In this document: piece after piece, positions 1-6,015 of the stretch
How the letters are laid out: every line of letters begins with the position of its first letter
How positions within the stretch are numbered: position 1 is the stretch's first letter
Virus record (IMG/VR): IMGVR_UViG_3300023192_000822
Location: 1 to 6,015 of that record
Direction: 5' to 3' (one strand)
Length of the DNA: 6,015 bases
Notes under the pieces: generated by a model
Databases searched by the model: none
What the model saw: only the letters and a program-made list of their open reading frames with translations
What the model was told of the DNA's origin: nothing
Program-made: the position numbers and the translations under genes

Positions 1-555
1 AGAGTTCCCAAATATACTAGGAGCATTCTGCATCAGGTATGCTTTCTGGTCAATGATTTCACGTAGATATGTTAGGTTACCTGGACTTGGGAAAGGGTCA
101 TGAAGTAAAGAACATCCACAAACCCATACAGGATCAGTTACTTGTAGGTCTTTTATTTCTTCCCTAGGAATAATACTAGCTACATTCCTCATAGGTCTAG
201 TATTATTTAATTGTACCGCAGCTATATCATGATGCTTATCATAAGCAATAATTTGTGCGGTAGTGGAGTTAGCTGATACTACTTTGCTTCTATCGTAATC
301 AAAGACTTCAATACGAACTTCTTCTAGTACATCAGTCTTTACATCTTTCTTAAGAATGTTGTCCCATTGTTCAGATACTTTAATAGCCCCATCAATGACA
401 TGTTGACAGGTAAGTGCAATATTAATAAAGCTTCCTGCTTTATCCGGGTCTTCTTTACTATATACTAATACACCGCTTCCACCAGCTTGTCCAGCCAAAA
501 CTTTAGTTACCGGATACAAAACCTTTTCATGAATTTCTACTTGTGATAAACTCAT
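1..555 (-). CDS. Trypsin-like (S1/HtrA-type) serine protease, 3' end runs off the window
   Basis: Hand translation from ATG 555 (not in ORF track): MSLSQVEIHEKVLYPVTKVLAGQAGGSGVLVY...IALTCQHVIDG...YDKHHDIAAVQLN...VWVCG...MQNAPSIFGNS. It has the GSG motif, His motif (LTCQHV), Asp motif (DIAAV) and Ser motif (GNS, cut at base 1). SD AGGAGG at 563-568. Open for 185 codons. Confidence 0.9.
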   Translation of the reverse strand, partial: MSLSQVEIHEKVLYPVTKVLAGQAGGSGVLVYSKEDPDKAGSFINIALTCQHVIDGAIKVSEQWDNILKKDVKTDVLEEVRIEVFDYDRSKVVSANSTTAQIIAYDKHHDIAAVQLNNTRPMRNVASIIPREEIKDLQVTDPVWVCGCSLLHDPFPSPGNLTYLREIIDQKAYLMQNAPSIFGNS

Positions 556-571
556 ACTTATCCCTCCTGAA

Positions 572-754
572 CTACTTTAAGGTTCGTACTATATCGGAAA
601 TATTATCCAACTCTTTGTTTAAAGCAATGGATATTACATTAATATTATACTCCAAAATTTGTAATTTGTCTATCATTTTATCAATCTTGTCTTCAATCTC
701 ATTAATTCTACTGGTATATTCTGCATTAGACGTAATTAAATACGACATTACCAT
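572..754 (-). CDS. Small coiled-coil hypothetical protein (start may be ATG 748, a TAATG overlap with the upstream stop)
   Basis: ORF track. Heptad pattern INEIEDKIDKMIDKLQILE. It overlaps the upstream stop and ends just before the SD of the protease gene. Confidence 0.65.
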   Translation of the reverse strand: MVMSYLITSNAEYTSRINEIEDKIDKMIDKLQILEYNINVISIALNKELDNISDIVRTLK

Positions 755-1050
755 AACTTTTCTGCTTCCTCAATTGACTTCCTTACATACGTACCTAGCA
801 TAAAAGCACATTGCATTAGACTTCTTACTTCTGCAACTGACCACGTACCTATAGGCTGACTATTAGTGATGCACAGATGCCCTTGTGGTAAAGAACAAAA
901 GAGCATATACAAAGCTGGGTCTACTCCAGGGGTTTTCAATAAACGTTCCCCTTCTGAATAAGAAGGATCCTTCATAGACCCTTCTAATAATTCAGACCCT
1001 AGAGTAGCCCACTCAGGCATTGATGAGTTATTTTCCTTATCCGTATTCAT
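748..1050 (-). CDS. Hypothetical protein, 100 aa (MNTDKENNSS...)
   Basis: The ORF track starts at TTG 1092. ATG 1050 is preferred because it forms an ATGA overlap with the stop of the 24-aa ORF, and the 1092 start would lie inside that ORF. Confidence 0.7.
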   Translation of the reverse strand: MNTDKENNSSMPEWATLGSELLEGSMKDPSYSEGERLLKTPGVDPALYMLFCSLPQGHLCITNSQPIGTWSVAEVRSLMQCAFMLGTYVRKSIEEAEKLW

Positions 1051-1121
1051 ACTATAATAGACGCTAACACTCCAAACACAATTAAGATCCAAAGAGCTTT
1101 CGCAGGGTCGTTGATTTCCAT
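1047..1121 (-). CDS. 24-aa single-pass membrane peptide MEINDPAKALWILIVFGVLASIIV
   Basis: Hand-read. Strong SD GGAGGTGA (1124-1131) directly before the ATG, a promoter just upstream, a hydrophobic C-terminal stretch, and an ATGA overlap with the next gene. Confidence 0.7.
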   Translation of the reverse strand: MEINDPAKALWILIVFGVLASIIV

Positions 1122-1148
1122 GGTCACCTCCGCAAATTTAATGTCATC

Positions 1149-1177
1149 ATCTTAGCGCACTTGGCGAGATGAGTCAA
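1149..1177 (-). promoter_or_regulatory. Sigma70-type promoter TTGACT-17 nt-TAAGAT
   Basis: -35 at 1172-1177 and -10 at 1149-1154 with a 17-nt spacer. It is intergenic and followed by an SD and ATG. Confidence 0.7.
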
Positions 1178-1182
1178 GTGGT

Positions 1183-1257
1183 TGGGGGCATCATTTTCAG
1201 ATGCCCCCATAGGTGAGAATGGATCACCTCCTTACTCCCCAGACTCTGCGGGGGAGT
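1183..1257. other. Three adjacent inverted repeats (structured RNA/terminator-like element) containing a perfect extended SD / anti-SD
   Basis: Stems: TGGGGGCATC/GATGCCCCCA (1183-1209), AGGTGA/TCACCT (1211-1229), ACTCCCC/GGGGAGT (1234-1257). TGGATCACCTCCTTA at 1220-1234. Confidence 0.65.
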
Positions 1258-1259
1258 TC

Positions 1260-1487
1260 TTAATTCATATTAAAGCGTTGCACAACTACTTCATAAGGTA
1301 AAGTATTTACCACCGTGGGGCCGTGTTCCAATTCTAATTGTCTCCATACTAGCTGTAATAAAACCTGATTAAATATGGGGCCAATCTTTTCCGTCACTAT
1401 AGTATAGGCTTGCATAGGGTCATTAGGAAAAAATGGTCTAACGGCTTCTAATATATCTTTATATTTTTCTTCGTTATTATTAATCAT
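1260..1487 (-). CDS. Hypothetical protein, 75 aa
   Basis: ORF track. TAATG coupling with the upstream peptidase gene; ends immediately before the hairpin cluster. Confidence 0.7.
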   Translation of the reverse strand: MINNNEEKYKDILEAVRPFFPNDPMQAYTIVTEKIGPIFNQVLLQLVWRQLELEHGPTVVNTLPYEVVVQRFNMN

Positions 1488-1954
1488 TAAAGTATAATTA
1501 AACCATCCTTACAAGTATATAGACCTGTTCCTATTCTACTAGTCACAAACTTGTCTGATTGCGGTTCAAATAATTCTGCTGTGCCATCGGCAAAGATGAC
1601 ACAATTATAAGCGTGTCCACCCGAATAGTCAATGACCAAGCCCACATTGTTTAAGTGAAATTTCCTATCCATCCTAGCTTTAAAGCTAAAGGCAAAATTA
1701 TCACAGTCATACTTTTCTGCTACGTACTTCTTCTTATCCGTCCAATCCCAATTAATAATAGCTTCAAAATCTAATCTACCACATGCCCAATACTTAGAAT
1801 CTAAGTGTTTACGTTTCATTCCCGCATTAATTATTTGCTTAGTTATTAAAGCATTATAAATAGTATTAGCACTTAGTTCAGTATAACCTTCTGCTAAAAT
1901 AGGTGGGGTTAATTTATTGGACAACTCTATAAGTTTATTGGCTATGACTCCCAT
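1487..1954 (-). CDS. Papain/transglutaminase-like cysteine peptidase, MOA lectin C-terminal (Agglutinin_C)-like family
   Basis: Motifs YxxEKYDCDNFA (Cys), GHAYN (His) and FEPQ (Glu) match the Cys-His-Glu triad layout of the Marasmius oreades agglutinin C-terminal protease domain and its prokaryotic/phage homologs. Confidence 0.8.
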   Translation of the reverse strand: MGVIANKLIELSNKLTPPILAEGYTELSANTIYNALITKQIINAGMKRKHLDSKYWACGRLDFEAIINWDWTDKKKYVAEKYDCDNFAFSFKARMDRKFHLNNVGLVIDYSGGHAYNCVIFADGTAELFEPQSDKFVTSRIGTGLYTCKDGLIIL

Positions 1955-2142
1955 TTTTTAATAACCTCTTCTAAGTCATCTAATGCTTTCATAGCATCAT
2001 TTTGGTCTTTCTCTAAATCATCAATCTTAGACTTTAGAATTACAATTTCATTGACCGTAGCAGAATAATCTACTTGGGTAGTTTCCATCTTAAGAAAAAT
2101 AGTTTTAAGCCGTGTAATTAAATCTAGCAAGCGTTCAAGCAT
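1942..2142 (-). CDS. Coiled-coil hypothetical protein, 66 aa (MLERLLDL...)
   Basis: The ORF track starts at 2184. ATG 2142 is preferred because it overlaps the end of the Cys-rich gene and is preceded by purine-rich AAGGATGGGA. Strong heptad periodicity. Confidence 0.65.
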   Translation of the reverse strand: MLERLLDLITRLKTIFLKMETTQVDYSATVNEIVILKSKIDDLEKDQNDAMKALDDLEEVIKKWES

Positions 2143-2329
2143 GTTTATTCCCATCCTTACAACTACAGTTGCCTCCACAAGCACAAACTAAAGACATATC
2201 AGCAGCCCACAGATCAACTAACTCCTTATCACAATCACAATCTTCACATTTACAAGTGCAATCCTCTTCACATTCACAGGTACCCTTTAAAGCATAGGCA
2301 TTAATGCCACAATAACATTCAGTAACCAT
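2135..2329 (-). CDS. Metallothionein-like Cys-rich peptide, 64 aa
   Basis: 13 Cys of 64 residues, mostly in CxC motifs (CYC, CEC, CTCKC, CDC, CACGGNCSC). SD AGGAGA upstream. Confidence 0.65.
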   Translation of the reverse strand: MVTECYCGINAYALKGTCECEEDCTCKCEDCDCDKELVDLWAADMSLVCACGGNCSCKDGNKHA

Positions 2330-2344
2330 TTAAATATCTCCTAC

Positions 2345-2479
2345 TTATGACCTAAATTTTCCCCCAGTAGTAATAGTCTTACCTTGTTTATGACATGGGC
2401 CACACATTGTTCCCGCTTTAGTAGTCTTAGCGTGTTGTTTTCTATTACAACCAGGACATCTTACCCAACTCTTTTTCAT
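2345..2479 (-). CDS. 44-aa basic zinc-ribbon peptide (CPGC...CGPC)
   Basis: Hand-read MKKSWVRCPGCNRKQHAKTTKAGTMCGPCHKQGKTITTGGKFRS. ATGA overlap with the upstream gene; fills the gap exactly. Not in ORF track. Confidence 0.7.
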   Translation of the reverse strand: MKKSWVRCPGCNRKQHAKTTKAGTMCGPCHKQGKTITTGGKFRS

Positions 2480-2631
2480 TTATCAGACTCCAAAATTTTC
2501 ATTCCCAATGCCCCTAATAAAGTAATACACCCCGTAGTAATTTCAATATGCCCTAAATCCAGAGACAATATCGCTATAGCTCCTAACATTAGAATGCTTA
2601 TCAAAATTTGGGGGCGTAAGTATTTCATCAT
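2476..2631 (-). CDS. 51-aa two-helix membrane protein, holin-like topology
   Basis: Hand-read MMKYLRPQILISILMLGAIAILSLDLGHIEITTGCITLLGALGMKILESDK. SD AGGAGA overlaps the upstream TAG. Two hydrophobic segments with charged termini. Not in ORF track. Confidence 0.7.
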   Translation of the reverse strand: MMKYLRPQILISILMLGAIAILSLDLGHIEITTGCITLLGALGMKILESDK

Positions 2632-2637
2632 TCTCTC

Positions 2638-2829
2638 CTAGGATTTGAGACGGTAGGTATGTGCAGTCTCATCTATTACATACTCATAGCAAGATGGGGG
2701 TGGACACCCATTGTTTTCCAGGTATATATAATATTCCCTAGAATGTCCTCTGTTCGATAAATTAACTTTCCCAATCAATGACATTAAAGTTCCAATAGAC
2801 GTACCAATACTATTATATATACCCATCAT
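2638..2829 (-). CDS. Hypothetical protein (~63 aa; start uncertain, track uses TTG 2853)
   Basis: First gene after the promoter at 2870-2897. SD-like AAGGAG at 2844-2849 is 14 nt from ATG 2829. Its stop overlaps the next SD. Confidence 0.5.
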   Translation of the reverse strand: MMGIYNSIGTSIGTLMSLIGKVNLSNRGHSREYYIYLENNGCPPPSCYEYVIDETAHTYRLKS

Positions 2830-2869
2830 TACTATTACACATACTCCTTCCAAATGGCGATTTCATTTT

Positions 2870-2897
2870 ATTATACACCGATTTAGAAGAAAGTCAA
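2870..2897 (-). promoter_or_regulatory. Sigma70-type promoter TTGACT-16 nt-TATAAT with AT-rich upstream tract
   Basis: -35 at 2892-2897, consensus -10 at 2870-2875, and an AT-rich possible UP element at 2900-2929. It has the same ACTTGACT -35 context as the 1149-1177 promoter. Confidence 0.7.
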
Positions 2898-2929
2898 GTT
2901 CAATATGGAAAGAATATTATATATTATGA

Positions 2930-4429
2930 TTATAGATAGAACTCATTATCACGAAACCATTTGGAAAAAGATTTACGTATTGGAAAAGATACATCTATTT
3001 CCGTAGAGTACCAAGGATGCATATTTGTTTGAAGGTCTTTGTGTGCCTTAGCAGCTAACGAAGTATCGTAAGTAGGGGCATCAGCATCTAATTTCGTTCC
3101 CAGATGTGAGCCAGCTTCATTCACTACCCAAGGGGGTTTCATATGAATAGGGATACCGAAATCATCTGTCTCAGTTTCTATGACAGGGGTATACCTCATG
3201 GCTTCCTGTGGCTGTTCCGAAGGAAATCCATACTCCCGTAGTAATTGGTGATGTTCTGCTTGCCTTCCCCCAGTATTTAATAGGGTAGCAAAGGTAGCAG
3301 CCATATCTTTTGACGATGAAGGTTTACCTTGTTTCTCTACCCATGACAAGAAAGACCCAGTAAAATCAATTGACCCATCTGCTTTTTCCATTAACATAGT
3401 AAATTCCCTTCCTTCATCAATAGTTGGAGATTCATCCAGTGGCGCAAAAACTTTACAGTACATGTGGTCTTCAATCATGCCTTCAATTATATCACAGGTT
3501 TGTTCCTGCTTATTAAAGAACTTACAGGTACCACACATAATACCATTTTGCATTTCCACATCAGTAGCATTTCGATAGCCTGCGTCTGGCTGAGTAATTT
3601 TACCTTCTTCTTTCTGAAGAAAGCAACTACCATTACATTCCTGTTTCTCCATCAGACAGCTACCATCAATACAAGTAGACACAGCATCATGAGCTTTCAA
3701 TATATCAAAGACAGCACTTTGATTTACACCCTTTTCACAAACTGTAACTTCTGCAAGTTCCATTTCATCTACTTGCATATAGGGTTGTAAACCTTTCTGC
3801 ATATTTTGAGTTTTGGTTGCGCTTCCCGCAATAGAATAACTCTTTAGCTTACCCTCATTAACTTGATCCATAACCCGCTGTGCAATTTTTGTATCGTCCC
3901 TCAATTCCGTAATGAAGAAAAGTCCATTCTCACCTACACCAGATTTAAAAATCTGCCCACCTTTAGAAATATAGGCGGGTAATGCCCAACCAACTTGAAC
4001 ATCAGAGTGTAGTACCATTGTATTTCTAGTACGAAAATTCCCCATATACTTCTTGAAAGCTTTTTCTAGGGCTTGTGTAGTAATTAAATGGCCCTCTCTA
4101 TCAATTAATTCTACAGATGCGGGGCCACCTAAGATCATAGGCTCTCCCTCACTAAGTTTAGAGACAGCTTTAGAATAAGTTAGGTCATCTGGATACGCCC
4201 TAGCTAGAGTTATAGTTTCTGCCTTAGATGCTATTCCCGCTTTAAGCAAACGTTTATATTCATCAAGGGCATCAGAAATATCTTCTAAAGAAACCTTACC
4301 ACCATCTTGCTTTTCAATGGGCAGTATGGTAGCATCAATACCAACTGTTTGATACATCTCATTATTAGCAGCCCAGTTAGAGGGACTTGGAATATTTCCT
4401 ACTACAGTTTTAATAGCAGAGATTGTCAT
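2930..4429 (-). CDS. Multidomain HK97/XkdF-type prohead (capsid maturation) serine protease fused to Cys repeats, a HiPIP-like domain and an unknown C-terminal domain
   Basis: aa ~98-246: GGPASVELIDREGHLIT, MVLH141SDVQVG, GKLKSYS199IAG, ELAE227VTVCEKGVNQSAVFDILK are typical prohead protease motifs. aa 277-328: C299-x2-C302-x9-C312-x12-C325. Confidence 0.85.
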   Translation of the reverse strand: MTISAIKTVVGNIPSPSNWAANNEMYQTVGIDATILPIEKQDGGKVSLEDISDALDEYKRLLKAGIASKAETITLARAYPDDLTYSKAVSKLSEGEPMILGGPASVELIDREGHLITTQALEKAFKKYMGNFRTRNTMVLHSDVQVGWALPAYISKGGQIFKSGVGENGLFFITELRDDTKIAQRVMDQVNEGKLKSYSIAGSATKTQNMQKGLQPYMQVDEMELAEVTVCEKGVNQSAVFDILKAHDAVSTCIDGSCLMEKQECNGSCFLQKEEGKITQPDAGYRNATDVEMQNGIMCGTCKFFNKQEQTCDIIEGMIEDHMYCKVFAPLDESPTIDEGREFTMLMEKADGSIDFTGSFLSWVEKQGKPSSSKDMAATFATLLNTGGRQAEHHQLLREYGFPSEQPQEAMRYTPVIETETDDFGIPIHMKPPWVVNEAGSHLGTKLDADAPTYDTSLAAKAHKDLQTNMHPWYSTEIDVSFPIRKSFSKWFRDNEFYL

Positions 4430-5352
4430 TAACTATGGACTCCCCAGATGACCCCGCTAACCGTAGGAGTTCCAGACGCAGATACTACTGAGACATTATC
4501 CCTAAAGTCTACGGGGAAATTAGATTCATATGTTGCTCCCGCTAATACAGGTATTCCCGTACTAGAAGACGCAATTACATCAAAAGCTACATACACAATT
4601 TCAGCACTGGTACCTGATTCATTCTTAATCTGTATGCCACGAATAACCGACATGGCAGGACGCTTTCTAGAAGTAGAAGCATTGGCAGTTCCTGACCATT
4701 CGTAATTCAAGCCAGACGCTCCATCAACATAAGTAGACACAGCATTAGTATCTTCCCGTACTTCAAACATAATCTTATCAGTATACCAGTCAATGTTATG
4801 GTTAGCAGCACTAACAACATAAACTCTATACGCTGCTGCTGCGGTACTCCCTACTACTGAATAAGAAGCCGTAATACGTGCAAAGCTAGTAGTTAAGTTA
4901 GTATCGGCAGAGGTAGCCAATTCAGTTCCCGAAGCATCAGTAATCTGTATCTTAACACTTCCTGACGCAGAGGCTCCCCGAACTTCACATTGAGCCGTTA
5001 TGTGTTGAGGATTTACTGTAAAACCAATATTAGGAGACACCCAATAAAAACCCTCACCAGCAGCCGAATTCCCTGGATTGGTGAGGAGGGACGCTGTACC
5101 AACAGACTGTTGGGCAGTACTTCTAGATATAGCTGACCCAGTAGCCGTAAACATTGTAATATCAGCAGCCTCTATTCTAGGGTTCGTAACCCAGTTAACT
5201 GCAATCTCACCCCTATCAATTGCTAATAGGTTTGCCGCTGTCGTAGAGGTTGCCGTTCTAAAGGGGGAATATTTTGTGTACGGATGAACGGATTGACGAG
5301 TAGATGAATCTACTTCCCAGCCCCGTGCATCATTATGTCGTTCATTAGCCAT
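4429..5352 (-). CDS. Virion structural/decoration protein with a carbohydrate-binding-like (CBM4/9-type) beta-sandwich
   Basis: Ala/Ser/Thr/Val-rich. NWVTNPRIE...YVDG...WSGTANASTS resembles the CBM-like modules of phage tail/structural proteins. Lies downstream of the capsid gene; SD AGGAG. Confidence 0.65.
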   Translation of the reverse strand: MANERHNDARGWEVDSSTRQSVHPYTKYSPFRTATSTTAANLLAIDRGEIAVNWVTNPRIEAADITMFTATGSAISRSTAQQSVGTASLLTNPGNSAAGEGFYWVSPNIGFTVNPQHITAQCEVRGASASGSVKIQITDASGTELATSADTNLTTSFARITASYSVVGSTAAAAYRVYVVSAANHNIDWYTDKIMFEVREDTNAVSTYVDGASGLNYEWSGTANASTSRKRPAMSVIRGIQIKNESGTSAEIVYVAFDVIASSSTGIPVLAGATYESNFPVDFRDNVSVVSASGTPTVSGVIWGVHS

Positions 5353-5379
5353 GCAAGACTCCTAATGTTAGTTTGGGGA

Positions 5380-5667
5380 TTATTTAGAATACCAATTTAA
5401 AATGCCAACTACCGCAGCTAGGACAACTCCCGCATGGGCAAACATTACAAATACCATCATAGTTAGAGTTTTAGCACCGTAAAATTTAGTACGCCAATGT
5501 TTTAATTCATCTAAATCATAATTAATTCTTGCTAACCCTGCTACTAAAGTTCTATTCAATTCTGTGGAAGTATCTATATAAGTATCTAAACGTTCCATAT
5601 AAACTGCAACTTTGACTTCTAGCTCATCGTCATCCAACGGTTTCATCCGATTTTTCATCTGAGTCAT
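5380..5667 (-). CDS. Coiled-coil protein with C-terminal membrane anchor (XhlA/holin-like architecture)
   Basis: ORF track. Amphipathic N-terminal helix (VAVYMERLD...) followed by a ~25-aa hydrophobic tail. Exact start Met uncertain. Confidence 0.65.
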   Translation of the reverse strand: MTQMKNRMKPLDDDELEVKVAVYMERLDTYIDTSTELNRTLVAGLARINYDLDELKHWRTKFYGAKTLTMMVFVMFAHAGVVLAAVVGILNWYSK

Positions 5668-5803
5668 GTTGCACTTTCCTCAATACGATAATAGGATTGT
5701 TCGTTCCAAACTTAGGGAGAGGAGATTTTCTATAGTGATCTATAGGATTTCCGTTATCATCATAACGGATTAAAGTAGGATACTTAGGACGATTTATTCT
5801 CAT
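5630..5803 (-). CDS. Hypothetical 57-aa protein (MRINRPKYPTLIRYDDNGNPI...)
   Basis: Hand-read. SD GGAGGG directly upstream; fills the gap after the capsid hairpin. Below the track cutoff. Confidence 0.55.
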   Translation of the reverse strand: MRINRPKYPTLIRYDDNGNPIDHYRKSPLPKFGTNNPIIVLRKVQHDSDEKSDETVG

Positions 5804-5823
5804 CTTCCCTCCGTATAGATAGA

Positions 5824-5847
5824 GGGGGTGGGTATTATCCCACCCCC
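5824..5847 (-). terminator. GC-rich hairpin after the capsid gene (terminator/mRNA stabiliser)
   Basis: GGGGGTGGG-TATTAT-CCCACCCCC, a 9-bp stem 10 nt past the stop. Only a weak U tract (TCTATCTAT) follows on the minus strand. Confidence 0.55.
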
Positions 5848-5857
5848 CCAGGAAAAT

Positions 5858-6015
5858 TTAGGAAGCGTTCAAATCTCCAATCTTAGCCTGTACCCAGAGA
5901 TTCTTGCACCGCATTTCGCCCATGGTATAGAGCAGACCCCTCACTACCAAAGCATTGGCAGCGAAGTAGTCACGGTTCTCAACATACTGAGTAGGTTGAG
6001 CAACTGCAATTTCTA
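5858..6015 (-). CDS. Probable major capsid protein (HK97 fold), C-terminal 51 aa
   Basis: EIAVAQPTQYVENRDYFAANALVVRGLLYTMGEMRCKNLWVQAKIGDLNAS*. The PTQY..E, YTMGE.RC and Q.KI.DL pattern recalls capsid C-termini of halovirus/marine archaeal-virus-like tailed viruses. A hairpin follows, as is typical for capsid genes. Confidence 0.7.
   Translation of the reverse strand, partial: EIAVAQPTQYVENRDYFAANALVVRGLLYTMGEMRCKNLWVQAKIGDLNAS

Follow-up and report, generated by a model that had tools for sequence, protein, structure and literature searches.

To our knowledge, Shine–Dalgarno (SD) sequences that lack a start codon are known only as 5'-UTR stabilisers or as upstream ribosome-binding sites. 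The stabilisers, STAB-SD of Bacillus thuringiensis cry3A and the SP82 polypurine stabiliser, belong to Firmicutes, occupy a 5'-UTR position close to the 5' end and shield downstream RNA from a 5'-to-3' exonuclease (RNase J). Upstream ribosome-binding sites, such as those found by 30S-seq (E. coli focA -213) and the tisB standby site, are start-less 5'-UTR sites far from the start codon that raise translation of the downstream gene. Most upstream SDs found by 30S-seq depend on an SD-like motif; in 5' UTRs of E. coli, start-less upstream SDs bind the 30S subunit stably without initiator tRNA and, when placed more than 100 nt from the start codon, bring an approximately 10-fold gain in expression (preprint 10.1101/2025.04.04.647229). 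In RNA thermometers and riboswitch platforms, the SD is paired with a short anti-SD-like segment, which controls a start codon 5–9 nt downstream, and in icaR an anti-SD in the 3' UTR pairs with the 5' UTR. At the other end of the message, a ribosome at a stop codon covers roughly the next dozen nucleotides. In E. coli rpsO, RNase E makes its rate-limiting cut 10 nt beyond the stop codon, at a site that ribosomes shield (reviewed in PMC3997798).

The phage element described here is best filed as a 3'-UTR, post-termination version of the known idea of a non-initiating SD. It shares with STAB-SD and SP82 an extended complementarity to 16S rRNA and the lack of a start codon, and both it and they are thought to act through 30S docking and not through translation. 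Unlike them, it lies between a stop codon on its 5' side and a strong hairpin and a promoter on its 3' side, has a hairpin that masks it and comes from a marine phage. It is start-less and far from a start codon, as are the focA-type and tisB sites, but a promoter lies between it and the next gene, and its SD is 14 nt long and structurally gated. Its place in the linker between stop codon and terminal hairpin matches that of rpsO, as does the proposed logic of ribosome protection; rpsO depends on transiently terminating ribosomes and has no docking sequence, whereas here a dedicated perfect SD would hold the subunit (PMC3997798). Its SD is paired with an anti-SD-like segment as in thermometers and riboswitch platforms, yet without the start codon that those control, and it resembles icaR in using SD/anti-SD chemistry in a 3' UTR, except that this 3' UTR carries the SD instead.

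The window (the whole stretch of DNA that was analysed) is the entire 6,015-nt IMG/VR contig 3300023192_000822. The features that matter for the argument, in 5'-to-3' order of the gene strand, are as follows.

1260–1487, minus strand: upstream 75-aa ORF, with its stop codon TAA (1262–1260) 2–3 nt before hairpin 1.
1257–1251 paired with 1240–1234, minus strand: hairpin 1 (h1), ACUCCCC/GGGGAGU, with a 10-nt loop; its 3' arm abuts the SD.
1221–1234, minus strand: start-less SD core UAAGGAGGUGAUCC, which complements the last 14 nt of 16S rRNA.
1229–1224 paired with 1216–1211, minus strand: hairpin 2 (h2), AGGUGA/UCACCU, a weak mask (-5.9 kcal/mol).
1124–1210, minus strand: 28-codon ORF from the ATG at 1210, judged to be no gene.
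1208–1200 paired with 1192–1184, minus strand: hairpin 3 (h3), GGGGGCAUC/GAUGCCCCC, with a 7-nt loop (-18.3 kcal/mol).
1149–1177, minus strand: sigma-70-type promoter, TTGACT-17 nt-TAAGAT, beginning 6 nt after h3.
1047–1131, minus strand: after a short leader, ordinary SD GGAGGUGA (1131–1124), ATG at 1121 and the gene of a 24-aa membrane peptide, which is conserved.

All credible genes lie on the minus strand. Read from its 5' end, the window opens with the C-terminal part of a capsid gene and a GC hairpin, which are followed by small genes, one gene of 307 aa, a prohead-protease-like gene of 499 aa, a strong promoter and seven small genes that end with the 155-aa and 75-aa ORFs, after which comes the element. 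On its 3' side come the promoter and the downstream operon, which begins with the 24-aa membrane peptide (MEINDPAKALWILIVFGVLASIIV) and goes on with genes of 100 and 60 aa and a trypsin-like peptidase. The capsid gene is typed SU10_MCP in a longer relative, and Mom-like and DUF932 genes come next in longer relatives. The element is thus placed where the head module gives way to an accessory-gene module. Nearly all members of the family have a stop codon 18–28 nt before the SD (1–7 nt before h1), whichever gene lies upstream: the 75-aa gene or, where that is absent, the 155-aa gene. On the other side, relatives preserve the -35 and -10 hexamers and the distance of 17 nt between them but not the sequence of the spacer, which argues for a real sigma-70-type promoter; because it lies 3' of the element, transcripts that start there would lack the element. 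The site is ~110 nt from the next ATG, with this conserved promoter between them. Judged by the positions of stop codon and promoter, the element belongs to the 3' end of the upstream unit, or else to read-through RNA, and lies outside the primary 5' UTR of the next operon.

The window contains one exact 15-nt match to the 16S tail, on the minus strand at 1234–1220 (TAAGGAGGTGATCCA), so that the + strand at 1220–1234 reads TGGATCACCTCCTTA. The minus-strand sequence is perfectly complementary to the 15 nt that close the annotated 16S rRNA of E. coli, and these 15 nt are the annotated 3' end in 5426/5426 complete E. coli genomes, a reference tail that may differ from that of the phage's own host. 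By simple arithmetic, 2 x 6015 nt should hold an exact 15-mer ~1e-5 times; when up to 3 mismatches are tolerated, shuffled sequences still average 0.13 matches. All the remaining SDs and 16S-tail matches in the window, among them the genuine SD of the next gene (GGAGGTGA at 1131–1124), span 6–8 nt each, which makes the 15-mer an outlier. The initial annotation had recognised the + strand at 1220–1234 as the bacterial 16S 3' terminus, and so it is; the length of 15 nt that it gave is exact in the window, while among relatives only 14 nt (1221–1234) are conserved and the 15th base is A, T or G. Scanning with a covariance model of the family found one copy per locus and a single copy within 20 kb of a 71-kb contig, which rules out a repeated regulatory element.

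The same annotation had described three hairpins, with the SD partly sequestered in an AGGTGA/TCACCT stem, and this description holds: the stems are present and conserved, and folding of the 156-nt region yields -52.8 kcal/mol (z-score -3.78), a stability equalled by 0/200 shuffles. Hairpin h2 covers the 3' half of the SD, and its 3' arm is a 6-nt copy of the anti-SD region of 16S rRNA, so that AGGUGA of the SD pairs with an anti-SD-like UCACCU; in the predicted folded element, only (U)AAGG of the SD is left unpaired. Cofolding with the 16S tail is predicted to reach -57.9 kcal/mol, compared with -39.4 for the element alone. A fold this compact could by itself already protect the RNA, which makes a benefit from docking less certain. 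The last hairpin, h3, is GC-rich and 9–10 bp long. It has no U tract directly 3' of it in the window, where the tail reads AACCACUUGAC and a terminator scan makes no call, so h3 is ruled out as a canonical intrinsic terminator there; a weak U-rich tail, for example AAUUAUUUG, is present in some relatives. The missing U tract in the window also makes it less certain that transcripts end at h3.

Relatives were first gathered through homology of the flanking proteins, independently of the motif, and pattern scans of viral and metagenome collections then extended the set to 16 distinct variants, every one from marine samples and many from deep water. The element is kept in these ~16 diverged marine relatives, whose flanking protein is 59–90% identical, and the 14-mer is kept where the 155-aa flanking protein is only 59–79% identical. 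All relatives that retain the membrane-peptide module retain the element as well, down to those whose 155-aa protein is only 59–66% identical; in farther relatives without the peptide module, the element is missing too. The 14-mer is invariant in 14/16 variants, and the two substitutions (C to U in L010, A to G in L015) can both still pair with 16S rRNA as G.U wobbles. The spacing from SD to h3 is mostly 17–19 nt across the family, and two members (L041 and L047) carry at least 8 extra nt separating h2 from h3.

Over the three helices, 98.3% of alignment cells are standard pairs, compared with 41–55% when the partners are slid. Most of the covariation lies in h1, where compensatory changes (C-G to U-A) occur in 4/7 pairs, 97% of cells are paired and the loop varies in both length and sequence. 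In h2, none of the five inner pairs varies, and 3/16 variants lack the outer A-U pair; in h3, all cells are paired and variation is one-sided or G.U only (14 G.U cells). The covariation score was matched by 0/500 shuffles, a control that ignores the relatedness of the sequences; the slid-partner control and the G.U asymmetry are independent of that problem. Homologue collection with a covariation test had been suggested at the outset, and the ~16 relatives with compensatory changes in 4 h1 pairs bear out the proposed structure.

Read on the minus strand, the helices contain 22 G.U pairs and 0 A.C, and therefore the functional RNA would be the transcript of the minus (gene) strand. The same count rules out a functional + strand RNA that mimics the 16S end; the + strand 'copy of 16S' is, on this evidence, a by-product of the minus-strand RNA. 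The alignment as a whole identifies the element as a conserved, structured, strand-specific and non-coding RNA.

That it is non-coding follows from the reading frames. The ATG at 1210–1208 does lie 16 nt downstream of GGAGG, as the initial annotation had it, and neither this ATG nor its frames are conserved: it is lost in about half of the lineages (L002–4, L012, L015, L031 and L037), and 1–8-nt indels among relatives change every candidate frame. No start codon or reading frame is conserved across the aligned relatives, and for this reason we regard the SD as truly orphan. The 28-codon ORF from the ATG at 1210 and mini-ORFs starting at AUU or CUG are ruled out by their lack of conservation. 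A small protein gene is ruled out in the same way, since start, frame and length are not conserved across relatives. A hairpin-bridged split ribosome-binding site of the T4 gene 38/25 type would have a conserved AUG after the hairpin, and an SD-masking thermometer or riboswitch platform would have a start codon 5–9 nt after the SD with its ORF; the family has neither.

We favour, at a probability of roughly 40%, the reading that the element is a cis-acting 3'-untranslated RNA of the head-gene unit, which would dock a 30S subunit without initiation and shield the upstream message. The docking step, taken separately, is likely and the well-supported part. The 16S tail is the probable partner because it is the sole reader of UAAGGAGGUGAUCC common to phages of many hosts. 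Under the proposed mechanism, h1 and h3 would act as clamps and h2 as a weak mask, with only (U)AAGG exposed; this would be the toehold for the terminal CCUUA-3' of 16S rRNA, and full pairing between SD and 16S would then displace h2 with a predicted net gain of ~-18 kcal/mol. A ribosome terminating 1–7 nt before h1 would melt h1 and free its 30S subunit beside the opened site, and the position of the stop codon near h1 leads us to propose that docking is coupled to translation of the upstream gene. The docked subunit together with h3 would shield the stretch from stop codon to hairpin from RNases, which would stabilise the upstream message and mark the operon boundary before the next promoter. 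The sequence, its conservation, structure, strand and position and the lack of an ORF are observed; binding of the 30S subunit, its capture after termination and the protective outcome are what we infer in this scheme. A 14-bp duplex would free the 30S subunit very slowly, possibly costing the phage ribosomes, which is an argument against docking.

The layout reaches well beyond this family. An IMG/VR scan for the bare 14-mer returned at least 100 distinct sites (~100–104) in unrelated contigs. Among the matches listed, 41 are ordinary ribosome-binding sites, with a start codon 0–6 nt after GATCC, and 63 are sites without a usable start. What sets the start-less sites apart, among these matches, is an ATCT (mostly (T)ATCTC) 1–5 nt after GATCC, found in 28/63 of them and in 2/41 of the real sites; ATC occurs in 30/61 start-less sites against 5.5 expected, and ATT and CTG, with 3 each, are at background. 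A second scan, for the 14-mer followed by N0-5 and ATCT, found at least 81 sites in at least 51 sequence-unrelated clusters. The counts of both scans are lower bounds, from a sample that may be uneven.

Among the matches listed from the ATCT set, 57% have a 14-mer whose TAA terminates an ORF of at least 60 codons. The (U)AUCUC(C) segment can pair with (G)GAGGUG through G.U wobbles, and among the matches listed at least four bases of the SD core are masked in 73% of ATCT sites versus 41% of real sites, with mean mask energies of -6.1 and -3.8 kcal/mol, respectively. The spacing of ATCT, again among the matches listed, peaks at N = 3, which suits a 6-nt loop over the P-site codon. A strong hairpin begins 1–10 nt after the mask, and a U tract makes it terminator-like in 61% of the sites listed versus 30% of controls, a background that reflects a permissive detector. 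The next gene among the matches listed has its own SD and an ATG 80–130 nt downstream, and the contexts of the class include the junction before T7 gp11-like tail tubular genes as well as holin–endolysin junctions.

An ATCT that served as a near-cognate AUC start is ruled out on three grounds: ATT and CTG show no enrichment, the spacing has its peak 2 nt beyond that of real starts, and, with clusters collapsed, stop codons after ATC show no enrichment either. It fits better as the 3' arm of an SD-masking hairpin. Bypass or frameshifting at TAA-GGAGG was dropped, as ATCT has no consistent frame and no extended ORF follows it. AUCU is also present in three family members (L022, L037 and L047) and in a distant relative (L062), and h2 with h3 in the window is a family-specific version of the class layout. 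The covariance model of the family detects 0 of 100 other loci, so the class is one of shared architecture and not of homology; a function in common across the class is suggested by analogy.

We put forward tentatively, with somewhat less confidence than our reading of the element itself, that these are 'ribosome parking sites', a widespread and undescribed class of phage RNA in which an SD at a stop codon, a weak mask and a strong hairpin would hold the 30S subunit after termination. Each site would catch the 30S subunit as its ribosome finishes termination and keep it at the 3' end of the mRNA. The mask would be a weak, G.U-rich hairpin with the consensus (U)AUCUC, and the terminating ribosome would open it. 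The layout is seen in at least 51 unrelated viral lineages, and recurrence in dozens of unrelated phage lineages suggests a general, unannotated signal that gene callers and Rfam both overlook. If this is true, parking sites would control mRNA survival, read-through or ribosome allocation in infection, and a gated perfect SD in the 3' UTRs of phage operons would be a new place and a new purpose for ribosome–RNA docking, with possible reach to phage transcript stability, the setting of operon boundaries and competition for ribosomes.

Several other readings have to be weighed against docking at an operon 3' end. The element could instead serve the operon downstream, as a 5' stabiliser or upstream ribosome-binding site on read-through RNA or on RNA processed at h1; a 5' hairpin with a docked 30S subunit would then block 5'-end-dependent RNases or raise initiation at the peptide gene ~110 nt on, much as STAB-SD, focA-type sites or a standby site do. 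We consider this unlikely, although several features lean its way: the element is always inherited together with the downstream promoter and peptide module, whichever gene lies upstream, h1 followed directly by the SD looks like known 5' stabilisers, h3 without a U tract makes read-through plausible, and distant start-less SDs raise expression ~10-fold in E. coli (10.1101/2025.04.04.647229). Against it, the conserved promoter between element and gene yields element-free transcripts, the downstream gene has a strong, unstructured SD of its own, and the SDs of the wider class are followed by terminators with U tracts. The analogy to STAB-SD as a 5'-UTR stabiliser, which the initial annotation had drawn, is not supported in that form, since the element follows a stop codon, lies upstream of a promoter whose transcripts would lack it, and has its layout repeated in unrelated phages in front of terminators; RNA that reads through or is processed could alone have it at a 5' end. 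Rather less probable is a ribosome-controlled insulator or attenuator, in which a docked 30S subunit would draw the RNA downstream of the SD into its mRNA channel, prevent h2 and the 5' arm of h3 from forming and so alter transcription or processing at h3, with read-through set by how many ribosomes are available or by whether the upstream gene is translated. The short distance from SD to h3, mostly 17–19 nt, would make a docked subunit overlap the 5' arm of h3, the wider-class hairpin begins 1–10 nt after the mask among the matches listed, and elsewhere the distance between ribosome and terminator is reported to control termination efficiency (PMC4824070). Yet h3 in the window is non-canonical as a terminator, the spacing is not strict, given the at least 8 extra nt between h2 and h3 in L041 and L047, and the lead ribosome would probably be freed only after RNA polymerase has passed h3.

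A role in trans, in line with the ribosome sponge that the initial annotation had offered beside a structured ncRNA, is conceivable but improbable: an ~80-nt RNA (h1, SD, h2 and h3) from the operon 3' end would act as a ribosome sponge or competitor that titrates 16S tails and shifts translation during infection. Its perfect complementarity is far above what initiation needs, the flanking hairpins would give a nuclease-resistant small RNA, and a Caulobacter sRNA with the same initial SD (a weak Rfam similarity) shows that such RNAs exist. There is, on the other hand, a single copy per genome stretch with its SD half masked and no conserved promoter for a separate small RNA, and the phage's own SD-led genes would suffer too. 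The last two readings are poorly supported. One, which we regard as very improbable, is a protein-binding or DNA-level signal (an operator, an attachment-type site or a + strand 16S mimic) to which the 16S match would be secondary; the perfect palindrome of h3 stands 6 nt from the -35 hexamer and the + strand is a literal copy of the 16S end, but the 22 G.U against 0 A.C favour a minus-strand RNA, the half-sites covary instead of staying fixed, a conserved 14-mer equal to the anti-16S sequence is unexpected by chance, and 14-mer and layout recur in phages of many hosts whose sole common factor is the ribosome. The other, which we give hardly any credence, is a cryptic translation start, either at a near-cognate mini-ORF (in the window AUU, 7 codons, ending at a UGA in the h3 loop) or at the 28-codon ORF. 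Most of the family does carry AUU, AUC or CUG 5–7 nt downstream of GGAGG, and h2 is immediately followed by the ATG at 1210, as in a hairpin-bridged ribosome-binding site; four members (L012, L013, L031 and L043) nevertheless have no near-cognate codon there, frames and lengths differ among relatives, about half of the lineages have lost that ATG, and in the wider class ATC is enriched where ATT and CTG are not (30, 3 and 3 of 61 among the matches listed), at a spacing that fits a hairpin arm over the P-site codon.

Searches of databases placed the element outside described families. In Rfam, at a permissive threshold, the window hit only CC2171 (RF01867; 21.6 bits, E = 0.18, gathering threshold 75), the one model to score on the element; that RNA begins with AAAGGAGGUGAUCCA and ends in a GC hairpin. 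Membership is ruled out by the sub-threshold score and by 102 missing middle positions of the model, so the Rfam search that had been proposed ends with no family that matches the element. At the gathering threshold, Rfam found nothing at the start-less sites of 12 other loci. Megablast of the window against cultured phages gave no match, matches in genome collections were rejected as chance matches within coding regions, and no cultured phage with the element was found: of the wider-class loci, L137 had no match and L051 matched only in its tail tubular gene, and Clostridium phage phiCT453B, a relative of L207, has the same junction without the element. Protein searches with two other window proteins gave no match, and tRNA genes, sought as a clue to the host, were not found in the search. 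The only protein match was that of the prohead protease to haloarchaeal viruses, at 30% identity; the promoters and SDs argue for a bacterium as host, while the nearest cultured relatives of the protease are those haloarchaeal viruses.

A start-less Shine–Dalgarno (SD) sequence, TAAGGAGGTGATCC, followed 1–5 nt on by (T)ATCT(C), recurs across at least 51 viral clusters that are unrelated to one another (loci L051–L233, IMG/VR contigs), usually at a stop codon and ahead of a hairpin or terminator. The mask, the weak-hairpin arm that can pair with the SD, follows the consensus (U)AUCUC with marked uniformity across these sites, and none of the 12 loci searched against Rfam at the gathering threshold matched a family at the site. 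Examples on IMG/VR contigs are as follows:

L137:2877–2960, start-less SD site
L051:8700–8806, minus strand, start-less SD site
L114:1861–1990, start-less SD site

Two metagenome contigs that bear no relation to the family of the element carry TAAGGAGGTGATCCTTTGATCACCTTTGATCC, an SD with two partial anti-SD-region copies behind it:

L034:211–260, SD and two partial anti-SD-region copies
L036:165–215, SD and two partial anti-SD-region copies

L034, the one of the pair that was searched with the covariance model of the family, scored 18.6 bits (E about 0.03), far under the family members.

On the minus strand of L152, around the 14-mer, tandem SDs read TAAGGAGGTGATCC-C-TAAGGAGGTGGTCC-A-ATG, with a GC hairpin immediately 5′ of them. 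In L058, L211 and L212, CTATAAACCA is directly repeated three or four times downstream of the start-less SD and the ATCTTGAC motif that accompanies it.

Within the phage and its longer relatives L026 and L236, the following features were located:

Window 1047–1121, minus strand, conserved gene for a 24-aa membrane peptide (MEINDPAKALWILIVFGVLASIIV)
Window 2870–2897, minus strand, near-consensus promoter TTGACT-16-TATAAT, in the 76-nt gap 3′ of the 499-aa gene
Window 2930–4429, minus strand, gene for a 499-aa protein with a weak Peptidase_S78 (prohead protease) domain
Window 5824–5849, minus strand, and L236:5969–6002, long GC hairpin immediately 3′ of the capsid (SU10_MCP-type) gene
L026:4925–5800, minus strand, and L236:14822–15625, Mom-like DNA modification gene and DUF932 gene, in the operon 3′ of the element

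The hairpin element is absent from the 76-nt gap that holds the promoter, which shows that the SD element does not stand at every operon boundary of this phage. The GC hairpin behind the capsid gene has a moderately U-rich tail and lacks an SD; the L236 version has an SD-like 5′ arm (GGGAGGAG) and an anti-SD-like 3′ arm (CUCCUUCCUCCC).

The 24-aa peptide gene has a strong SD and an ATGA overlap with the start of the next gene, and it is omitted by automatic gene calls on the relatives, such that L236 shows a 218-nt 'gap' (10695–10913). Cultured-virus matches to the 499-aa protein are only the haloarchaeal tailed viruses HVTV-1 and HCTV-5, which align with one third of the protein at ~30% identity. 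The Mom-like gene matches Pfam Mom with E = 9e-52.

What the first reader, a model, noticed from the sequence alone, without database searches (positions are those of the whole stretch)
2135..2329. Virus-encoded metallothionein-like peptide with eukaryote-style CxC clusters
Seen: 13 Cys in three clusters separated by Cys-free spacers, very acidic, ending CACGGNCSC. Known: plant/fungal metallothioneins use CxCGxxCxC units with Cys-free linkers, whereas bacterial SmtA/BmtA has a different Cys/His pattern. Inference: a viral metal buffer or chaperone (Zn/Cu/Fe).
Basis: partly seen in the sequence, partly recalled or inferred. Interest (0 to 1): 0.65.

Follow-up and report, generated by a model that had tools for sequence, protein, structure and literature searches.

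The report
Phage-encoded metallothionein-like cysteine-cluster peptide
A clade of uncultured marine phages carries a conserved 64-residue, very acidic peptide with 12 invariant cysteines in CxC motifs that looks like a metallothionein but belongs to no known metallothionein family; its metal binding and role are untested.

Summary
Window 2135-2329 (- strand) encodes a 64-aa peptide with 13 Cys (20%) in three clusters (2+7+4), pI 4.2, with a good Shine-Dalgarno site. Chance is excluded: P about 1e-7 from base composition, about 19 distinct homologues, 12 Cys invariant among the ten close members, and dN/dS of 0.09-0.35.

The window is a whole IMG/VR viral contig from a marine tailed virus, with an S78 prohead protease and the tail of a SU10-like capsid gene. 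The gene lies in a small-gene operon behind a near-consensus sigma-70 promoter that is invariant in seven relatives. This suggests a bacterial host and a unit separate from the head genes.

An exhaustive HMM search of 1.84 billion representatives found only 10 relatives, all 44-96 aa. Every member whose contig was examined occupies the same slot of related marine viral contigs, except one on a 698-nt scaffold. There are none in 185,579 prokaryote species.

No known metallothionein family is matched above threshold (best Pfam Metallothio_PEC, 12 bits against a cut-off of 31.8; BmtA type absent). The resemblance is in motifs, composition and language-model features only.

Best reading: a new, phage-restricted, metallothionein-like metal-thiolate cluster protein with a 9-Cys core and an optional CxCxxxCxC module. 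The metal-buffer role is plausible but unproven. A zinc-scaffolded binding module is the main rival.

The parts
2135..2329 (-). Cys-rich ORF: 64 aa plus TGA stop, 13 Cys, pI 4.2
   Evidence: Homologues. Under purifying selection, dN/dS 0.09-0.35.
2231..2329 (-). N-terminal core domain, residues 1-33: E-C-[YF]-C-x-x-N-A-Y-x-L-K-G-x-C-E-C-E-E-x-C-x-C-x-C-x-x-C-x-C. It has 9 Cys and is the part present in every family member.
   Evidence: Alignments A2 and A3. Members P0010, P0011 and P0013 consist of this part only.
2186..2230 (-). Cys-free acidic spacer, residues 34-48, with a conserved D-[LM]-W-x-x-D motif. Its length varies between relatives.
2159..2185 (-). C-terminal four-Cys module C-x-C-G-G-N-C-x-C, residues 49-57. 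Across the family it is absent, single, or present as three CxCxxCxC-type motifs.
   Evidence: P0014 has three such motifs.
2338..2342 (-). Shine-Dalgarno AGGAG, 8 nt before the ATG
   Evidence: Sequence; upstream strings
2870..2897 (-). Sigma-70-type promoter TTGACT-16 nt-TATAAT (11 of 12 matches). It heads the small-gene operon that contains the Cys-rich gene.
   Evidence: The same pattern lies in the same slot just after the protease stop in nearly all related loci. The -35 and -10 elements are invariant in a 7-sequence alignment whose flanks vary.
2476..2631 (-). 51-aa hydrophobic small protein (its RPQI...EITTGC...GALGMKILESD motif is shared). It is the conserved upstream operon partner.
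   Evidence: homologous to the 48-aa genes of L001, L013 and L014
2345..2479 (-). 44-aa basic zinc-ribbon ORF (CPGC...CGPC). It is specific to this strain and is not part of the conserved unit.
   Evidence: Weak DZR_2 hit. No counterpart in L001, L013 or L014. A DNA contig of run X1 joins 2320 to 2478 without it (tables 5 and 5c).
1942..2142 (-). Downstream 66-aa coiled-coil ORF. Its ATG overlaps the Cys-rich gene's stop (ATGCTTGA).
   Evidence: Not homologous to the downstream gene of L001.
2930..4429 (-). 499-aa prohead serine protease (S78) fusion. It is the last head gene before the promoter.

Best explanation
The ORF is a real, selected gene of a clade of uncultured marine tailed phages. 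It encodes a small cytoplasmic metal-thiolate cluster protein: a new, phage-restricted, metallothionein-like family.

Inferred mechanism. The reduced thiolates of the 12 invariant Cys wrap soft metal ions, and the peptide folds only around them. The 9-Cys core (CxC-x10-CxC-x3-CxCxC-x2-CxC) has the Cys count and much of the spacing of a mammalian beta-domain M(II)3Cys9 cluster. The CxCGGNCxC module adds a fourth site or enlarges the cluster. The expected load is about 4 Zn/Cd, or 6-8 Cu(I).

Inferred role. The gene is transcribed from a strong host-type sigma-70 promoter together with other small non-structural genes. It would act during infection as a metal sink or buffer, either holding Zn for phage zinc proteins or sequestering Cu/Cd.

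Shown: the gene is real, conserved, Cys-invariant, modular, phage-restricted and separately promoted. Inferred: metal binding, stoichiometry, metal identity and physiological role.
For: Real gene: 13 Cys far above chance. Twelve Cys are invariant in 10 close homologues, and 6 remain invariant across all 19 members with 2 more at 90% or above. dN/dS is 0.09-0.35 at saturated dS. There is a Shine-Dalgarno site. Contigs from three metatranscriptome studies cover 2154-2455.

MT-like chemistry: 20% Cys, six CxC motifs, no N-terminal hydrophobic stretch. AF2 gives pLDDT 43 with no secondary structure, and the ESM Atlas model pLDDT 0.39, as expected of a fold that needs metal. Every named language-model neighbour is a metallothionein family, scores 0.76-0.84. 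The only Pfam families hit by several members are Metallothio_PEC (6 of 19) and Metallothio_5 (7 of 19), all below threshold.

Modularity typical of metallothioneins: the C-terminal CxCxxxCxC module occurs 0, 1 or 3 times among relatives.

Non-structural unit: a conserved sigma-70 promoter lies between the protease gene and the operon.

No RiPP or redox maturation enzyme was found in 10-14 kb flanks.
Against: No significant similarity to any metallothionein family or solved structure. The language-model scores are under 0.9 and largely reflect Cys composition.

Conserved aromatic and hydrophobic residues (Y/F6, Y12, L14, W41) and the invariant NAYxLKG, ECEE and DLW motifs are not needed for a plain metal sponge.

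Cys flanked mostly by Asp/Glu, rather than Lys/Ser/Gly, is unusual for classical metallothioneins.

A low-confidence AF2 model is weak evidence. Contigs in RNA libraries do not exclude DNA carry-over. There are no metal-homeostasis genes nearby.
Confidence: 0.45

Rival explanations
1. Zinc-scaffolded interaction module. The Cys clusters bind a few structural Zn ions (for example a Zn3Cys9 cluster as in CXC or pre-SET domains, plus a Cys4 site). Their only job is to hold a very small, very acidic protein in shape. The protein's function is to bind and inhibit or redirect a host protein, or to mimic nucleic acid, as an early host-takeover or anti-defence factor.
For: Non-Cys residues are invariant or nearly so (N10, A11, Y12, L14, K15, G16, E19, E21, E22, D39, W41, D44). 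Net charge is -8 and pI 4.2. The gene lies in a flexible operon of small genes of unknown function behind a strong host-type promoter, typical of early phage genes. The family is restricted to one phage clade with no cellular homologue.
Against: No match to the tesmin/CXC, pre-SET or any zinc-finger family. The number of C-terminal Cys modules varies from 0 to 3, which is odd for a fixed interface. No partner is identified, and the downstream neighbour is not conserved.
Confidence: 0.3
2. Virion-associated small acidic protein, such as an internal head protein or a decoration or assembly factor. It is encoded next to the head module, and the Cys residues give metal or disulfide cross-links in the particle.
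For: The gene lies about 600 nt downstream of the capsid/protease module in all relatives. The protease fusion itself carries Cys-rich inserts.
Against: A conserved near-consensus sigma-70 promoter separates it from the head genes. Its operon partners are small membrane-like and unknown proteins. In L013 it sits next to an OB-fold protein and ThyX, i.e. nucleotide metabolism. It has no PHROG structural family.
Confidence: 0.08
3. Precursor of a modified or disulfide-rich peptide, such as a RiPP, bacteriocin-like or knottin-like toxin, rather than a metal binder.
For: It is a short Cys-rich peptide. One family member gives a very weak hit (E 0.062) to a CLI_3235 bacteriocin precursor model.
Against: No signal peptide or leader/double-glycine architecture is conserved. 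No radical-SAM, lanthionine synthetase, YcaO or export genes occur in 10-14 kb of flanks in several relatives. Dense CxC spacing with acidic neighbours is not a known RiPP core.
Confidence: 0.05
4. Spurious ORF: a compositional accident or the shadow of another feature.
For: No database annotation. The ORF is short.
Against: Chance probability is about 1e-7. There are 19 homologues with invariant Cys, and dN/dS is well below 1. The gene has a Shine-Dalgarno site, conserved synteny and coverage in RNA libraries.
Confidence: 0.01

Closest known systems
Plant type 4 (Ec/PEC) metallothioneins, Pfam PF02068
   Same: Small and Cys-rich, with CxC and CxCxxxCxC units separated by Cys-free stretches. 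This is the best, though insignificant, Pfam alignment, spanning residues 4-58. The nearest named language-model cluster scores 0.84.
   Different: The score is 12 bits against a cut-off of 31.8. The family has no conserved His, which Ec proteins use as ligands (established knowledge). It is strongly acidic, phage-encoded and behind bacterial expression signals. Homology is not shown.
Mammalian metallothionein beta-domain (M(II)3Cys9 cluster)
   Same: Nine Cys beginning at residues 5 and 7, with CxC pairs spaced x3 and x2. This compares the window core with the MT2 beta-domain pattern CxC-x5-CxC-x3-CxC-x2-CxC-x2-C, recalled from established knowledge. The vertebrate MT cluster appears among language-model neighbours at 0.78.
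   Different: No Pfam PF00131 match. The first spacer is longer and conserved, with Tyr and Leu. The residues between Cys are acidic rather than Lys/Ser.
Fungal and mycobacterial Cu(I) metallothioneins (Cup1, Neurospora CuMT, MymT)
   Same: Short peptides dominated by CxC motifs, with about 7-12 Cys and no His requirement. An unnamed 47-aa cluster recorded as Eukaryota (commonest Basidiomycota, phylum known for 1 member) is among the three top language-model neighbours.
   Different: No sequence match. Metal preference is unknown.
Bacterial BmtA/SmtA metallothioneins, Pfam PF02069
   Same: Prokaryote-world small metal-binding protein. This is the type reported when viral AMG surveys list 'metallothioneins' (for example PMC13317609).
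   Different: No hit in any of 19 members even at E up to 10. There are no conserved His ligands and no zinc-finger-like fold elements predicted.
Zn3Cys9 CXC domains (tesmin/TSO1 CRC, MSL2 CXC, pre-SET)
   Same: Nine-Cys domains built from CxC pairs that form a metallothionein-like trinuclear zinc cluster for a structural purpose (established knowledge).
   Different: No Pfam match. Those domains are basic and bind DNA or precede SET domains, whereas this one is acidic and free-standing.
Phytochelatins and synthetic (Glu-Cys)n peptides
   Same: Alternating acidic residue and Cys (ECxC, CECEE, CEDCDC) resembles gene-encoded (Glu-Cys)n metal binders. This is recalled from the literature, not tested here.
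   Different: Those are enzymatically made gamma-peptides or artificial constructs. This is a natural ribosomal peptide with conserved spacers.

Membership tests
Metallothionein (operational class) | Low molecular mass (under about 10 kDa) | tested here: met
   64 aa. Relatives are 44-96 aa.
Metallothionein (operational class) | High Cys content (about 15-35%) arranged in CxC, CxxC or CC motifs | tested here: met
   13 of 64 residues = 20%, with six CxC and one CxxC. Twelve Cys are invariant in close homologues.
Metallothionein (operational class) | Few or no aromatic residues and His | tested here: inconclusive
   Y/F6, Y12 and W41 are conserved, and the single His is not. The classical criterion is not met, but plant and bacterial metallothioneins also break it (established knowledge).
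Metallothionein (operational class) | High metal content in metal-thiolate clusters, with the fold dependent on metal | not testable with these tools
   Only indirect evidence: AF2 pLDDT 43 with no secondary structure, and the ESM Atlas model pLDDT 0.39.
Pfam PF02068 Metallothio_PEC (plant type 4) | Score at or above the gathering threshold of 31.8 bits | tested here: not met
   12 bits, E 0.27 for the window protein. Six of 19 members match, best E 0.043.
Pfam PF02067 Metallothio_5 | Score at or above 25 bits | tested here: not met
   10.1 bits, E 0.93. Seven of 19 members match, none better than E 0.93.
Bacterial BmtA/SmtA (PF02069) and plant type 1-3 (PF01439) metallothioneins | Any profile match; for BmtA, conserved Cys/His ligand set | tested here: not met
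   Neither family is listed for any of 19 members at E up to 10. No conserved His.
RiPP precursor peptide | Cognate maturation enzyme (radical SAM, LanM/LanBC, YcaO, etc.) encoded nearby | tested here: not met
   Pfam labels of all called genes in up to 14 kb of six or more related contigs show none. Many neighbours are unannotated, so absence is not absolute.
Tesmin/TSO1-type CXC (Zn3Cys9) domain | Profile match to PF03638 or its CxCx4Cx3YCxCx6Cx3CxCx2C pattern | tested here: not met
   No Pfam hit. The spacing differs. Only the count of nine Cys is shared.
Tailed phage (Caudoviricetes) gene | Located on a contig with hallmark head genes | tested here: met
   S78 prohead protease. The MCP C-terminus is 98% identical to the SU10-like MCP of L008. 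The window is an IMG/VR UViG.

The most novel reading that the evidence does not exclude
A phage-borne metallothionein family that arose independently. It would be the first experimentally tractable virus-encoded metal-thiolate cluster protein, used by marine phages to re-route scarce or toxic trace metals (Zn, Cd, Cu) in the infected cell. It would add trace-metal buffering to the list of viral auxiliary functions in the ocean, and give a naturally acidic (Glu/Asp-Cys)n-type ribosomal metal binder of new sequence design.
Probability: 0.35. Interest if true: 0.7.

Novelty: new variant of a known kind. Interest (0 to 1): 0.5.

Why it matters
Metallothioneins are polyphyletic. Each independent invention shows how few sequence rules are needed to build a metal-thiolate cluster. 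A family confined to one clade of marine phages, with no cellular homologue in 1.84 billion protein representatives or 185,579 prokaryote species, would be such an invention, and would be the first clear candidate in a virus.

If it handles metals, phages manipulate trace-metal economy in infected marine cells, where Zn, Cd, Co and Cu are limiting or toxic at picomolar to nanomolar levels. If instead it is a zinc-scaffolded inhibitor, it is a new minimal fold for host takeover. Either way the peptide is short, synthesisable and easy to test.

Tried and rejected
**Searches for similar sequences or structures**
- Megablast of the whole window against 50,697 phage records: no match.
- tblastn of the peptide against the same records: no match at E up to 1.
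- PHROGs: no family for the peptide.
- NCBIfam: nothing for the window protein.
- PDB sequence profile search: no hit at E up to 10.

**Structure**
- AF2 with a 10-sequence alignment gave pLDDT 43 with no secondary structure. Fold searches would be meaningless, so none were run.
- The ESM Atlas structure neighbours all have TM under 0.45 and are unrelated.

**Cellular homologues and host**
- The scan of 185,579 prokaryote species gave only a 15-residue Cys-rich match in a Myxococcales MAG, taken as spurious.
- No whole genome is held for the window.
- The DNA_pol_B search of three related viral records was empty, but these records are 29-38% complete.
- Pfam on the extra 12 kb of G002 gave only DUF932 and DUF7178.
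- Host signals were mixed. MCP and protease are nearest to haloarchaeal tailed viruses at about 30% identity over a third of their length. Mom is 51% identical to that of Methylophilales phage Melnitz, the exonuclease resembles those of bacterial phages, and the sigma-70 promoters and Shine-Dalgarno sites are conserved. I reject an archaeal host as the leading idea, but it is not excluded.

**Other**
- Literature searches found no characterised phage metallothionein, only AMG lists that mention metallothioneins.
- The metagenome-contig scan was not spent, because the exhaustive HMM search already bounded the family.

Full report
**1. Observation**

The minus strand of window 2135-2329 carries an ATG-started ORF of 64 codons. 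The peptide has 13 Cys at residues 5,7 / 18,20,24,26,28,31,33 / 49,51,55,57. These form three clusters separated by Cys-free spacers of 10 and 15 residues. It has 13 Asp+Glu against 5 Lys, no Arg and one His, and its pI is 4.19. The last cluster reads CACGGNCSC and is followed by a short tail.

AGGAG lies 8 nt before the ATG, and similar Shine-Dalgarno sites precede most other genes of the window.

From the base composition of the coding strand, 2.1 Cys codons are expected in 64 codons, and the probability of 13 or more is 1.5e-7. Using the 1.6% Cys content of the other window genes, it is 2e-11. Among 375 six-frame ORFs of 50 aa or more in the window and related loci, only this family exceeds 12% Cys.

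**2. Is it a gene?**

- A word-based search of 5.8 billion proteins found five homologues of 61-65 aa.
- IMG/VR gave five more loci and showed that the window is the whole contig IMGVR_UViG_3300023192_000822.
- An exhaustive profile search of 1.84 billion representatives found only 10 clusters at E up to 1e-3, all 44-96 aa.
- In the ten closest sequences, 12 of the 13 Cys are invariant. So are E4, N10, A11, Y12, L14, G16, E19, E21, E22, W41, D44 and G52-G53-N54.
- Pairwise dN/dS is 0.09-0.35, with synonymous sites near saturation.
- Contigs from three independent metatranscriptome studies lie on 2154-2455, one with 2 differences in 149 nt. This suggests transcription, but DNA carry-over in those libraries is not excluded.

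The gene is real and under purifying selection.

**3. Anatomy of the family**

Across all 19 members, the constant part is the N-terminal core E-C-[YF]-C-x2-N-A-Y-x-L-K-G-x-C-E-C-E-E-x-C-x-C-x-C-x2-C-x-C, with nine Cys. An acidic spacer of variable length follows, containing D-[LM]-W-x-x-D. After it comes a four-Cys module, C-x-C-G-G-N-C-x-C.

That module is missing in P0010, P0011 and P0013. P0014 has three CxCxxCxC-type motifs after the core. A variable number of Cys modules around a fixed core is typical of how metallothioneins tune capacity (established knowledge).

**4. Context**

All genes of the window are on the minus strand. In the direction of transcription they are:

| Window position | Gene |
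|---|---|
| 5861-6013 | Last 51 codons of a SU10-like major capsid protein, 98% identical to the full gene of L008 |
| 5380-5667 and 5630-5803 | Two small ORFs |
| 4429-5352 | 307-aa unknown protein |
| 2930-4429 | 499-aa S78 prohead protease fusion |
| 2476-2631 | 51-aa hydrophobic protein |
| 2345-2479 | 44-aa zinc-ribbon ORF |
| 2135-2329 | Cys-rich gene |
| 1942-2142 | 66-aa coiled-coil ORF whose ATG overlaps the stop of the Cys-rich gene |
| 1487-1954 | Lectin_C_term-like protein |
| 1-555 | Trypsin-like protease |

The same order recurs in TARA and other marine contigs of up to 31 kb. Further downstream these also carry Mom, DUF932 and, in one relative, ThyX next to the Cys-rich gene.

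Between the protease stop and the small genes lies TTGACT-16 nt-TATAAT, at 2897-2870 on the minus strand. The pattern occurs at the same slot in nearly all related loci. In an alignment of seven divergent relatives the -35 and -10 hexamers are invariant while the flanks vary.

The Cys-rich gene therefore belongs to a separately promoted small-gene operon read by a sigma-70-type polymerase, not to the head-gene unit. Its immediate neighbours are flexible. The zinc-ribbon ORF is absent in relatives and in a strain variant seen in run X1. The downstream ORF is not homologous to that of L001.

**5. Host**

No genome is held for the window, and the signals are mixed.

- *Archaeal hint:* the capsid and protease have haloarchaeal tailed viruses and a Methanofastidiosa virus as their nearest cultured relatives, at about 30% identity over a third of their length.
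- *Bacterial signals:* Mom is 51% identical over 94% of its length to that of Methylophilales phage Melnitz. The exonuclease resembles those of bacterial phages. The conserved sigma-70 promoters and Shine-Dalgarno sites also point to a bacterial host.

I take the host to be an unidentified marine bacterium. Run metadata list seawater, marine sediment and hydrothermal vent metagenomes, with at least a small share of the window's words in runs from 16 studies.

**6. What is it?**

- Pfam gives only sub-threshold matches. Metallothio_PEC scores 12 bits against a 31.8 cut-off and is hit by 6 of 19 members (best E 0.043). Metallothio_5 is hit by 7 of 19 (best E 0.93). No other family recurs.
- The bacterial BmtA/SmtA model and the plant type 1-3 model are not hit at all.
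- NCBIfam, PHROGs and the PDB give nothing.
- The protein language-model search places it nearest to unnamed 47-aa clusters. Among named clusters it lies only near metallothioneins (PEC 0.84, family 5 0.80, vertebrate 0.78, plant type 2 0.76). All are under the 0.9 level at which such scores mean more than a lead.
- AF2 and the Atlas model give no confident fold and no secondary structure. That is what one expects of a peptide that folds only around metal, but it is weak evidence.
- There is no N-terminal hydrophobic stretch, so the peptide stays in the reducing cytoplasm, where dense CxC thiols are metal ligands rather than disulfides (inference).
- No RiPP maturation genes lie nearby.

The peptide meets the sequence criteria of the operational metallothionein class (size, Cys content, CxC motifs). 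It fails every test of membership in a known metallothionein sequence family.

**7. Mechanism**

The mechanism I commit to is as follows.

- The nine-Cys core has the Cys count and much of the spacing of a beta-domain M(II)3Cys9 cluster. This compares it with the mammalian pattern, recalled from established knowledge.
- The C-terminal CxCxxxCxC module adds a Cys4 site or enlarges the cluster.
- I expect about four Zn or Cd, or six to eight Cu(I), per chain.
- The gene is expressed from a strong host-type promoter alongside other non-structural small genes. The peptide would act as a metal sink or buffer in the infected cell.

I give this 0.45. Metal-thiolate binding as such I put at about 0.75.

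The main rival (0.3) is that the metals are purely structural and the conserved NAYxLKG, ECEE and DLW surfaces of a very acidic mini-protein bind a host target. Virion association (0.08), a modified or disulfide peptide (0.05) and a spurious ORF (0.01) are less likely, for the reasons listed under the rivals.

**8. 'Eukaryote-style'**

The CxCGxNCxC unit does look like plant and fungal motifs. But there is no significant similarity, no conserved His as in Ec proteins, no cellular homologue at all, and the expression signals are bacterial. Convergence within a phage lineage is the economical explanation.

**9. Novelty and score**

Viral AMG surveys occasionally list 'metallothioneins' (PMC13317609). 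My searches found no characterised phage metallothionein and no description of this family.

It is best rated as a new variant of a known kind: an independent, phage-restricted, metallothionein-like family. Interest is moderate (0.5). The gene is certain, the chemistry is likely, the physiological role is open, and the decisive experiments are simple.

Noticed in passing
window 2870-2897 (-) and 1604-1632 (-); same slots in L001-L014: Two near-consensus sigma-70 promoters (TTGACT-16/17 nt-TATAAT, 11 of 12 matches). The first is invariant in seven divergent relatives and is preceded by a conserved AT-rich element ATAATATATAATATT. The second lies inside the Lectin_C_term-like gene and recurs in relatives.
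   Followed up: partly
window 2345-2479 (-): A 44-aa basic zinc-ribbon ORF (CPGC...CGPC) sits between the conserved 51-aa membrane-like gene and the Cys-rich gene. It is present only in this strain. A DNA contig of run X1 joins 2320 to 2478 with 19 other letters in its place.
   Followed up: partly
window 2930-4429 (-); L008 4426-5766: The S78 protease fusion and the SU10-like capsid protein have haloarchaeal tailed viruses (HVTV-1, HCTV-1/5) and a Methanofastidiosa virus as nearest cultured relatives. Mom and the promoters look bacterial, so head-gene ancestry and host signals disagree. The protease fusion also carries its own Cys-rich insert, at about residues 250-340.
   Followed up: partly
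L015 107-319 (protein P0011): On a 698-nt metagenome scaffold, the nine-Cys core is fused to a tail that matches the C-terminus of YebC/TACO1 (E about 1e-6). It is followed by a RuvC-like ORF, i.e. the bacterial yebC-ruvC arrangement. This is either an assembly chimera or a real fusion or insertion.
   Followed up: partly
window 5801-6000: The capsid-gene tail is by far the most covered part of the window in all three metatranscriptome runs (summed contig depth 15-237 against about 0-7 elsewhere). Many variant contigs end there. This fits a highly conserved and highly expressed capsid gene shared by many relatives.
   Followed up: no
window 1487-1954 (-) and 1-555 (-): A 155-aa protein with a Lectin_C_term/Agglutinin_C domain and a trypsin-like serine protease (274 aa in relatives) are conserved downstream in every related contig. 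Their function is unknown, and the pairing is unusual for a phage.
   Followed up: no
window 2135-2142: The stop of the Cys-rich gene and the ATG of the next ORF overlap (ATGCTTGA), which suggests translational coupling in this strain. In L001 the two genes are 34 nt apart and the downstream gene is unrelated.
   Followed up: yes

What the first reader, a model, noticed from the sequence alone, without database searches (positions are those of the whole stretch)
3446..3601. HiPIP-like [4Fe-4S] domain fused inside a phage prohead protease
Seen: aa 277-328 read KITQPDAGY...CGTCKFF...TCDIIEGMIEDHMYCKVF. Known: small high-potential iron-sulfur proteins follow K....A.Y...CxxC.FF...C..V.G.I...GWC..W, and the four Cys, the upstream Tyr, FF and the EGxI motif all line up (GW is replaced by MY). 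HiPIPs are normally Tat-exported periplasmic electron carriers; there is no signal peptide here. Inference: an Fe-S or other metal cluster is carried into the procapsid, or maturation is redox/iron-gated.
Basis: partly seen in the sequence, partly recalled or inferred. Interest (0 to 1): 0.85.

Follow-up and report, generated by a model that had tools for sequence, protein, structure and literature searches.

The report
HiPIP-type iron-sulfur domain in viral capsid protease
A marine, probably archaeal, tailed virus carries a true relative of the small bacterial iron-sulfur electron carrier HiPIP inside its capsid-maturation protease; the same fusion recurs across several head-protease families and I found no paper on it, so some virus heads may be built with an iron-sulfur cofactor inside.

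Summary
Residues 277-331 of the 499-aa ORF at 2930..4429(-) are a genuine HiPIP-superfamily domain.

- **Homology.** A profile built only from 32 viral copies hits only HiPIPs in the PDB (PioC, 4e-7). It matches a profile of Tat-signal HiPIPs at 99.2% probability. It retrieves bona fide HiPIPs from 1.84 billion proteins.
- **Structure.** The AlphaFold2 model (pLDDT 90) has one PDB Foldseek match, and it is a HiPIP.
- **Conservation.** The four Cys and the flanking aromatic positions are invariant. pN/pS is 0.14.
- **Placement.** The domain lies between an HK97-type (S78) protease domain and a conserved C-terminal region, flanked by disordered linkers. It has no signal peptide.
- **Inheritance.** It is inherited vertically with the protease (91 of 119 relatives) and has been lost twice.
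- **Recurrence.** HiPIP-like domains are also fused to XkdF-type, Mu gpI-type and SppA-type head proteases. In the cultured Pontimonas phage phiPsal1 the domain sits N-terminal to an S78 protease.

The nearest cultured relatives are haloarchaeal tailed viruses, so "phage" is probably "archaeal virus".

Metal content and function are untested. My best reading is a [4Fe-4S]-stabilised accessory module taken into the procapsid with the protease, not an electron carrier. Four literature searches and two targeted paper look-ups found no description of it. I rate it a new variant of a known kind.

The parts
2930..4429 (-). Whole gene: 499-aa capsid (prohead) maturation protease with HiPIP-like domain and C-terminal extension. 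Its ATG shares one base (4429) with the stop codon of the upstream 307-aa ORF.
   Evidence: 643 homologs; 356 IMG/VR contigs
3695..4147 (-). HK97-type (Peptidase_S78) protease domain, about aa 95-245. His114 (DREGH) and Ser199/Ser203 (SYSIAGSA) are invariant in relatives.
   Evidence: Pfam S78 25 bits against cut-off 21; invariant columns in A1; block-mean pLDDT mostly 70-90 over aa 50-240, dipping to 61 at aa 101-110. The catalytic role of the His and Ser is inferred.
3602..3694 (-). Cys-containing linker, aa 246-276, predicted disordered. It holds the motif C-I-D-G-S-C (aa 254-259), near-universal in the family, and a second copy C-N-G-S-C (aa 267-272) found only in some clades.
   Evidence: conservation; pLDDT < 50 for aa 243-277
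3437..3601 (-). HiPIP-like domain, aa 277-331. Predicted cluster ligands are C299, C302, C312 and C325. Y287, F304/F305, Y324 and F328 occupy aromatic positions conserved in HiPIPs.
   Evidence: pN/pS 0.14
2933..3436 (-). Conserved C-terminal region, aa 332-499, partly helical, no family match. In relatives it extends the protein to about 1,300 aa. It is a candidate scaffold-like or capsid-targeting part.
   Evidence: The function is inferred by analogy with protease-scaffold fusions.
4429..5352 (-). 307-aa ORF immediately upstream and overlapping by one base. It lies between the capsid protein gene and the protease gene in 83 related loci. Function unknown.

Best explanation
The gene encodes a capsid-maturation protease of a marine tailed virus, probably an archaeal one. 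The protein is laid out as beads on a string: an HK97-type serine protease domain, a flexible Cys-containing linker, a roughly 55-residue HiPIP-fold domain, a second linker, and a conserved, partly helical C-terminal region.

**Shown.** The domain is a true homolog of the short PioC-like high-potential iron-sulfur proteins. It keeps all four cluster-ligand cysteines and the aromatic residues that bury the cubane in HiPIPs. It has no export signal.

**Inferred.**
- It folds in the host cytoplasm around a [4Fe-4S] cluster supplied by the host's Fe-S assembly machinery.
- It enters the procapsid as part of the protease polyprotein.
- It serves there as a compact, oxygen-tolerant, cofactor-stabilised structural or interaction module. 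It is not a diffusible electron carrier.
- This is analogous to the cytoplasmic HiPIP-fold beta and gamma subunits of benzylsuccinate synthase, which bind [4Fe-4S] but act structurally or as regulators.

The domain is an accessory add-on, not part of the core maturation chemistry. However, its repeated independent fusion to head proteases of different families points to a role tied to head assembly or to the capsid interior.
For: **Homology**
- 22 of 32 viral copies hit Pfam HIPIP, best 1.2e-7.
- The viral-only profile hits six PDB sequences, all HiPIPs; PioC at 4e-7.
- The same profile finds 1,195 proteins at E<=1e-3 among 1.84e9, including Tat-signal proteins. Nine of ten of those tested pass Pfam's HIPIP cut-off.
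- hhalign gives 99.2% probability, E 8e-20.

**Fold**
- AlphaFold2 pLDDT is 90.2.
- The only PDB Foldseek hit is the Rhodothermus marinus HiPIP 3h31, TM 0.61.
- BFVD hits at TM 0.70-0.78 include two proteins that UniProt names as HiPIP-profile domains.

**Constraint**
- The four Cys, one Gly and one Ile are invariant, and the positions after CxxC and before the last Cys are always aromatic.
- pN/pS is 0.14 among 16 close relatives, with synonymous TGT/TGC changes at Cys codons.
- Presence is all-or-none: 91 of 119 rows have it, and only two changes are needed on the protease tree.

**Architecture and recurrence**
- Disordered linkers lie at aa 243-277 and 330-343.
- HiPIP-like domains are also fused to XkdF-type and Mu gpI-type proteases and to SppA-type and XkdF proteases in BFVD.
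- In the cultured Pontimonas phage phiPsal1 the domain is N-terminal to an S78 protease.

**Precedent**
- BSS beta and gamma are non-exported, non-redox HiPIP-fold [4Fe-4S] subunits (PMC12590467).
Against: - No metal analysis exists, and four-Cys sites can hold Zn.
- The window's own copy scores below Pfam's HIPIP cut-off (15 bits against 22).
- It has Met-Tyr where HiPIPs have Gly-Trp.
- The conserved Tyr is Leu in one subclade.
- The PDB Foldseek E-value is weak (0.65).
- In the full-length model the domain is only moderately confident, with aa 300-313 below pLDDT 50.
- A 26-member clade and a nested pair of the same protease family lack the domain, and no separate HiPIP gene lies in the available flanks. 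So it is not essential for head maturation.
- Whether the domain stays in the mature virion, is cleaved off, or is degraded is unknown.
- The domain also occurs fused to non-protease proteins (RNase H-like, phosphatase, ParB/Srx, helicase). The link to head assembly is therefore a tendency, not a rule.
Confidence: 0.6

Rival explanations
1. The HiPIP-derived fold has lost the cluster. The four cysteines bind a single Zn ion or form disulfides, making a small structural knuckle with no iron.
For: The site has four Cys. The canonical Gly-Trp is replaced by Met-Tyr, and Tyr by Leu in a subclade. Sporadic weak hits of single members to zinc-finger families occur (zf-MIZ, zf-ANAPC11). The adjacent linker and the HiPIP-less clade carry other short Cys motifs that look like Zn or disulfide sites.
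Against: Twenty-two members hit HIPIP, against one each for the zinc-finger families. The aromatic positions that shield the cubane in HiPIPs are fully conserved, which a Zn(Cys)4 site would not need. From general knowledge, the HiPIP fold has little secondary structure and forms around the cubane, and the ligand geometry of a cubane differs from a tetrahedral Zn site. The model has the HiPIP topology.
Confidence: 0.15
2. The cluster is a checkpoint. Protease folding, incorporation or activation depends on an intact [4Fe-4S] cluster, so head maturation is gated by host iron or redox status.
For: The domain is tethered directly to the protease in at least four protease families and in both orders, N- or C-terminal. 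Iron is scarce in the open ocean, and the family is abundant in marine viromes.
Against: From general knowledge, HiPIP-type clusters are among the least oxygen- and redox-labile Fe-S centres, which makes them poor sensors. Two clades of the same protease work without the domain and with no replacement nearby. The disordered linkers give no sign of contact with the active site.
Confidence: 0.12
3. The domain is cargo. It is cut from the polyprotein by the protease, stays inside the head and is ejected with the DNA into the next host. There it acts as an electron carrier, an iron supply or an effector.
For: Flexible linkers lie on both sides. HiPIP-like domains are fused to proteins whose partner domains (ParB/Srx, helicase, Zeta-toxin domain) resemble those of virion-packaged polyvalent proteins (PMC5512222). 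Many free-standing, signal-less 50-70-aa versions sit in phage-like contexts.
Against: No cleavage sites are mapped, there are no virion proteomics, and no redox partner is encoded nearby. From general knowledge, protease fragments normally leave the head before DNA packaging in HK97-type assembly.
Confidence: 0.08
4. The match is a chance resemblance of a Cys-rich stretch to HiPIP.
For: The window's own sequence alone is sub-threshold against Pfam.
Against: Family-level statistics are decisive, and there is fold agreement.
Confidence: 0.02

Closest known systems
PioC and other short periplasmic HiPIPs (PDB 6xyv, 3h31, 1isu; Pfam PF01355)
   Same: Same superfamily and fold. The Cys spacing is almost the same (PioC C-x2-C-x8-C-x12-C). 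The upstream Tyr, the aromatic after CxxC, V-x-G-x-I, and the aromatic-Cys-x-x-aromatic ending are shared. Size is about 50-55 residues.
   Different: It has no Tat signal, is not free-standing and is not periplasmic. It carries a 4-residue insertion forming a short helix (A-T-x-x-E) between the Tyr and the first Cys. The Gly of Gly-Trp-Cys is replaced. The redox role is unknown. It is encoded by a virus.
HiPIP-fold beta and gamma subunits of benzylsuccinate synthase (Pfam HPIP_like PF18524)
   Same: They are cytoplasmic, signal-less, HiPIP-fold [4Fe-4S] modules that act as structural or regulatory parts of a larger enzyme, not as electron shuttles (PMC12590467). Four of 32 viral copies give weak hits to PF18524.
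   Different: They are separate subunits of an anaerobic glycyl-radical enzyme, not a fused domain. There is no specific sequence relationship beyond the superfamily.
HK97 gp4-type prohead proteases and protease-scaffold fusion proteins
   Same: The S78 domain has invariant His and Ser. The gene lies in the head module next to an HK97-fold capsid gene. A C-terminal extension follows the protease.
   Different: No described member carries a metal-cluster domain. The gene order here puts the capsid gene upstream of the protease, with two conserved unknown ORFs between them.
Pontimonas phage phiPsal1 prohead protease (MG835450, phrog_80)
   Same: This is a cultured virus whose S78 protease also carries a HiPIP-like domain: 22 bits in a one-sequence hmmsearch with the viral profile (E 7e-9 for that single-sequence search space), and Pfam HIPIP E 7e-4 on the isolated piece.
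   Different: The domain is N-terminal (aa 61-113) with the protease at aa 256-409. The host is an actinobacterium. This looks like an independent fusion, not an ortholog.
Haloarchaeal tailed viruses HVTV-1, HCTV-1 and HCTV-5 (prohead protease and capsid protein)
   Same: They are the nearest cultured relatives of the protease (about 30% identity over aa 98-263) and of the neighbouring capsid protein. This is the pattern reported for magroviruses (PMC5434244).
   Different: The tblastn matches end at aa 263, before the HiPIP domain. No HiPIP-like match was seen in those genomes.

Membership tests
HiPIP (Pfam PF01355 / HiPIP superfamily) | Four cysteine ligands with spacing C-x2-C-x(8-16)-C-x(12-13)-C | tested here: met
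   C299-x2-C302-x9-C312-x12-C325. Invariant in all domain-bearing homologs. Aligned with the four Cys of PioC.
HiPIP (Pfam PF01355 / HiPIP superfamily) | The window's own sequence scores above Pfam's curated cut-off (22 bits) | tested here: not met
   15.0-15.2 bits, E about 0.03, on the isolated piece. There is no hit in the full-length scan at E<=1.
HiPIP (Pfam PF01355 / HiPIP superfamily) | Family-level (profile) homology to bona fide HiPIPs | tested here: met
   22 of 32 members hit PF01355, best 1.2e-7. Profile against PDB: only HiPIPs, PioC at 4e-7. hhalign against Tat-HiPIPs: 99.2%, E 8e-20. Nine of ten retrieved Tat-signal proteins pass Pfam's cut-off. Two homologs carry a precomputed PF01355 hit.
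HiPIP (Pfam PF01355 / HiPIP superfamily) | HiPIP fold | tested here: met
   AlphaFold2 pLDDT 90.2. The sole PDB Foldseek hit is HiPIP 3h31, TMq 0.61, probability 0.77, but E is 0.65. BFVD hits at TMq 0.70-0.78 include two HiPIP-profile proteins. The Foldseek E-value is weak because the domain is tiny.
HiPIP (Pfam PF01355 / HiPIP superfamily) | Conserved aromatic residues around the cluster (upstream Tyr, aromatic after CxxC, aromatic before and three residues after the last Cys) | tested here: met
   Y287, F304/F305, Y324 and F328 in the window. The positions after CxxC and before the last Cys are aromatic in 32 of 32 copies. The Tyr is Leu in one subclade.
HiPIP (Pfam PF01355 / HiPIP superfamily) | Twin-arginine signal peptide and periplasmic, free-standing small protein | tested here: not met
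   The domain is internal (aa 277-331 of 499) in a viral protease. Canonical relatives retrieved by the same profile do carry RR signals.
HiPIP (Pfam PF01355 / HiPIP superfamily) | Binds a [4Fe-4S] cluster cycling 2+/3+ at high potential | not testable with these tools
   Needs protein chemistry: UV-vis, EPR, Fe/S analysis and voltammetry.
Peptidase S78 (HK97-type prohead protease) | Profile match above the curated cut-off, and conserved His/Ser | tested here: met
   PF04586 at 25 bits against cut-off 21. PHROG head maturation protease at 2.9e-15. H114, S199 and S203 are invariant in 35 relatives. The catalytic assignment is inferred.
Peptidase S78 (HK97-type prohead protease) | Encoded in a head-morphogenesis module with portal and HK97-fold capsid genes | tested here: met
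   An SU10-type capsid gene lies upstream in L017 and L088, and a portal-like gene in L088.
HPIP_like (PF18524; benzylsuccinate synthase small subunits) | Profile match | tested here: inconclusive
   Four of 32 members match, best E 0.0022. The window's own copy does not match.

The most novel reading that the evidence does not exclude
The signal-less HiPIP-like domain is a widespread, so far undescribed module of tailed viruses of bacteria and archaea, dedicated to the capsid interior. It places [4Fe-4S] clusters inside procapsids through head proteases of four families, and perhaps through other packaged proteins. That would tie head assembly to the host's Fe-S supply and make virions of abundant marine viruses a previously uncounted iron pool.
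Probability: 0.15. Interest if true: 0.85.

Novelty: new variant of a known kind. Interest (0 to 1): 0.68.

Why it matters
From general knowledge, no metal-cluster cofactor is known in capsid-maturation proteases or scaffolds of tailed viruses. Here a HiPIP-fold domain is conserved under purifying selection in hundreds of marine viral contigs, and it recurs in head proteases of several families.

If it binds [4Fe-4S], three things follow.
- Virus head assembly in these lineages would depend on the host's Fe-S biogenesis.
- A class of HiPIP relatives would have a non-respiratory, cytoplasmic or viral role, extending the benzylsuccinate synthase precedent.
- Viral particles or infected cells would hold iron in a form not considered so far. 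That bears on ideas such as the 'Ferrojan Horse' hypothesis of iron in marine phage particles (described in bioRxiv 10.1101/674382).

A cultured carrier, Pontimonas phage phiPsal1, makes the question experimentally testable.

Tried and rejected
- tblastn of a free-standing 61-aa HiPIP-like protein (P0161) against 50,697 phage records found nothing.
- tblastn of the phiPsal1 domain alone found only itself. Its N-terminal 250 aa found only matches to the middle domain, not the HiPIP part. So the number of cultured carriers could not be counted by BLAST.
- A PHROG scan of the 32 domain copies gave only three unknown-function families at weak E-values.
- Context look-ups for P0188 and P0141 returned contigs under 1 kb.
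- I tested whether viruses whose protease lacks the domain encode it as a separate gene nearby. None of the domain-less loci did, within the DNA held.
- Four literature searches (HiPIP with phage or prohead protease; HiPIP with viral capsid; HiPIP with bacteriophage; HiPIP-like/PF18524/DUF7140) found no description. Term look-ups in two magrovirus papers and the polyvalent-protein paper also found nothing.
- The host could not be settled. The halovirus-like pattern fits magroviruses, but one 87-kb relative is binned with a Ca. Nitrosopelagicus MAG and short ones with a Dehalococcoidia MAG. I treat binning as weak evidence.
- I considered and dropped the idea that the P2X-receptor and GFP-like hits mean anything. 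They cover the Cys-rich linker, have no family support, and vanish with the profile.
Full report
**What is there.** The window is the whole 6,015-bp IMG/VR contig IMGVR_UViG_3300023192_000822, reversed. Its longest ORF, 2930..4429 on the minus strand, encodes 499 aa. I checked the four Cys codons on the DNA: 3533-3535, 3524-3526, 3494-3496 and 3455-3457. The protein is a capsid-maturation protease: Pfam Peptidase_S78 scores 25 bits against a cut-off of 21 over aa 167-242, and Peptidase_S78_2/XkdF gives a weaker hit. PHROG 'head maturation protease' matches at 2.9e-15.

**Is the HiPIP resemblance real?** On its own the window's copy is borderline.
- Pfam HIPIP scores 15 bits (E 0.03) against a cut-off of 22.
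- The best PDB sequence match is PioC, a 54-aa HiPIP, at E 0.005, with the Tyr, CGTC, Phe, third Cys and final aromatic-Cys aligned.

The family settles the question. The protein has 643 homologs at E<=1e-3 among the candidates scored, and 92 of the top 120 carry the C-x2-C...C...C motif. Two carry a precomputed PF01355 hit. I built a domain-only alignment of 32 distinct viral copies from DNA references (A2).
- Its invariant columns are the four Cys, one Gly and one Ile.
- The positions after CxxC and before the last Cys are always aromatic.
- 22 of the 32 copies hit Pfam HIPIP at E<=0.1, best 1.2e-7. No other family is hit by more than four, and the second is HPIP_like.
- As a profile, A2 matches six PDB sequences, all HiPIPs: PioC 4e-7, 3h31 6e-4, 1isu 6e-3.
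- Against 1.84 billion representative proteins it finds 1,195 at E<=1e-3. These include small proteins with twin-arginine signals, of which nine of ten tested pass Pfam's HIPIP cut-off.
- A profile-profile comparison of A2 with those Tat-HiPIPs gives 99.2% probability and E 8e-20. The caveat is that those HiPIPs were picked from A2's own hits.

**Structure.**
- The AlphaFold2 model of the domain has pLDDT 90.2 and almost no regular secondary structure, as HiPIPs do.
- Its only Foldseek match in the PDB is the Rhodothermus marinus HiPIP, TM 0.61 and probability 0.77, but E is 0.65.
- In the viral structure library it matches 16 proteins at probability >=0.93 and TM 0.63-0.78. Two of them are named by UniProt as HiPIP-profile domain proteins, one from the cultured Synechococcus phage S-SRM01.

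I conclude that the domain is a genuine HiPIP-superfamily member, closest to the short PioC-like forms. It has a 4-residue insertion before the first Cys, and Met-Tyr in place of Gly-Trp. Most relatives have Asp-Trp there.

**Selection and history.**
- Among 16 distinct close relatives the domain has pS 0.52, pN 0.074 and pN/pS 0.14, with synonymous TGT/TGC changes at Cys codons.
- On a tree of the protease domain alone (119 rows), presence of the HiPIP domain needs only two changes. A 26-row clade and a nested pair lack it; the other 91 rows have it. So it is inherited vertically with the protease and was lost at least once inside a domain-bearing clade.
- Presence is all-or-none. No copy has lost single cysteines.
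- In the 12 domain-less viral loci there is no separate HiPIP-like gene in the DNA held. The domain is therefore accessory, not part of the core maturation mechanism.

**Anatomy of the protein.** The full-length model (mean pLDDT 62) shows:
- a reasonably confident protease domain at aa ~50-240;
- disordered stretches at aa 243-277 and 330-343 on either side of the HiPIP region;
- a partly helical C-terminal part.

The upstream linker holds a C-x-D-G-S-C motif that is conserved across the family, even where the HiPIP domain is missing. It is duplicated in the window at aa 254-259 and 267-272. The C-terminal region is conserved, matches no family, and extends the protein to about 1,300 aa in relatives. 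H114 and S199/S203 are invariant; I take them as the catalytic pair by analogy with S78 enzymes.

**What kind of virus.**
- The only cultured relatives of the protease are haloarchaeal tailed viruses, about 30% identity over aa 98-263.
- The neighbouring capsid gene, seen in the longer relative L017, is SU10/HK97-type. Its nearest cultured relatives are the same haloviruses and a Methanofastidiosa virus.
- This is the pattern reported for magroviruses of Marine Group II archaea (PMC5434244).
- One 87-kb relative is binned in a Ca. Nitrosopelagicus MAG and carries portal, capsid, ThyX and RNR genes.

The host is unresolved. 'Archaeal tailed virus' is more likely than 'phage'. The local module is capsid gene, 95-aa ORF, 307-aa ORF, protease, and it is conserved in about 80 loci.

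**Recurrence elsewhere.** Signal-less HiPIP-like domains are not confined to this family.
- The viral profile hits proteins with XkdF-type (P0154) and Mu gpI-type (P0182, P0179) head proteases.
- The viral structure library adds SppA/ClpP-type and XkdF proteins, and fusions to Zeta-toxin-domain, ParB/Srx, HAD and helicase proteins.
- The cultured Pontimonas phage phiPsal1 has a 484-aa S78 prohead protease, a member of phrog_80, with the HiPIP-like domain at the N-terminus (aa 61-113) and the protease at aa 256-409. This opposite order implies an independent fusion.
- Many free-standing 50-70-aa signal-less versions and tandem two-domain proteins exist. One of them (P0161) sits in a phage-like contig near a terminase.

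**How it most likely works.**
- Shown: homology to HiPIP, intact ligands and aromatic shell, no export signal, flexible tethering, vertical inheritance, and repeated fusion to head proteases.
- Inferred: the domain folds around a [4Fe-4S] cluster delivered by host machinery and is taken into the procapsid with the protease. This follows from general knowledge that S78 proteases are co-assembled inside procapsids. It would act as a compact cofactor-stabilised structural or interaction module.
- Why this fold: from general knowledge, HiPIP clusters are unusually shielded and air-stable, which would suit an oxic-ocean virus.
- Precedent: the benzylsuccinate synthase beta and gamma subunits are cytoplasmic HiPIP-fold [4Fe-4S] proteins with structural or regulatory roles (PMC12590467).

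I put 0.6 on this package. Homology itself is about 0.93, cluster binding about 0.7, and the specific role is open.

Rivals:
- Zn or disulfide knuckle, 0.15.
- Iron or redox checkpoint, 0.12. This is weakened by the stability of HiPIP clusters and by the domain's dispensability.
- Cleaved, packaged cargo, 0.08.
- Chance, 0.02.

**Novelty.** Automated annotation has already flagged a few such proteins: a Pfam hit on two homologs and UniProt names on two phage proteins. I found no paper describing HiPIP-type domains in viral head proteases, in magrovirus papers, or in the polyvalent-protein survey. I rate it a new variant of a known kind: a known fold and cofactor family in a new cellular location, fused to a new partner, in viruses.

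Noticed in passing
window 2135-2329 (-): A 64-aa ORF with 13 cysteines in CxC/CxxC runs. It gives only weak metallothionein-like Pfam hits (E 0.27). It is conserved downstream of the protease in 14 related loci, so it is a second candidate metal-binding protein in the same module.
   Followed up: partly
window 3602-3694 (-), aa 246-276 of the protease: The motif C-x-D-G-S-C lies in the disordered linker and is conserved across the family, including the clade without the HiPIP domain. It is duplicated in the window (CIDGSC and CNGSC). In the HiPIP-less clade the domain's place is taken by a short C/H-x-C-x-C motif. Metal site or disulfide is not resolved.
   Followed up: partly
window 1487-1954 (-): A 155-aa ORF matches Pfam Lectin_C_term (E 2e-8, above cut-off) and Agglutinin_C. 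It is conserved in 9 close loci. Its function in a virus is unknown.
   Followed up: no
window 4429-5352 (-) and 5380-5667 (-): A 307-aa ORF and a 95-aa ORF with a predicted C-terminal hydrophobic stretch lie between the capsid gene and the protease gene in about 80 related loci. Neither has a family match. The 307-aa ORF's stop overlaps the protease ATG by one base. The capsid gene being upstream of the protease is an unusual order.
   Followed up: partly
window 2476-2631 (-): A 51-aa hydrophobic (membrane-like) ORF just downstream of the protease is conserved in 48 related loci.
   Followed up: no
P0179, P0141-P0172 (hits): P0179 has three tandem CxxC...C...C motifs ahead of a Mu gpI-type protease. 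About 25 proteins of 150-190 aa hold two HiPIP-like domains in tandem with no signal peptide. Their genomic context could not be recovered because the contigs are short.
   Followed up: partly
P0153, P0230; BFVD hits: HiPIP-like domains are also fused to an RNase_H_2 superfamily domain, a low-molecular-weight phosphotyrosine phosphatase, Zeta-toxin-domain proteins, ParB/Srx, HAD and a helicase in uncultured phages. This partner set is reminiscent of virion-packaged polyvalent proteins.
   Followed up: no
L088 (CAYVWD010000055.1, 87,326-bp contig): A relative with a 959-aa protease-HiPIP protein lies on a contig binned to a Ca. Nitrosopelagicus MAG, together with portal, capsid, ThyX and an RNR fragment. 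It could be a viral genome binned with its host or mis-binned. Short relatives are binned with a Dehalococcoidia MAG.
   Followed up: partly
L017:15528-16304 and L017:3988-4812: A 78%-identical relative's contig encodes a Mom-family protein (E 1e-50; DNA modification) and a trypsin-like peptidase near the head module.
   Followed up: no
A2 rows L019-L029 and L067: One subclade replaces the otherwise conserved Tyr upstream of the first Cys (the HiPIP 'Tyr') with Leu. Part of that subclade has a 4-residue longer loop between Cys2 and Cys3. These are the copies that score best against Pfam HIPIP.
   Followed up: no

What the first reader, a model, noticed from the sequence alone, without database searches (positions are those of the whole stretch)
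2930..4429. Protease may be a self-cleaving polyprotein: recurring hydrophobic-x-K|[AQSE] motifs at domain borders
Seen: IEK40|Q, ILK245|A (exact end of the protease domain), MEK262|Q, LQK273|E (just before the HiPIP-like domain), MEK349|A (after it), VEK366|Q and IRK486|S. Known: some phage prohead proteases cleave after Lys (HK97 gp4 cleaves the capsid protein at a Lys-Ser bond). Inference: autoprocessing releases separate metal-binding and C-terminal modules inside the head. Caveat: LEK123|A lies inside the protease domain.
Basis: inference. Interest (0 to 1): 0.6.

Follow-up and report, generated by a model that had tools for sequence, protein, structure and literature searches.

The report
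Lysine-cutting capsid protease with self-cleavage sites
The gene encodes a capsid-maturation protease of an uncultured marine virus. The recurring "hydrophobic-x-Lys" motif is a statistically real, lysine-specific signature shared with the virus's scaffold protein, so it most likely marks where the protease cuts itself and its substrates. No cleavage has been shown directly.

Summary
[ILMV]-x-K-[AQSE] occurs 10 times against 2.1 expected (0 of 5000 shuffles).

The signal is specific:
- In 104 homologues, the variable region after the protease domain carries 5.1 sites per sequence against 1.0 expected. The reversed motif (x0.96) and Arg, Glu, Asp or Gln at P1 (all below 1) are not enriched.
- Among 117 ORFs from the window and four related contigs, the nine most enriched are the five proteases and four scaffold-like proteins.
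- All nine invariant Lys of that scaffold-like protein have I/L/M/V/F at P3.
- The capsid protein has one conserved site, at K29.
- Controls behave as expected. HK97's delta domain has 5 sites, including the known K103|S104 boundary. T4's scaffold is enriched for its known L/I-x-E motif, not for phi-x-K.

K40 and K245 flank the catalytic core and are invariant. K245 aligns with a Lys in HK97 gp4 and in HVTV-1 gp119. K262 and K273 are not conserved. K366 and K486 sit in a repeated helix.

Verdict: a Lys-specific S78 prohead protease that very probably autoprocesses. Release and retention of the HiPIP-like and C-terminal modules inside the head is plausible but untested.

The parts
2930..4429 (-). 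Whole gene: 499-aa prohead (capsid maturation) serine protease precursor, family S78, with a ~250-aa modular C-terminal extension
   Evidence: ORF list and translation. Pfam PF04586 scores 25 bits against a cut-off of 21, and PHROG 'head maturation protease' gives E=2.9e-15. 643 homologues were found.
4310..4429 (-). Putative N-terminal propeptide, residues 1-40, ending in the invariant site I-E-K40|Q (K40 codon 4310-4312)
   Evidence: [LI]-[ED]-K is present in 119/119 aligned homologues, and the full motif in 104/104 homologues below 70% identity. AF2 pLDDT is below 50 for residues 1-32.
3695..4309 (-). Catalytic core, residues 41-245 (predicted 22.5 kDa). H141 (4007-4009) and S199 (3833-3835) are the predicted catalytic pair. 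Internal motif copies lie at K63, K123, K156, K162 and K212.
   Evidence: H141 and S199 are invariant in A1. hhalign places them opposite HK97 gp4 H65 and S114. Foldseek top hit is T4 gp21 5jbl (prob 0.96), followed by KSHV protease.
3692..3703 (-). Site I-L-K245|A at the exact end of the protease domain (K245 codon 3695-3697): the best candidate for a 'release' cleavage
   Evidence: K is present in 121/121 sequences, P3 is I/L/V in 121/121 and P1' is A/G/S in 121/121. It aligns with HK97 gp4 A-M-K159|S and HVTV-1 gp119 V-S-K339|A. It lies in an AF2 stretch with pLDDT about 28.
3599..3694 (-). Linker 1, residues 246-277: Cys cluster C253/C258/C265/C269 and the lineage-specific sites MEK262|Q (3644-3646) and LQK273|E (3611-3613)
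   Evidence: pLDDT is 28-52. In distant homologues K262 is K in 31% and K273 in 0%. C253 and C258 are nearly invariant.
3434..3598 (-). HiPIP-like four-Cys module, residues 278-332 (C299, C302, C312, C325)
   Evidence: The A1 profile hits the HiPIP PioC 6xyv at E=0.0048 and 3h31 at E=0.094. Foldseek finds 1isu, 3h31 and 6xyv with TMt 0.5-0.7 and prob ~0.95. Pfam HIPIP matches 6/50 homologues. Some homologues lack the module.
3332..3385 (-). Sites MEK349|A (3383-3385) and VEK366|Q (3332-3334), bracketing a small conserved element with helix 356-366 (S-F-x-x-W-phi-x-K)
   Evidence: In distant homologues K349 is K in 53% and K366 in 73%. Helix. The repeated element is seen.
3095..3274 (-). Conserved C-terminal module, residues ~386-445. 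It has no family match and is free of motif sites.
   Evidence: Many invariant columns between R389 and G440. No Pfam or PHROG hit. 0 sites per 100 aa. Low AF2 confidence.
2933..2983 (-). C-terminal helix 483-494 with site IRK486|S (2972-2974): second copy of the K-[SA]-F-x-x-W element, and a candidate capsid-binding tail with a 'maturation' cleavage
   Evidence: K486 is K in 78% of distant homologues. Helix. Compared with the P0057/P0066 tails.

Best explanation
The gene encodes the capsid-maturation protease of a magrovirus-like marine archaeal tailed virus. It belongs to family S78 (HK97 gp4 type) and has a His141/Ser199 active site. Its substrate motif is a hydrophobic residue at P3 and Lys at P1, usually followed by Ser, Ala, Gln, Glu or Gly. 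After co-assembly into the procapsid, I infer that the enzyme does four things. (1) It cuts the separate helical scaffold-like protein at about 9-12 such sites. (2) It removes about 29 N-terminal residues of the capsid protein. (3) It cuts itself at the two invariant sites flanking its catalytic core, K40 and K245. (4) It cuts itself again at several less conserved sites in the linkers of its modular C-terminal extension. This would separate a ~22.5-kDa protease core, an ~8.7-kDa HiPIP-like four-Cys module and a ~13-kDa conserved C-terminal module, and clip the C-terminal helix. Shown here: the family assignment, the domain layout, and the enrichment, specificity and conservation of the motif. 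Inferred: that the motif is cleaved, that this enzyme does the cutting, and what happens to the fragments.
For: Family and active site. Motif enrichment in the window protein: 10 vs 2.1 expected, 0/5000 shuffles. Specificity: forward phi-x-K-small has z=11-12 in four proteases and four scaffolds. The reversed motif and all other tested P1 residues stay well below this, at |z| of 4.2 or less and mostly under 3. In the variable mid-region of 104 homologues the motif is enriched x4.9, against x0.96 for the reverse, x0.16 for Arg and x0.84 for Glu. A de novo profile around Lys gives I/L/M/F/V at P3 and S/A/Q/E at P1' in both the protease and the scaffold, and no such pattern around Glu. Of 117 ORFs, the top nine by enrichment are exactly the five proteases and four scaffold-like proteins; the next-best p is 0.014. 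Seven scaffolds have 9-12 sites vs 1.9-2.8 expected, and the capsid protein has Y-[LIM]-[MQ]-K29|[QG] in 8/8. All nine invariant scaffold Lys have phi at P3 in 63/63 contexts, against a phi frequency of 0.21. The scaffold-like protein is predicted as long helices with acidic disordered linkers. Inserts absent from the window protein are also enriched: 45 sites vs 12.2 expected. Positive control: the HK97 delta domain has 5 sites including F-N-K103|S104, vs 1.47 expected, p=0.007, and the 103-residue domain boundary is stated in PMC10275583. Method control: T4 gp22 has L/I-x-E 16 times vs 5.8 and gp21 7 times vs 2.6, with phi-x-K not enriched; the T4 specificity is taken from PMC9026906. K40 and K245 are invariant. 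K245 aligns with Lys in HK97 gp4 and HVTV-1 gp119. Sites concentrate in low-confidence linkers and avoid the HiPIP-like and C-terminal modules.
Against: There is no direct evidence of cleavage; everything rests on sequence statistics. The homologues are related by descent, so pooled z-scores overstate independence. Six motif copies lie inside the folded catalytic core (K63, K123, K156, K162, K212) or the HiPIP-like module (K307), where cleavage is unlikely unless the enzyme destroys itself late; in the conserved core, the control motifs are also 2.2-2.6 times over expectation. K262 and K273 are not conserved. K366 and K486 belong to a repeated helix that could be conserved for binding. The 29 N-terminal residues of the capsid protein are very conserved, which is unusual for a discarded peptide. 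The identity of the scaffold is inferred from position, composition and predicted helices only, with no family hit.
Confidence: 0.65

Rival explanations
1. The phi-x-K sites are real cleavage sites, but another enzyme cuts them: for example the Trypsin_2-like serine peptidase encoded a few genes downstream (window 1-555, minus strand), or a host protease. In that case the S78 protease is a substrate rather than a self-processor.
For: A trypsin-fold peptidase gene sits in the same gene block. It is conserved next to the protease in L001, L002, L004 and L010. Trypsin-fold enzymes often cut after Lys (general knowledge).
Against: No homologue lies within the fetched flanks of L005-L009, yet their proteases (shown for L005 and L006) and scaffold-like proteins (L005-L009) are equally enriched. 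The residue six positions before the G-N-S-G-G serine is Pro, not the Asp of trypsin (read from the sequence). HK97 shows that an S78 protease cuts after Lys in the same context. Arg at P1 is depleted, which is unlike trypsin.
Confidence: 0.1
2. The motif is not cleaved. It reflects a structural or binding requirement of helical assembly proteins, for example Lys contacts with the capsid interior, the scaffold or DNA. The repeated K-[SA]-F-x-x-W-phi-x-K helix is one example.
For: Several copies lie in predicted helices (K123, K366 and K486; most scaffold sites). K366 and K486 belong to a repeated element. Copies also occur inside the folded core.
Against: The reversed motif and Glu, Asp, Arg or Gln at P1 are not enriched in the same helices. 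T4's equally helical, charged scaffold shows no phi-x-K excess. The strongest enrichment is in low-confidence linkers. The motif coincides with the known HK97 cleavage site.
Confidence: 0.15
3. The pattern is a post hoc coincidence of a loosely defined motif in a Lys-, Glu- and Ala-rich protein.
For: The motif was defined after looking at the sequence.
Against: 0/5000 shuffles reach the observed count. The motif replicates in a non-homologous protein, the scaffold. It replicates in inserts absent from the window protein. It ranks top among 117 ORFs.
Confidence: 0.03

Closest known systems
HK97 gp4 protease and gp5 delta domain (Peptidase S78)
   Same: Same Pfam family. The catalytic His and Ser align. 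Maturation cleavage follows Lys in a hydrophobic-x-K|S context (F-N-K103|S104), and several further copies lie in the degraded delta domain. A Lys sits at the aligned end of the protease domain (A-M-K159|S against I-L-K245|A).
   Different: HK97 gp4 is 225 aa with only a short C-terminal tail and no inserted modules. Its scaffold is fused to the capsid protein. Here the scaffold-like protein is separate, and the protease carries an N-terminal 40-aa segment and a 250-aa modular extension with a HiPIP-like domain. Identity is low (hhalign E=7e-4).
T4 gp21, phiKZ gp175 and SPN3US gp245 prohead proteases
   Same: The recognition motif is short (a defined P3 and a charged P1). The scaffold is cut into many pieces and the capsid protein is trimmed at its N-terminus. 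The protease itself undergoes C-terminal, and possibly N-terminal, autoprocessing at its own motif (PMC9026906; PMC5694885). The fold is similar. The same shuffle statistic recovers the T4 motif in gp22 and gp21.
   Different: P1 is Glu in those phages and Lys here. They belong to a different peptidase family, have no large modular C-terminal extension, and infect bacteria.
Herpesvirus assemblin precursor (UL26-type, release and maturation sites)
   Same: Works alike: a protease domain of the same fold (KSHV and EBV protease hits) is followed by a linker and a C-terminal region whose tail binds the capsid. It self-cleaves at the end of the protease domain and near the C-terminus (established knowledge). 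K245 and K486 occupy analogous positions.
   Different: Herpes sites are Ala|Ser. There is no detectable sequence homology. The C-terminal part there is the scaffold itself, whereas here a separate scaffold-like gene exists. This is an analogy, not membership.
HVTV-1 gp119 head maturation protease (haloarchaeal tailed virus)
   Same: Nearest cultured relative: 30% identity over residues 98-263. It has Lys at the aligned domain end (V-S-K339|A) and a long acidic C-terminal extension. The capsid proteins are also each other's nearest cultured relatives.
   Different: It is 637 aa, with no HiPIP-like module. Its extension is an extremely acidic scaffold-like tract, and the capsid gene follows directly. 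In the window's lineage the protease lies four genes downstream of the capsid gene.

Membership tests
Peptidase S78 (HK97-type prohead serine protease) | Sequence match to the family profile above the curated threshold | tested here: met
   PF04586 scores 25.0 bits against a cut-off of 21 for P0001. All 50 aligned homologues match. PHROG head maturation protease gives E=2.9e-15.
Peptidase S78 (HK97-type prohead serine protease) | Conserved catalytic His and Ser at the positions of HK97 gp4 H65 and S114 | tested here: met
   H141 and S199 are invariant in 50 sequences and align with HK97 H65 and S114 (HK97 numbering counted from the sequence).
Peptidase S78 (HK97-type prohead serine protease) | Assemblin / T4 gp21-like fold | tested here: met
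   The best Foldseek hit is T4 gp21 5jbl (prob 0.96, E=7e-3, TMt 0.45), followed by KSHV and EBV proteases. The scores are modest because the model has several domains.
Peptidase S78 (HK97-type prohead serine protease) | Located in the head-morphogenesis gene block | tested here: met
   Related contigs share the order portal ... scaffold-like - SU10_MCP capsid protein - 2 small ORFs - ~310 aa - protease. The window itself holds only the ~310-aa gene and the protease.
Peptidase S78 (HK97-type prohead serine protease) | Proteolytic activity on head proteins, with cleavage after Lys | not testable with these tools
   Only motif statistics are available.
Self-processing prohead protease precursors (T4 gp21, phiKZ gp175, herpes UL26, P2 gpO type) | The enzyme's own recognition motif flanks its catalytic domain | tested here: met
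   The full motif at K40 and K245 is present in 104/104 distant homologues. Both sites lie at borders of the confident fold.
Self-processing prohead protease precursors (T4 gp21, phiKZ gp175, herpes UL26, P2 gpO type) | The same motif occurs in the scaffold and capsid substrates | tested here: met
   Scaffold-like proteins carry 9-12 sites vs ~2.4 expected. Capsid K29 is conserved in 8/8.
Self-processing prohead protease precursors (T4 gp21, phiKZ gp175, herpes UL26, P2 gpO type) | Demonstrated active-site-dependent autocleavage | not testable with these tools
   Needs expression of wild type against S199A.
HiPIP (PF01355) for residues ~278-332 | Four-Cys pattern C-x2-C-x(n)-C-x(n)-C in a HiPIP-like fold | tested here: met
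   C299, C302, C312 and C325 (numbering). The PDB profile match to PioC aligns the Cys residues. Foldseek finds HiPIP structures with TMt 0.5-0.7.
HiPIP (PF01355) for residues ~278-332 | Family profile match above threshold for this protein | tested here: inconclusive
   P0001 itself has no Pfam HIPIP hit even at E<=1. 6/50 homologues hit, best E=8.1e-6.
HiPIP (PF01355) for residues ~278-332 | Binds a [4Fe-4S] cluster | not testable with these tools
   Needs purified protein and spectroscopy.

The most novel reading that the evidence does not exclude
The protease acts as a delivery vehicle. It is a capsid-targeted polyprotein that carries exchangeable cargo modules into the procapsid of abundant marine archaeal viruses: a HiPIP-like iron-sulfur domain in this lineage, other inserts of 100-400 aa in relatives, and none in some. 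Lys-specific autoprocessing at linker sites then sets the modules free as folded proteins. These stay in the virion and enter the host with the DNA, in the manner of T4 internal proteins. That would make a redox or Fe-S protein a packaged virion component.
Probability: 0.15. Interest if true: 0.8.

Novelty: new variant of a known kind. Interest (0 to 1): 0.55.

Why it matters
Prohead proteases of uncultured marine archaeal viruses (magrovirus-like; among the most abundant ocean viruses according to PMC5434244) have only been annotated by homology. A predicted cleavage code (phi-x-K) gives a testable processing map for the protease, scaffold and capsid protein without a cultured host. It extends the HK97 Lys-specific rule to a distant archaeal-virus lineage. 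It also parallels the Glu-specific L/I-x-E rule of T4-like phages, suggesting a common P3/P1 recognition mode across the assemblin fold. The invariant sites on both sides of the catalytic core bear on an open question stated for T4 gp21: what autocleavage of prohead proteases is for (PMC9026906). If the HiPIP-like module is released intact, this would be a new kind of capsid cargo. One practical note: trypsin also cuts after Lys, so standard proteomics would hide these sites.

Tried and rejected
- A near-identity DNA search against 50,697 phage records found nothing, and no whole genome is held for the window.
- Literature: no paper combined prohead protease, cleavage site, scaffolding and lysine. 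The HK97 protease-domain paper PMC3709472 is not held. A HiPIP plus bacteriophage search gave only unrelated papers. The magrovirus papers mention the protease only as a marker gene.
- Pfam and PHROG scans found nothing credible for the N-terminal 95 aa, the C-terminal 155 aa, the scaffold-like protein or the 307-aa neighbour.
- Amphipathic-helix bias was considered and rejected on the reverse-motif and other-P1 controls and the T4 scaffold control.
- A T4-like reading (cleavage after the Glu that precedes Lys in I-E-K, M-E-K) was considered. phi-x-E is not enriched in scaffolds (z=-3.1) or in the mid-region (x0.84), so it was dropped.
- The downstream trypsin-like peptidase as the responsible enzyme was kept only as a low-probability rival.
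- Enrichment inside the conserved catalytic core is not informative, because any motif present there is inherited by all homologues; control motifs are also 2.2-2.6 times over expectation.
- Whole-model Foldseek E-values are all above 0.001; only the ranks and probabilities were used.
- Complex prediction, the reads tools and the large representative-protein search were not run. No binding claim is made, and homologues were plentiful.
Full report
**What is there.** The finding's coordinates hold one ORF on the minus strand (window 2930-4429, 499 aa).
- It is a prohead (capsid maturation) serine protease of family S78. Pfam PF04586 scores 25 bits against a cut-off of 21 over residues 167-242. 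PF14550 matches weakly over 96-207. PHROG 'head maturation protease' gives E=2.9e-15.
- H141 and S199 are invariant in a 50-sequence alignment. In a profile alignment they lie opposite HK97 gp4 H65 and S114.
- An AF2 model built on that alignment has a confident core at about 40-232. Confidence is low at 1-32, 234-275 and 333-343. A confident island at 278-332 is followed by a weakly predicted C-terminal third.
- Foldseek ranks T4 gp21 first (prob 0.96), then herpesvirus proteases. For the island it finds HiPIP structures with TMt 0.5-0.7.
- The alignment profile also hits the HiPIP PioC at E=0.0048. Pfam HIPIP matches 6 of 50 homologues, but not the window protein itself.

**Where it comes from.** No close DNA match exists among cultured phages, and no genome is held for the window.
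- The word search found 643 homologues of 422-850 aa, almost all from marine metagenomes.
- The only cultured relatives of the protease are haloarchaeal tailed viruses (HVTV-1 group, about 30% identity). The same group, plus a Methanofastidiosa virus, is nearest for the capsid protein of a 91%-identical contig.
- This is the pattern that defined magroviruses (PMC5434244). I therefore take the window to be from a magrovirus-like virus of marine archaea; this is an inference.
- Related contigs share the order portal ... ~280-aa acidic protein - SU10_MCP capsid protein - two small ORFs - ~310 aa - protease.

**Checking the observation.**
- [ILMV]xK[AQSE] occurs 10 times against 2.14 expected, and [ILMV]EK[AQ] 5 times against 0.08. 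None of 5000 shuffles reaches either count.
- The placement claims hold. K245 lies three residues after the Pfam domain end, inside the least confident stretch of the model. K262 and K273 are in the same linker. K349 follows the second low-confidence stretch.

**Is it more than a helix or composition effect?** Several independent controls say yes.
- Direction and residue: in four proteases and four scaffold-like proteins, forward phi-x-K-small has z=11-12. The reversed motif has z=1.2-1.6. Arg, Glu, Asp, Gln, Asn, Ser, Thr, Ala and Gly at P1 stay at |z| of 4.2 or less, mostly under 3.
- Region: in the variable region between the protease domain and the conserved C-terminal module of 104 homologues, there are 5.06 sites per sequence against 1.02 expected (x4.9). 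The reverse motif is x0.96, Arg x0.16, Glu x0.84, Asp x0.45 and Gln x0.38.
- De novo profile: around every Lys, I/L/M/F/V are enriched at P3 and S/A/Q/E at P1', in both protein families. Nothing comparable appears around Glu.
- Proteome rank: of 117 ORFs of at least 80 aa in the window and four related loci, the nine most enriched are the five proteases and the four scaffold-like proteins. The tenth has p=0.014.
- Scaffold detail: seven scaffold-like proteins (50-58% identical) carry 9-12 sites against 1.9-2.8 expected. All nine invariant Lys have I/L/M/V/F at P3 in all seven sequences, against a background frequency of 0.21.
- Scaffold structure: the protein has no family hit. It is predicted as long helices (2-72, 105-120, 170-211) joined by acidic disordered linkers, with small C-terminal helices. 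Calling it the scaffold is therefore an inference from position and shape.
- Non-homologous inserts: inserts found only in longer homologues are also enriched, with 45 sites against 12.2 expected.
- Capsid protein: its body is not enriched, but it has Y-[LIM]-[MQ]-K29|[QG] in 8 of 8 sequences.

**Controls with known systems.**
- HK97 gene 5 encodes a 103-residue scaffolding domain that is removed (PMC10275583). Its sequence reads F-N-K103|S104 at that boundary.
- The delta domain holds five matches to the window-derived motif against 1.47 expected (p=0.007). The mature part holds 2 against 0.97.
- T4's protease is known to cut after L/I-x-E and to fragment the scaffold gp22 (PMC9026906). The same shuffle test gives L/I-x-E 16 against 5.8 in gp22 and 7 against 2.6 in gp21. 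phi-x-K is not enriched there (4 against 3.3).
- So the statistic recovers real cleavage codes, and a charged helical scaffold does not produce a phi-x-K excess by itself.

**Site by site** (homologues below 70% identity).
- K40 and K245 carry the full motif in 104/104.
- K245 aligns with A-M-K159|S of HK97 gp4 and V-S-K339|A of HVTV-1 gp119.
- K349 is Lys in 53%, K366 in 73% and K486 in 78% of these homologues.
- K262 is Lys in only 31% and K273 in 0%.
- K366 and K486 each end or begin a helix (356-366 and 483-494). These helices carry a repeated element, K-[SA]-F-x-x-W-phi-x-K. They may be capsid-binding helices as well as, or instead of, cleavage sites.
- Copies inside the folded core (K63, K123, K156, K162, K212) are conserved, but control motifs are also over-represented there. 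They say little.
- Site density per 100 aa is 4.8 in linker 1, 0.8 in the HiPIP-like module, 2.9 in linker 2 plus inserts, 0 in the conserved C-terminal module and 1.7 in the tail. This fits cutting between modules rather than through them.

**Architecture.**
- Some homologues lack the HiPIP-like module. Others add 100-400 aa between it and the C-terminal module. The middle of the protein is therefore an exchangeable cassette flanked by sites.
All are acidic or neutral.

**Best explanation (confidence 0.65).** This is an S78 prohead protease with phi-x-K specificity.
- It degrades the scaffold-like protein and trims the capsid protein.
- It processes itself at K40 and K245, and at further linker sites.
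- The family, layout and statistics are shown. Cleavage, the responsible enzyme and the fate of the fragments are inferred.

**Rivals.**
- Another protease, such as the downstream trypsin-like gene, does the cutting (0.10). That gene is absent from the fetched flanks of five of the nine related loci (L005-L009), yet their proteases (shown for L005 and L006) and scaffold-like proteins (L005-L009) are equally enriched.
- The motif is a structural or binding feature that is not cleaved (0.15).
- The pattern is chance (0.03).

**Comparison with what is known.**
- It works like HK97 gp4/gp5: same family, same P1 Lys.
- It works like T4 gp21, phiKZ gp175 and SPN3US gp245: a short motif, many scaffold cuts, and C-terminal autoprocessing.
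- It works like the herpesvirus assemblin precursor, with release and maturation sites at the positions analogous to K245 and K486 (established knowledge).
- It differs in three ways: an invariant N-terminal site, a long modular extension, and a HiPIP-like module inside a capsid protease. I found no report of such a module.
- I rate it a new variant of a known kind.

The idea that the metal-binding and C-terminal modules are released and stay inside the head is compatible with the site distribution but untested. Clearance of the acidic fragments is equally possible.

**Limits.**
- All evidence is computational.
- The homologues are not independent.
- The scaffold and capsid proteins come from related contigs, not from the 6-kb window.
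- HK97 and T4 residue numbers were counted from the sequences fetched.

Noticed in passing
window 3434-3598 (-), residues ~278-332 of the protease: A HiPIP-like four-Cys module (C299, C302, C312, C325) sits inside a capsid protease. The profile hits PioC at E=0.0048, Foldseek matches HiPIPs, and Pfam HIPIP matches 6/50 homologues. Some homologues lack the module, so it is an accessory cassette.
   Followed up: partly
window 3623-3673 (-), residues 253-269: A second Cys cluster (C253, C258, C265, C269) lies in the low-confidence linker. C253 and C258 are nearly invariant across the family. It may be a small metal or disulfide knot, and it overlaps the K262 site.
   Followed up: no
window 3095-3274 (-), residues ~386-445: A strongly conserved C-terminal module with many invariant columns (R389, H393, G401, P403, E405, R412, P415, V416, N437, G440). 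It has no Pfam or PHROG match and low AF2 confidence. It may fold only on binding a partner.
   Followed up: partly
window 1-555 (-): The N-terminal 185 aa of a Trypsin_2-like serine peptidase (Pfam E=1.5e-5), 274 aa in full in L001:14129-14953. It makes a second protease gene in the same block. It is present next to the S78 protease in only 4 of the 9 related loci fetched.
   Followed up: partly
window 1487-1954 (-): A 155-aa protein matching PF18022 (ricin-type lectin C-terminal domain, E=2e-8). It is conserved in L001 and L002.
   Followed up: no
window 4429-5352 (-): A 307-aa, Lys-poor protein whose stop overlaps the protease start. It lies directly upstream of the protease in every related locus that reaches that far (264 aa in L010). 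It has no family match, apart from a faint CBM_4_9 hit in L005, and no phi-x-K sites.
   Followed up: partly
L008:6798-9131: In the contig of homologue P0073, Rieske, glyoxalase and FeS_assembly_P genes lie 1-3 kb downstream of the HiPIP-bearing protease. This may be an iron-sulfur theme in this virus lineage.
   Followed up: no
L007:9587-12578 (-): An inverted second copy of the block 107 aa - 85 aa - 314 aa - protease (a 474-aa variant) faces the first copy on one contig. It is either an assembly fold-back of two strain variants or a real inverted duplication.
   Followed up: no
L001:7236-8576 and its equivalents in L004-L010: The protease lies four genes downstream of the capsid gene, not between portal and scaffold as in most tailed phages. 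The 29 N-terminal residues of the capsid protein before the candidate K29 site are almost invariant.
   Followed up: partly
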